DNA of 64,000 nucleotides, taken from NCBI GenBank assembly GCA_963665115.1, contig OY762007.1:480001-544000 (forward strand), read 5' to 3'. The notes under the pieces are model-generated. The model was not told the origin of the DNA. It did not search any database and saw only the letters and a program-made list of their open reading frames with translations. This DNA comes from an uncultured Rivularia sp. (GTDB taxonomy: Bacteria > Cyanobacteriota > Cyanobacteriia > Cyanobacteriales > Nostocaceae). Shown here piece after piece: positions 1 to 64,000 of the stretch (its first letter is position 1; each line of letters opens with the position of its first letter). Made by a program: the position numbers and the translations under genes.

Positions 1-760
1 TTTGATGAATATAACCATTAGTAGCTAAAATTCTTCCCGAATCCATCTTAAAATCGCTACCATCATACGCAGTAACTTTACCACCAGCTTCCCGTAAAAT
101 AATTATTCCAGCAGTAATATCCCAAGGTGACAAACCTCTTTCCCAGTATCCATCCAAACGCCCGCAAGCAGTATGAGCTAAATCCAACGCAGCGGAGCCA
201 CCACGCCTTACTCCTTGAGTTAAATGAGTTAAATGACAAAATTCCGTATAGTTGTTATCTGATGTTTCCCGACGGTCATAAGCGAAACCAGTAACTAACA
301 AACTTTTACTTAATTCTGAAGTCTTAGAAACACTTATCGGACGGCGATTACAAATTGCTCCCAACCCTTGAGCAGCGCGGTATAATTCATTGCGGTAAGG
401 GTCGTAAATTACACCAACTTGCGGCACACCATTAATTAAAAGCCCAATGGAAACCGAAAAAAACGGATATTCGTGAGCGAAATTTGTCGTACCATCCAAC
501 GGATCGATCGCCCAAAGATATTCTTGATTTTGATTACCTAACTTCCCAGATTCTTCAGCAAGAATAGCGTGTTCGGGAAAATGACGGCGTAAAGTTTCTA
601 AAACCACAGCTTCCGAAGCTTTATCGGCAGCAGTCACCAAATCACCAGGACGTTTTTCCGCAGTTTTATCTTCCACCTTACCTAAATAACCTTGTAAAAC
701 AGCACCAGCAGACAGCGCTGCTTCAGTTGCAATATCTAGAAAAATTTGTAAGTCAGCCAT
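1..760 (-). CDS. suhB: Inositol monophosphatase family protein, 3' end beyond the window edge
   Basis: Manual translation from ATG at 760: MADLQIFLDIATEAA...DLVTAADKASE...ILAEE...WAIDPLDGTTNFAH...WDITAG. Not in the ORF track because it runs off the window. Confidence 0.92.
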   Translation of the reverse strand, partial: MADLQIFLDIATEAALSAGAVLQGYLGKVEDKTAEKRPGDLVTAADKASEAVVLETLRRHFPEHAILAEESGKLGNQNQEYLWAIDPLDGTTNFAHEYPFFSVSIGLLINGVPQVGVIYDPYRNELYRAAQGLGAICNRRPISVSKTSELSKSLLVTGFAYDRRETSDNNYTEFCHLTHLTQGVRRGGSAALDLAHTACGRLDGYWERGLSPWDITAGIIILREAGGKVTAYDGSDFKMDSGRILATNGYIHQ

Positions 761-766
761 GAATTA

Positions 767-843
767 GGTTAAAGGTTAAAGGTTAAAGGTCAAAGGTATT
801 GAGTTAGGAGTTAGGAGTTAAGAGTTAGGAGTGAAGAGTTAAG
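767..843. repeat. Heptamer STRR-type tandem repeats (GGTTAAA, then GAGTTAG)
   Basis: Directly visible tandem 7-mers. Confidence 0.8.
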
Positions 844-885
844 AATTTTCTTGTCTCCTTGTCTCCTCATCTCCCTATCTCCCCA

Positions 886-1411
886 TCACCTGTAAACGCG
901 GCGAAACTCAGATGGAGAAAGACGCATGGGATCTTCGGGGTTCCAAATTCCTTCTCCCATCAGTCTAGACCAATGTTGTGCGCGTTCCAAACGGGAATCG
1001 TATTTGTGATTTGGCGATCGCGCTATGAATATTGCGTGTCCCTTCTTTAATTAGTTGTTCGTTTATTAATGTGTCATCTTTCCATACGTAAGCTAAGGTT
1101 CTGCCAAATTTATCTTTAGCTTCTAAGTCAAATTCTAATCTGACGGGTGAAGATTTATCTTGAATTAACTCCCTCAAACGTTCTTTGGAAGCTTCTCCCC
1201 AAGGTCGATGACGTGTAGAAGGGGCGCTAATACCAGTCAAACGCACTTCGGAAATTAAAGTAGGCTGTTCCCGAAAACCCATAACTTGCAAAGTTTGTCC
1301 GCTAACAACCCGCACCACTTTAATCGGCACCATTCCCGCTTGAAATGTATCTTTTTTAGCTTGGCACCCCAGCAGCAACAAGCAACATAAGACAATAACT
1401 ACTGACTTCAT
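886..1411 (-). CDS. Thermonuclease (SNase) family lipoprotein with an apparent +1 frameshift at 1040-1042
   Basis: Lipobox LLGC, VRLTGISAP, DKFGRTLAYVW. Removing one G restores LIKEGHAIFIARSPNHKYDSRLERAQ...GIWNP...EFRRVYR* ending at 886. Confidence 0.85.
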
Positions 1412-1524
1412 TGAATTTTAGATTTTAGATTAATAGTTATAAGTTAGGAGTAAAGGGTTATAAATTTAAATAAAATCCCCCTATCTCCCCATGCCCAATG
1501 CCCCATCCCCAATTCCCATCCTAA

Positions 1525-1893
1525 TTAATCTTCCTCAATCGGTAATCCCGCACGAACTCTACCTTTGGCAAAATAACGCCCGAATTGAAGTACGTAAACT
1601 TCGTCTTCGTCTTGGGTTTCTACTTCCAAGTCGGAACAGGCATAGCTAACGCATAGTAATGCATAGCCTTTTCTTTGCAGGTGAGGGGATAATCCCACGG
1701 CTTCTGGTTGAGATATATTTCCTTTAATAACTTTGACGGCACAAGTCGTACAAGCACCATTACGACAGGAAAACGGCAAATCTACGCCTTGTTTCTCAAA
1801 ACTGTGCAGGATGTAGCGATCGCCGGGTACTTCTAAGGTGTGTGTGGTGCCTTTTGCTCGATCTCTAACTGTGACTTTATATGTGGAGGACAT
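1525..1893 (-). CDS. Plant-type 2Fe-2S ferredoxin with C-terminal extension
   Basis: LPFSCRNGACTTC...LLC cysteine motif. Confidence 0.92.
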   Translation of the reverse strand: MSSTYKVTVRDRAKGTTHTLEVPGDRYILHSFEKQGVDLPFSCRNGACTTCAVKVIKGNISQPEAVGLSPHLQRKGYALLCVSYACSDLEVETQDEDEVYVLQFGRYFAKGRVRAGLPIEED

Positions 1894-1994
1894 AATGATT
1901 TCAGATTTCGGATTCGGTAATTATAGAATTATTCTCTCAAGGATTGCAGTTTATTTGATTTCAATGTAAGATGTCTTCTTGTGGCACTCCACCT

Positions 1995-2081
1995 GGAGAG
2001 GTGGCCGAGTGGTTTAAGGCGCAGCACTGGAAATGCTGTTTACTCGAAAGGGTAGCGAGGGTTCGAATCCCTCCCTCTCCG
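1995..2081 (+). tRNA. trnS: tRNA-Ser (GGA)
   Basis: GGAGAGG/CCTCTCC acceptor stem, CAGCA-ctGGAaa-TGCTG anticodon arm, long variable arm, GGTTCGAATCC T-arm. Confidence 0.97.
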
Positions 2082-2104
2082 TTTATAAATTTAAGTTATG
2101 TTAT

Positions 2105-2137
2105 ACCCACGTACACAATCGAGTATGTGGGTTTTTT
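2105..2137 (+). terminator. Intrinsic terminator after tRNA-Ser
   Basis: ACCCACGTAC...GTATGTGGGT hairpin followed by a T run. Confidence 0.65.
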
Positions 2138-2403
2138 GCTGAGTATAATCTCGAAACTTCAAATTTCAAGCTCTGAATCGAACATTCAACTATTGCGATC
2201 GGTAATGTTGTGACTTGTATCACTGAAGGTAACTTGTAAGCGCGGTCATTATGTAAAAGTGATGATGACCTTAAGGAAAGCTTATGGTAAAGCTGCAATT
2301 GAGAATTAACATTTCGATTAACGGGACTTAATGTCCAAGGAGTGTAATTCCTTAAGCGTTCAAAGTTGGGTTTGCGGATTTTTGTAGCTGTACAGGTAAA
2401 AGA

Positions 2404-4662
2404 ATGAAAAAGTTGGCATTGCTGATTGGGGTAAGCGAATATGAGTACGACTTGAATCCCCTACCAGGTGCCCTTAAGGATGTTGATGCAATCCAACGTG
2501 TTTTACAACATCCAGATATGGGTGATTTTTCCCCAAATAATATCAAACTATTGAAAAATCCGCAGATACCAAATATGGGAATGGAAATTGAGAAAATTTT
2601 CTCTAATTGCCAGAAGCATGATTTGGTGTTGCTATATTTTTCCGGGCATGGGATTAAAGATGATAATGGCAATCTTTATTTAGCGAGCAGTCAAACTTGC
2701 AAGCATCCTAACGGGCAATTGATTACTTCAAGCACTGTCGCTGCAAGTTTTATACACAATATCATGGATAAAAGCCCTTCTCGGAGGCAAGTAATTATTC
2801 TTGATTGCTGCTTCAGCGGTGCTTTTGCTCGCGGTATGACGGTAAAAAATGATGGTGATGTAGATATTAAAAATCAATTGGGAGGGGAAGGAAGGGCAGT
2901 TTTAACTTCTTCTACTTCTACTCAATATTCTTTTGAGGAACAGGCATCCAATCACTCAATTTATACGCGCTACCTTGTCGAAGGAATTGAAAATGGTAAA
3001 GCCGATTTGGATGGTGATGGTGTAATTTCAGTTGATGAACTGCATGAATATACTCGCACTAGAATGCAAGAAGTTGCACCCAAAAGTAAACCTGAGATTT
3101 ATGCTTTCAAGGAAGGTTATAAGATTCAGTTGGCAAAAGTATGTCTAACTCAACAGCTAATTCCGATTGCTAAAAATCAAATAGGTTTCGGTGAATTAAA
3201 GTTGGGAAGAATGCTGCAAGAGGAAAGCGCTGAAGATGAATTGCAAGTTGATTATCTACCTAATTTTTTAGAACCGTTTGATTTTTTGATTAAAACTTTA
3301 ATTACCAAACTCACTGAAAACTTTTTTACTAACGATCGAGCAAATAATTTATCTATTGATTCTGAATTTGAAATTCAAATATTAGAAATTATCCGAGAAG
3401 CTTCTGAAGCCGATTTTGTATTTATACTCGAAAATGATAGTCAGGATAACTGTTTTGTTAAATCACAAAGTAATTTAGCAGAAAATATTGAGAAGAATGG
3501 CTATATTAATATACTAAACACAATAATTTTTCCAATTATCTCTCATGAATCAGTTTTTAATCCCTCGCATCACGGCACTTATAAAATTCATGAATATGCT
3601 AAAGGTTCTGCCAATGCTTTTGTGATGATACCGTTAAAAATGCCTCCGAATGCTGAAATTATGGTAATTTGCGGTGTGCCTCGAAATTCGCATTTATTAG
3701 GAAATGCCTACGGTAGGATTTTATCTAGTTTTTATCAAAGCAGTCAAACATTTTTACAACCTGCATTAGTAGAAGCCGCTATTATTGATTCTTTAAAAAA
3801 GGATTTTAAATTTGTATCTGAATCGTTATACGAAAGACGTTTTCAACTATTTTGCGAACGGTTGCAGAAAATGGTTGTTTATTTTGAACCCTTAATTTGC
3901 ATAGATGCCAATGAATTTTTTATCAGTGGTTGGGAAGCTTTAGCTAGAGATCCTGAAAGTTTAACTGCTCCCGTCGATCTATTTCAAGCCGCAGAATTAT
4001 GGGGTTCTCGATTCAAAGTTGAGTTAGACCAATATTTTCTGAAAGTTGCAGCAAAAAGCTATAAAGAAGCTAGGAAGTTAAAACAAAGAAGACTGAGTGA
4101 TGTTGTACCATTGTCAGTTAATGTATATCCGGAATCATTAGTTAGAACGGAATATTTTGAAACTGTTAGAGAAATTTTGGCAGAAGATATTATTTCACCA
4201 CGAAATTTGGTCTTAGAAATTTCTGAAAAATCAGAATTACCAGAGTTTGACGATAGTATTCGATTAGATAATCCTTTAGCTTTTTTCAAAAATAAACTTT
4301 TAGAATACGTACATCAATTTAATATTCGATTTGCTATCGATGATTTTGGAGTTGGTTATTCTTCAGTTTCTCGACTAGCTGGTTTGAACCCATGTCATGT
4401 TAAAATTGACCGCGAAATCCTGCATCATCAATCTAGCGATCTAATTATTCGTTTCGTTCATCAAATTGTTAAAGATAATAATTTATATCCACCGAATGTA
4501 ATAGTTGAGGGTGTAGATGAAGAAACTCCGATTAGTTTATATCAATTAAAAAAAATAGGTGTAACTTATATTCAAGGGCATATTGTTGGTAAACCAGAGT
4601 CAGAAGTTTATCGTCTCAGCCAGGAAAAATATATAGAAACTCAAGAAAATGATTTCAGGTGA
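2404..4662 (+). CDS. Caspase-like (C14) protease fused to a GAF-like region and an EAL domain
   Basis: N-terminal ALLIGVSEY, YFSGHG, ILDCCFSG. C-terminal WEALAR, SVNV, LEISE, IDDFGVGYSS, VKIDR, VEGVD, IQGH. Confidence 0.9.
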   Translation: MKKLALLIGVSEYEYDLNPLPGALKDVDAIQRVLQHPDMGDFSPNNIKLLKNPQIPNMGMEIEKIFSNCQKHDLVLLYFSGHGIKDDNGNLYLASSQTCKHPNGQLITSSTVAASFIHNIMDKSPSRRQVIILDCCFSGAFARGMTVKNDGDVDIKNQLGGEGRAVLTSSTSTQYSFEEQASNHSIYTRYLVEGIENGKADLDGDGVISVDELHEYTRTRMQEVAPKSKPEIYAFKEGYKIQLAKVCLTQQLIPIAKNQIGFGELKLGRMLQEESAEDELQVDYLPNFLEPFDFLIKTLITKLTENFFTNDRANNLSIDSEFEIQILEIIREASEADFVFILENDSQDNCFVKSQSNLAENIEKNGYINILNTIIFPIISHESVFNPSHHGTYKIHEYAKGSANAFVMIPLKMPPNAEIMVICGVPRNSHLLGNAYGRILSSFYQSSQTFLQPALVEAAIIDSLKKDFKFVSESLYERRFQLFCERLQKMVVYFEPLICIDANEFFISGWEALARDPESLTAPVDLFQAAELWGSRFKVELDQYFLKVAAKSYKEARKLKQRRLSDVVPLSVNVYPESLVRTEYFETVREILAEDIISPRNLVLEISEKSELPEFDDSIRLDNPLAFFKNKLLEYVHQFNIRFAIDDFGVGYSSVSRLAGLNPCHVKIDREILHHQSSDLIIRFVHQIVKDNNLYPPNVIVEGVDEETPISLYQLKKIGVTYIQGHIVGKPESEVYRLSQEKYIETQENDFR

Positions 4663-4745
4663 GATTGTTTAAGGGAAAATCTTTAATTTTCGGAGTTATT
4701 GCTCTTATAATTGTTTATGTAAGTATAATCTCGCAATAGGGCTGT

Positions 4746-5126
4746 ATGATTACTGACTTGACTGACGTGAAGCTGACTATTTCTTTTGTAGATCCAGATT
4801 TAGACGAGGAAGAAAAAGAAGCAGAGGTAATTAAGCTGCTTGCACAAATGAAGAATTTAGATGAAGTTGAAGAAGTTGGGCGGGTTGCCGAAGCGAGTGT
4901 ACCTCAAAACAGCAAGTCAATATCGGGTTATATCGCTGGAAAAGTTTGGACTTTCGTGAAATCTCAGAATATTAAACAAGTATGGGGATTTTTGAGCGAG
5001 CGTCTTGGTAATAAAGTTATTGAAGTAGAAGCAGAAGCTAATGGTAAGAAAATTAAGGTAAAAGCTAAAAATTCCCAAGAGTTACAAGAAGCAGTTAAAG
5101 CAGTGCAGGAATTTATTAAAAGTTAA
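4746..5126 (+). CDS. Small EACC1-like protein (caspase-associated component)
   Basis: DPDLDEEEKE...LLAQM...V..V...P.NSK followed by an amphipathic segment and IEVEAEANGKKIKVKA. Resembles the small proteins found beside cyanobacterial caspases; recognised by eye. Confidence 0.65.
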   Translation: MITDLTDVKLTISFVDPDLDEEEKEAEVIKLLAQMKNLDEVEEVGRVAEASVPQNSKSISGYIAGKVWTFVKSQNIKQVWGFLSERLGNKVIEVEAEANGKKIKVKAKNSQELQEAVKAVQEFIKS

Positions 5127-5204
5127 ATAAGATGTAGTTCGATTTTGACCGGCTGAACCTTAGTTTAACCAGTATTTTAGAATTGATTTTTCATCTAAAA
5201 CTCT

Positions 5205-5463
5205 CTAACATAAACAATGGTAAGTTTCTTGTTGAGTTATTTCATCAACTGCTGTTTGACGATAAGCCTTGTATCTATTACCTGAAGGGGCAAGCCAAGC
5301 AGAGATTTTCAAAGATACTTTCCCCTCCTGCCGAACGAGGAACAATATGTTCTAATTCAAAGGTACTTATTGTCAGGGATTCATTTGTACGACAATAAGC
5401 ACAACAGTTATTAAAATGATTGCGAATTCGCCGTTGTAACTCTACAGCAATATAAACACTCAC
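5205..5463 (-). pseudogene. HNH endonuclease, frameshifted and truncated
   Basis: CAYC, EHIVPRSAGG, NLCLACP. After a shift at GGGG (5287-5290) it continues SGNRYKAYRQTAVDEITQQE and then stops. Confidence 0.75.
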
Positions 5464-5474
5464 GCGATTTCACA

Positions 5475-5804
5475 TTACCCCTGAAGATGATTTAAGCTAT
5501 ATCTAGCTCTAGTTTTTAGAATATTTAGCTGGTCAACCTTTGTCAATAAACTATCTAAAATTTCACTTTCATTATTTGACAGTTGATTATCGCTATTTCT
5601 TGCTAATAAATCATTTAATTCAGTTTGAGTGCTTGTAGATAACTTAATATCCGCTAAAGCTTGTAATTCATCTATACTTAAATTAGTTAAAAGTTCAGAA
5701 TCTACCACCGATTGATTCATCAATTTATGGTAAGTGTCCAAATCTAACAATACGCCTATTCTTTCTCCTTGGTTGTTGGTAAGATACTGTACTGATTCAG
5801 TCAT
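5475..5804 (-). CDS. Hypothetical antitoxin-like protein upstream of the HNH gene
   Basis: 109 aa ORF with VQYLTN..GERIGVLL N-terminus, closely coupled to the HNH ORF. Confidence 0.6.
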   Translation of the reverse strand: MTESVQYLTNNQGERIGVLLDLDTYHKLMNQSVVDSELLTNLSIDELQALADIKLSTSTQTELNDLLARNSDNQLSNNESEILDSLLTKVDQLNILKTRARYSLNHLQG

Positions 5805-6168
5805 AATTATTGATTCCCTTTACAATAACTTTTTTAATACAAAACTTCTTACTATCAATTTTAACGGTTATAGCTGTGTTTTTTATGCTAACTAAGTAGT
5901 AAAAAAGGGAGTAGTGAATAGAAAACGGTGGCAAGACGAATAGATAATAATAGCTCGATCAATTTCTATTATCAAACAGCAGTTTGTATTCCTAGACACA
6001 TTTATATCAATACATAGTTCTTGTAAACAATCGCAAAGTAAACTTAACTACCATTCGTAGCAAAAACTATAATAATTGGTTTGGCAAGACTTTAAAATAA
6101 AAAATACTTGCAGTATCGCTGCACTCAGTTAAGAATTAATACGGTAAAGCACGCGGAGTAATTATAAG

Positions 6169-7600
6169 GTGAGTCAGTCATTTGATTACGATTTAGCGAT
6201 CGTCGGCGCTGGAGTAGGTGGACATGGCGCTGCCTTACACGCCGTTAGCTGTGGATTAAAAACTGCAATTATTGAAGCTGGTGATATGGGGGGAACCTGC
6301 GTTAACCGTGGTTGTATCCCCTCGAAGGCGTTACTTGCTGCTTCTGGAAGAGTGCGGGAGTTACGCGATGCTTACCATCTCAAGTCGATGGGTATTCAAA
6401 TTGATAACGTAAGATTTGAAAGAAATGATATAGCAAACCATGCGAATAATTTGGTGGCGAAGATTCAAGGAGATTTAACTAATTCTCTTAAACGTTTGGG
6501 TGTTGATATTATTCAAGGTTGGGGTAAAGTTGCCGGAAAACAAAAGGTAACTATTGATACTCCTGACGGTGAAAAAACTATTACAGCTAAAGATATTATT
6601 CTTTCTACTGGTTCGGTTCCTTTTGTCCCACCGGGGATTGAAGTTGATGGTAAAACGGTGTTTACCAGCGACCAAGCGGTAAAGTTGGAATGGTTGCCGC
6701 AATGGGTAGCAATTGTTGGTAGCGGCTACATCGGTTTGGAATTTTCCGATGTTTACTCGGCTTTGGGTTGCGAAATCACCATGATAGAAGCTTTACCCCA
6801 ATTAATGCCGGGATTTGACCGCGATATTGCTAAACTTGCCGAAAGAGTATTAATAAATCCTCGCGATATTGAAACTTATTCTGGAATATACGCTAAAAAA
6901 ATTACTCCTGGTTCACCAGTAATTATTGAATTAGCTGATTTTAAGACTAAAGAAGATGTAGACGTATTAGAAGTTGATGCTTGTTTGGTTGCTACCGGAA
7001 GAATTCCAGTCACGCAAAACATTGGCTTAGATTCGGTGAGTGTTGAATTAGATAGACGCAAGTTTATTCCGGTAAATGATTCGATGGCAGTACTCTCTCA
7101 AGGGGAAACCCGTACCGCATTTATGGGCGATTGGCGATGCTACTGGCAAAATGATGCTGGCTCATGCTGCTTCCGCTCAAGGTATTACCGCCGTGGAAAA
7201 CATCTGCGGTAGAACAAAGGAAATTGATTATGCAAGCATTCCCGCAGCAGCATTTACTCATCCAGAGATTAGCTATGTGGGAATGACGCAGGAACAAGCT
7301 AAAGAAAAAGCCCAAACCGAAGGCTTTGAAGTTGGAGTTAGTAAAAGTTATTTTAAAGGTAATTCCAAAGCTTTAGCAGAAGGAGAAGCCGACGGAATCG
7401 CCAAAGTTGTTTATCGCAAAGATACCGGAGAAGTGCTTGGAGTCCACATCTTCGGACTTCACGCAGCCGATATCATCCATGAAGCAAGTGCGGCGATCGC
7501 CAATCGTCAAAGCGTAAATTCACTAGCCCATCTAGTCCACGCCCATCCCACACTTTCCGAAGTCTTGGATGAAGCATATAAAAGAGCGGCAGTCAGTTAA
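6169..7600 (+). CDS. lpdA: Dihydrolipoamide dehydrogenase with an apparent +1 frameshift at about 7102-7111
   Basis: [33 protein letters not shown]. The two ORFs join as [13 protein letters not shown] if one base is removed. Confidence 0.93.
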
Positions 7601-7716
7601 TCAGGTTAGAGGTTAAAGGTTAAAGGTCAAAGGTTATAAATGTAGTGGGAGCGTCTCGCTCCCTATTTACAATAAAGTTGTGAATTGAAATTTTCTCCTC
7701 CCTCTACCCCCAATCC

Positions 7717-7810
7717 CCAATTACCAATTACCAATTACCAATTACCAATTACCAATTACCAATTACCAATTACCGATTACCAATTACCAATTACCAATTA
7801 CCAATTACCA
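7717..7810. repeat. (CCAATTA)n STRR tandem array, about 13 units
   Basis: Directly visible, with one CCGATTA variant. Confidence 0.95.
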
Positions 7811-8701
7811 ATGCAAATCCGTCGTCGTCCCCCCAATCCCGATATTGCCGTAATGTCATTGCGGTATCAAATTGCTGCTGCTGATGCCGAGCCAAGCAAT
7901 ATTTTAGAAGAAATTGTTTGGTATAAAGAAGCTGAAGTTGACCAAATGCGCGATAAGCAGTCTTTACAGGATTTGCAGCGCCAAATGGCTAATACTCCAC
8001 CCGCTCGCGATTTTCTGGCTGCTTTACGTCAAGGAAAAACTAAACCGGCTTTAATCGCAGAGGTAAAAAAAGCTTCTCCTAGCAAAGGCGTATTACGGGA
8101 AGATTTTGACCCCGTACAAATTGCTCTTGAGTATCAAAAAGGTGGCGCTAGCTGTCTTTCGGTGCTTACAGATAAAAAGTTTTTTCAGGGTAGTTTTGAA
8201 AATTTATCTAAAGTCAGGGCTGCTGTAGATTTACCTCTGCTGTGTAAGGAATTTATTATTTATCCTTACCAAATGTATATGGCACGTCTTCGCGGTGCTG
8301 ATGCAGTTTTACTTATAGCAGCGGTACTCAGCGACCAAGATTTACAATACTTTGTAAAAATCGCTAAGGCTTTACAGTTAACGGCTTTGATTGAAGTTCA
8401 TACTCTGGAAGAACTTGACCGTGTTTTAGCTGTAGATGGTGTTTCCTTAATTGGGATCAATAATCGTAATTTGGAAGACTTTTCTGTTGACTTACAAACT
8501 ACTTGTAAGTTATTACAGGCAAGGACTAAACAATTGCAGGAACGAAATATCCTTGTAGTTAGCGAATCGGGATTACATACCCCATCGGATTTAAGTTTAG
8601 TAGCCAAAAGTGGTGCCTCTGCGGTATTAATTGGTGAATCTCTGGTAAAACAGCCAGATCCAGCTTTGTCTATTACCAATCTATTCGCAAATTTTTCATA
8701 A
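7811..8701 (+). CDS. trpC: Indole-3-glycerol phosphate synthase
   Basis: [28 protein letters not shown]. Start placed at MQIRRR, after the STRR array. Confidence 0.95.
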
Positions 8702-8812
8702 CCAACTTTTTTGGACTTGCAACAATTCACTTGTTGGCTGTGTAACAATTTATTTATTACATACCTTGAGCTTGGCTAGAGCCTCAACCCTATCAACTAT
8801 CTTTTAAACTTC

Positions 8813-9064
8813 ATGGAGCAAATTCCTCTTCCTTCACCCGTTCATTACGAACTATTACTGCAATTACTTGAAAGGCAAACCATGAATGCAGTTAATCAAA
8901 ATCCCAATTTACGGAACCAGGTAAATCAATTAATTATTACCCTCCGTAAAGCAGCTGTCCAACAAAAGCATTTGGAACAAGTCTGTGAGGTTTCTTCTAT
9001 GGAAGTTTCGCACCGTTGGTCTATCAATCACCTTAGCTCCGGACAAATTGCAGCTTCTGAGTAA
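8813..9064 (+). CDS. Conserved cyanobacterial hypothetical protein (DUF5340-like)
   Basis: PLPSPVHYELLLQLLE...LIITLRKA...HRWS. Confidence 0.7.
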   Translation: MEQIPLPSPVHYELLLQLLERQTMNAVNQNPNLRNQVNQLIITLRKAAVQQKHLEQVCEVSSMEVSHRWSINHLSSGQIAASE

Positions 9065-9426
9065 CGTGCTAGTTACCATAACTGCTAGTAGGGCAACACA
9101 AATACAAAGCATTACCTAAGTTTTGTCTTCGGTCTATTTGTCTTGAAAGCATAGAAAATATACTTTAACCACCAAGTCTGAGGAGCGCTATATATAGCCT
9201 TGGCTGAATAACAACAATTTACTATCTGCCCTACAACAGTTTCTTTTACTTTAGACTGCTAATCTACAAATCTATTGTACAAATAGCATAAATAATAAAA
9301 TAGACACCTATTATACCATTAAATTTAATTGTCACTACAAAATAATTAATAGGAAGTAGGGAACAGGCAAGAGGGAATAGGCAATTATTATTAACTCCTC
9401 ACTCCTAACTCTCAATCCAAAATCCC

Positions 9427-9468
9427 AAACAAAAGAGCGAGTTGAATATTCAACTCGCTCTTTTGTTT
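9427..9468. terminator. 42-bp perfect palindrome, probable bidirectional terminator
   Basis: AAACAAAAGAGCGAGTTGAAT|ATTCAACTCGCTCTTTTGTTT between convergent genes. Confidence 0.7.
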
Positions 9469-9557
9469 TATATATAATTACATTCGGAATCAGTCTTCGC
9501 AAAAAGTGGAGTCTTTGCAACAACATCTTTTTATTCTCCCTATTGCTAACTCATTAC

Positions 9558-9797
9558 CTATGCTGTTTCTAACCAATCGTATATTTGCTCCAACTGCTCT
9601 AAAGTTACCAAACCATATTGCCACAAAATCATCGGTAAAGGACCTGGATCTTGTTCGCTGTGACGTAAAGCTACCGCTAGCGAAGCCGTAGAAATCGATA
9701 AGTCATCTTGCAAAAAACGTATCAGTCTCGAATAATTAGATTGTGCCATTTTTGTCTCACCTCCTTCAGTAGGGTGTATTGTCATATATCTATCCAT
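9558..9797 (-). CDS. DUF2949 family protein
   Basis: GPLPMILWQYGLVTLEQLEQIYDWL. Confidence 0.8.
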   Translation of the reverse strand: MDRYMTIHPTEGGETKMAQSNYSRLIRFLQDDLSISTASLAVALRHSEQDPGPLPMILWQYGLVTLEQLEQIYDWLETA

Positions 9798-10270
9798 TCT
9801 TTATCCGTAGCTAGTAGCTAGTAATTCATGTGTCACTGCACGGTTGTCTAATAAACAGTTGAGTATAGTTTGTCCAATGCAAGACGACAAAGGAGAACCA
9901 AGGGAAATAAATATCTTAGCTTGATTTATATCAATAGTCTCAAGTAACACTTCACTTAATTTAAAAGAGTTTAATTCTTTCTACTTAAGTGATGATAGCT
10001 AATTTAATTTCTTGTAACAAAGATTCCATAGCTTATACTCCCCCATTTGCAGCTGTTTACACGTACACCAAAAGGAAGATTTTTGGGATCGAATATAAAT
10101 TTTGACTTGACTTGAACCCAGACAGTTAGTAATAGACTAGCAGCAATGCAAATCTTAACATCACATTCGATTTTTATACCACTATTATTGATACTTTTTT
10201 ATCAACAATCGTTTAAATATATATCTATTAAGCTATATAAGCAGATATGCTGTCTTTATCTATTAAGTAA

Positions 10271-10789
10271 TTATTGGGATTGCGTAGAATCAATTGTTAC
10301 TTGATCGCCTTTTTTTAAGTCTAGTTCAGTAGCTCTCCCAGAACGTAATTCAATCACTTGGTCGATAAGAGTTCTTGGCCCGTAGGTGGGGCAAGGTTCT
10401 TCTGTGCAGGGAGGTGCGGAAACTTCTACATATTGGACTACTCCTTTACGCAGAAAAACCATATCTAAAGCAACTGGTACATTTTTCATCCAAAAACTAA
10501 CTGGTTGGGCAGAAGGAAAGTTAAACAGCATTCCTCGGTTATCAGGCAAAGCTTGTCTGTACATCAATCCCATTGCTTGTTGCTGTGGTGTCCGCGCTAC
10601 TTCTAACTGAATTTGCGTACCGTCGGGAATAGTCGCTACAGCAGATATTGGTAGTTCTTGACCTAAATTATTCACACTTAAAGGAGTTGGGGATACGGTG
10701 ATATTAGGAGCTTTTGCTGGTGTCTGTTGGGAACAGCTTATAAGTAAAATGCCTAATACTATAGGTAATAATCTTTGACAATATTTCAT
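10271..10789 (-). CDS. DUF192 family lipoprotein
   Basis: LEVA.TP.QQ.MGLMYR, GMLF, FWMKN...LDMVF, VIEL; lipobox LISC. Confidence 0.88.
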   Translation of the reverse strand: MKYCQRLLPIVLGILLISCSQQTPAKAPNITVSPTPLSVNNLGQELPISAVATIPDGTQIQLEVARTPQQQAMGLMYRQALPDNRGMLFNFPSAQPVSFWMKNVPVALDMVFLRKGVVQYVEVSAPPCTEEPCPTYGPRTLIDQVIELRSGRATELDLKKGDQVTIDSTQSQ

Positions 10790-11100
10790 GAAATTTTTAA
10801 TCGTTACTCCAAAATTTGATAGTTTCAGACTTGGCATTTTAACTGTATGAAAGAATTAATAATTGGATCGCTCCCGTCATTGTGGGTTGCCGATTCCTAA
10901 ATGAATACTTCAAATAATCCGGAGAGCCATTGCTCACCATCTGTTTTTTTATTTGAAATGACTATATAAATTAAGATTTTCTTCATACTTTAATTGGGCA
11001 AACGGATATCAAAAACTGTATCCCTAATAGAAGAAAATCAATTTTGACAATAATAAAATTCTGGCTCTTCTTGGAATTGTCTGTTCGGTCAACTTTACAA

Positions 11101-11787
11101 TTAAGATTCTCTTAATACATAGCCGACACCGCGTACAGTTTGAATTAATCGTTTTTGACTTTCGTCTTCTATTTTTAGTCGCAGGTAGCGAATATAAACT
11201 TCGATGACGTTAGACTCGCCCATAAAGTCATAACCCCAAACATTTTCCAGAATCTGCTCGCGAGTTAACACTTCACGGGGATGTTCCATGAGATATTTTA
11301 GCAATTCAAATTCTTTCATTGTCAAATCAATGACTCGTTCGTTATTAATAGCACGACGAGTGGCTAGGTCTAAAATTAAATCTCCAAAACGCAATTGCTC
11401 AGAAGTATCAACATCTGGTTTCAAATACAAGCGAACCAGATTCATGAAATTTTCCGAACGGTAAGGCTTGAGAAAATAATCATCCGCACCTGCTTCTAAA
11501 CAAGCCACTCGATCGTCAATTGAATCTCTTGCCATTAACATTAGTATCGGAGCACACACACCACTACCTCTAAGATTTTTACATAACGAGATTCCCGATT
11601 CTCCGTGAAGCATTCTATCAACAACAATTAAAGCAGGTTGGCGATCGCGATTATGTTGCAAGCCAGAAACTGTATCGTGAGCCAAAATCGGTTCGTAACC
11701 AATTTCTTTTAAGTCGGAAGAAAGTTGGCTGGCAAGATTTTCGTCGCTTTCTATCACTAAAACACAAGGGTTATAAGCATTTTGCAT
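11101..11787 (-). CDS. nblR: OmpR-family response regulator NblR
   Basis: Atypical receiver (IES/VDR/LMA/KP) and winged helix with SNVIEVYIRYLRLKIE; adjacent to nadK. Confidence 0.85.
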   Translation of the reverse strand: MQNAYNPCVLVIESDENLASQLSSDLKEIGYEPILAHDTVSGLQHNRDRQPALIVVDRMLHGESGISLCKNLRGSGVCAPILMLMARDSIDDRVACLEAGADDYFLKPYRSENFMNLVRLYLKPDVDTSEQLRFGDLILDLATRRAINNERVIDLTMKEFELLKYLMEHPREVLTREQILENVWGYDFMGESNVIEVYIRYLRLKIEDESQKRLIQTVRGVGYVLRES

Positions 11788-12183
11788 TCGATTTTAGATT
11801 TTAGATTTTAGATTGTCTTCTTTAATCCAATCTAGGAGCAGGGCTATCAGACTTTTAATCAAGTTTTTACAAAATATATTTTACAAGCAACCGTTTTTTA
11901 CATCTGAGTGAAAAGTAAGACGCAAAATGATTGTAATAGTTGCCTTGGTTACAATTTATTTATACTGCATACGTTTCTACAAGATGTTTTAGCACGTCCA
12001 AGTATTAATCGAAGAAATTTAAATATCTAGTATTTTTAATAGTTTATTAACAATTGACTTTTTTATTTATGATAATGGGTGGGGAATTGGTAATTGGTAA
12101 TTGGTAATTGGGGATTGTGCATGGGGAGACGAGGAGAAGAATAACTTATTTATTTCCTACTCCCTACTCCCTACTCCTAACTC

Positions 12184-13110
12184 CTAACTGCGATTCGGAA
12201 GCTCTACAGAACTAGGCTTGGCAATATGAGGTAAACCCCAACCTAATTTTTCTCGTAAAACTTGGAAAAATTCGGGTGTTTGAAGGCGGATAAAACGAGC
12301 ACTGTAATCGGATTTTTCGATATAAATGCGGTCTTCTGGCAAAATATAACATCCAGCGTTGCCATCAACTGTCATCACTAATTGGGTTGCATTTACCGAA
12401 TGAATATTAACTGGTTCGCTATCTGGAAATACTAATGCTCTTGATGCTAAAGAATGAGGGCAAATAGGTACTAGCTGTAATACTGCAACACCGGGAGTTA
12501 TGACTGGGCCACCAGCACTTAAACAATAGGCTGTGGAACCCGTTGGTGTAGAAACAATAATGCCATCTGCGGCTATATCTACAGCAGCATGACCACCAAT
12601 TCCGATTTCAAAATGGCACATCGAAGTCAAAGGCTCGCGATGCAATACCATTTCATTTAGACATAGAGCTTCCCAAAATACTGTTTCTTTACGAAACACT
12701 TTGACGGCAAGCATTGCCCTCTCTTCGATTTGATAATTACCCTGGCTTACTTGTTCTACTGCTTGAGGTAATTGATTAACATAAGCTTCAGTTAAAAAGC
12801 CCATGTGACCAGTATTTATCGCCAGCATAGGAATTTTGCAGGGTGCGACTTGGCGAGATGCGGATAAAACCGTACCATCACCTCCTAATACCACTACGAA
12901 TTTCATAGATGAATCGAAACCGGGGGGAGTCAGCCCATCTATTGGCGTATGACATACAGGGCTTCGCGGAGTCGAATAGCCCAAAATTCCACCGATACCA
13001 GTCGCGACACATACGTCCCAACCTTTTTCGGTGAACTTTGCTTCTAATTCGATAGCGATGTCATTCGCTATCGGCTTTTCGTCATTGTATATAATGCCTA
13101 CTTTCGGCAC
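12184..13110 (-). CDS. nadK: NAD(+) kinase
   Basis: [18 protein letters not shown] start at 13110 preferred. Confidence 0.93.
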
Positions 13111-13301
13111 GTTCAAATATCCAAATTTAAGGAACCGTTTTTTATGTAATTTATAGTTACACATTTTGCGTGTCTAGTACACACTTTATATTGAAAGGGA
13201 ATGGGGCATGGGGCATGGGGCAATAGTTAAAGGTAATAAGTACCAGAATTTATAATTTCTTACCAACTCCCAATCCCCTATGCCCTATGCCCAATCCCCT
13301 T

Positions 13302-14286
13302 TTAAGAAGATTGTTTAAAAGGAGTTCTTTTCTCTTTCTTTTTCTTACTTTTATTTTGCTGGTAATCGAGTTTCTCTAAGTTTTTTGGTAATTCTGTTGA
13401 AATATTCTTGCAAATAAGATTCTAAAGTAGTTACTTCGCTTTTATCTATGTCAAAGGCTTTGTATGTCTCATCCATTGAAGCATCTAATGCCTTACCGCT
13501 TGCCAAAACTTCTGTAAATGAAAGTCTATCGGATACGTTCCATCCCCATTGAAAGATACGCAGCAGATTACGAATGGTGCGAAGTAAGTTTAACGGCATC
13601 CGGGTTATTCTTGCTGTCTTGCCGGATAAACGTTCGCATAAGTTAATGACTTCTTGGGCACTCCAAGCACGAGTTCCCACCACTGGGAAGGTTTTATTTT
13701 CAGTTTCTTCAGTTTTGAGCGCTTTGATGGCAAATTTTGCAATATCTTGAGTATCCATATAAGCAATGGGGGAAGAATCTCCCGTTACCCATACTGGCTG
13801 TGCTTCTAAAATCGGAATACCGTATTGTCCAATTAAGCCCTGCATGAAGCCTGCTAACTGTAAAACGGTGTAATTTAAGCCGGATTCTGCCAAAAATAGT
13901 TCCGTACACCGCTTGATTTCCATCAAGGGTACTTCTGGATAATCTTGGTTATTCAATATTGAGAAAAAGATAAAGCGTTCAACATTCGCTGCTGCTGCCG
14001 CTTGAATTAATGCTACTTTCCCATCCCAATCTACTTGTTTAATACTTAGTGAATCTGTGGGACGAGAAGTGGATGCATCTATTACCGCATCTACACCATC
14101 AAGTGCTGCTTCGAGGGTTTCAGGGTAGCATAAATCTCCCCGGACTAATTCTGCACCCCATTCTTTAAGAAATGATGCTTTCCTAGAACTTCGGGCAAGA
14201 CAACGTACCTCATAACCTTCATCGATCGCATGACGAGCAACCTGTCTTCCCAAGGTACCGGTAGCACCTACTATCAATATTTTCAT
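13302..14286 (-). CDS. ycf39: Ycf39 / NmrA-like SDR protein with an apparent +1 frameshift at 13371-13373
   Basis: GATGTLG, VDWDGKVALIQAA, PLMEIK. Removing one base gives the tail ELDYQQNKSKKKKEKRTPFKQSS*. Confidence 0.85.
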
Positions 14287-14457
14287 CAGGTTTGATTAAA
14301 AAATGTTAACTTTTATTAAAACGATTTTATCAGAATTGTTTTTTTAAGCAAAAGTAATGCAAAATTTGTGACTTAAAACCGCTGTAGAATGGCAGAGACT
14401 ACATTTAAAGTCTCTAGCCAAAGTTTAAAGAGCTTTTCTGTGAATTGTAGACTACTC

Positions 14458-14565
14458 TTATTCTGGCTCTGCACCTTGAATTTTGAGTAACAAAGCACCT
14501 ATAGCCCAACCAACGAAGATTAAGCCGAAGGATAATACAGCTGCGTTGAACATTTCGCCGCCCAT
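14458..14565 (-). CDS. petM: Cytochrome b6f subunit 7 (PetM)
   Basis: Manual translation [35 protein letters not shown], with AGGAG RBS upstream. Confidence 0.93.
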
Positions 14566-14714
14566 GTGAGTTCTCCTTTATGAATCGTTTTATTAAGATA
14601 AGTTTACCAGAGCAGTTGTTAACTGGGGGATTGGGGATGGGGGATTGGGGATTGGGCATTGGTAGTTGGGGTAGAAAGAAATTAAAATTGCTAAATTCTA
14701 ACTATTAACTCTTC

Positions 14715-14828
14715 TCATAATTCCTAATTCCTAACTCATAATTCCTAACTCATAATTCCTAATTCCTAACTCATAACTCATAACTCATAACTCCTAATTC
14801 CTAATTCCTAACTCCTAACTCCTAACTA
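14715..14828. repeat. STRR heptamer array (CCTAATT / CATAACT variants)
   Basis: Directly visible degenerate 7-mers. Confidence 0.85.
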
Positions 14829-14833
14829 TTCTT

Positions 14834-15883
14834 ATGTATCAATTAACTCCAGAACAAGCTGTTTCCAGTTTAGATATTCGTCCTCGTTTGGCGGTGACTT
14901 TGGGGGACCCGGCAGGGATTGGAACTGAAGTTGTTTTAAAGGCTTTGACCGATCCGGATGTTGGTCAATATTGCAATTTAACTGTAGTTGGAAACCGAGA
15001 TTTACTATTAACAAATTATACTAGTTTGCGGTTAAATGAGAATATAGATTTTTTAGATGTAAATTTGGACGGCAATATTAAAGAAGAAGTTACTCTGGGT
15101 GTTGAAAATGCGGCGAGTGGTGCGGCAAGTTTTGCTTATATGGAAGCTGCTATAGCTGCTACGCTTGCGGGGAATTTTGATGGTATCGTTACTGGGCCAA
15201 TTGCTAAGTCTGCTTGGAAGGCTGCGGGTTATAATTATCCGGGGCAAACGGAACTTTTAGCTCAGAAGGCTGGTATAGATAAATTTGGAATGCTTTTTGT
15301 AGCTCGATCGCCTCATACTAATTGGACTCTGCGAACTCTGCTTGCAACCACACATATACCATTGTGTCAAGTTCCAGAAACGCTGACACCGGAATTGATG
15401 ACGCAGAAGCTTGATTTATTGGTGGAATGTTTGGAAACAGATTTTGGGATAAAAAATGGAAAGATTGCGATCGCAGGATTGAATCCCCACAGTGGAGAAA
15501 AAGGACAGTTGGGGCGTGAAGAAGCAGATTGGTTGATTGATTGGTTGGAAGAAGAAAAGACAAAGCGTCCAAATTTAACTTTAATTGGTCCAATTCCTCC
15601 AGATACAATGTGGGTGAAACCGGGACAAGCTTGGTATGGTAATTCTAAAGTTCAAGCAGCCGATGGTTATTTAGCGCTTTACCACGATCAAGGTTTGATT
15701 CCGGTAAAATTAATGGCTTTCGATCGAGCAGTTAATACTACGATTGGATTACCTTTTATTAGAACATCTCCCGATCACGGAACAGCATTTGATATTGCTG
15801 GTAAGGGAATTGCCGACGCTACAAGTATGAAAGCTGCAATTGAGTTAGCGAGTGAGTTAGTATCTGTGAGGTTGGCAAAATAA
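14834..15883 (+). CDS. pdxA: 4-hydroxythreonine-4-phosphate dehydrogenase
   Basis: [34 protein letters not shown]. Confidence 0.96.
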
Positions 15884-15998
15884 TATATTTCTGTACCAAT
15901 TCTCTATCAAAAGATAATAACAGTTTAATTTTTGGTTAAGGAGTTATTAACAGGGGGCATCTATATTTTAATTACCCTTTCCTCCCCTGGATAATATC

Positions 15999-17495
15999 AT
16001 GCTTCGTAAGCTATTCTTTTTTCTCTTTTTCCTAATCGGGCTTTATGGTTGTTTTGGATATAAAACAAGTATTAACAACACGACTGTTGCACAAAGCCAA
16101 GTGGTATTGACTTCACAAATAGAAAATGTTGGTGTTCCGAAGAATAAAGCTCAAACAATTTTAACTTTTGCCAAATCTGAGAATGTTATTTATGTCGCTG
16201 TCAATGGTAGTAATAAAACTGGTAATGGCAGTTTAGATAAACCATTACAAACTTTAGAGAAAGCTTTCAAAGTTGCGAAAAAGAACGCTTTGATTAAGAT
16301 GGGTGAAGGTACTTTTGAAGTCAACCGGATGATAACAGTTTCTTCTCACGTCAGTTTAGAAGGTATTGGCGAAAAAACGGTTATTGTACCAAGTAATAAT
16401 TATAAAGGTGTACTTTTTGAAGCAAAGGATTTTAAGAACAAAAAAGGTGATGGCTATCAGTATTTTCGGAATTTTTATGTCGATGGAAAAGACAGAGCCA
16501 AATTAGGATTCCGGGCTTGGGGTAGAGAGAATACTTTGTTTGAAAATATTACTTTTAAAAATTTGAATAATGCTGGTATTGATATTTCAGGTTTAAATGG
16601 TGAAATCAGTAGTTGTCGATTTATTAATGCTGCTGGTAGGGAAGGTAAGAAAAATCAACATTTCTCTGGAGCAATCCGATTTATGGGTACTAAAGGCTTG
16701 CAAATCCATGATAACTATATAGAAGAGAATTCTGGCGGTGGTATTAAAAGCGTTGCCAGTAAAATTCGTGATACTCAAATATATAATAATAAAATTAATA
16801 TTACAGGTTCAAAAAAGAAACCAGTAAATAAGTCTGCTTCTATTGAAATTTGGGATTTACAAAAAGGAAATAAAATCTACAATAACGATTTAAATGGTTG
16901 GGTTTCATTAATCAATCAATGGAATAAAGACGAAGAAATTGCAGAAACTGGTAACTTGATTTTCTATAAGAATAAATTGTACGCAAATCCCGGTGTAACT
17001 GACGATATGTCAGGTTTAGAATTAGGTATGAAGGGAGCCGAATTTTATGAAAATACTTTTAATGGATATAAACATCGTATTTTCTGGATAGAAGGTTGGG
17101 GTGGAAAGAAAAAAACGACTAAAAATATTACCATTCATCATAATACGTTTAACGATTGCGGTAATGCAATGAATCTCGGTCCGAATGGAAATGGGGTTGA
17201 AAATCTGAAGTTTTATGATAATTGGATTCAGAATTGTAATGGTGTAGCTATGGGAATGGGAGGAAATAAAAAGTTAGTTAACATTGCACTTACCGATAAT
17301 ATTTTTGTCAATGCTAAGAAAGCTATTTCTTTAAGTGGGAAGAGCAAACAGTATGTTAAACTTCGTATTGCTGATAATAAAGCTTATAGTTCCAAAGTTG
17401 GTCTGGACAATAATGTTAATGGATTAAATATTCGCCAAAGTAATCCAGTGACTTTAAAAAAAGGTTTGCCAGCGAATAAAGATTCTGATAACTAA
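15999..17495 (+). CDS. Secreted right-handed parallel beta-helix protein
   Basis: Signal or lipoprotein-like N-terminus, IYVAVNGSN..GNGSLDKPLQT, and N/G/I-rich beta-helix periodicity. Confidence 0.7.
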   Translation: MLRKLFFFLFFLIGLYGCFGYKTSINNTTVAQSQVVLTSQIENVGVPKNKAQTILTFAKSENVIYVAVNGSNKTGNGSLDKPLQTLEKAFKVAKKNALIKMGEGTFEVNRMITVSSHVSLEGIGEKTVIVPSNNYKGVLFEAKDFKNKKGDGYQYFRNFYVDGKDRAKLGFRAWGRENTLFENITFKNLNNAGIDISGLNGEISSCRFINAAGREGKKNQHFSGAIRFMGTKGLQIHDNYIEENSGGGIKSVASKIRDTQIYNNKINITGSKKKPVNKSASIEIWDLQKGNKIYNNDLNGWVSLINQWNKDEEIAETGNLIFYKNKLYANPGVTDDMSGLELGMKGAEFYENTFNGYKHRIFWIEGWGGKKKTTKNITIHHNTFNDCGNAMNLGPNGNGVENLKFYDNWIQNCNGVAMGMGGNKKLVNIALTDNIFVNAKKAISLSGKSKQYVKLRIADNKAYSSKVGLDNNVNGLNIRQSNPVTLKKGLPANKDSDN

Positions 17496-17623
17496 TTGAG
17501 CAAAGCAAAAATCTACCATTCTGCATAGGTGATGCATCACACAGCTTTCTCTCACATCTAAATTCCAAGAATTTTTCTAAATAACACTTCGCATTCTTTA
17601 TTTTCGGGTTATGCTAGTATTAT

Positions 17624-17724
17624 GGTGATTTAGATAACCTTAATCCACCGAAATTTCCACACTTCACACACACTATATTTGAAATCAGTAGCTCTGCAAT
17701 CAAAGGATGCTACTGATTTTTTTT
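17624..17724 (+). ncRNA. Candidate small RNA (5' hairpin, C/A-rich linker, terminator)
   Basis: TAGTAT -10-like box at 17615, GGTGATTTAG...TTAATCCACC hairpin, CCACACTTCACACACAC linker, AAATCAGTAGC...GCTACTGATTTTTTT terminator. Confidence 0.35.
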
Positions 17725-17912
17725 ATTTATAAGACAGAAAATAAAAAAGTAGTAATCTATACTCTCAGTGCTGACAGTGAAAACCGCTGAAAACCTACTA
17801 TTTTAAGAGCGTTGAGGAAATTTCAATGCTTATTATATATAAGAATTAAAATATCCCCCTTAAAAAAACAAAGGGGGATTCTAACGTTTACTAATATGTC
17901 TATCGTAGAAAA

Positions 17913-18197
17913 CTAAGTACTAGGTGTAGGTGCTTCTCCTAACGGCATTACTGCACTTATTTGAGGTGCGTGGGCAAAAAACGCTATGCCTCCGCAGGTA
18001 GGACACTGTACTCTATGATCTATTGGTTCGCTGCCATCGTGATGGGTTTGAATTAATAAAGGTTGATCGCATTTATAGCATTGTGTAAAAACACGCGGGC
18101 TATCAGTATTGCAATCTACCACCGTAATTGGCTGGAATTTTTTAGGTACTGGTGGTTTAGGTTTTGGTTTTGGGGTATTCTGTGAATCTGTCATCAA
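17913..18197 (-). CDS. Small putative zinc-ribbon protein
   Basis: CYKC and CPTC pairs, Pro/Lys-rich N-terminus. Confidence 0.55.
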   Translation of the reverse strand: MMTDSQNTPKPKPKPPVPKKFQPITVVDCNTDSPRVFTQCYKCDQPLLIQTHHDGSEPIDHRVQCPTCGGIAFFAHAPQISAVMPLGEAPTPST

Positions 18198-18635
18198 ATT
18201 ATGTGTTTACTAGCTTTACTTGAGTTGTGTTTTGAGAACCTACATATAATGACTTACAAATCAATTATTGCAAAATCACCACATTTGTTGTGCATTAATT
18301 TTCACTCGGGCATAGGCTTTCTACTACACAAAGCTATTTAAAACAATCTAAAGATAATTTGAGCGATCGCCTCCACTTCCCATTACTCGGGCTAATGCAC
18401 TCATGAAGCGCCGCGCCTCCGATCAACTCAACTTCCACCAATCTGCCATACCACACGATAAAAATTGGCGATATTCTTCGGAATTGCTCATCAGCAGAAA
18501 TTGATTACATCTGCATTTATACAGGTAGATAAACAATAATATTTACCAAAACTACTTAAAAAGTTTAAAATCCCTTCAAATTTTTCTGAAATAATATTTT
18601 TAACCGTCAAACTGCAAGCACTGCTACAAATATTA

Positions 18636-21600
18636 GTGACTTACAATACCTCTATCAAAACCATTTTAATTCTCGCCGCTAATCCCAAAACTACCTCCCG
18701 ATTGCGCTTGGATGAAGAAATACGAGAAATTGATGACGGGTTGAAGAATAGCGAACATTTTAGGTTGGTAACTAAATTGGCTGTGCGTCAGCGTGATTTT
18801 TACAGGGCAATTCTAGAATATCAGCCGCAAATTATTCACTTTTGCGGGCATGGTGAGGGAGATGATGGAATTGTTTTAGAAGATGATATTGGACAATCTG
18901 TGACTATGGGAAACTGAAGCCCTATCTCGATTGTTTAAATTATTTGCTGTCAAAGGAGTTGAATGTGTTGTTCTTAATGCTTGCTACTCGGAGGTGCAAA
19001 CCTTAGCTATTAGCCAATACATAAAATATGTGGTTGGCATGAATACAGCTATTGGGGATAAAGCTGCAATTAATTTTGCTGTCGCTTTTTACGATGCATT
19101 AGGAGCAGGGGAAGATGTGCAGTTTGCTTATGATTTGGGCTGTAGTCAACTTGTTGGATTAAATGAAGATAGTACTCCAGTTCTCAAAATTACGGAAATA
19201 CATCCTGCTGATATTCAATTTGTCGCTGGTGATATTCCTCCCAATCCATATTTAGGATTATCTGCTTTTGCAGAAAAAGATGCGGCTTTCTTTTTTGGCA
19301 GGGAGAAGTTTACGGATGAGTTATTTGATATGGTTCATCAGCAAAACTTAGTAGCAGTAATTGGTGCTAGCGGTAGTGGAAAATCTTCGGTGGTGTTTGC
19401 AGGTTTAATTCCCAAACTGCGAGAAGAAGGAACTTGGTTGATAGAATCATTTCGTCCCAAAAGTCAACCCTTTGATGAACTAGCTTTGGCTTTGGTAAGC
19501 CAATTAGAACCCAATATTGATGGTGTAGATAAAACTATTAAAGTTGGTAAATTAGCAGAAAGTTTAAACAAAGGGGAAGTCAAATTACATCAAGTTGCAT
19601 CACAAATTTTAGAAAATCAACCACAAAAACGCTTTCTATTAATCGTAGACCAATTTGAAGAACTTTATACTCAATCTCAAGATAAAGAACAGCAACAAAG
19701 CTTTATTGATACATTACTTTTAGCTGTTAATCAAAAAAGTATCACATTAGTTTTTACATTACGTGCTGACTTCTACGGTTATGTGCTTTCTTACCGTCCA
19801 TTTAGCGATGCATTAGGGCAAATTACTTTTAAACCGTTGGGGTTAATGAATCGCGATGAATTACTTACAGCTATTGAACAACCTGCCCAAAAGTTAGGGG
19901 TAAAATTACAAACCCATTTGGCAGAAAGAATACTTGATGATGTTGGTCAAGAGCCAGGAAATTTACCATTATTAGAATTTGCTTTAACTCAATTATGGGA
20001 CAAGCAAAAGAATAATCAATTAACTCACCAAGCTTACGATGAAATTGGTGGTGTCAAACAAGCTTTAGTTAAACATACAGAAGAAGTTTATCACAAATTA
20101 AGTGAAGCACAAAAGCAGCAAGCACAGCGTATTTTTCTTTCTTTAGTAAGGTTGGGAGAAACAACAGAAGATACCCGACGTGTAGCGACTCGTGAAGAAA
20201 TTGGCAAGCAAAATTCGGATTTAGTCAGGTATTTAGCAGGTTCACAAACCCGGTTATTAGTGACAGGAAGGAAAGATAAATCGGGAGAAGAAACAGTAGA
20301 AGTTGTTCATGAAGCGCTGATACGAGAGTGGGGAACTTTGCGTAAATGGGTAGATGAAAATCGGGAGAAATTGATACAGAAGCGTAAGATTGAAGCGGCA
20401 GCAATTGAGTGGCGAGATAAAAATAAATTAAAAGGTTATTTGTTGACAGGGAGACAATTAAAAGATGCTCAAGCATTTCAGAAACAGCAGAATATTAATT
20501 TAGGATTATCAGATTTGGCTAGTGAATTTATTAAAACAAGCAACAAGCAACAGCGAGTTAGGTTGCTTCAAACATCTAGTATTTTAATAATTCCGATTTT
20601 AATTGCGGCAGGAATTATAGTTCCATATCAACGACAGCAAAGTTATAACCAAGCCTGGGAAATTATCAGAAGTCGTAAACAAGGAACTCGTGCAGCACTA
20701 GAGTTACTCACTGAAGGCTGTTGGGCAAAAGATATTCCTATTTTCAGTTTGTTTTTTGGTGAATGTCATAACTTTGTTGGTACTGACCTCAGTCGTGCCA
20801 ACTTCAATAATGCCAACCTCAATAATGCCTACCTCTGGAGTGCCAACCTCAGTCGTGCCGAACTCTGGGGTGCCAACCTAGAACGTGCCAACCTTAATAA
20901 TGCCAACCTAGAAGGTGCCAACTTCAATGATGCCAACCTCAAAAATTCCTACCTCAGTAATGCCAACCTAGAAGGTGCCAACCTCAAAAATGCCAACCTC
21001 AAAAATGCCTACCTCTGGGATACCGAACTCAATAATGCCGAACTTAATAACGCCAACCTAGAAGGTGCCGAACTCAATAATGCCAAACTCAGTAATGCCA
21101 ACCTAGAAGGTGCCAACCTCAAAAATACCTACCTCAGTGGTGCCGAACTCTGGGGTGCCAATCTAGAACGTGCCAAGCTCTGGGATGCCAATCTACAACG
21201 TGCCAACCTACAACGTGCCAACCTCAAAAATGCCAACCTCAAAAATGCCAACCTCAAAAATGCCAACCTCAAAAATGCCAACCTCAAAAATGCCTACCTC
21301 AGTAATGCCAACCTCATTGATGCCGATCTCAGTCATGCCAACCTCATTGATGCCTACCTCAGTCATGCCAACCTCATTCGTGCCGACCTCAGAAATGCCA
21401 ATCTCATTAATGCCGACCTCATTGATACCGATTTCATTGATGCCGATCTCAGTGATGCTGACCTCAGTGATGCTGACCTCTTTATTGCTAACCTCACTGG
21501 TGCCTACCTTGTTGGAGCCAATCTCGCTAGTGCTAACCTCATTGGTGCCAACCTCAGTGGTGCAATATTCTGGGATAAAACTTCGGGTGAAGCCAAAAAC

Positions 21601-21696
21601 ATAACCCCAGAACAAATCAAAGAAGCCAAAAACTGGGAGAAAGGAATATATAGCCCAGAATTTCGCAAAAAATTAGGTTTACCACCAGAGAAATAA
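18636..21696 (+). CDS. CHAT protease - STAND NTPase - TM - pentapeptide repeat protein with an apparent +1 frameshift at 18908-18910
   Basis: ILILAANP, HFCGHG, VVLNACYS; NPYLGL..F, GASGSGKSS, LIVDQFEELY, LPLLEFAL; TM ILIIPILIAAGIIV; about 50 A(N/D)Lxx repeats. The ORFs join as VTMETEALSRLFKLF. Confidence 0.88.
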
Positions 21697-21779
21697 CCAT
21701 CACCTTCTAGGAACGGCTAACAGCATCACTTCTGAACACAACTCATAAGAAGTCAGTTACAAGAAACTTGATTTCCCAA

Positions 21780-23279
21780 CTACGAATTATCCCCCACCTC
21801 TTCCGCTTGCTGATGAATTATTTCCAATTCTTCGGGAGACATCTTATCAAGATTCCTCAATATAAAATTCATCCTTCCCTCATTCTTCAATTTATCTCGA
21901 TGTCGGTTGAGAAAATCCCAATATAAATAGTTGAAGGGACAAGCTTTTTCTCCGGTACGTTGGGAATGCTTGTAAAAACAACTTTTACAATAATCGCTCA
22001 TCTTATTAATATAGTTGGCAGATGCTGCATAAGGTTTTGATGCGAGTAAACCACCATCTGCATATTGCCCCATTCCTATAACGTTGGTTTGCATTACCCA
22101 ATCGTAAGCATCTATAAATGCTGCATGAAACCAGTTTTCTAATTCTTGCGGTGATATTCCGGCAATTAAGCCAAAGTTATTTAGTACCATCAATCTTTGA
22201 ATATGATGGGCGTAACCTGTATCCATCACCTGGGTTAATATTTGATGCAGGCAGTTCATTTTGGTTTCACCATTCCAAAAAAATTCTGGTAATGGTTTAT
22301 GATGTTCAAACCAATTCTGCTGGGAATAATCTGCATCGACATGATGATAAATCCCGTGCATATATTCTCTCCATCCCAGCACCTGACGAATGAATCCTTC
22401 GACACTATTTAATGCAAGTTGATTTTCGTAATACGCTGCTTCTGCTGCTTGAATAATTTCTAAGGGTTGTAGTAAACCAATATTAATATAGGGAGAAAGC
22501 ATAGCGTGCCACATTGTTTCCTCTCCCGTTACCATCGCATCTTGATATGGTCCAAAATCTGGTAAACGAATCTCGATAAAATATTTTAGTACTTTTAATG
22601 CTTGTTTGCGAGTTACTCCCCAACGAAATTCTTTTAAGTCTCCATAAGTTGGGATATCAAGGGAGTTAACTTGTTGAATTACTTCTTTCGTAATTTTATC
22701 AGGTTCAAACCATAAAGGCTCTGGAGTATTTAATTTACCTTTGGGTGGTTTGCGATTTTCCTTATCAAGATTCCATTTTCCCCCAACAGGGCGATCGCCT
22801 TCCATTAAAATATCAAAGCGTTTTCTTCCTTCTCTGTAAAAGTCTTCCATTAATAAACGTTTGCGATTTTTAGCCCATTGATGAAAATCTTCAGTACTCC
22901 ATAAAAATTGATTGTTGGGAAGCAGAGTTATATCGCAAGGTAATTTTAAATTTTCGATTATTTGCAGAAAAGGTTTGTCATTGGGAGACATTATTTGTAA
23001 TTCGTCAATTTGATTTTCTTTTACCCATGTAAGCAGGGGAGTTTGAAAATCTTCGGCGATTTCGTAAGTTACTGAATAACTTTGTTGACGTAATTCTTCT
23101 GCAAAATGACGCATTGCCGACCAAATTAATACTAATTTTTGTTTGTGATATTTAATTTGTTTGATGTGGGAGTAGGATTCGATGAAGATAATTTCTGCTT
23201 CTGAAGGATTGTTGCAAGTTTGTAAAGCTGATTGGGTTAAATATAGTTGATCGCCTAATATCCAGATTCCTGTTGTCAT
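21780..23279 (-). CDS. Photolyase/cryptochrome family protein (PhrB-like FeS-type)
   Basis: ILGDQL, HKQKL, FGPYQDAM, HHIQRLMV, MSDYCKSC...ACPF. Confidence 0.9.
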   Translation of the reverse strand: MTTGIWILGDQLYLTQSALQTCNNPSEAEIIFIESYSHIKQIKYHKQKLVLIWSAMRHFAEELRQQSYSVTYEIAEDFQTPLLTWVKENQIDELQIMSPNDKPFLQIIENLKLPCDITLLPNNQFLWSTEDFHQWAKNRKRLLMEDFYREGRKRFDILMEGDRPVGGKWNLDKENRKPPKGKLNTPEPLWFEPDKITKEVIQQVNSLDIPTYGDLKEFRWGVTRKQALKVLKYFIEIRLPDFGPYQDAMVTGEETMWHAMLSPYINIGLLQPLEIIQAAEAAYYENQLALNSVEGFIRQVLGWREYMHGIYHHVDADYSQQNWFEHHKPLPEFFWNGETKMNCLHQILTQVMDTGYAHHIQRLMVLNNFGLIAGISPQELENWFHAAFIDAYDWVMQTNVIGMGQYADGGLLASKPYAASANYINKMSDYCKSCFYKHSQRTGEKACPFNYLYWDFLNRHRDKLKNEGRMNFILRNLDKMSPEELEIIHQQAEEVGDNS

Positions 23280-23492
23280 GATTTGTGGTTGTAGTTTTGT
23301 TTTTTAAGTATAGGTAGGGAAGTTATACAATTTACTTTTATATTACGGATTATAAAACCGCAGAGAGCGCAGAGAGCGCTGAGGGAAGATAGTAAGAGAG
23401 AAATGGTTTGTTTTAAAGTGGGAATATTAAAAAATGAATTAAACAAAAGGTAAGAACAAGCTTTAGAATATGGTTAATGGAGGATAAAAATA

Positions 23493-24122
23493 ATGGTAAG
23501 TCTAAAAGAACTCATAGAAGAGCCAGAAGACAGTTTCGCTGACGATCCAGAGGAGCGGTTAACTGTTAGTGGTGTAAGTTGGGAGAGTTTTGAAAGACTG
23601 TTAAACAAGTTAGAAGATAATTCGCATTACCGTGTCACTTACCTAGATGAAATATTAGAAATAGTGTCCCCCTCACAAAAACATGAAACGGTTAAATCTC
23701 GTATAGGTTTTCTTTTAGAGTTTTATTTCTGTGCGAAAGGAATAAAACACATCTCAATGGGAAGCACTACCGTCAAAAATCGCTTAAAAAAAGCTGGAGC
23801 AGAACCGGATGAATGTTACTGCATAAGCGAGAAGAAGGATATACCAGATTTAGCTATAGAAGTAACTATTACCAGTGGTAGTATCAAGAAATTAGAAACT
23901 TATCGTCGTTTGGGAGTGAAGGAGGTTTGGTTGTGGAAGAACAACCAACTTAACTTATACTATCTGCGTGAAGAAACTCCGAAAGATTTTGCTGATACCT
24001 ACGGATACGAAAAAATACAATCCTCGATTATTGTCCCCGAACTAAATATTGACTTTTATACTGAATGCATTTTAATCCCAGATCAAGTAGAAGCATGGAC
24101 TCGTTTTCAACAAGGAATATAG
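23493..24122 (+). CDS. Uma2 family endonuclease
   Basis: LEIVSP...HE, EPDECY, PDLAIEV, KL..Y..LGVKEVW. Confidence 0.93.
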   Translation: MVSLKELIEEPEDSFADDPEERLTVSGVSWESFERLLNKLEDNSHYRVTYLDEILEIVSPSQKHETVKSRIGFLLEFYFCAKGIKHISMGSTTVKNRLKKAGAEPDECYCISEKKDIPDLAIEVTITSGSIKKLETYRRLGVKEVWLWKNNQLNLYYLREETPKDFADTYGYEKIQSSIIVPELNIDFYTECILIPDQVEAWTRFQQGI

Positions 24123-24493
24123 TGACGTAAAATTTTACTTGTCTACAACCAGTCTTCACAATCGCCTAAGAATTTATTCTCAGGCTAATAAACAAAGTTG
24201 TCTAAAGACGACTGGAAAATACTTTTAGTTGACATTAGTTGTGGCTGTATATTTGCTGTATGTATAAATTTTTATAAATAGTTGATTTTTTAGTTCTATT
24301 TTAAATATTTATAACTTTATCAAAGTGATTCATTGACTTCGATGTTATTCTTTCTATCAATTTGTTAGTTTTATTTATTTGAAGAGCATTTCAGTTAAAA
24401 AAGTTTACAAATCGCTCTTATGAAATTACTTAATCTCAAGCTGTAATTTAGATAATGCGTATTTATCATTAATTATTTATCTACCCATATAGC

Positions 24494-26557
24494 ATGAATC
24501 AGTATTCTTTAATTGGAAAAAAACTGCGCGATCGCTACCAAATTCTCGAAAAGATAGGAGAGGGGGGATTTGGAGATACTTATCGAGCGATTGATTTCGA
24601 TTTACCAGGGGAGCCGGTATGTGTCGCTAAACATTTTAAGCCCAAGAATCCCCATCCTGCGGTATTAGAAATTGCGAAGGATAAGTTTAACCAAGAGGCA
24701 CAAACTTTATATCGGTTGGGTAATGCTAACAAGCAAATCCCCAGTTTATTTGCTCATTTTGAAGAAAATGGGCAATTTTATTTGGTTCAGGAATTTGTTG
24801 ATGGGTATGACTTAACGAAAGAAGTTCTTTCAGGTAATCCCAAAAAAGAGCAAGAGGTATTGCAACTTTTAAAGGAAATTTTGGAGGTGTTGGCGTTTGT
24901 ACATCAGCAAAACGTTATCCACCGGGATATTAAACCGCAGAATATTATGCGCCGCAAAGATGGCAAGATAGTCTTGATTGATTTTGGGGCTGTTAAGGAA
25001 ATTGCTGGTTTAGGTGTCAATCCCCAAGAAATTTCTCAAACTGTTGCAATCGGAACTCCCGGTTATATGCCTCGCGAACAACAATCTGGTTATCCCAATT
25101 TCAGCAGCGATATCTATGCAGTAGGAATTATTGGTTTTCAGGCTTTAACTGGTTTATATAGAAATCCGCTAGAGCTACCGCAAGATTATCATACCAAAGA
25201 GTTGTATTGTGCTTTGTTCCCATGCGAGGTTAGCCCAGCTTTTGCGGAGATATTAGACAAAATGGTGCGTTATGACAATCTTCAGCGTTACAAAAATGCT
25301 GCTGTTGCCCTAGAAGCCGTAAATAATTTACTAAATTTAGAACAGACAACAACGGTAGTTGTACCGTCACCAAACTTAAACACAACTGTACAGGAAAATC
25401 GAAATTATATAAGAAGCAATACTTCCATTCAAACAGAACCTTCTTTGTTTCAGAAAATTATCGGATTTTTCCGGGATTTATTGAGCGATGAACCGGAATT
25501 TCCACCAACTGTTGTCTCCAATCCTACTGTTAATAGTAATAGTTATGAGCAACCGGAAGGACAAGTAAGCCTTGATTCTGCTTTTTATATCGCACGCCCA
25601 CCGATTGAAAATGACTGTTATGAAACGATTTTACAACCGGGGGCGTTGATTCGCATCAAAGCACCGCGTCAAATGGGGAAAACTTCTCTGTTGTCGCGGA
25701 CTTTGGATTATGCCAAAAAGCAAGGTTGCCAAGCTGCATATTTAAATTTGCAATCCGCTGATGCAGAGTTTCTCGATAGCTTAGATAAATTCTTGCAGTG
25801 GTTTTGCGGTAGCATTGCCCAAGAGCTTACCTTGAAGGATAAATTAGCCGAACATTGGCAGGGTGTGCTGGGTAGTAAAAATAAGTGTACGAATTACTTT
25901 CAAAGATATTTGCTATCAGAAATTAAAAGCCCGGTGGTTTTGGGCTTGGATGAAGTAGACCAAATTTTTCAGCATCCGCAAGTAGCAGCAGAATTTTTCG
26001 GTTTGTTGCGAGCTTGGCACGAAAAGTCCAAGAATCAAGCAACTTGGCAAAAATTAAGATTGGCGATCGCCCATTCCAAGGAAGTTTACATCCCCTTAAA
26101 TATCAATCAGTCGCCGTTTAATGTCGGCTTACCTATTGAGTTACCGGAGTTTAACCAGTCGCAGGTTAAGGATTTAGTACAAAGATATCATTTGGATTGG
26201 GGAGAGGAAGAAATTAAGCAACTGATGGCAATGGTAGGTGGACATCCTTATTTAGTGCGGAAGTCGTTGTATGAAATTGCCCGCGACAGAATTAGCTTGT
26301 CACAGTTTTTACAGATTGCGCCCACGGAACAAGGAATGTTTAGCGACCATTTGCGCCGTCATTTGTCGAATTTAAGGGAGGATGACGGGTTAGTATCAGC
26401 GATGAAATAAGTAATTACCGAAAACAATCCCGTAAGGTTAGATACGAATTCGGGCTTTAAATTACGCAGTATGGGCTTGGTGAGGTTTCAAGGAAATGAT
26501 GTCATACCTTTGTGCGATTTGTATCGTTTGTATTTCCAGGAGCATTTAAAAGGCTGA
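24494..26557 (+). CDS. Ser/Thr kinase - AAA_35 domain protein with an in-frame TAA at 26408-26410
   Basis: GEGGFG, HRDIKPQN, DFG; PRQMGKTS, LGLDEVD. The frame continues after the stop as VITENN...FKLRSMGLVRFQGNDVIPLCDLYRLYF to 26557. Confidence 0.85.
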
Positions 26558-26568
26558 TGAGTGGAATT

Positions 26569-26595
26569 GTAGAGACGTAGCATTGCTACGTCTCT
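26569..26595. repeat. REP-like palindrome (GTAG-AGACGTAGC...GCTACGTCTCT), second copy near 32591-32617
   Basis: GTAG-initiated hairpin with an inverted near-identical copy. Confidence 0.75.
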
Positions 26596-26692
26596 CCGGA
26601 TTTAGGCCATAAACGAACCAATCAAAAATCCGAAATCCCGCGAAGACAATTAGTAGTTAAAATCCCACATAACAATCTCTAAAAAAGATGCC

Positions 26693-29600
26693 ATGAGTCA
26701 AACAAGTTTACCTTCATACCAATATCAAGTAGGGGGAAGTCTACCAACTAACGCTCTTACCTATGTGAAAAGAAAGGCTGATGATGAATTATATCAAGCT
26801 TTGAAAAATGGTGAGTTCTGCTATGTGTTGAACTCCCGACAAATGGGAAAATCAAGTTTGCGGGTGCAAACTATGCAACGTTTGCAGGATGAAGGTTTTG
26901 CCTGTGTGGCGATTGATATTACAAATATTGGTACGGCGGATATTACTTTAGAACAATGGTATGCGGGAATAATTGATAGTGTTATTAATAGTTTGGAGCT
27001 TTACGATAACTTTGATTTAAATGATTGGTGGATGCAGCAAGGTTTGCTGTCTCCGGTGAATAAGTTAAGTAAGTTTTTTGAATCGGTTTTATTAAAATTA
27101 ATTTCACAGAAGATTGTAATTTTTATCGATGAAATTGATAGTGTTTTAAGTTTAAATTTCCCCGTTGATGATTTTTTCGCTTTGATTCGGGAATGTTATA
27201 ACAGTCGCGCTTCTCAACCAGATTATCAACGGTTGACTTTTGCTTTGTTGGGGGTGACGACTCCCAGCGATTTAATTCAAGATAAGCGCCGCACCCCGTT
27301 TAATATTGGTAGAGCGATTGAATTGACTGGTTTTGAGTTGGCAGAAGCGGAACCATTAGCGCAAGGTTTAGCGAAGAAAACTAGTCAGGCGATCGCCGTG
27401 ATGGATGCGGTATTGTATTGGACTGGGGGACAACCTTTTCTCACCCAAAAGCTGTGTAAGTTGATTTTGAATCATCATGGTGTGATTCCGGAGGATGGAA
27501 TTAACGAATGGGTAGGGCATTTGGTGCAATCTGGGGTAATTGATAACTGGGAAGCACAAGATGAACCGGAGCATTTAAGGACGATTCGGGACAGGATTTT
27601 ACGGGGTGGTGGACAATTGACGGTAAGGTTATTGGCGATATATAAAGAAGTACTTGAAGGGGAAAACCTCTCTCCTACAAGCACAGAGGCTTTAGATGTT
27701 CCCCCTTCCCTTGCAGGGAAGGGGGTTAGGGGGTTAGGTCAGAGTGTGCGAACTGCCGATACACCCGAACAAGTGTATTTACGGTTGTCGGGATTGGTGG
27801 TAGAGCAGCAGGGGAATCTCAGAGTTTATAACCACATTTATGAATCGATTTTTAATTTAAATTGGGTCGATCAAGAATTAAAAAACCTCCGTCCCGATTT
27901 TTATGCTACAGCTTTCGAGGCTTGGGTTGAGTCCGATTATGAAGATAATTCGCATTTATTGCGGGGACAACAACTTGGTGATGCTTTAGCATGGGCGGAA
28001 GGAAGAAGTTTAAGCAATCAAGATTATCGGTTTATTACAGCCAGTCAAAAATGGGAATTTGAGCAAGCACAGCAAGCAACAACACAGGCACTCAAAGAAG
28101 CGGAGGAAGCACGGGAAGCGACGAAGTTAGAAAGATTGGGAAATTTAGCCTTGCGGCAGTTTGAATACAACCCAACACCACAGGTAGTAGCAACAGCTAT
28201 GGAAGCCGGAACAAGGCTAAAAGCACTAGTAAAAGATGGACGACCTTTAGAAAAATACCCCACCACTAGTCCTGTGTTGGCTTTAAATACTGTTCTTGAT
28301 ATCCCCAAACGTAAAACGCTCAGAGGGCATGAGGGTGGAGTTATCCATGCCGACTTTAGCCCCAGCGGACAGCGGATTGTGACTTTCTTAGCATTTGTGT
28401 TAGGTAAAACTAAAGATGATACCGCTTTTAGCTCTAACAGACAGCGGATTGTCACTGCATCTGCGGACGGAACAGCAAAAGTGTGGGACATCAATGGTCA
28501 ACTGCTGCAAACACTCAAGGGGCATCAAGGTTCTGTCAGATATGCCGCCTTTAGCCCCGACGGCAAGCGGATTGTCACTGCATCTGCGGACGGAACAGCA
28601 AAAGTGTGGGACATCAATGGTCAACTGCTGCAAACACTAAAGGGGCATCAGAGTTCGGTCGGAAATGCTGCCTTTAGCCCCGACGGCAAGCGGATTGTGA
28701 CCGCATCTAGGGACAAAACAGCGAAAGTGTGGAACATTAACGGTCAACTGCTGCAAACATTCAAGGGGCATCAGAGTTCGGTCAAACATACCGCCTTTAA
28801 TTGGGTTCATGCCGCCTTTAGCCCTGACGGACAGCGGATTGTCACTGCATCTATGGACGGAACAGCGAAGGTGTGGAACATCAACGGTAAACTATTGCAA
28901 ACCCTCAAGGGACATCAGGATTTTGTCTCCCATGCTGTTTTTAGTCCCGATGGACAACGGATTATCACTTCATCTGCGGACGGAACAGCGAAGGTGTGGA
29001 ACATCAACGGTAAACTATTGCAAACCCTCAAGGGGGGGCATCAGAGTTGGGTTTATGCCGCCTTTAGCCCCGACGGCAAACGTATTATCACTGCATCCAG
29101 TGATAAAACAGCAAAGGTGTGGGACATCAATGGTCAACTGCTGCAAACCCTCAGTGGGCATCAACGTTCTGTCCACGATGCGGCTTTTAGCCCCGACGGA
29201 CATAGGATTGTGACTGCATCTGCGGACGGAACAGCAAAAGTGTGGGACATTAATGGTCAACTATTGCAAACACTCAGTGGACATCAAGATGAAGTCAAAT
29301 ATGCCGCCTTTAGTCCCGATGGCAAGCAGATTGTGACTGCATCTACGGACGGAACAGCAAAAGTGTGGGAAATCAACAGTGAACTGCTGCCAACCCTTAA
29401 TGGGCATCAGAGTTGGGTCAATCATGCCGCCTTTAGCTCCGACGGCAAGCGGATTGTTACTGCATCAAGTGATAATACAGCAAAGGTGTGGGACATCAAC
29501 GGTCAACTGTTACAAACCCTCAACGGGCATCAGTCTGGGATCAGATATGCCGCCTTTAGCCCCGATGGACAGCGGATTCTCACTGCATCAGATGATAAAA

Positions 29601-30523
29601 CAGCAAAGGTGTGGGACATCAACGGTCAACTGTTGCAAACCCTCAACGGGCATCAGAGTTGGGTTTGGGATGCCGCCTTTAGCCCCGACGGACATAGGAT
29701 TGTGACTGCATCTACGGACGGAACAGCAAAAGTATGGGACATCAACGGTCAATTGCTGCAAACACTCAAGGGGCTTCAAGGTTCTGTCAGATATGCCGCC
29801 TTTAGCCCCGACGGACAGCGGATTATTACTGTTATATTCAACGAGTACATTATTAGCGAAGGAAGTATCACGATTTTCAAGATTGACCATAATACAGCGC
29901 AAGTATGGGATATCAATGGTCAACTGCTGCAAACCCTCAACGGGCATGAAGTTGAAGTCTACCATGCCGCTTTTAACCCCGACAGCAAGCGGATTGTCAC
30001 TGCATCTAAGGACGGAACAGCAAAAGTGTGGGACATTAACGGTCAACTGTTGCAAACCCTCAAAGGGCATCAGTATGATGTCAGATATGCCGCCTTTAGT
30101 CCCGATGGACAGCGGATTCTCACTGCATCAGATGATAAAACAGCAAAGGTGTGGGACATTAACGGTCAATTACTACAAACACTCTATGGGCATCAGAATT
30201 CGGTTGGATATGCCGCCTTTAGCCCCGATGGCAAGCGGATTGTAACTACATCAAGTGATAATACAGCAAAGGTGTGGGACATCAACGGTCAACTGCTGCA
30301 AACCCTTAAGGGACATCAGAGTTCTGTCTGCCATGCGGCTTTTAGCCCCGACGGCAAGCGGATTGTCACTGCATCAATTGATAATACAGCGAAAGTCTGG
30401 CAGTTGGAAAGTTTAGATAAATTGCTGGCGCGAGGGTGCGATTTGTTGGAGGATTATTTCGTTGATAATCCGGAGGCTAGGGAGAGAACGGGATGCGCTC
30501 AGAAGTTAGGAGTTGGGAGTTAG
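26693..30523 (+). CDS. AAA_35 domain - WD40 repeat protein
   Basis: YQVGGSL, SRQMGKSS, IFIDEID, and about 15-16 near-identical WD40 repeats (GH..V..AAFSPDG.RIVTAS.D.TAKVWD). Confidence 0.93.
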   Translation: MSQTSLPSYQYQVGGSLPTNALTYVKRKADDELYQALKNGEFCYVLNSRQMGKSSLRVQTMQRLQDEGFACVAIDITNIGTADITLEQWYAGIIDSVINSLELYDNFDLNDWWMQQGLLSPVNKLSKFFESVLLKLISQKIVIFIDEIDSVLSLNFPVDDFFALIRECYNSRASQPDYQRLTFALLGVTTPSDLIQDKRRTPFNIGRAIELTGFELAEAEPLAQGLAKKTSQAIAVMDAVLYWTGGQPFLTQKLCKLILNHHGVIPEDGINEWVGHLVQSGVIDNWEAQDEPEHLRTIRDRILRGGGQLTVRLLAIYKEVLEGENLSPTSTEALDVPPSLAGKGVRGLGQSVRTADTPEQVYLRLSGLVVEQQGNLRVYNHIYESIFNLNWVDQELKNLRPDFYATAFEAWVESDYEDNSHLLRGQQLGDALAWAEGRSLSNQDYRFITASQKWEFEQAQQATTQALKEAEEAREATKLERLGNLALRQFEYNPTPQVVATAMEAGTRLKALVKDGRPLEKYPTTSPVLALNTVLDIPKRKTLRGHEGGVIHADFSPSGQRIVTFLAFVLGKTKDDTAFSSNRQRIVTASADGTAKVWDINGQLLQTLKGHQGSVRYAAFSPDGKRIVTASADGTAKVWDINGQLLQTLKGHQSSVGNAAFSPDGKRIVTASRDKTAKVWNINGQLLQTFKGHQSSVKHTAFNWVHAAFSPDGQRIVTASMDGTAKVWNINGKLLQTLKGHQDFVSHAVFSPDGQRIITSSADGTAKVWNINGKLLQTLKGGHQSWVYAAFSPDGKRIITASSDKTAKVWDINGQLLQTLSGHQRSVHDAAFSPDGHRIVTASADGTAKVWDINGQLLQTLSGHQDEVKYAAFSPDGKQIVTASTDGTAKVWEINSELLPTLNGHQSWVNHAAFSSDGKRIVTASSDNTAKVWDINGQLLQTLNGHQSGIRYAAFSPDGQRILTASDDKTAKVWDINGQLLQTLNGHQSWVWDAAFSPDGHRIVTASTDGTAKVWDINGQLLQTLKGLQGSVRYAAFSPDGQRIITVIFNEYIISEGSITIFKIDHNTAQVWDINGQLLQTLNGHEVEVYHAAFNPDSKRIVTASKDGTAKVWDINGQLLQTLKGHQYDVRYAAFSPDGQRILTASDDKTAKVWDINGQLLQTLYGHQNSVGYAAFSPDGKRIVTTSSDNTAKVWDINGQLLQTLKGHQSSVCHAAFSPDGKRIVTASIDNTAKVWQLESLDKLLARGCDLLEDYFVDNPEARERTGCAQKLGVGS

Positions 30524-30584
30524 GAAATTAAAATAAATAATTGCTAGAGTAAAGCTACTTTTATTAAGTAAGAACGGATAACTA

Positions 30585-30842
30585 ATTAATATCTAACTCA
30601 AACCCGAACATCAGCAATTTATCCAAGCACAAATGGCTAGCGGTAGATTTACTAATGCAGATGATGTTATCGATGAAGCATTTAAGTTGCTAGAAGAAAG
30701 AGAAAGAAGGTTAGAGGAATTACGTCAGAAAATTGCTGTTGGAACCCGAGAGATTGAACAAGGACGAGTTACGGATGGTGAGGTAGTTTTTGCACGGTTG
30801 CAAGAAAAAATACGGAAGATTGCCGAGGAATCGGAAGGATGA
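30585..30842 (+). pseudogene. parD: ParD-family antitoxin with a damaged N-terminus
   Basis: SGRF.NADDVIDEAFKLLEER. The upstream in-frame sequence reads ATT AAT ATC TAA CTC AAA CCC GAA (I N I * L K P E), consistent with a lost start and a stop. Confidence 0.7.
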
Positions 30843-31112
30843 GCAATTCAAGATTTAGATGATATATGTGAATATATCGCTCGTCGTAATTCTAAAGCTG
30901 CTAGCAAGCTTTTTGATGATATACGTAAAAAGTGTAAGTTAATCGCTGATTTTCCGAGCATGGGGAAAAGTTATGAAAGACTAGTACCAACTTTACGCGG
31001 ATTTATTGTAGATGATTATATTGTATTTTATTATCCGAAAGAAGATGGAATTAATGTGACTCGTGTATTAAGCGGTTTTAGAGATTTGGAATCATTATTT
31101 TCTGATGAGTGA
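30839..31112 (+). pseudogene. parE: ParE/RelE-family toxin, start out of frame
   Basis: ATG overlaps the parD stop. The shifted frame reads AIQDLDDICEYIA...FPSMGK...LRGFIVDDYIVFY...VTRVLSGFRDLESLF. Confidence 0.8.
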
Positions 31113-31262
31113 TTATAAAATCTCTATGACTAAAGTCATGAGTAAAAACATGATTTTATCCATATATATATGATGAGTATTCATGACTTTCTCTTCATGT
31201 GTATGTCGCAGTTTGCTTTTTATGATGGTAGATATCAAAGCCAATAAACCGAAATATTTATC

Positions 31263-31772
31263 ATGTTGAATTTACAATCTACATCTGCTGTAAAAACTCC
31301 AAATATTCAAAGCTTTTTTACTTTTATTGATAATTTTGCTGAATCTAGGGGTGCTAGCGTACCTCAAATTATAGAGATAGAAAAATTACGTTCTTTTCCT
31401 AAAGGAAGTTTTGGTAAAGCTTGGGCTGATTTTCTGCTCGGAAATAATTTACAACCTTTAACTACTGGTTTTCGTCGCAAACAATTACATGATGGGATTC
31501 ATGTTTTAACTGGTTATGACAGTAGCCCAATTGGTGAAGCTGAATTACAAGCTTTCTTATTAGGAGCAAAGTTTGGTTTGCTTAATTTACTTATAGGTGT
31601 TGGATTACTAAGAGTGATTCGTAAACGCTTACCAAATCAAACTCAAGTTAAAGAAAAAATTTGGAAAGCTTATCAACGTGGCAAAAGTTGTAATTTCAAT
31701 CCAGATACATGGGAACCGGAGTTACTTTGGGATTTACCTTTGGAGGAAGTGAAGGCTATGTTTTGCGTTTAA
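31263..31772 (+). CDS. Coq4 family protein
   Basis: L..FPKGSFG, HDGIHVLTGY, GEAELQAF. Confidence 0.8.
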   Translation: MLNLQSTSAVKTPNIQSFFTFIDNFAESRGASVPQIIEIEKLRSFPKGSFGKAWADFLLGNNLQPLTTGFRRKQLHDGIHVLTGYDSSPIGEAELQAFLLGAKFGLLNLLIGVGLLRVIRKRLPNQTQVKEKIWKAYQRGKSCNFNPDTWEPELLWDLPLEEVKAMFCV

Positions 31773-31801
31773 TTTGATTAACTAATTAAAAAAATAAATT
31801 A

Positions 31802-32230
31802 TTAATTGCTGACAAACCAATTTTCAATTTGCAATTCGCTAAAATTAGCAAAATCTGATACATTATTGGTCACAAGAATCAAGTCATTAACTTTGGCAAT
31901 CGCAGCAATTTGACTATCTGCAAATGATGGTGTTTTACCAATTTTCATTAAACGCGCTCTTTCCGTAGCGTGCCATTTTGCAGCCTTAGCATCATAGCTA
32001 ATCAGAGGTATATTCGGTTCTATTACTTCTTTAATATATCTTTCTATCGTCTGACGTTTTTTAGATTCTGGAAGACGGTAACAACCAAAAAGTAATTCAT
32101 GATAGACAATGCTAGTTGTGACAACTTCACTTTCATGTTGCCGCAACATTTCCATTATATTTGGATTAGGAATTGGTCGTAATGGTTCAGAAATAATATT
32201 AGTATCTAGTAGAAACTGCCAACTCACCAA
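31802..32230 (-). CDS. vapC: VapC PIN-domain toxin
   Basis: LLDTNIISE, HEL.FG, FADSQIAAIA, LVTNN.SDF. Confidence 0.92.
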   Translation of the reverse strand: MVSWQFLLDTNIISEPLRPIPNPNIMEMLRQHESEVVTTSIVYHELLFGCYRLPESKKRQTIERYIKEVIEPNIPLISYDAKAAKWHATERARLMKIGKTPSFADSQIAAIAKVNDLILVTNNVSDFANFSELQIENWFVSN

Positions 32231-32472
32231 ATTACCTCTCTTCCGGGTGAATCATCTCGTACATCAGCAAAAAGTTCTGGTTCAATTCCTGCTGTTTCTA
32301 AATCTTCTTCCTGGCGGAATTTTTGTAGATTATCCCAAAATTTCGCTTTACTGTTGACTATTTGTGTAGACTCTTCATAAGTCGTATAAATTATAATTTC
32401 TTGTCCATCTGGAATATCTATTTCCTGAGATATTTCTATAGTTTTTCCACGTTTGATGCCTTTAATTTTCAT
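32224..32472 (-). CDS. Putative antitoxin of the VapC toxin
   Basis: Small ORF overlapping the vapC start; KIKGIKRGKTIE N-terminus, VRD.SPGREV C-terminus. Confidence 0.75.
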   Translation of the reverse strand: MKIKGIKRGKTIEISQEIDIPDGQEIIIYTTYEESTQIVNSKAKFWDNLQKFRQEEDLETAGIEPELFADVRDDSPGREVIW

Positions 32473-32625
32473 TGGTTTTAGATATTATATTTTTAATTGC
32501 GCTTACATTTTAAATTTTATCTTTTTTTCCATTATCTGAAATTACACTTTTTTAGTCTTATTTATCTTGCTGGTTGGATTTCTAATTGCTGGAGACGTAG
32601 CACTGCTACGTCTCTACATACAAAA

Positions 32626-34872
32626 TTATGATGCAGATAAGATTGCGATCGCACGCAGCAAGCTGAACGCACTTTCCCAATTAACTACCCGATTTTCCAA
32701 TTTCCCATAAAATAAGCTTTTCACAATTTCTATCTCTTTCTTCGTCAATTCCTTCTCAAGATGATTTAGATAACTCGGACGTGTTTTGTTATCGGAAGCT
32801 GTAAACCAACGATTTAATAAATTCTGTGTCAGATAAAGTTGAGTTGAATTTTTCTGTTGAGTTATATCTACCTGTAAACCTGCTTGAATAAAGATTTTTT
32901 CTAAATCATCTATATCCCAATTCACCATCGCATCGTCTGGATTACTATATATAGCCTCTTCTGCTGCAACTAATTTATTAAATAACTTTTCCGATAACCA
33001 AGTTTTATCCAACAGGTTATACAATCTTTGATTACGACGAGGTATAGTTTCCCCCAGGATAATCATTCCGTTTTTATTCAACCGTTTTACTAAATCCAAA
33101 ATATTTTTTAATTTATCAACTTCTTTCCCTAAAGCGTTTCTTCCGATAATCCGATCAAATTTAATTTCTGTGGGTATTTTCGTTAACGAAGGATGAATTA
33201 CAATCGGACGTGTTAATTCTGGAAGTATATTACTTTGCTCTATCAAAGCTTCTGCATCTTTTTGATTTTTCACCCAACTATAAACACCACCTTCGGGAAC
33301 TCTTCTTACTGCTTCCCAAGTTAATAATCCACTTTTGGCGTTCAAATCTAAAATTAAATGATGACGTTGAGGATTCGCTATCTCAAATAAATTGTCTCGG
33401 ATTAAAGCAAAATTTTCCCCAACTTCTCCTAATGTTCTTTGCAACCAATTATCTGTAACTCTATCTTTCTCGCCATAACTCAATATTTCTACCGATTCAA
33501 TTCCTAATCCTTCAACCATCGCTGCTAATTGAGCTTCCCTTCTCCTTTCAACTTGAATTTTAATTAATGCTTCCTCACCAACATCGGAAGGTTGATAAAA
33601 AACTTGTCCCTGTAAACTTTGAGGTAAATATTGCTGTTCTACCCAATGGTCGCGATATGCGTGAGGATATAAATAACCAGCACCATGTCCAAAACCTTTG
33701 TTATCTCGATTTGTATCTTTGAGATGATTGGGAATTTCTGCTGATTTCTCTTTCTCTACCGAAGCTAAAGCGTCAAAAAATCCCATGACGCTATTTGATT
33801 TGGGAGCATTCGCTAAATATAAGGTTGCTTGAGCTAAATGATATCTTCCTTCCGGCATTCCTACCCTATCAAAAGCTTGAGCGCAACAATTTACGATTAC
33901 TATGGCTTGGGAATCTGCTAAACCAATATCTTCACTAGCTTGAATTAATAATCTTCTAAATATAAAACGCGGGTCTTCCCCTGCATAAATCATCTTTGCT
34001 AACCAATATAAAGCAGCATCTGGGTCTGAACCGCGAATACTTTTGATATAAGCGCTGATGGTATCGAAGTGAGCGTCTCCTTCTTTGTCGTATAGTACCG
34101 CTCGTTGCTGAATTGATTCTTCTGCTACTTCTAAATTAATTTCAATAATTTTATTTTTATTCTCTTGCGTTGTTTCAACAGCCAATTCCAAAGCATTTAA
34201 TAAAGAGCGAGCATCACCATTAGCAACGTTAACTAAATGGGAAAGAGCATTTTCGTGTATATCAACATTCAAATTACCAAAACCGCGATCGCAATCTTTG
34301 AGTGCTTGAAAGCCAATTGCTCGCAAATCCTTTTCTTCCAACTGCTTGAGTTGAAAAATTCGCGAACGACTTACCAAAGCCTTATTAACTTCAAAGTAAG
34401 GATTTTCGGTAGTTGCACCAATTAAAATTACCGTTCCATTCTCCACATGAGGTAATAAAGCATCTTGTTGAGATTTATTGAAACGGTGAACTTCATCGAC
34501 AAATAAAATAGTTTTTCGATTGTAATATTTTCTTTCATCGGTTGCTGTAGATATGGCATCGCGAATATCTTTAACTCCAGCAAGTACGGCATTAATGGCA
34601 ATAAAATGCGCTTTAGTAGTATTAGCAATGATGCGAGCTAAAGTTGTTTTACCAGTACCGGGAGGGCCAAAAAATATTAACGAAGATAATTGATCTGCCG
34701 AAATTGCCCGACGAAGTAAACGTCCAGGTGCAATTATATGCTCTTGTCCGATAAATTCATCAAGAGTTCGCGGACGCATTCTTGCAGCTAAAGGTGCTTG
34801 TTGGGAGATTTGGTTTTGGTAGTTTTGCTCGAATAGATCCAATTTAGGAGAGAGGGGGGTAGAAAATTCCAC
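32626..34872 (-). CDS. rarA: RarA/MgsA AAA+ ATPase with a C-terminal methyltransferase-like domain
   Basis: [40 protein letters not shown]. Confidence 0.9.
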
Positions 34873-34987
34873 TTATAAAATGATTTTAGATTTATTTATC
34901 TCTGGTTAACGTTAAAATTTTTGACTTTTCTTCGCCGTGATTCCCTTTGAGAATAAACTATTTTTTAATCGCAATAGTTTTTTTGTC

Positions 34988-35458
34988 ATGTATGTAGGTA
35001 CTACCGAAGCAGCAGAAATTTTAGATATCACAACTTCCAGAATTCGTTATTTGCTTTCCCAAGGTAGAGTGAAGGGAGCTTATAAATCTGGAAAGAATTG
35101 GATAATTCCCTTATTTAACAGAATGCCCATTATTTCTCGGGGTAAACGAGGTCCCAAACCTAAATGGCGCAGACGAATTCCCCCAAAAACTACAATTAAC
35201 GTAAATAGAAACGAAATTAGAGATAACAAAAATCGGGACATTCCAGAGCCTGTAATTTCTGTGAAGCGCTACGACAGTAACACTTATGGTTTCTCAGCCA
35301 AAATTAATGGTCCTTGTGAAATTATTTATCAACCTGAAAATCCTTTAGATTGCAAAGGCGTACTGTGGATTGAAACTTTTGCATCGGTGGGAGTGAAGCG
35401 TAAGAAATCTAAGAAAACTGGGGAAAAAGAAGATATTTTTATGGTTAATGCAGCATAA
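34988..35458 (+). CDS. Helix-turn-helix DNA-binding protein
   Basis: VGTTEAAEILDITTSRIRYLLSQGRVKGAYK.GKNWIIP excisionase-like HTH. Confidence 0.7.
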   Translation: MYVGTTEAAEILDITTSRIRYLLSQGRVKGAYKSGKNWIIPLFNRMPIISRGKRGPKPKWRRRIPPKTTINVNRNEIRDNKNRDIPEPVISVKRYDSNTYGFSAKINGPCEIIYQPENPLDCKGVLWIETFASVGVKRKKSKKTGEKEDIFMVNAA

Positions 35459-35572
35459 TAATGATTTTTCACGAAAACTATTTTAAGTAGAAATTTCCCC
35501 TTCTACCGATAATCTAATGCAGGGCAATCGCCGATTGGTAGGTCTTCGATTTCAACATCTTGGATATCAAAA

Positions 35573-36535
35573 ATGAAGCCATCGAATACCGAAATTCTCA
35601 AACAGCTTAATGAAATTACTAAAAACCTTCTATTTAGTAGCGAGACTACTTCTGGGTTTGAGCCATTTTTATGGGAAACAAACGAACATGGAGTTTTGAA
35701 CTTAGAAAATTTCCTTCAATCCGAAGGATTTTTATTCCCATTTGAACCAAATAATTTTTTAGAGTTTGTTTCTTCCGAAGCTAGCTGGAGTCCTTGGGGT
35801 AGCTCTACACCCTCGGAAGTTGCGATAAAGATGAATCTTAAGTACACAGAAATAATTGATTTTTTTTGTTCTCATCTGAAGACGCTATCTGTTTATCTAG
35901 TAAGCAACTTAGGTGAAAAAGATTCTACAGTCCGTAAAAAAGCATTTAAAAAATCCTTATTTGGAAATCCAGAACATTACTTATTGCCAGTAGATGAAAT
36001 CCACGAACCTTATATAAGGGGAGAAATCTGTATCGAACAGGAAGCATTCCATATAGTTATTGGGGAAACTTTTGATGGAGAATGGTTGGGTATTACTCCT
36101 AAAATGTATCGTGCTAATGGTAGAAGAGGTGGAGAAAGATTTGTACTAGATAAAGCTTCTGTCAACGAAAATACAATTGATTTGAAACTAAGTTTGGAAG
36201 CAATGGCTTTGGAATTAGAATTTTCCGTAGTTGAATTCCTAGCTTTTTACAGGAAGAACGAAGCTGTTGTAGAAGTTGGCTGTATAAAAGAAGAGTTACT
36301 TTATAGATTGCTCGGTTCTATGGGATTTTTTAGAGCATTTACTTTTGAGGATTATTGCAATGAAGACTGTACTAACCCATCCGAGTTCCGTTTGTTGGAT
36401 GAATTTCTTAGGTCAAATCTGAATAACTTACAAGAATATATAGTAGGTTCAACTGCAAGATATTTTATTTACAGTATTGGTCATACAGAAGAAAAAGATG
36501 TGTTGGGTATCTCAACATTAGCTAATTGGACTTGA
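35573..36535 (+). CDS. Nuclease A inhibitor (NuiA)-like protein, apparently two domains
   Basis: EILKQL....LLFSSE...FEPFLWE N-terminus and two IG.T.....LGI motifs. Confidence 0.6.
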   Translation: MKPSNTEILKQLNEITKNLLFSSETTSGFEPFLWETNEHGVLNLENFLQSEGFLFPFEPNNFLEFVSSEASWSPWGSSTPSEVAIKMNLKYTEIIDFFCSHLKTLSVYLVSNLGEKDSTVRKKAFKKSLFGNPEHYLLPVDEIHEPYIRGEICIEQEAFHIVIGETFDGEWLGITPKMYRANGRRGGERFVLDKASVNENTIDLKLSLEAMALELEFSVVEFLAFYRKNEAVVEVGCIKEELLYRLLGSMGFFRAFTFEDYCNEDCTNPSEFRLLDEFLRSNLNNLQEYIVGSTARYFIYSIGHTEEKDVLGISTLANWT

Positions 36536-36583
36536 AGATAAATTAGGATATGGCGATCGCCCACTATAATAATTTCCTATTTA

Positions 36584-37702
36584 TCAAACATTTTCAATCA
36601 ATTCAAAGTCATATTTACCAACAGAGCGTCCGTTAACTACAATTTCAATACTGTGAAATCCGGGATAATAAGTTCTTGTGGATAGCTGTTTAAATTTATG
36701 TTTACCAGATAAAGCAATTTTTTCACCTAGTGGCAATTCTATTTGTCTTAACTTAAAAACTTTTTTTGATATTCTCCCATTGGCTAATACTCGATGCAGT
36801 ACGTAATCTACAACAAGATGCACGTTTTTAGATTCTTCAGAAACAAGATTAAAAGAAAAATTCAATTCGTCACCAATATTTACTACCAAAGGTTGAAATT
36901 GAAAGTTCTTAACTCCAATATTGTCACCACCAACAAAACCTAAAATAGATAAAACTTGTTTATTCCCTTGCTTAACTAAAGTCCTCAATCCATGACGAAC
37001 AGTCCATTGAGCAATTTCATCTCCAGAATCCCACCAGTGTTGTGCTGTTGTCACTACTAAATCTGGATTATCTTTAGCAATATCATTTAAATTATTAGCA
37101 ACAGAACGACGAACAATTAGATTCGGGTCATTATGTAGTTGGTTTAATATGCGAATAATAAAAGATGGGTTTTCGATAAATGGTTTTAACTGTATACTCC
37201 AAGGTAATCTAGCTCTACTTCCTTCTGAAGCAAGTCGTCTGACACGCCAATCCCGATGAGATGTCCATTTAATAAGACGCGGTAAAGTTGTATCTGGGTA
37301 TCTTAAAATAAAAGGACGAATTGCAAATTCCGCGCTGAAGTGAAGCGTCATTTTTTCCAGCGAATTGAGTGCAATATCTGGATTATCTAAACCACAAGCA
37401 GCAACAAAATCAAGAAAAGGCATAAAACGAAATCCGTAATAACCTGTCTTACCTCCAGAATTATCATCTTTCCCCATCGCTGCAATAAGAATATTTACTG
37501 CTTGCTCAAATTCCGCAGGTAAATATGATGTCAGAGCAGTACATATTTGTGTAGAGCGTTGCTTTAATTCTAAATTATCAAGATTTTGATTAGCATCTTG
37601 CTCAAAAGCAACTTTGTCAAATGGCGGAAAAACTTTCTTAATCCTTTGTGCTAAATCAGTGATAACTTCTTGATTGAAAATCGTTTTTACCTGATTAGAC
37701 AT
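36584..37702 (-). CDS. DNA alkylation repair protein (HEAT-repeat type)
   Basis: LELKQR, FSAEFAIRPFI, VRRLASEG.R.RLPW, VRRSVANNLNDIAKD. Confidence 0.85.
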   Translation of the reverse strand: MSNQVKTIFNQEVITDLAQRIKKVFPPFDKVAFEQDANQNLDNLELKQRSTQICTALTSYLPAEFEQAVNILIAAMGKDDNSGGKTGYYGFRFMPFLDFVAACGLDNPDIALNSLEKMTLHFSAEFAIRPFILRYPDTTLPRLIKWTSHRDWRVRRLASEGSRARLPWSIQLKPFIENPSFIIRILNQLHNDPNLIVRRSVANNLNDIAKDNPDLVVTTAQHWWDSGDEIAQWTVRHGLRTLVKQGNKQVLSILGFVGGDNIGVKNFQFQPLVVNIGDELNFSFNLVSEESKNVHLVVDYVLHRVLANGRISKKVFKLRQIELPLGEKIALSGKHKFKQLSTRTYYPGFHSIEIVVNGRSVGKYDFELIENV

Positions 37703-37723
37703 CTGGACATTTAAATATTTTCC

Positions 37724-38062
37724 CTAAACTTCTTGCTTATCCTTTCCTGTCAACTGTTTAATCACCAACTGTACCGCTAAAGCTAATAAGCCGACTCCAA
37801 CTATCCCAAATATTCCGGTACCCAAAGCAACTACCCCTACAACCAAAGTTCTTACCGCTGAGGAAATACTGACTACCATCGGATTATCTGAAGTGACTGG
37901 TTTATTTGCGAAAGTCGTCGCGATCGAAACCATTAATTTGTACATCGCAAACCCCAATCCTCCACACATTGTTGCTCCGATTATGCAACGTAGGGGAGTT
38001 GGTTGATTTTCAATTTGATTTTCTTCTTGCTCGGTTGTTTCGGTGATTTTTTCTTCTGCCAT
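37724..38062 (-). CDS. DUF3082 family membrane protein
   Basis: Two TM segments, ISSAVRTLVVG; downstream of ispE. Confidence 0.75.
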   Translation of the reverse strand: MAEEKITETTEQEENQIENQPTPLRCIIGATMCGGLGFAMYKLMVSIATTFANKPVTSDNPMVVSISSAVRTLVVGVVALGTGIFGIVGVGLLALAVQLVIKQLTGKDKQEV

Positions 38063-38166
38063 GATTTTGAAAAGGGAGTAGGGAGGGGAAAGAGGGGAAA
38101 GAGAGGAAAGAGGGGGGAGATGGGGAAGGAGTTATTACATATGCAGACCTTTTTACCAATTAACAA

Positions 38167-39111
38167 TTAATTTACCACCTGAATCCCATGAGTTATCAAC
38201 TTGGTGACGAATAATTCTAAATCTGGATCGGGAATTTCGTTTCTCATACTCAACTTTACTTCTTCTGCTTTCTCCTTAGATTCGCATAAAGCAAATACAC
38301 TTGGGCCACTACCTGACATCATTGTTCCTAAAATGTCGTATTTTGCAAAGCTTTCTTTCAACTTTAATACTTGGGGATACTCCGGTAACACTACCTTTTC
38401 TAAATCGTTACGCATTTTCTGTGCTATCTCTTTCACATCTTGATGCAGAATTGCTTTAACTATTTCTCCCGAATGTACCGTACTCGCACGCGCTGCTAAA
38501 CTTTCTTTATCCTTAATATAGCTATCGCCAAACTCGGAGCGATAGCTATTGTAAGCCCAAGGTGTGGAAACTGATAAACTGCGATGTTTCGCCAATACTA
38601 TATATATGTCTCCTAAATCCGATAAAGAAGAAACTACTTCACCTCGACGAGTTGCGATCGCAGTTCCTCCTGCAATACAAAATGCTACATCAGAACCAAT
38701 TTTTGCTGCTAATTCTTCTAGTTCTAACTTAGTCAATCCTAATTTCCACAATAAATCTATCCCTACTAATACTGCTGCTGCGTCTGTGGAGCCTCCTGCT
38801 AAACCGGCAGCTACGGGAATGCGTTTGTGAAGGGTTATATCCACACCCCCATAAGTTGCAAAGCTATCGGGAAATTCGCTAACCATTAAATCGGCTGCAC
38901 GATAAGCTAAGTTACTTTTATCTACGGGAACTTGCTTATTATCGCATCGCAATCGAATCAACTCTATACCGTTTGCTTCTAAGTCGATTTGATCTGCAAG
39001 CTCTATACTTTGCAGTATCATAGCTAACTCATGATAACCATCAGGGCGATCGCCAATGATTTCCAAATATAAGTTAATTTTGGCTGGAGCAATTAAGGTG
39101 TAGCTACGCAT
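38167..39111 (-). CDS. ispE: 4-diphosphocytidyl-2-C-methyl-D-erythritol kinase
   Basis: APAKINL, IPVAAGLAGGS.DAA, MMSGSG. Confidence 0.96.
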   Translation of the reverse strand: MRSYTLIAPAKINLYLEIIGDRPDGYHELAMILQSIELADQIDLEANGIELIRLRCDNKQVPVDKSNLAYRAADLMVSEFPDSFATYGGVDITLHKRIPVAAGLAGGSTDAAAVLVGIDLLWKLGLTKLELEELAAKIGSDVAFCIAGGTAIATRRGEVVSSLSDLGDIYIVLAKHRSLSVSTPWAYNSYRSEFGDSYIKDKESLAARASTVHSGEIVKAILHQDVKEIAQKMRNDLEKVVLPEYPQVLKLKESFAKYDILGTMMSGSGPSVFALCESKEKAEEVKLSMRNEIPDPDLELFVTKLITHGIQVVN

Positions 39112-39922
39112 CTTGATTTTCTAGTTCGTTAGCTAAGTTTACCCACTGCATGACGCTCAATTCTTCGGCGCGAGCTTGAGGGTTGACGCTTAACTTTTCC
39201 AATAATTGTGTCAGATTATCGCGTTCTATTATTGATTGCAAATTATTTCGTAACATTTTACGTTTTGCACTAAATCCCACTTTTACCAAGGTTTCTAATC
39301 TCTGGGGATTTTTAGCTACTACTTCCCTTTCTCGCGGCATTAATCTGATGACAGCAGAATCAACTTTTGGTGGTGGATAAAAAGCCTTTGCGGGAACGGT
39401 ACAAATCATCTCGCAATCTGCTAGGTATTGTACTCTTACCGATAAGGCTCCAAAACTCGTTCTTCCGGGTTTAGCTACAATTCTTTCTGCTACTTCTTTC
39501 TGTACTAATAATACGATTGAATCATAAGGCTGTAGATTTGGACTCCCAATCTTCCCTAACAACTTTTCGATAATAGGACCAGTTATATTATAAGGAATAT
39601 TCGCTACTACTTTATTTTGATTTTGGTACTGAGGAAAATCTTTAACTAAAGCTGTTAAATCAGAAGTTAAAAAATCCTCATTCAACAGCAAAAAATTTTC
39701 TTTATCTCCCAATTTTTGAACTAATAACTTACATAAATCTCTGTCAACCTCTACAGCTAATAAAGAATTTACTTTCTCTAATAGCTGCCTTGTTAATACT
39801 CCTTTCCCCGGCCCAATTTCTAAAACTCTGTCTGTATCTTTTAATTCTGCTGCTTTAATAATGCTATTCAAAGCCTTGTCACTCTGTAACCAATGCTGAG
39901 CAAGGTGCCTGCGCGGTTTCAT
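39104..39922 (-). CDS. rsmA: 16S rRNA adenine dimethyltransferase
   Basis: LEIGPGKG, VANIPYNIT, PPPKVDS. Confidence 0.96.
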   Translation of the reverse strand: MKPRRHLAQHWLQSDKALNSIIKAAELKDTDRVLEIGPGKGVLTRQLLEKVNSLLAVEVDRDLCKLLVQKLGDKENFLLLNEDFLTSDLTALVKDFPQYQNQNKVVANIPYNITGPIIEKLLGKIGSPNLQPYDSIVLLVQKEVAERIVAKPGRTSFGALSVRVQYLADCEMICTVPAKAFYPPPKVDSAVIRLMPREREVVAKNPQRLETLVKVGFSAKRKMLRNNLQSIIERDNLTQLLEKLSVNPQARAEELSVMQWVNLANELENQDA

Positions 39923-40134
39923 TCTCTATATCTCCCTTCTGTTATTCGTTTTGCTGTATCTATTATTTCTATATTCTTACTTTTATCTTACTTCCAACCT
40001 TCTCTTTTGTAGTAATGCAGTACTAACAAAATTGTATTTAAGTACTTTTATCCAATTCTTAGATAACTAACGTCCCATAAAAGCGGAACTAATGTACTAG
40101 AGTTAGAGATAAGAGAAATTACTTGATTTACAAC

Positions 40135-43100
40135 TTAATTATCAGTTTGAACAACGGGGATTTCGATGATAAATTCAGTTCCTTCTCCTGGGGTAGATTT
40201 ACATGATAAATTGCCACCATGTTTATTTACCACAATTTGATAGCTAATTGATAGACCCAAGCCAGTACCTTTTCCAACTTCTTTAGTAGTGAAGAATGGA
40301 TCGAATAGTTTGGATTGAATTTCGGGAGAAATTCCAGAACCGTTATCAGAAAGATGAATTGAGATTAGATTACGATCGAGAAGTTTAGTATGAATTTGAA
40401 TTTGAGGGGTAGAAAGAGATTTTTGCGATTCAAGAGCATCAATAGCGTTTGCGAGAATATTCATCAGCACCTGATTTAGCTGACTTGGGAAACAATCAAC
40501 TAGGGGAAGAGAAGCATATTGTTTTACGATTTCAATTTCGGGGAAGTTGGGTTTTGCTTTGAGACGATTTTGGAGAATCATCAAGGTAGAATCAATCCCT
40601 TGGTGAATATCTACGGGTTTAAATTGAGCTTCGTCGAGACGGGAGAAGTTACGTAGGGATAAGACAATTTCTCGGATACGTTGAGTGCCTTGTTTCATTG
40701 AATTGAGCATTTTGATGAAATCTTCTTTGAGGAATTCTAATTCAACGGTTTCAATTTCCTCTTGAATATCTTCAGGGGGATTGGGGTAATGTTGTTGGTA
40801 GAGTTCGAGTACTTTAAGTAAATCTAGAGCGTATTGAGTTGCCGGAGTTATATTTCCGTGGATGAAATTAACGGGATTATTGATTTCGTGAGCAACACCC
40901 GCTACCATTTGACCCAAAGAAGACATTTTTTCACTTTGAATAAGTTGAGCTTGGGTAGTTTTGAGTTTGTCTAGGGTATTTTGTAATTCAATTTCAGCTA
41001 GTTTACGTTCGGTTATATCTGTAGCAACACCAAGAATTTGCGTTACTTTACCATCTTGGTTACGAGTGAAGACGGTATCTCGGCCGTAAAGCCAACGGTA
41101 TTCACCATTAACTTGTTTGACTCGATATTCCGACTCATTAATTTCACCATCTTCACAAACAGCAGTTTCTTGGAAACTGGATACTACTTTTTCTAAATCT
41201 TCTGGATGAAGAGTATTAGCAAGAAGGTTGTTTCCCATCTCTTTAATTTCTTGACGAGAGTAACCGAGAATTGCAGCGATTTCGTGATTCGTGTAAACAT
41301 TTTGCTGTTTTTCTAAATCATAAATATAGATAGTGCTGGGAGAAGAATCTGTAATTCGCTCAATAAAATGTTGTTTCTCTTGAATTTCCGCTTCAACTTT
41401 TTTTCGTTCGCTGATATCGCGGACGTTGGCTAAAATGATATCTTTAGAATTAAGGGTAACTTTACGTAAAAATACTTCTACATCAAAAGTATAATTATCG
41501 TGAGGTCGTTTCGCTTTCCACTCGAATAACTGACCATCCTCATTCATTACCTTTTCAAAAGTTTGAAAAAATTGTTCGTGGGGGTTATCGGAACTTGATA
41601 AATCAACCATAATAGACATTTTTTTAGCTTCCGAGCGACTGATTCCATACATTTGGAGCATTTGCTCGTTAACATCTAAAATATTTCCATCAAGGTCGTG
41701 AATAATTATTGCATCGTAAACACTGTCTAATAGAGTTCGCAGGTTTTGTTCGGAAGAGCGAATAACTTCTTCAGCTTTTTTAAATTGGGTAATTTCAGAA
41801 GTAGTTCCTACCAAACGGTAAATTTTACCCCCAGCATCTTTGAGAGGATTTAGAGTTGTAAACCACCAGCTAAGATTTCCATCAAAGTCTAAACACTCTT
41901 CATAAGTAATAGGAGCTTTTGCTTCCACGCAACTTAGATATCTTTTACGTACTTCTTTAGCTGCAACATTTCCAAAAACTTCTTCAAGAGCTTTACCTTT
42001 AATATCTTCGCTTTTCATACCAGTAGCACGTTCGCAAGCAGTATTCCACCCTTGAAGAACAAAGTCATGATCTTCCAAAATGTCAATGACAAAGATAACG
42101 TGTTCCGAACCATCGTAAACGCTACGTAAAAACTGTTCTTGTTCTCGGGTTTTAGCTTCTACTAATTTTCTTTCGGTGATATCAATTATGCAACCGTCCC
42201 AAAAAATTGAATCATCGGATTGTTGTTCTAATCGAGCAAATCCTTGTAACCACTTTTCCTTCTTAGAAGGGGTAGTAATTCTAAATTCATGCTCCCAATT
42301 GTTCAAAGTTCTAACAGAATTAACAATTGATCGATCGAAACAAGCAACATCATCCGGATGTATCATATTCGTGAGAATACCCGAATTACGGCGAATTTGT
42401 TCGGGCTCTACACCAAAAAGTTCGCGACAACCATCAGAAACATAAGAAAAACGGACATCACCATTATTGTAAAGTCGGTATTGGTAGAGCATACCTGGAA
42501 CATTGGCAGCAAGACGCTTTAGCCTTGTTTCAGTTTCCGCTACAGTATTAGTTTTTTCCTTAACTCGAAGTTCTAAATCTTTGTTTAAACACTTCAGTTC
42601 ATATTCAATTTCATGTTGTGCGATAGGCGAAGCGTCAAGCCTCCAGCTTATCGCACCACCAAGATTTATTGTAAAAGCTTGTAAAATAGACTTTTGTGCA
42701 TCCGACCATTGATGTAAAGTTGTATAGTCTTCAAAACCGATAAAACCCCACCATTTACCTTTTACTTGAATGGGGATTACAAGTATTGAACGACTTCCCT
42801 GGAATTGAGATTTATCTTCAAGACTAATAATTGATTCACCTTGGGAAAGCTGTTCGTACCATAAAGGTGAAAAATCGTTATAAGAAAGATTTTGTAACAA
42901 AGGATAATCTTGTTCCGAATTCACCCCATCTTTCACCCATTCCCAACGCTGACTCAAAAATAATTCCTTCGTTACCTTTGGGGAATGATTTTCAAAAATA
43001 TATATCCTATCTATTGCAGTAGCTTTACCCAACTCAGCCAAAGCTGCATCAATAGACTTATCGTAATCTTGAGTAGTCAACAAGCAACTGGTAGCATTCT

Positions 43101-43608
43101 TCATCCCATCAAGCAAATCCTCCGTCGCTAAAACACGCCGACTAATATCAATTACACAACCATCCCAAACAACATCACCACATGGTTGAAGCACGGGTTG
43201 AGAAACTCCATACAGCCACTTTTGTTTACCGCTACGAGTAATAATTCGCCATTCCGACTCCCATCTTTGTAAACTTTGAGCGGATATCTCAATTGCTTTG
43301 TTTAATTTAATCAAATCATCATCATGAACCATTTCAAACAGCAAATCGGGATTTTGCTGCACCTCATCCGGCTCCAACTCGTAAAATTCTCGACATCGAG
43401 AAGAAACGTAGGGAAAAGACATCGTACCATCTTTGGCAAGTTGAAACTTATAAATCATCCCCGGAATATTGTCAGCGGCATATTGAAATTCAACCTCCTG
43501 CTGACATAGCTTCTCCTCCAAATCGGAAACCCTTTCCCGAAGCTTCACCAACTCCCCTTTCAAAGAATCATAAATACCTTTATCAATAGTAATGAGATTG
43601 TTTTCCAT
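40135..43608 (-). CDS. Multi-PAS/GAF sensor histidine kinase
   Basis: Five PAS-like repeats plus GAF; HEINNP H-box, NAIDA, DNG.G, FFTTK.VGKGTGLGL. Confidence 0.93.
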   Translation of the reverse strand: MENNLITIDKGIYDSLKGELVKLRERVSDLEEKLCQQEVEFQYAADNIPGMIYKFQLAKDGTMSFPYVSSRCREFYELEPDEVQQNPDLLFEMVHDDDLIKLNKAIEISAQSLQRWESEWRIITRSGKQKWLYGVSQPVLQPCGDVVWDGCVIDISRRVLATEDLLDGMKNATSCLLTTQDYDKSIDAALAELGKATAIDRIYIFENHSPKVTKELFLSQRWEWVKDGVNSEQDYPLLQNLSYNDFSPLWYEQLSQGESIISLEDKSQFQGSRSILVIPIQVKGKWWGFIGFEDYTTLHQWSDAQKSILQAFTINLGGAISWRLDASPIAQHEIEYELKCLNKDLELRVKEKTNTVAETETRLKRLAANVPGMLYQYRLYNNGDVRFSYVSDGCRELFGVEPEQIRRNSGILTNMIHPDDVACFDRSIVNSVRTLNNWEHEFRITTPSKKEKWLQGFARLEQQSDDSIFWDGCIIDITERKLVEAKTREQEQFLRSVYDGSEHVIFVIDILEDHDFVLQGWNTACERATGMKSEDIKGKALEEVFGNVAAKEVRKRYLSCVEAKAPITYEECLDFDGNLSWWFTTLNPLKDAGGKIYRLVGTTSEITQFKKAEEVIRSSEQNLRTLLDSVYDAIIIHDLDGNILDVNEQMLQMYGISRSEAKKMSIMVDLSSSDNPHEQFFQTFEKVMNEDGQLFEWKAKRPHDNYTFDVEVFLRKVTLNSKDIILANVRDISERKKVEAEIQEKQHFIERITDSSPSTIYIYDLEKQQNVYTNHEIAAILGYSRQEIKEMGNNLLANTLHPEDLEKVVSSFQETAVCEDGEINESEYRVKQVNGEYRWLYGRDTVFTRNQDGKVTQILGVATDITERKLAEIELQNTLDKLKTTQAQLIQSEKMSSLGQMVAGVAHEINNPVNFIHGNITPATQYALDLLKVLELYQQHYPNPPEDIQEEIETVELEFLKEDFIKMLNSMKQGTQRIREIVLSLRNFSRLDEAQFKPVDIHQGIDSTLMILQNRLKAKPNFPEIEIVKQYASLPLVDCFPSQLNQVLMNILANAIDALESQKSLSTPQIQIHTKLLDRNLISIHLSDNGSGISPEIQSKLFDPFFTTKEVGKGTGLGLSISYQIVVNKHGGNLSCKSTPGEGTEFIIEIPVVQTDN

Positions 43609-43925
43609 AGTCTCATCAGCCGTTACAGCGGCTTATTTTATATAAAATTTATTCTTTCCTACTTATAATTCCCAAAAAACACCTGCTTTACAACATCTGC
43701 TTAATCTAATTTTGAAGGAATAGGGAACGGGGAATAAATAATATTCTGCAAGTAGCTCTCAAAGCATCATTTTAAATCTTATAGTCTCAAAATCCTCATA
43801 TTTATACCTCCTCCTCCTTCTTAACTCAGCTTACTCCGCGTCAAGCATCGGTTTATCATTTTCACACCCTACAAAAAGATTATTTTTGAACTTCTCATTA
43901 CTCATTACTTATTACTTATTACTCC

Positions 43926-45398
43926 TTACTCCCCATTCAACAACTCTCCCAACCGATGGTTAATCAAAATCCCCTTCAAAGAATTATTTTCAGCCTTTAA
44001 AGCCAAATTTTCAGCTTCCAACTCCTTAATCCTCTCCTTCAAAGCTTCCTTACTAGTGCCATTTCGGTGAATAACCACCTCCTGATAAATTTGTAAATTC
44101 GTATCCTCACTCATCCACCGTTGATAAGTCTTGGTATGCTCCTGTACGGTATGTCCCATATAATCAGCCATAGTCTTAATTGGCACCTGTAAACGATGTC
44201 CCCGAATTGCAAAAGCATGACGTAGATCGTAAGGTTTAAAACCGATACCAATATTTCTAAACTTGATATGAATTAAAGCCGTTTTATTACTTAAACTTCC
44301 CCCAGCTTGGGGTAACTTAATATTCTTTAAATCAAATAATTCTATCCAGTGAGGATACAAAGGAGGAATCCCACAACTTCTTTCACCAGTCTTAGTACCT
44401 TCAGTCAAACTCGGATTTAAATAAACTAAATGAAACTGATTATTTGTATCGGTAAAAGCTTCTAAATCAATCGCAAACAATTCATGAGGTCTTAAACCGT
44501 AAGTAGCTAACATACCATATAGCCACTGCCACTGTTCCGGTTGCGTTACCTCCTTACTAGCATAACTTGACAACGCTTCTCCAATAGTAGAAAAACCATT
44601 CACAACCTCTTCATCAGAAGGGATTTTACGTAAACTAGGTTGCGGTAACGGAGTTGCATAAGAATCGATAATTTTACCACTATCAAACTCGCAAAACTGA
44701 CAAAACTTTCTTAATTGCCAAGCCAAATAAAATCTAGAATTACTTAATGGTCTAGTATTCTTCAAAGCAGCTTCCAAAGCATTTTTAGTTAAATATTCAT
44801 CTTGAGCTAGCTTTTTTAGATGTCGTAAATAATGGCTTTCCCAAGTTTTAACACCCTGCCTATTTTTCTCATGAGTCTTCCAAAATTCCTCTTGATAATC
44901 TTCAATTAATTCCCCAATCGTTTTAACTAGACTTTTATCTCCATCAGGAATTAACTTCTGAGCCTTTTTACCTAATAACTCAGGAGTCCATTGAAACTGC
45001 TTCGTCATTAACAACAAATCCAACTCCCGAGCCTTGGCAACAGCAGTTTTTAAACCCACATCATTAGCCGCAAAACCTAACGAAATGGTATACTGTCTGT
45101 TAGAACTATTATTTTTACCAATATCTCCGGATTTACAGGGAAAAGTACCTTGTAAAGCGATGGTTTTGCCATTCGTTAATTTAAGCTTAACTTTTACTCT
45201 ATCTAAATTTAAAGCCAAATTAGCCTGTATAACGCTATATTTTATTCGCAAATACTCGCGTTCTAACTTAACAAACTCATCCTTAGCAGACACTTTTGCC
45301 TTCCACAGCTTCCATTTAGAAGGTTCCCATTTATCTATAGGTATACCTTCCCATTCAGCATTGCGTAGATTATAAGTACTATTTTGGTTGTTAGACAT
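43926..45398 (-). CDS. XisA/XisC-like tyrosine recombinase
   Basis: YGLRPHE, TKTG.R, YDLRHA, MGH, HTKTYQRW; N-terminal QYTISLGFAAN.VGLKTA resembles XisA. Confidence 0.88.
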   Translation of the reverse strand: MSNNQNSTYNLRNAEWEGIPIDKWEPSKWKLWKAKVSAKDEFVKLEREYLRIKYSVIQANLALNLDRVKVKLKLTNGKTIALQGTFPCKSGDIGKNNSSNRQYTISLGFAANDVGLKTAVAKARELDLLLMTKQFQWTPELLGKKAQKLIPDGDKSLVKTIGELIEDYQEEFWKTHEKNRQGVKTWESHYLRHLKKLAQDEYLTKNALEAALKNTRPLSNSRFYLAWQLRKFCQFCEFDSGKIIDSYATPLPQPSLRKIPSDEEVVNGFSTIGEALSSYASKEVTQPEQWQWLYGMLATYGLRPHELFAIDLEAFTDTNNQFHLVYLNPSLTEGTKTGERSCGIPPLYPHWIELFDLKNIKLPQAGGSLSNKTALIHIKFRNIGIGFKPYDLRHAFAIRGHRLQVPIKTMADYMGHTVQEHTKTYQRWMSEDTNLQIYQEVVIHRNGTSKEALKERIKELEAENLALKAENNSLKGILINHRLGELLNGE

Positions 45399-45637
45399 AA
45401 GTCCTGTTTTACTATCTTTTAAACAATAAAATAAATAAAAGTTAAGAGTTAGTAGTTCAAGCAATGATTTAGAAATTCAAAGTTCACAATTGTCTCCTTG
45501 TCCCCATTCCCTAATCCCTAACTTTGTAAAATTGCAGCTTGCTAACATTAAAAAAATTTCCGATTTTAGTTATAAATTGTTACTGAACACATATAAGTGA
45601 TACTGAAATACAAAGAAATACTTAGGGGTATAACACT

Positions 45638-46276
45638 ATGAACAAATTTTTCCGTAACAAAAAAAGATATATTTTCCCTTTGATGTTATCAGCAATGGCG
45701 ATCGCCGCAAGCAGCTGTGGTTCAGATCCAAGTGTTGACAGCGTAGGGCAAACACCATCCGACGAAACCCCAGTTGCTAGCAGTCCATTTCCCTCCGATA
45801 GCAGCGAAACCCAGGTACCTAAAACCGAAATAACACAATCACCATCGCCAACAGCTAAAACAGCCCCATTTGGAACAGAAACAGTCCCAACATCAGAAAC
45901 CCCCAATCAAAATAAAACTGGGAATCTCAAAAATTCCGACATCACACTATTTACAAGTGATTTAGAATGTCAAAATTTAGTACCTCAAAAAGTAACAGTA
46001 TCAGCTAACGAACCAGTAAAAGATGCAGTAGGTAAAATTATTGCATCAAAAAATACAGCCGATATTAACATCTCCAACTATCGAGTTAACGTTAACAGCG
46101 GAATGGCCACAGTAGATTTCCGCATACCTCCCGATTCTCCAAGACAATTAGTCTCCCTTTCAAGTTGCGAACAATTCACCTTATTCAAAAGCATTGAAAA
46201 AACCTTAACCAGCAACCCCAAATGGAGGATCAGAAACGTTCGCTTTACCCAGTCTGGTGAAGAAATTTATTTATAA
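45638..46276 (+). CDS. GerMN-like lipoprotein
   Basis: Lipobox ASSC, S/T/P-rich linker, ATVDF...SLSSCEQF...TLT.N. Confidence 0.75.
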   Translation: MNKFFRNKKRYIFPLMLSAMAIAASSCGSDPSVDSVGQTPSDETPVASSPFPSDSSETQVPKTEITQSPSPTAKTAPFGTETVPTSETPNQNKTGNLKNSDITLFTSDLECQNLVPQKVTVSANEPVKDAVGKIIASKNTADINISNYRVNVNSGMATVDFRIPPDSPRQLVSLSSCEQFTLFKSIEKTLTSNPKWRIRNVRFTQSGEEIYL

Positions 46277-46306
46277 ATTGTTGGTAGTTAGTTGATATTT
46301 GTTAGA

Positions 46307-46338
46307 AGCCCGGTTGTTTACAAACTCGGGTTTTTTAT
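46307..46338 (+). terminator. Intrinsic terminator
   Basis: AGCCCGGTTG...CAAACTCGGG followed by a T run. Confidence 0.6.
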
Positions 46339-46353
46339 TTTAATTAATTATTT

Positions 46354-46686
46354 TGTAGGGTGTGTAACTAAGGCGTTGACTTTAATAGGATTTTTCCGTT
46401 TTTGATTCATACAACTTTGATGCCGGTAGTAATCCTAACACTCGTCCCTCACCCCGCCTCCGGGGAGAGGGATTTGGGATAATTTTTTAGCAATTAAAAA
46501 GGTACAAAGTCAACAGTCTGTGTCTGACGCTTTTGGTAATCTCATTCATAATTACAATACTTATAGCGTCACGCACCATTATTAAGCTGTTACGCACTTA
46601 ATTTGTATAGTACTAGCGGGCTGTTCGGCCCGCACTACAATAATTCCAATTTTTTTTTAAATACAACTTAGCTGCACATCAGCTTA
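46354..46686. repeat. Cluster of MITE/REP-like elements
   Basis: Inverted pairs AGGCGTTGACTTT/AAAGTCAACAGTCT (46371-46519) and TAAGCTGTTACGCAC..TTGTAT/ATACAA..GCACATCAGCTTA (46583-46686) with internal hairpins. Confidence 0.6.
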
Positions 46687-46765
46687 TTTTGTTTATTAAC
46701 AGACGTGATGCGTTAGATGTAATTTAAATTATTGACTTCTCCCTCGGCTAGAAGCGCGAGGGATT

Positions 46766-48202
46766 CTAAACTGATGTTGCTACGCCGGATAAAATCCGAG
46801 CGGAGCAACGTTTACGATATGATTTATTTAATCGCGCAAACAATTCATACCGTTGTGGCACAGTCAAAGATGCCCTACCCACCTCGGCTAGATTCAATTC
46901 TAGCTGTGTGGCTACTTTTCTCATGATGTTAGCCGCACCATTACAATCTGCATTGATGATGTACCCATCACGACTTTTATACATTCCGCGTTTTACTCGA
47001 TTACCTGATGCTTTCCAACTTACGGGTTTTTCACCGTGTTTCGGTAGAGAATCACCATCAAGAAAAGACGCTTTTGAAGTATATGCCTCTTCGGTAATTG
47101 TTAATTGTATTCCGTATTCTGGGCAAAGTTGTTTTAGTCGGTTAATCAACCGTTTTGTAGGGATAGCAACAAAATTTTGATTACCGCGTTTACCCATGTT
47201 GGAACCATTTTTCTGTTCATCATTCCAGCCAATAATCAGATTACCAACTCCATCGTTAAGGCACTGATTAATAATGAATCTTGCTGCTTTGTTAACAGCA
47301 TCACGCATTTGGTTGTTGCGTTTGCGTTGTACACGATCAAGATTAGAATCCCAGTATAAATCAGGTTTGCCCTGCTTATATTTGGCAACTAAACGACAAT
47401 AACCTTGATTCATCGCTTTAAGTTTTCGACCATCTATAATTAAGCTTTTGCCACGAGTTGAAACTCCAGTTAACCAATTTGTACTGCCGTGGTCAAAACT
47501 CCATGCTTGTGTGTAATCAAGATTGGGGTTAACATCTATCGGGTGTTTTCCATCATCAATAACCCAATCAATCCACAATTCGCCTTTTGAAGGACGAACC
47601 GTTACTTCTTTGACCCAATCAAAATCAATAAAATCGGGTAATTGTAGGGTTATTTCTGTTAATAAATGTGGCTTCGTTTCTTTGCTGATTGACGGGTAAA
47701 AACAACCGTTTTTCCAAGTGAGAGCCTGACGGGGAAATGTAACCGCAGCCAAACCACCACTTTTTCTGTATTTAGGGAGTGATGGTCTTCTTACAAAGTT
47801 CGACGGGACGGAAACCGACCCCGCCGACTTTGCGCTATCAACTTCACCACGATAATAAGCTTTAACCAACCCGTTGTAACTGGTTATTGACTCGCCCACA
47901 GACTTCAAGGTTTGCTGTGCTGATTGTGCAGCCATTGCCTTGTAATGAGGATTGTTTTTGAGTATTTTATCTAACTCCGGGTAAGCTGTATTGCACCGAT
48001 AAGTTTTCCACCCGTAACGCAGTTCATCGCCACGCCAATAAACACAAAACGCATCCTCATTGTTTTGCAGTATCGCATAATGTCGTTGACGTGTTTCGTA
48101 CACTGCCGAGTTAATAAGACTGTTGGCGTGTTCGCATTGGTCAACCCAAAATGCTTTTTCTTCATCTGTAAACTTCGCTTTTAGCGGTATTGTTCTGTAC
48201 AA
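46766..48202 (-). CDS. tnpB: TnpB RNA-guided nuclease
   Basis: AAQSAQQ, FDHG, EEAYTSK, RVKRG.Y, INAD.NGA.NI. Confidence 0.92.
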   Translation of the reverse strand: MYRTIPLKAKFTDEEKAFWVDQCEHANSLINSAVYETRQRHYAILQNNEDAFCVYWRGDELRYGWKTYRCNTAYPELDKILKNNPHYKAMAAQSAQQTLKSVGESITSYNGLVKAYYRGEVDSAKSAGSVSVPSNFVRRPSLPKYRKSGGLAAVTFPRQALTWKNGCFYPSISKETKPHLLTEITLQLPDFIDFDWVKEVTVRPSKGELWIDWVIDDGKHPIDVNPNLDYTQAWSFDHGSTNWLTGVSTRGKSLIIDGRKLKAMNQGYCRLVAKYKQGKPDLYWDSNLDRVQRKRNNQMRDAVNKAARFIINQCLNDGVGNLIIGWNDEQKNGSNMGKRGNQNFVAIPTKRLINRLKQLCPEYGIQLTITEEAYTSKASFLDGDSLPKHGEKPVSWKASGNRVKRGMYKSRDGYIINADCNGAANIMRKVATQLELNLAEVGRASLTVPQRYELFARLNKSYRKRCSARILSGVATSV

Positions 48203-48271
48203 TTTGTCATCACTTCCTATTTTTTATTATTGTTGCTACTACGTATTCTAACAACAGTATACCGTAAAATT

Positions 48272-48685
48272 ATGGCTAAACTTTCAGAAAAAGATTACGA
48301 GTACAGACGTACTGAAAATTCTGTGTCATCAATAAATTATCATTTTGTCTTTGTCCCGAAACGCCGTAAACCCGTGTTGGTGAAAGATGTAGCTAAGCGG
48401 TTGCAAGATATTATTTTTGAGTTAACGACAGAGCATGGCTGGAAATTAATTGCTTTGGAAGTTATGCCTGACCATGTTCACTTGTTTTTAAATACACCTA
48501 CCCACGAATCACCCGCAGATATTGCTAGATGGGTAAAACGTCGAGCATCCCATCATCTTAGAAAAGAGTTTCCGCAACTAAAAAAACTACCGTCTTTGTG
48601 GACACCAACCTATTTTGTAGCTTCAACAGGTCAACTCAGCACTGAGGTAGTTAAAAAGTATATTGAAAATCAACGTGGGAAATAA
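48272..48685 (+). CDS. tnpA: IS200 Y1 transposase TnpA
   Basis: YHFVFVPK.R, DHVHL (HUH), LW...YF, KYIENQ. Confidence 0.95.
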   Translation: MAKLSEKDYEYRRTENSVSSINYHFVFVPKRRKPVLVKDVAKRLQDIIFELTTEHGWKLIALEVMPDHVHLFLNTPTHESPADIARWVKRRASHHLRKEFPQLKKLPSLWTPTYFVASTGQLSTEVVKKYIENQRGK

Positions 48686-48855
48686 AGAAACACCGGGTTA
48701 AAACCCGTCGCGTCGCGTTTCATCCCCTCCTTAAAAGGTAGGGGTTTCTCACGTTCACGGTTAATTTGATAGCAGTACGTCTAACACAACGGCAATATTG
48801 TGGGAAGAAAATCTACACCCCAATTTGCCTCCCCTACAAGAATTATCTTTAACAG

Positions 48856-49119
48856 CTAATTGCTCTTTTCCAAAAGCCACTTTTCTAGCAATTCAGTCAT
48901 AATATCGCTCATTTGACGGTCCTCAGCAGCAGATGCTAACTTTAAACTTCGATGCAGTTTCTTGGGCAAATAAACAGTTGTCCGAACATAATCTGGATCG
49001 GTACTTTTGCTTTTAAAAGTAACTTTTTCTTCAGTTAACTCCTGTGGCTTATCCCGTTTTTGACGGGAACGAGCAGCATCAATTAATTCATCAAAACGGC
49101 TAGTTTTCTTTTTACTCAA
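48856..49119 (-). CDS. Ribbon-helix-helix partition partner (ParG/CopG-like)
   Basis: KSTDPDYVRTTVYLPKKLHR.LK...MSDIM.ELLE.W; overlaps the parA stop. Confidence 0.75.
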   Translation of the reverse strand: MSKKKTSRFDELIDAARSRQKRDKPQELTEEKVTFKSKSTDPDYVRTTVYLPKKLHRSLKLASAAEDRQMSDIMTELLEKWLLEKSN

Positions 49120-49706
49120 GATAAAATCTCCTTCCCAACTTCAGCATAACATCGCCATGCAACTTGCGCGTAAGCATCATCTACAGCATTAACTGGTACT
49201 CCTTCTAAAGCTGCTCTCTGAAATACCGCAAGTCGTTTAATTCCTGTTTTAAAAATAGGTACTTTAGCATTTTTTAAAGCTAATTTAGCCTCTTCTCCCG
49301 ACTTATTCGGATTTGGAGGAATGATAGTTAATAAAATCCGATAATTAGCTTTTAGTTTAATAAGTAATCCAACCATTTGCATGGTAGCAGCTAATGCAAT
49401 TGCATCTGGTGTTGTCGGTATAATGATTAAATCGCAACCGCGAGCAATGCTTTTTAATTCCTCTAAACTAGGTTTAGTAGGAGTGTCAATTACTATATGT
49501 TCGTATAAAGCAGCTAAACTAATTCCATCATCCTCATCAGCCACTTTAAACGGTAAACTACCACGGTTCGACCAGTGTAGCGCACTACGATTCAAATCTC
49601 CGTCCACCAACAGTGTATCAGCCTTAGTTTGCAGGTATGTTGCAAGGTGTAATGCAGTTATAGACTTACCTACACCCCCTTTGAAAGCCGCTACAGTAAT
49701 AATCAT
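49116..49706 (-). CDS. parA: ParA family ATPase (short, type Ib-like)
   Basis: KGGVGKS, LVDGD.N, VIDTP. Confidence 0.9.
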   Translation of the reverse strand: MIITVAAFKGGVGKSITALHLATYLQTKADTLLVDGDLNRSALHWSNRGSLPFKVADEDDGISLAALYEHIVIDTPTKPSLEELKSIARGCDLIIIPTTPDAIALAATMQMVGLLIKLKANYRILLTIIPPNPNKSGEEAKLALKNAKVPIFKTGIKRLAVFQRAALEGVPVNAVDDAYAQVAWRCYAEVGKEILS

Positions 49707-49760
49707 TTTTTCCAATATAAAAACTTATACCGTACAAATTTTACAGTACATTATTTGCGA

Positions 49761-49846
49761 TGTCTAAACATCTAAATGTGTGAATGTTACATAAATGTCT
49801 AGATATACAGACACTTTTATAACATCTAGATGTTTAAACATTTAAA
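49761..49846. promoter_or_regulatory. Octamer repeats upstream of parA (putative centromere or operator)
   Basis: TGTCTAAA, CATCTAAA, TGTCTAGA, CATCTAGA, TGTTTAAA, CATTTAAA in phased groups. Confidence 0.5.
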
Positions 49847-50249
49847 TGCAAAATTTGTTAAGTGCATAAAATAATACATTACAAAAGAAAAGTACTCAAT
49901 ATATAAGTGTAAAAATAATTAAAATATTAAATATTTGTATGCTTAGTAATTTCTAAAATAATTTACCTGTAAAAAATCAAAAAACCGTATTCAAATAAAG
50001 GGTAAGTAGGAATAAAAAATAAGACTAAATATTTTCCTCAATCCCTCAAAGTAAAAATTTCCTATTTCCGATATGTAACAAGACCGGATAGACACCTGAT
50101 ATACAGATGTTCTACAATCTGACCGATCGCAGTAAGTTTACTCATTGCATAATAAAAAAAGACATGATAATAAAATTTTCTCTGCCATCTACTCGATAGC
50201 AGAAGTATCCTATATAGATAGGAATATATAAAAATGAAGGGTAAACAAT

Positions 50250-50372
50250 ATGGATGTAAAGGTAATTCTAGTAGCACTAACAGTCGTATTCAGCGTGTCA
50301 TGCTTGATTTTCGGCACTAAGAACGGGTTTTATGATTCCGATAACTATCACGGAAATGGTTCCGCTCATTAA
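50250..50372 (+). CDS. ndhP: NDH-1 subunit NdhP
   Basis: Manual translation MDVKVILVALTVVFSVSCLIFGTKNGFYDSDNYHGNGSAH*. Confidence 0.92.
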   Translation: MDVKVILVALTVVFSVSCLIFGTKNGFYDSDNYHGNGSAH

Positions 50373-50671
50373 AGATAAATTCGACCGTTATTGAAGTAGA
50401 CGGAGAGGATAGAAATGTATAGCGTTTCTTAACTTCCTCTCCTCTTTCTTGTCTAATAAAGGCTTTTTAATTAATTGTTTATCCGAAATCCGTCTTAAAA
50501 ACTTTGGGGAAGAATATTTCCTCGTCAAGTTTCCGCAAAATTTAAAATCTGTCGATGCTTAGTTTTGGGGGAAGAAAATCTACACCCCAACGCCACTTAT
50601 CTCAACGCGGGAAAGCCCCGCACGAGAATGGCTCAACTTTCCGCAAAATCCAAAATTTACTGGGAGGATAT

Positions 50672-52324
50672 ATGAGCGGATTTTATTCAATAGTCTCTCT
50701 TGATGAAGGGGAAAGCCAAAGCGAATTAGAATGCTTACCCTATGGTGTTCATCAAGACGGTGAAGGTATGTGTTTGTTAGTGCGAATGGGTCCCCATCGT
50801 ATAATGTTGGACTGCGGTTTGGAAGACATTTCACCCTTAGCAGAAAAGTTGAAAAAGTCAGCACGTCCGGATAACACTCCTTTACCAGCCGACATTGTAC
50901 TAGTAACTCATGCTCATCCAGACCATGCTAGGGGATTATTAGCGCTACACGAAACATTTCCTCTTTTACCAATTTATGGGAGTGAAGTAACTTGTAAGCT
51001 GCTACCGCTAAATTGGTTAGACAAAAATAGTAAAGAAACCCACTCACTCTTCCAAGCATTAGAACTGCGTACAACTGTAGAGCTTAAAGAAAATCTTACC
51101 GTAGAACTTTTTCCCTGCGGACATTTACCGGGTGCAGTCGCAATTTTGCTTACCTATACAACTTACGAACGCGCCTATAAATTGCTTTATACGGGAGACT
51201 TTTTTCTATCTAACTCCCGATTAGTAGAAGGTTTTCGTTTAGAAGAATTGCGCGGAATCGAATTAGATGTGTTGATCGTAGAAGGCAGCTACGGTACCGC
51301 TCGTCATCCCCATCGCCGCAATCAAGAAAATCAACTAGCAGAAAGAATAAATCAGGCGATCGCGAATGGTTCTTCAGTATTAATGCCTACCCCAGCATTA
51401 GGGTTAGGTCAAGAATTACTCATGCTTCTCCGCAGTCACCATCACTTTACCGGTAGGGATATAGATATTTGGGTTGATGGAAATGTTGCAGCGGGATGCG
51501 ATGCTTATTTGGAATTGATGCCCCATCTTCCCCCATCGGTACAAAACTTTGCCCGACATCAACCGTTATTTTGGGATGAACGAGTGCGCCCCCGCGTGCG
51601 TCGTTTAGAAGATTCCCAAAGAAGTAACGTTGGAAATTCTCCCTGTATAATTCTTACAGACTCCACGACCGATTTAAAAGAATATTGTCAACCACAAACA
51701 GGTTCTTGGCTGATCTTACAGCCAGAAAAAACCGGAATTGAAGCTTCCCAATATTCCGAACTAGGTACCGTCGAAAGCTACCTCCTCGCACAACATAGCG
51801 ATGGCCCCGGTACCACTCAATTAATTCACAATTTACGACCACAACACGTGGTTTTCGTCCACGGCTCGGCAGCTTACCTGGCAGATTTAACGGGATTAGA
51901 AGAACTGCAAAACCGCTATCACGTTCATTCTCCCGAAATTCAAACTTTAGTTCAGCTTCCTATCGGCGATACATTTTTACAACCCGCAGCACCAGATACG
52001 AATTATGAAGGCGAACTGACTCAACTAGATACGGCAATCTTAATTACACTTTCAGATAATATAAAAAACGATCCCCGATGGCAACAATTCGCCGACACCG
52101 GATTAATTGAAGCACGCTGGCAAGGAGAAGAACTCGTATTGAGAGGTTTAACCCAAAAAGAACTGCTCAACCAAAATAGCGATCGCAACATTTGGTCATC
52201 GTTGGATTGCTGCGGCACCTGCAAACATCAAAGGGGACAACGGTGTTGGAATACCGCGTCCCCTTTATATAACTTTAAAGTAACATTAGAAGGTTACTGC
52301 CCAGCGTTTGAAAGTGATGAATAG
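50672..52324 (+). CDS. MBL-fold metallo-hydrolase (beta-CASP type)
   Basis: LDCG, THAHPDH, GHLPGA, YTGD, VHG; GGAGG RBS before ATG at 50672. Confidence 0.88.
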   Translation: MSGFYSIVSLDEGESQSELECLPYGVHQDGEGMCLLVRMGPHRIMLDCGLEDISPLAEKLKKSARPDNTPLPADIVLVTHAHPDHARGLLALHETFPLLPIYGSEVTCKLLPLNWLDKNSKETHSLFQALELRTTVELKENLTVELFPCGHLPGAVAILLTYTTYERAYKLLYTGDFFLSNSRLVEGFRLEELRGIELDVLIVEGSYGTARHPHRRNQENQLAERINQAIANGSSVLMPTPALGLGQELLMLLRSHHHFTGRDIDIWVDGNVAAGCDAYLELMPHLPPSVQNFARHQPLFWDERVRPRVRRLEDSQRSNVGNSPCIILTDSTTDLKEYCQPQTGSWLILQPEKTGIEASQYSELGTVESYLLAQHSDGPGTTQLIHNLRPQHVVFVHGSAAYLADLTGLEELQNRYHVHSPEIQTLVQLPIGDTFLQPAAPDTNYEGELTQLDTAILITLSDNIKNDPRWQQFADTGLIEARWQGEELVLRGLTQKELLNQNSDRNIWSSLDCCGTCKHQRGQRCWNTASPLYNFKVTLEGYCPAFESDE

Positions 52325-52343
52325 CAACAAGCTCTTGGCTCTT

Positions 52344-52655
52344 TTAATCGGGATTAGAATCAGTAGACGGATTATGAATACGTTCCTCATCCGGACAATC
52401 TTCCGTCATCAGAGGCTCAACATTACCTCGTGGAACCGAAGCAAGCTTTTGAGTTACAGCACCAATACTTTCAAGTCGAACCATTTCCTCCCAAGAACAA
52501 ATTTCATCGTCTTCTTCTGTTTCATAACGTAGGGTGACTAAATCTCCCTCAATGTCTATAATGCGGGCGCGTTCAATCCAGCGTTGCTGGTCCCGCAAGA
52601 AAATACATATTTCCCGCGCATCACAGCATAGTTGATAAATCTTACGGTGTAGCAT
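52344..52655 (-). CDS. Conserved cyanobacterial hypothetical protein (DUF6679-like)
   Basis: MLHRKIYQ...FLRDQQRWIE...SWEEMVRLESIG. Confidence 0.75.
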   Translation of the reverse strand: MLHRKIYQLCCDAREICIFLRDQQRWIERARIIDIEGDLVTLRYETEEDDEICSWEEMVRLESIGAVTQKLASVPRGNVEPLMTEDCPDEERIHNPSTDSNPD

Positions 52656-53035
52656 TCGCGTGCTTCTACCTTTTTCTCAACGTACTCTTTGTCTGTAAAA
52701 ACTTGGGATTAACCCGCGTATTCGATAACACCCATGACCCGAGTGCGGTAATTGAACCCAAACCGGCATATTTTACTGATATTCCCATCAGTTGTATGTA
52801 AATTTTGGATTCAAAAGAATTATATGCTTGTTTACCGCACTAAAAAATAAAATTCTGAACTAATTATTCAAGGAATATTTGTATCATAGAAGTGAAATCG
52901 CGTGGAATTCCCGCCGACCAGATAATATATTGCTGGTAAGTCATTTCTATTATTATGAATTAAATGATACTCCAAAGCAAGTGAATATTGAGGTTGGTTA
53001 TTTTGCCTACTTGTAATCATTAGCATTGCTAGGAG

Positions 53036-53155
53036 TGAGACAGCGAGCAGAAAGGGAGTTTCCCCAGCGACTGCCTCCTGTATTGGAAGCGTCTCCCTGA
53101 AGGAGATACCCGTTCACGCGGAGCGTGCGGCTCAGGGTGAGAGCGCGGACTGCGA
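53036..53155. repeat. Cluster of GC-rich short dispersed hairpin repeats
   Basis: GC-rich island with GGGAGTTTCCC and TCTCCCTGAAGGAGA hairpins; CGTTCACGCGG..AGCGT shared with 56033-56054. Confidence 0.5.
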
Positions 53156-53299
53156 TTAATCCACCTTTATATTATCGATCTTAACTCAAACTCTTGCAAG
53201 CTTCACCCAAGAATGAAAAATTATATGATTTTTTACTCGGCAACATCACATCTCAAATCAACGATACGACTTGCCATTGGTCAATCCAATATTTAATAA

Positions 53300-53509
53300 T
53301 TATTTTCTTTGCGCGAGAAATTCCATAGAAAGATTTGAAGATGCTTCCCGCTTAACTAGTCCCGCACGAACGGCATCAGACAGCCGCGTCAATGCAGTCA
53401 CATCTTCAGTTCGATATATTCTGGTAGCCAGCATCTGATGCAGCAGACCTTCGGACTCAACGCTTAAATATCCAGTTTGAAAAGCAGATTCAACAAGTGC
53501 CCGAATCAT
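53300..53509 (-). CDS. Small conserved cyanobacterial hypothetical protein
   Basis: MIR.LVE.AF.TGYLSVESE..L. Confidence 0.65.
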   Translation of the reverse strand: MIRALVESAFQTGYLSVESEGLLHQMLATRIYRTEDVTALTRLSDAVRAGLVKREASSNLSMEFLAQRK

Positions 53510-53806
53510 GATTAATTAAAACTAAGTTAGCATTTCATCATTTTTCATAATGAAGCAACTCTAACTATCTTTAAGTGATTTAATTCACTAAATCTTTGTG
53601 ATTTAAGTCACAGCTAGCAACTAATAGCCTAACGCGCGATAAATTCTCAAACCTAGCTATTGCAGTATAAATATTATGGCAAGTATTTTTATTTTGTCAA
53701 ATAAACACTAATTCTAATGTATCCTAAGTAACTCAGTATCAGCATAAAGCTAATTAAATACTGAGCATTAATTTTGACTTGGTATTGAAGCTACACGTAT
53801 AAAAGA

Positions 53807-54611
53807 TTAAAGAAGAAATTGGCGAAAATCCTCATCTTGATTGCTTAACTGCACAAAAGCCAGATTAAAAGAATCGAACTTAGCGGCTAAAGCTTTGCAA
53901 GCTGGGCGTTCGGTAGCGTAATGTCCGGCATCAACTAAAATAATTCCAGCATCGCGGCTTTCTTGAAACTGATGAAATTTGCAATCAGAAGTCAAATATA
54001 CCGTCGCACCAGTTTTACTTACCGACTGAATAAAACTAGCCCCCGAGCCTCCTAAAACAGCCACCTTTTCCACAGACACATCTAAATCAGCAGTTGGGGA
54101 AAAAATTAAATTCCGTGGTTTTAAAGAAGATTGAATTTTCTCCAGTAACACCCGTAAACTTAAGCTCGGTTGAAGAACACCAACACGCCCATATCCCAAA
54201 CCCAGTTGAGTATTTACGATAGGAGAAACTTCCTGCAACTTTAAAATTTGGGCTAAAACATCCGCAGTACCGTCATTTACCTGGTCGAAATTGGTATGAG
54301 CAGTATATATACCTATATTATGAATAAATGCTAAACGAACCATTTCCCCAATTGCATCACCAGTACGCAGCGACTTAGGGGGATTAAAGATTAAAGGATG
54401 ATGAGCAAAAATGAGATTAACCGGATGACCGGAATTTTTCAACTCGATCGCTTCTTGCATCACAGCCAAAGTAGGAGTCAGACAAACCAAAACCCCCGCA
54501 TCATCATCTAACACCCCCGGTTTCCACCTGCCAACCGCAATTATCCCATTTTTCTTGCCATGCAGGATTCGCCCATTCCTCAAACCAGATAATTAAATCC
54601 GTAATTTTCAT
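53807..54611 (-). CDS. Nif3-like dinuclear metal-centre protein with an apparent +1 frameshift at 54521-54523
   Basis: True N-terminus MKITDLIIWFEEWANPAWQEKWDNCG from ATG at 54611; AHHPLIF, HTNFD, DAGHYATE. Confidence 0.88.
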
Positions 54612-54877
54612 CAACTAAATTATAATATTTTGCATTTTGCATCGGTTATTTATTGTAAAGGACTTGGGGAACAGGGAGTAGGGAGTAGGGAGCAGGAAGT
54701 AGGAAGTAGGGAGTAGGGAGTAGGGAGTAGGGAGTAAGGGAGAGGGGGTGATGGGGAGAAAAGATTTTTAGCTTACTTCTAAGTTTTAATCCGAAATTGA
54801 ATAACTCCTAACTCTTAACTACTCCCTATTCTCAATTACCTATGCCCTATGCCCAATTACCAATTACCAATTACCAA

Positions 54878-55654
54878 TTACTTCTTCGCAATATTCAACT
54901 GCTTGGAAGCCTCTTCACGAATTTGGTAAAAAGGTTTATCCCACACTCCAACAGCATTCCATCTCCACGCTGCAACTGGGATACATTCACGAGCAGCAAG
55001 ATAAGTCAGCAGATAACGTTCATCTTTCGGCTCTCGGGAAAAGCAAAAAGGGTTCCGATAAAGCTTTCCAGAGATTTGAGGATACTTGACATCATCCTTC
55101 TTAATGCTTTGTAGGATTTCTTCACCTTTACAAAGTAGATCGTCAAGAAAATGAAGGCAGAAAGGTTCTGAATTTGCTCTTTGTTGGGGTTTCTTCTTTA
55201 CCCACCTTGCCCAATCAAATCCATACATGAAATCATGGACATATCGAAAGCGAATTTCTGACTCTCTACCGAACATATCCATTAGCAAAACAATTTTATT
55301 GCCGAAATCTTCCAAAACATCTACAGGAACATCAGATGATAAAGCTTGTTCAAGCATATTGCTGACTATAAAATCAAAATCCCAAAATATATTTTCTGGG
55401 AAATTATGTAGCGAAGATTCAAGTATTCTTTGTAAAGTATCCCGAAAAACACCGATCAAGTACACATCAGATACTTGTTCCACAACTTTCACTTCCAATT
55501 CAGTGAAACTAGTAATTAAAGATCGATCTGGATTCAGCGACAAAGGTTTTGCAACTTGTTGAACGAGAATTTTATCTAAAACTTGAAACGAATTATTCGG
55601 TGTAAAATTTAGCTTCATAAAAAATAATAGCTCGCAACAGTCGCTAGTATTCAA
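54878..55654 (-). CDS. Hypothetical protein
   Basis: 258 aa ORF with FPENIFWDFD and FRYVHDFMYGFDW motifs; function not recognised. Confidence 0.65.
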   Translation of the reverse strand: MNTSDCCELLFFMKLNFTPNNSFQVLDKILVQQVAKPLSLNPDRSLITSFTELEVKVVEQVSDVYLIGVFRDTLQRILESSLHNFPENIFWDFDFIVSNMLEQALSSDVPVDVLEDFGNKIVLLMDMFGRESEIRFRYVHDFMYGFDWARWVKKKPQQRANSEPFCLHFLDDLLCKGEEILQSIKKDDVKYPQISGKLYRNPFCFSREPKDERYLLTYLAARECIPVAAWRWNAVGVWDKPFYQIREEASKQLNIAKK

Positions 55655-55885
55655 AATTGATTTATATTTTTACTTTAAATTAAAAATCAATAGTAAGCTT
55701 CAAGCAATAAATAAACTTAATAATTATAGCTGTAGCCGTACTTGTTATGAAAAAATAATAATAGTAAAAAAGGGAACGGGGAACAGCATGAAGAAGTATT
55801 TAAAAAAGATGTTCTATTTTCTCTAAAATTTAGCACTAAGGTATTGGAAAAACATAATTGGTTTAGATATTACATTTAATCTTAC

Positions 55886-56133
55886 ATCTTGCAGCATTCT
55901 CAGTTAGCCTTCACAACCGCCTTGGAATTTATTCCAAGGCTCATATACGAAGTCCTATAAATAGGACTAGGCAAGGCATGAGAGTGCGTTTTAACGTACT
56001 TTGTATATTAGCCTTGAAATTGATTTCTCTGCGTTCACGCGGCTAGCGGAGCGTACCGTAGGTATTGCGTGCGGGCTAGAAAGCCTCCGGCTTACAAGGC
56101 GGGTATTCGGGCTTAACGAGAATGGTGCAAGAT
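55886..56133. mobile_element. MITE-like element with nested hairpin repeats
   Basis: Terminal inverted repeats ATCTTGCAGCATTCTCAGTTAGCC / GGCTTAACGAGAATGGTGCAAGAT; internal CCGCCTTGGAAT..TTCCAAGGC hairpins. Confidence 0.65.
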
Positions 56134-56227
56134 ATCAGTTTAAATACACATTTTAAAAATAAAAATATTTACTACTTACTATTCCCAATTCCCCATGCCC
56201 CATTCCCAATTCCCTACAAACTAAAAA

Positions 56228-56641
56228 CTATGCAGAAATATGAACAACTAACTCTCTAGAGTGATTGCGTTGCCGATGTTCCCAAATATAAATACCTTGC
56301 CAAGTACCTAAGACCAAATGTCCTCGATTGATAGGAATATGTTCTGAAGTATGAGTAATCGCAGTACGTATATGTGCTGGCATATCATCGGGGCCTTCAT
56401 CGTCATGGATGTAGTTAGCCGATTCGGGCACCAATTTAGCCATAAAATTAGCTAGATCTTCCAATACACTAGGATCAGCATTTTCTTGGATTAATAAACT
56501 AGCAGAAGTATGGCGTAAAAATAAAGTACAAAGCCCAGTTTCAACTCCCGAATCAGCAACGATTGCTTCAATTTTAGGAGTAATATTGTACAAAGATTTA
56601 CCAAGTGTAGAAACTTTGAGTAACTTTTGATAGTGCGACAT
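56228..56641 (-). CDS. yjbQ: YjbQ / UPF0047 family protein
   Basis: HTSASL.IQENADP.V, H..EG.DDMPAH, LGTWQGIY..EHR. Confidence 0.9.
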   Translation of the reverse strand: MSHYQKLLKVSTLGKSLYNITPKIEAIVADSGVETGLCTLFLRHTSASLLIQENADPSVLEDLANFMAKLVPESANYIHDDEGPDDMPAHIRTAITHTSEHIPINRGHLVLGTWQGIYIWEHRQRNHSRELVVHISA

Positions 56642-57595
56642 ATTAGTTTTTGATTTTTTTGCTAGCGGCAAATTAATAATTCAAATTTTAAGCATTAATC
56701 AATAGCATATTTTTAAAAATAATATAATTAGTTGAATTTACTTAGAGATGAAAATATAGAGTAACATTACTTAGTGGAAATTGCTGTTGTTTGGGTAAAA
56801 GTCTGTAGTTACACTAAGTATCGTTTGTAAGAGTTACTATGCACAGTTTTGGAATTTTCGAGGGTCATTAGGGACATCTTTTCTCTCAACTAAGTATATT
56901 CGGGGTGCAATCATAATTTATTTTTTCTGAAAATAAATTATAAGAGTAAACAAAACTTAGATATTTATTAAATAAAATAATATTAACTATTAGATTTAAT
57001 TTAATAAACTACTAACTGTAAAATAATTTATCATATTAATTATTCAATTCTGTGAGTGTAATTTTTTGTAGCAAAATTAGCCATTTTTGTATACGAGATA
57101 TACAATCGTGGTAAAAAGTGGGAATGTTACATATTAAGCGCCGCAATCGTCCGAAACTTAAGAAAAATGACCTAGGCATACTACTGGTAATTTTGGTTTG
57201 GAGTCTAACTATGGGTTGCCTGTTGAATTTCGCAACCAACTCTTATGCTGCCGTTCCTGAATCGGAAATCGGTAAGCCACTTGCTACAACGGAGGGAACC
57301 TCCGCAACGCAGTGGCTTACGGTAGACGTAGTACCAGCAGAACAGCAGTTAGGACAAAAGCTTTATTTAGAAAACTGTTCTGGCTGTCATATAGCGATAC
57401 CACCAGCAGTATTACCGACTCAAACTTGGAAGAATTTGCTGCAAGACTCGCAACATTACGGCGCAACATTAAAACCTTTAATAGACCCACCTAGAATATT
57501 AGTATGGCGCTACCTGTCAACTTTCTCCCGTGTCCACAAAGAAGAAGAAAGAACACCCTACAGAATTAATAAATCGCGTTTTTTCAAAGCTTTAC

Positions 57596-58970
57596 CAAAA
57601 AATTGGGTTTAAAGCCCCGTGGTTTTAGCACGGCTTTAATAATTAAATTATTTTATCCGCAATATTGCATGATAAAATATAGAAATGATAGTAAGAGAAG
57701 CCAAGCTGCTAAACGGAACCAAGGAACAATACCAAGCAATTGACTCTGCAATCCGCACTGCCCAGTTTATTAGGAATAAAGCAGTTCGTTATTGGATGGA
57801 TAATCAAGGGGTTGGTAAAGCTGACTTATATAAGCTGTGTTCATACTTAGCACGCGAATTTGACTTTGCTTTGAAGTTAAACTCTGCTGCACGTCAAGCC
57901 AGTGCCGAAAGAGCTTGGTCTGCTATCTCTAACTTTTATAAACGCTGTAAAAAACAGGAAAAAAATAAAGGATATCCGAAATTTAAAAAACATTGCCGTT
58001 CTGTGGAGTACAAGGTTTCAGGATGGAAGCTATCTCCGGACTGCACGAGCATCAATTTCACTGATGGATTTAATGCAGGGACATTTTCTTTATTTTGCAA
58101 TAAGGAAACACGCATTGACCTATTTAGGATTAAGATAAACCGTGTACGAGTAATTAGAAGAGCGGACGGTTATCATGCTCAATTCTGCTTTGATGCTGAC
58201 CGTAAGGAAGTTGGGGAATTCACTGGTAAGGTTGTTGGGTTGGACTTGGGGTTAAAATATTTCACCAAAGATCAAAATGATAATGCTGTAATTTATCCCC
58301 AATTCTTGAGAAAGTCAGAACGAAGACTTAAAAAGCGATCAAAGCGATTAAGCAAAAAGTTTGTTAGAGGTAAAAAACCTCAGTCAATTAATTTTCATAA
58401 GGCACGAAAACGATTAGGTAAAGTTCATCTTAAAATCCAAAGACAGCGTAAAGATTGGGCTATAAAGCAAGCCCGATACGTAGTTCACTCTAACGATGTG
58501 ATTGTCTATGAGGATTTGAAGATTGCGAACATGGTCAAAAATCATCATTTATCTTTTGCGATTTCTGATGCTAGTTGGTATCAGTTCACTCAATGGTTAG
58601 ACTACTATGGGAAAATTTGGGATAAAGCAGTAGTAGCGGTATCGCCTAACTACACAAGCCAGGACTGTAGCCATTGTGGACATAGAGTAAAAAAATCACT
58701 TAGCACCAGAACTCATTCATGTTCTAGCTGTGGTTTTGAAATATGCCGTGATACGAATGCGGCTATTAATATCCTAAAAAAAGGTATGAAGATATTAGGA
58801 TTTAAGTGGCAAAACAACAGTACCTTTGGGCAAAAGGGATCTGCCTCGTAAGAGGGAAAGCATGGGGAGAAGAGCGCCAATACTACTGATGGGAAACTGT
58901 ACGGTAGCAAGCGGATTTCTGTGAACCATGAACTAGAATCCCCGTGCGTTTACGCCGGGGAGTATGTCAA
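57596..58970 (+). mobile_element. tnpB-only IS200/IS605-family element
   Basis: Starts after TTAC with CAAAAAATTGGGTTTAAAGCCCCGTGG..CACGGCTTT and ends GAATCCCCG..CGGGGAGTATGTCAA; no target duplication. Confidence 0.88.
57685..58851 (+). CDS. tnpB: TnpB RNA-guided nuclease
   Basis: GLDLG, YEDL, TSQDCSHC, CSSC, RDTNAA.NI; RuvC triad and zinc finger intact. Confidence 0.94.
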   Translation: MIVREAKLLNGTKEQYQAIDSAIRTAQFIRNKAVRYWMDNQGVGKADLYKLCSYLAREFDFALKLNSAARQASAERAWSAISNFYKRCKKQEKNKGYPKFKKHCRSVEYKVSGWKLSPDCTSINFTDGFNAGTFSLFCNKETRIDLFRIKINRVRVIRRADGYHAQFCFDADRKEVGEFTGKVVGLDLGLKYFTKDQNDNAVIYPQFLRKSERRLKKRSKRLSKKFVRGKKPQSINFHKARKRLGKVHLKIQRQRKDWAIKQARYVVHSNDVIVYEDLKIANMVKNHHLSFAISDASWYQFTQWLDYYGKIWDKAVVAVSPNYTSQDCSHCGHRVKKSLSTRTHSCSSCGFEICRDTNAAINILKKGMKILGFKWQNNSTFGQKGSAS

Positions 58971-59437
58971 AGCGCCCCATACAACTAGGAAGCTGCGTTA
59001 GTTGTCATCCAGGAGCGGCAGAATATAACTTCCGAAAAATCAGTGAGCAGTGAGCAGTGAACAGTTTTATATCTACAACTCATAACTCATAACTGTTCTC
59101 CTTGTCTCCCCATCCCCCCATCTCCCCATCTCCGCATCCCCCTATCTCCTCATCTCTTCTACTAAAAGACGGAAAACCAACCTTCCCCAGATCGGGCTTT
59201 ACGGCGCTGCATTGGGGACAAAATGATACTATTAAGTTAGATAAATATAAGTTCTTTGTTAAAACCAATTGTTTAGTAAGCTGCGACGCTGGTATTTTTA
59301 CTATTTTTGAGTTAATTCTCTTGGAATGCGTCTTTACAAAGCCAAGAAAATTATCCGATCTTCGGTAACGGTACTTATAATCATTTCCAACGTCGATAAA
59401 TTTATTCTTCTGCCAGGTTTAGTTAAATTAAAAAGCC

Positions 59438-62224
59438 ATGCTAAAAACCTTGTTGGGCGACCCCAACGCTCGTAAACTAAAAAAATTCCAACCATCAATT
59501 ACTGAAATTAATCTCTTAGAGGAAGAAATTAAAGTTCTTTCTGATGAAGAGCTTAAAGGTAAAACAGTAGAGTTTAAAGAACGTCTTCGTAAAGGCGAAT
59601 CTCTTGATGATATCTTACCCGAAGCTTTTGCCGTAACTAGAGAAGCTGGAAGGCGAGTTCTAGGGATGCGTCACTTTGACGTGCAGCAGCTCGGTGGGAT
59701 GATTCTGCACAAGGGACAAATTGCAGAAATGAAAACTGGGGAAGGTAAAACCCTGGTTGCTACATTGCCTAGTTATTTAAATGCTTTAACTGGTAAAGGC
59801 GTACACGTAATTACCGTTAACGATTACTTAGCCCGTCGTGATGCTGAGTGGATGGGACAAGTACACCGTTTTTTGGGATTAACTGTAGGACTAATTCAGT
59901 CCAGTATGACTCCCGTAGAACGGAAGAAAAATTATGAATGCGATATTACCTATGTTACCAACAGCGAAATAGGTTTTGACTATTTGCGGGATAACATGGC
60001 AACTTCGATGGCGGATGTAGTGCAGCGTCCGTTTAATTATTGCGTAATTGACGAAGTTGATTCAATTTTAATTGACGAAGCACGGACACCTTTGATTATA
60101 TCCGGTCAGGTAGAAAGACCAACTGAGAAATACGTCAGAGCTGCTCAAATTGCCAGAGCGCTGTTGAAAGAAGAAGATTACGAAGTAGACGAAAAAGCTC
60201 GTAACGTACTTTTAACCGATGAAGGTTTCCAACACGCAGAAGAGCTTTTAGAAGTAAACGATTTATTCGATCCTGAAGATCCTTGGGCGCACTTTATATT
60301 TAATGCGATTAAAACCAAAGAACTGTTTTTGCCAGACGTACACTACATTCTTCGTAACGGGGAAGTGGTAATTGTAGATGAATCTACTGGTAGAGTATTA
60401 CCGGGAAGACGTTGGAGCGATGGTTTACACCAAGCTATTGAAGCCAAAGAAAACGTAGAGATTCAGCCGGAAACCCAAACCCTAGCTTCGATTACTTATC
60501 AAAACTTATTTTTGCTGTATCCCAAATTAGGTGGAATGACAGGGACAGCAAAAACAGAAGAAGTTGAATTTGAAAAAATTTACAAATTAGAAGTAACGAT
60601 AATTCCTACCAACCGAGTCAGGCAGCGTAAAGATTTGGCTGACATGGTGTTTAAAACAGAAGTCGGCAAGTGGAAAGCCATTGCTAAAGAATGTGCCGAA
60701 ATGCACGAAACTGGCAGACCTGTTTTAGTCGGAACCACAAGTGTTGAGAAATCGGAATATCTTAGCCAATTATTAAAAGAGATTGATATTGCTCACGAAC
60801 TGCTTAACGCTAGACCGGAAAACGTCGAACGGGAAGCTGAAATTGTCGCTCAAGCCGGACGCGGTGGAATGGTAACTATCGCCACCAACATGGCTGGTAG
60901 AGGTACCGACATTATTTTGGGTGGTAACGCCGAATATATGGCGCGTTTGAAAGTTCGCGAATTTTTAATGCCTCGTATCGTCAAGCCAGAAGACGAAGAC
61001 GTATTTTCACCTCATAGAGCAACCTTACCTACCGGAAGTGGTGGCGGACAAGGATTTACTCCCGGTAAAAAAGTTAAAACCTGGAAAGCTTCCCCGAAAG
61101 TATTCCCTACGAATATAAGCAAAGAAGCCGAGAATATCTTGAAAGTAGCAGTAGAAGCTGCCGTGAAAGAATTTGGCGAACGTAGCTTATCCGAACTCGA
61201 AGCCGAAGATAAAATAGCGGTTGCAGTCGAGAAAGCGCCAACTGACAACCCCGTAATTCAGAAAATGCGGGAAGCATATAACCGCGTAAAAGAAGAATAC
61301 GAATCATTTACCGACGCAGAACACGATAAAATTATCTCCTTGGGTGGTTTGCACGTAATTGGTACCGAACGCCACGAATCGCGACGGATTGACAATCAAT
61401 TAAGAGGACGCGCCGGAAGACAAGGGGACCCAGGTTCCACCAGATTTTTCTTAAGTTTAGAAGACAACTTAATGAGAATATTCGGTGGCGATCGCGTTGC
61501 TGGTTTGATGAATATGTTCCGCGTTGAGGAAGATATGCCCATCGAATCGGGTATGCTAACTCGCAGTTTGGAAGGAGCCCAGAAAAAAGTTGAAACCTAC
61601 TATTACGACATTCGTAAACAAGTATTCGAGTACGACGAAGTAATGAACAACCAGCGTAGAGCAATTTACGCCGAACGTCGTCGAGTATTAGAAGGGCAAG
61701 ACTTGAAAGAACAGGTAATTAAATATGCTGAAAAAACGATGGATGACATCGTTGATTTTTACGTCAACCCAGACTTACCATCGGAAGAATGGGAATTAGG
61801 TAAATTAACCGAAAAAGTCAAAGAATTCGTTTATTTATTATCGGACTTACAACCTTCTCATTTAGAAGATATGTCCATGAGCGAAATCAAAGCCTTTTTG
61901 CACGAACAGGTTCGCATCGCTTACGACATGAAAGAAGCCGAAGTTGACCAAATTCAACCCGGATTAATGCGTCAAGCAGAGCGATTCTTTATTCTACAAA
62001 GGATAGACACCTTATGGCGCGAGCATTTGCAGCAAATGGAAGCCTTAAGGGAATCAGTCGGATTGCGCGGTTACGGTCAAAAAGATCCATTAATTGAGTA
62101 TAAGAGCGAAGGTTACGAACTATTCCTGGATATGATGACAAATATCCGCCGCGACGTAGTTTACTCCTTGTTCATGTTCCAACCACAGCCACAACCAACG
62201 GTGGAAACATCACAGATGGTGTAG
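59438..62224 (+). CDS. secA: Protein translocase subunit SecA
   Basis: [44 protein letters not shown]. Confidence 0.98.
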
Positions 62225-62313
62225 GAATTTTGGATTTTGCGGAAAGTTGCGGTGCGGGGATTCCCCCCGTTGAGCAAACTTTCCTGCACCGGATTTTAGA
62301 TTATAGGAATATT

Positions 62314-62341
62314 AACCGGGTTTTAAATACCCGGTTTTTTT
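62314..62341 (+). terminator. Intrinsic terminator after secA
   Basis: AACCGGGT...ACCCGGTT followed by a T run. Confidence 0.75.
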
Positions 62342-62402
62342 ATGTTCGTCAGTATTCTTATGAGGCTGCGTGGGGCTACTAAGAAGCTAAACCTAATACT
62401 CT

Positions 62403-62562
62403 TAATACTTTTTACTTCTTACTTTTGACTTTTTACTTCCGCGCAGCGGTACTAGTACAGTAAGGCGTAAATAAAGCACCCATTTAAAAAGTTTGAAAGC
62501 CTTATCACATAATACTTTTTACTTCTTACTTTTGACTTTTTACTTCCGCGCAGCGGTACTAG
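62403..62562. repeat. 53-bp direct repeat, probable MITE ends
   Basis: TAATACTTTTTACTTCTTACTTTTGACTTTTTACTTCCGCGCAGCGGTACTAG at 62403-62455 and 62510-62562. Confidence 0.85.
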
Positions 62563-62712
62563 GCGCATCTTTATAACAGAAATGGTATAAGTCTTTCTTT
62601 GACAATCTGTCTTTTGACAACAGTTAATTTTTGCATTAAGAATATAAATTGCTTTTAGTACTGGATCGTTTGTGTTAAGGTTCCTATTCTTTTATCTGCG
62701 TGTAATTTTCAT

Positions 62713-64000
62713 ATGGTGTTGGAGGATACTTTGAAATTGAAACAGCTTTGGTACGCAGGAATATTAGGTATATTTTATTTAGTGCTATCTCAACCAGCTT
62801 TTGCAGAAGAAAATCGAAAACAAGAAGCTTCGGTTGAGGAAAAAACTCAGAAATCAATTTCAAATATTCGTGAAATTAAATTTGCAAAAACCAGTGCTTC
62901 TTATTTACTGACACAGGAAAATACAACTCCTGCAATTACTCAAATAACTAGTGTACGAATACAGCAAACAAGTAATGGTTTGGAAGTGATATTAGAAACT
63001 CCCCAGGGAGATTTATTATCGCCAACTACAAGAATAGAAGGCAATACTTTAATTGCAGATATTCAGAATGCAGTCTTGATACCCGATGGTAGATTTCAAG
63101 AAAATAATCCTGTAGAAGGGATTGCTTCAATAACCGTTACGCAGTTAGATAATAAAGTACAAGTACGAATAGCGGGGGTACGAACTGCACCAACTGTAAA
63201 CGTTGCTTCGGGCGATCGCCGTTTAGTTATCAGCCTAGATTCGGCTCCTAGAGCGGATATCGAACTCACTGTCACCGCACAAAAACGACCGGAAGATGCA
63301 CGGGATGTACCTCTGAGTATTACGGTAATACCCCAACAGGAAATCGAAGACGCTCAAATCGATTCTTTTCAAGATATCGCTAATAATACCCCTAATTTCA
63401 GCTTTGCTCCCACATCTTCAGGTGGTACTGAGTTCAGTAACTACAGTATGCGGGGATTAAATAATGCTAATTTTCTTACCGCTCAGGATAGCGTAGCCTT
63501 CTATATAGATGATGTTCCGGTTGATTATAACGGCTTTTTAGACTTGGCTTTGAATGATTTAGAGCGGATAGAAGTCTTGCGGGGACCTCAAAGTACTCTC
63601 TACGGTAGAAATAGTTCGGCTGGTGTAGTTAACGTCATTTCTCGTCAAGCAACTTTTGAACCAGAAGTCACATTTGGTGTCGGTTACGGAAAATATAACC
63701 ACCGCGAATTGCAATTTTCTCTTAACGATGCTTTGGTTGACGATAAATTAGCGTTACGAATAGCTGGAGCTTATAAGGGACAAGATGGATTTATTGAAAA
63801 CCTTGCCACGGGTGAAAAAATCGGCGAAAGAGCGCGATTTGCAGGCAGAGCGCAATTATTGTGGACACCGACATTAGATTGGAACGTTTCTTTTAATAGC
63901 TATAACAGTTTTACGGATGACGGAAATCCGACTTACAACAGAATTAATCCTGAAGATGCATTCGAGGTTAATTTAGAGACTGAAGGTTTCAACAAACTTA
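62713..64000 (+). CDS. TonB-dependent receptor with AMIN domain, truncated by the window end
   Basis: Signal peptide (QPAFA), ITSVRI..T.NGLEVILET, VTAQKRPE...VPLSITV, IEVLRGPQSTLYG.N...GVVNVIS. The start could be TTG at 62731. Confidence 0.92.
   Translation, partial: MVLEDTLKLKQLWYAGILGIFYLVLSQPAFAEENRKQEASVEEKTQKSISNIREIKFAKTSASYLLTQENTTPAITQITSVRIQQTSNGLEVILETPQGDLLSPTTRIEGNTLIADIQNAVLIPDGRFQENNPVEGIASITVTQLDNKVQVRIAGVRTAPTVNVASGDRRLVISLDSAPRADIELTVTAQKRPEDARDVPLSITVIPQQEIEDAQIDSFQDIANNTPNFSFAPTSSGGTEFSNYSMRGLNNANFLTAQDSVAFYIDDVPVDYNGFLDLALNDLERIEVLRGPQSTLYGRNSSAGVVNVISRQATFEPEVTFGVGYGKYNHRELQFSLNDALVDDKLALRIAGAYKGQDGFIENLATGEKIGERARFAGRAQLLWTPTLDWNVSFNSYNSFTDDGNPTYNRINPEDAFEVNLETEGFNKL

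Follow-up and report, generated by a model that had tools for sequence, protein, structure and literature searches.

The locus described here raises the question of why a caspase should share one polypeptide chain with an EAL phosphodiesterase domain, and whether the small gene behind it encodes the substrate of that caspase. The window (the whole stretch of 64,000 nucleotides that was analysed) belongs to a genome assembled as a single contig of 8.69 Mb, with Rivularia and Calothrix as its nearest named relatives. A large open reading frame at 2404-4662 on the + strand encodes 752 residues that begin with a C14 caspase and continue through a linker and a middle domain to an EAL domain; a small one starts 83 bp past its end, at 4746, and encodes 126 residues, as the original prediction had stated. 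The pair had also been placed directly downstream of a tRNA: a tRNA-Ser(GGA) does lie upstream, and the word 'directly' is loose, as 321 bp with a terminator-like hairpin separate the end of the tRNA from the start of the caspase gene. The features are as follows.

1994-2082, + strand: tRNA-Ser(GGA) (ARAGORN)
2105-2132, + strand: terminator-like hairpin in the interval between the tRNA and the caspase gene (consensus scan only)
2404-3138, + strand: caspase domain of the EACC1-associated type, residues 1-245 (Pfam, NCBIfam and alignments)
3139-3270, + strand: low-confidence, fast-evolving linker, residues 246-289, with the basic residues K257, K266 and R269 (pLDDT and dN/dS)
3271-3813, + strand: putative GAF-like domain, residues 290-470, specific to the family (predicted topology and hhalign)
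3814-4662, + strand: EAL phosphodiesterase domain, residues 471-745, and the C-terminus (Pfam and the full catalytic motif set)
4746-5126, + strand: predicted cyanobacterial EACC1 homologue, 126 residues (relatives against Pfam, and profile-profile alignment)

The consensus scan gave four terminator-like sites against a shuffle mean of 1.9. The neighbours in the window are a ferredoxin gene, an SNase gene, a RelB-like gene and housekeeping genes. The final residues of the large reading frame are unlike those of all close relatives, the cause being one extra base near 4637; contigs from three of four runs are without this base and it is present in one of four, so that it is probably an assembly error, and the domains are unaffected.

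Pfam Peptidase_C14 matches residues 2-234 with 84 bits, and the NCBIfam model caspase_w_EACC1 (NF047832) scores 175.2 bits against a cut-off of 140. The motifs SGHG (with H82) and DCC are present, and alignment to the D-S-C motif of metacaspases identifies the second Cys of DCC, C136, as the catalytic Cys. The caspase model aligns with MALT1 (Z 22.9, r.m.s.d. 2.5, 205 aligned residues). The metacaspase alignment also gives D26 and D134 as candidate S1 aspartates; such aspartates confer Arg/Lys specificity in metacaspases and MALT1, and because these S1 residues are acidic the same specificity is predicted here. At the other end of the chain, Pfam EAL (PF00563) matches residues 487-731 with 97 bits. 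Conservation was assessed on the 88 full-length fusions found among the best 120 of 3389 protein matches: H82, C135 and C136 of the caspase and E511 of the EAL domain are kept in all 88, and N573, E605, D646, D647, K667, E702 and Q724 in 87, with one gap. Divergent members retain the EAL catalytic residues in 49-53 of 53 cases, and the EAL domain is apparently catalytically active. The originally predicted fusion of a C14 protease with an intact dyad to an EAL domain with its usual motifs is thus borne out, both by the profile scores and by residues kept in 87-88 of the 88 fusions.

The AlphaFold2 model of the fusion has a mean pLDDT of 85.8, falling below 50 at residues 250-281 of the linker, which has a dN/dS of 0.53 in the Rivularia group. 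The middle region gave nothing with Pfam, including for 46 family members, and nothing significant in a PDB sequence search; fold searches with the entire fusion returned EAL and caspase matches throughout and are uninformative on this domain. Its predicted topology, helix-two strands-helix-three strands-helix, is in the GAF-type order. A 46-row profile of the domain aligned to GAF domains of the host with hhalign at E 1.7e-4 (score 31.6, 35 columns), whereas 30 shuffled controls reached no more than 17.4 and PAS 14.5; ESM Atlas places it near GAF clusters at 0.88, which is a lead only. On these predictions we regard the middle domain as GAF-like with moderate confidence, as had been proposed.

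The small protein had been called EACC1-like. By itself it matches Pfam EACC1 below the cut-off (12.4 bits, E 0.16), while relatives at 50% and 54% identity pass; P0213 and P0270 score 25.0 and 24.7 bits against the PF19953 cut-off of 23.6, over positions 3-104 and 4-104 of 107. The family profile aligned to two actinobacterial EACC1s, both of which sit ahead of caspases on plasmids and one of which passes Pfam, with an hhalign probability of 93.5% (E 2e-7). A direct search with PF19953 in five genomes found it in none, and Foldseek with the small-protein model returned nothing at E 0.001 or better. On the profile evidence, the reading frame at 4746-5126 is a cyanobacterial EACC1 homologue, and the proposed identity stands. 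The family is common, being present in 289 of 389 Nostocaceae genomes. A cleavage site near P.NSK had been suggested and is plausible: K57 is a Lys in 185 of 187 homologues, it lies just ahead of a putative hydrophobic segment, within a flexible loop (residues 50-61, pLDDT < 50), and the caspase has its acidic S1 residues. Residues G61 and G65 are conserved, and the model has a strand and then a helix at the central segment. The best 15-residue hydropathy is 1.06 and is N-terminal, with a family span of 0.79-1.77. Prediction of a complex between a caspase dimer and the small protein scored 0.25, the mark being 0.32, and is given no weight in either direction. A 122-residue gene behind the L161 fusion, which resembled EACC1 by eye, gave no match.

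What the original prediction overlooked is a wider point: judged from sequence, a constant GAF-EAL tail is joined to interchangeable immune heads. The GAF-like profile matched 124 clusters (50% identity) among 1.84 billion representatives. Heads were tallied on the 108 representatives with a clear EAL domain behind the GAF-like domain (the other 16, mostly fragments, were excluded): 55 have a caspase, nine TIR/SEFIR, seven an unnamed two-helix hairpin, four EAD4 and two CHAT, and 31 have no head or are fragments. The mapped loci add EAD4 (L053 and L263), CHAT (L054-L057 and L265), a second caspase type (L049-L052) and EAD7 (L160). At L163 a Pepco/Trypco2 gene, of another protease-activated pore family, stands directly behind the EAL domain. 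All of the identified heads are immune effector or adaptor domains or the unnamed helical hairpin, which argues for the tail as a switch. The GGDEF motif occurs in none of the 124 representatives, compared with 52 of 76 control EAL reading frames, and heads of the caspase, TIR, EAD or CHAT type occur in none of the 76 controls from the same scans, a comparison that somewhat favours the family because the head profiles were built from its members. A single clade for the fused caspase heads is rejected (AU p 7e-11, 38 versus 54 rows, quick tree), and heads have therefore been exchanged repeatedly. In a fast tree, caspase heads extend across a deep group of 76 rows, inside which the named cyanobacterial members nest, and some stand-alone GAF-EAL genes nest among the fusions in the cyanobacterial tree. 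By this evidence it is the GAF-EAL tail that is the constant unit, with the head swapped, and not the caspase.

The fusion is real and widespread, and the pattern of head swapping in the family is more novel than the window locus itself; the family that it delimits comprises about a hundred clusters (50% identity), mostly labelled 'EAL domain-containing protein' in databases. The GAF-EAL part was found in 92 of 389 Nostocaceae genomes and in 15 of 401 genomes sampled class-wide, in surveys that scored only a few candidates per genome; 92 loci (14 + 78) were mapped, together with 12 outside Nostocaceae. Among 20 divergent members looked up, one is from a planctomycete (Engelhardtia mirabilis) and one clusters with a cyanobacterium. 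Four viral loci were all weak generic EAL matches, and plasmids gave one partial record and no full-length member. A metagenome scan over four of 64 parts kept 80 loci, of which about eight belong to the family, a number too small to support statistics on neighbourhoods beyond the cyanobacteria.

EAL domains dimerise, and proximity is what activates caspases, CHAT and TIR domains; because these heads of the family respond to proximity while the tail is constant, the tail reads best as a switch. We put at roughly 45% the probability that the GAF-EAL tail switches the caspase on in response to a signal, whereupon the caspase cuts EACC1 near Lys57 and releases a pore. The tail would dimerise or rearrange when it binds or turns over c-di-GMP taken from the pool of the host itself, or when a GAF ligand binds; the activated caspase would cut after Arg or Lys, as D26 and D134 suggest, and the neighbouring EACC1 homologue would be cut near K57. 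The computed fragments of about 6.4 and 7.7 kDa resemble the 5.7 and 7.1 kDa fragments observed for Ktedonobacter EACC1. The released fragment would form a membrane pore and kill the cell, a step taken from the accessible part of 10.1101/2025.11.14.688446. At loci that have lost the adjacent EACC1, the caspase would act on an EACC1 encoded elsewhere in the genome or on a different substrate.

Several results count against parts of this reading. EAL domains that serve as pure receptors are often degenerate, so the intact EAL domain tells against a tail acting as a switch. About 40 of the 92 loci are GAF-EAL genes without a caspase; the tail is therefore useful alone, which counts in the same direction. 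Conserved defence-island context was absent, the neighbours of GAF-EAL loci being mostly housekeeping genes, which speaks against an immune switch. PADLOC returned matches to single domains only. The GAF assignment, with its moderate confidence, is a further weak point of this reading.

The best surviving rival, which we consider rather unlikely, makes the phosphodiesterase the output: on an upstream cue (EACC1 as a membrane sensor, or recruitment mediated by EAD or TIR), the caspase would cut its own linker and free or activate the GAF-EAL tail, which would drain c-di-GMP or another cyclic dinucleotide and alter the motility, biofilm or hormogonium state. The stand-alone GAF-EAL genes fit this well, since they are common and begin inside the linker, like a freed tail; so do the intact EAL domain, the flexible and basic linker, and the conservation of the caspase without EACC1. 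The underlying auto-proteolysis model is that of Kaur et al. 2020 (PMC7159879), the available text of which also assigns to EAD4 and EAD7 the role of recruiting effectors. However, TIR heads are incapable of releasing a tail by proteolysis, and in the sole EACC1 system that has been tested, as far as the available part of 10.1101/2025.11.14.688446 describes it, the partner domain at the C-terminus of the caspase is the sensor and EACC1 is the substrate, cut once to give a C-terminal piece that forms pores.

The linkage proposed originally proved to be non-random without being tight. Forty small-gene loci were examined (the 20 top-ranked and 20 spread through 150 listed matches of about 500), and at 34 of them the small gene is followed by a caspase of the EACC1 type on its own strand, at two by a convergent one; the caspases that follow carry GUN4, TPR, Clp_N, PP2C or unnamed tails. 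Seen from the fusions, an adjacent EACC1 is present at 11 of 43 loci of this caspase type and absent at 32, which argues against cleavage of EACC1 as the function, as does the finding that only seven of 48 divergent full-length fusions pass the cut-off for the EACC1-associated caspase. In the Rivularia group, two of 13 fusions including that of the window have an adjacent EACC1, in both cases downstream, and the second of these loci (L013) is frameshifted; in other Nostocaceae it is eight of 26, all upstream, and outside Nostocaceae one of four, upstream and with a weak match of 42 bits. Decayed upstream remnants were found at four further fusion loci. EACC1 thus lies 5' of the caspase at nine orthologous loci and 3' only in the window and L013, so that the window locus is a rearranged variant of the EACC1-caspase system and not a canonical member; its reversed gene order is a further point against tail-gated cleavage of EACC1.

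The median pairwise dN/dS of the caspase is 0.099, 0.077 and 0.101 in three groups of loci without EACC1 and 0.141 in one EACC1-linked group (the pairs being non-independent in each case). The caspase is under purifying selection even where the adjacent EACC1 has been lost, again a point against EACC1 cleavage. Most genomes with a fusion and no adjacent EACC1 carry one elsewhere; two genomes, G694 (100% complete) and G701 (99%), have the fusion and gave no EACC1 match with the query used, which also argues against that function. In the window genome itself, a single EACC1 gene and a single caspase of the EACC1-associated type are present, and they are neighbours. Among 51 caspase/small-protein pairs, across which the Spearman coefficient is 0.50, the L105 module is the top match of both window proteins (71% for the caspase and 64%, tied, for the small protein). 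The window pair looks cognate, because these are the sole copies, are neighbours and share their best match, whereas the constrained caspases at loci without EACC1 indicate that the family needs no EACC1 linked in cis.

This pattern also bears on a second rival, in which the signal-gated fusion would cleave a different protein of the host and EACC1 would be left over from a neighbouring EACC1-caspase-GUN4 module at the tRNA-Ser. The nearest relatives of the small protein (63-64%) do precede caspase-GUN4 genes, several of them at the same tRNA; 11 of 12 related fusion loci of the Rivularia group have no adjacent small gene, most deep-branching fusions have other caspase types, and the two genomes without an EACC1 match fit as well. 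Against this, EACC1 is found in the canonical upstream position at the nine fusion loci, one of them outside Nostocaceae, in addition to the four remnants; no other caspase of the EACC1-associated type was found in the window genome; and the small reading frame is intact and 90% identical to its copy at L013, the same level as the caspase, which fits vertical descent. We judge this rival to be unlikely.

The tRNA-Ser(GGA) is common to 45 of the 92 GAF-EAL loci, mostly with upstream ferredoxin, SNase and SuhB-like genes. Outside the Rivularia group, 30 of the loci at this tRNA are GAF-EAL genes without a caspase, and this tRNA is also the site of eight of the 40 EACC1-family loci, which have other tails. 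It is a long-standing syntenic site of module shuffling and not the marker of a recent island. An integration scar was ruled out, as the genome has no full second copy and the synteny is conserved; matches to the 3' part of the tRNA elsewhere in the genome are of 24-33 bases only and far off. A third rival, that domain shuffling merely co-located the two enzymes and that the EAL domain is an ordinary GAF-regulated housekeeping phosphodiesterase, could explain the many stand-alone copies at a conserved chromosomal site and the many unrelated tails of cyanobacterial caspases (GUN4, TPR, Clp_N and PP2C), but is very improbable given that caspase heads dominate the deep 76-row part of the family tree and that a GGDEF or ordinary sensor head was identified in none of the 124 representatives.

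A broader version of the switch we advance only tentatively, as possible and somewhat doubtful: the GAF-like/EAL tail would be an unrecognized immune receptor module, an EAL counterpart of SAVED, CARF and STING, that reads housekeeping c-di-GMP without a dedicated cyclase and switches interchangeable death effectors. If it were true, multicellular bacteria would couple lifestyle signalling directly to programmed death or to defence against phages. The effectors concerned would be the caspase with EACC1 or Pepco pores, CHAT, TIR and partners recruited by EAD. The family so defined spans cyanobacteria and at least one planctomycete. To our knowledge, little is established about how cyanobacterial caspases and programmed death in filaments are triggered; the present locus probably connects an everyday lifestyle messenger with cell death set off by a protease. 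It comprises two soluble proteins, with a predicted cleavage site and a candidate ligand that can be bought, so that the question is directly testable.

Literature searches turned up neither a connection of c-di-GMP with a death protease nor a study of the caspase-GAF-EAL fusion or its family, although figures or supplements may list the fusion. The term 'EAL' is absent from the main text of PMC7159879 and 10.1101/2025.11.14.688446, whose figures or supplements may list caspase-EAL, and from the accessible text of PMC8195603; 'caspase' is absent from PMC3747582, on cyanobacterial c-di-GMP domains. The earlier view that the architecture is uncharacterized thus holds as regards any dedicated study and needs correction as regards its cataloguing: Table 1 of PMC8283722 counts an EAL accessory domain in two of 473 cyanobacterial orthocaspases. 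In its accessible part that survey gives no GAF domain, EACC1 link, family analysis or function for caspase-EAL.

The closest known system is the EACC1-caspase system (described in the accessible parts of Kaur et al. 2020, PMC7159879, and Evans et al. 2025, 10.1101/2025.11.14.688446), with which the locus shares an N-terminal caspase of the EACC1 type, a variable C-terminus, an adjacent EACC1 homologue and a multicellular host. It differs in that EACC1 is 3' and not 5', that the tail is GAF-EAL, that the gene pairing has been lost at most loci orthologous to the window, and that the predicted cut site is Lys57 while that modelled for the Ktedonobacter protein is Asp49. A second comparison is with nucleotide-gated immune effectors. 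SAVED-CHAT, SAVED-caspase, TIR-SAVED and TIR-STING are nucleotide-gated immune proteases or TIR effectors, and the fold search with the fusion model also matched SAVED-CHAT (8tl0). In these systems, too, the nucleotide-binding module is constant and the caspase, CHAT or TIR heads are interchangeable; in the present family, the constant part pairs a GAF-like domain with an EAL enzyme that is apparently active. Unlike CBASS-type systems, the fusion has no cognate nucleotide cyclase beside it in the window, nor was one found among the conserved neighbour clusters of the 92 related loci. Finally, PdeR and PdeL of E. coli are trigger phosphodiesterases, in which an active EAL domain controls a partner by c-di-GMP turnover; the EAL domain of the fusion may control the activity of its partner in the same way, with the difference that the output would be a protease on the same chain and not a transcription complex.

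We compared the window with contigs assembled from other sequencing runs, and the comparison picked out three positions at which the assembly carries one extra base and a gene is broken or shortened:

1040, one extra base, SNase gene broken or shortened
4637, one extra base, end of the caspase-GAF-EAL fusion broken or shortened
7106, one extra base, dihydrolipoamide dehydrogenase-like gene broken or shortened

All three bases are missing from contigs of other runs and are thus probably assembly errors.

The same kind of comparison showed a different junction around the small gene, the EACC1 homologue that follows the fusion. Contigs from two runs pass from position 5224 back to position 4526 of the window, with 260 other letters in between; the depth is 3 in X1 and 91.5 in X4. 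The junction may represent a tandem duplication or a circle spanning this gene; the assembly contains only one copy. The region 3′ of the fusion is a variable spot, where the window has the following gene:

5475–5804 (-), 109-aa gene, RelB-like (weak match)

A full match to it is found at the same site in six of 14 related loci. Further along, a 7-base unit is repeated in tandem at 7730–7810, 5′ of a trpC-like gene; short repeats of this sort are common in heterocystous cyanobacteria.

Two further loci carry an EACC1 homologue: at locus L106 the homologue lies 5′ of an apparent TIR-protein gene instead of a caspase gene, and at L128 it lies inside a 616-aa ORF.

One branch of the GAF-EAL family is characterized by a two-helix head of about 60 residues (proteins P0388, P0403, P0405, P0407, P0412, P0416 and P0423). 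This head has no Pfam match and may be an unnamed effector-associated domain. At L163 the head of the family EAL gene lies beyond the contig edge, and the end of the gene is overlapped by a neighbour:

L163:437–781, Trypco2/Pepco gene

At L067, L069, L070, L096 and L097 a stand-alone GAF-EAL gene precedes one or two caspase genes, encoding caspases of the same EACC1-associated type with other tails; no EACC1 match was found near the GAF-EAL and caspase genes of these five loci. At L077 and L083–L088 the stand-alone gene is followed by a conserved pair encoding proteins of 363 and 102 residues, which resembles an M4 peptidase and its inhibitor.
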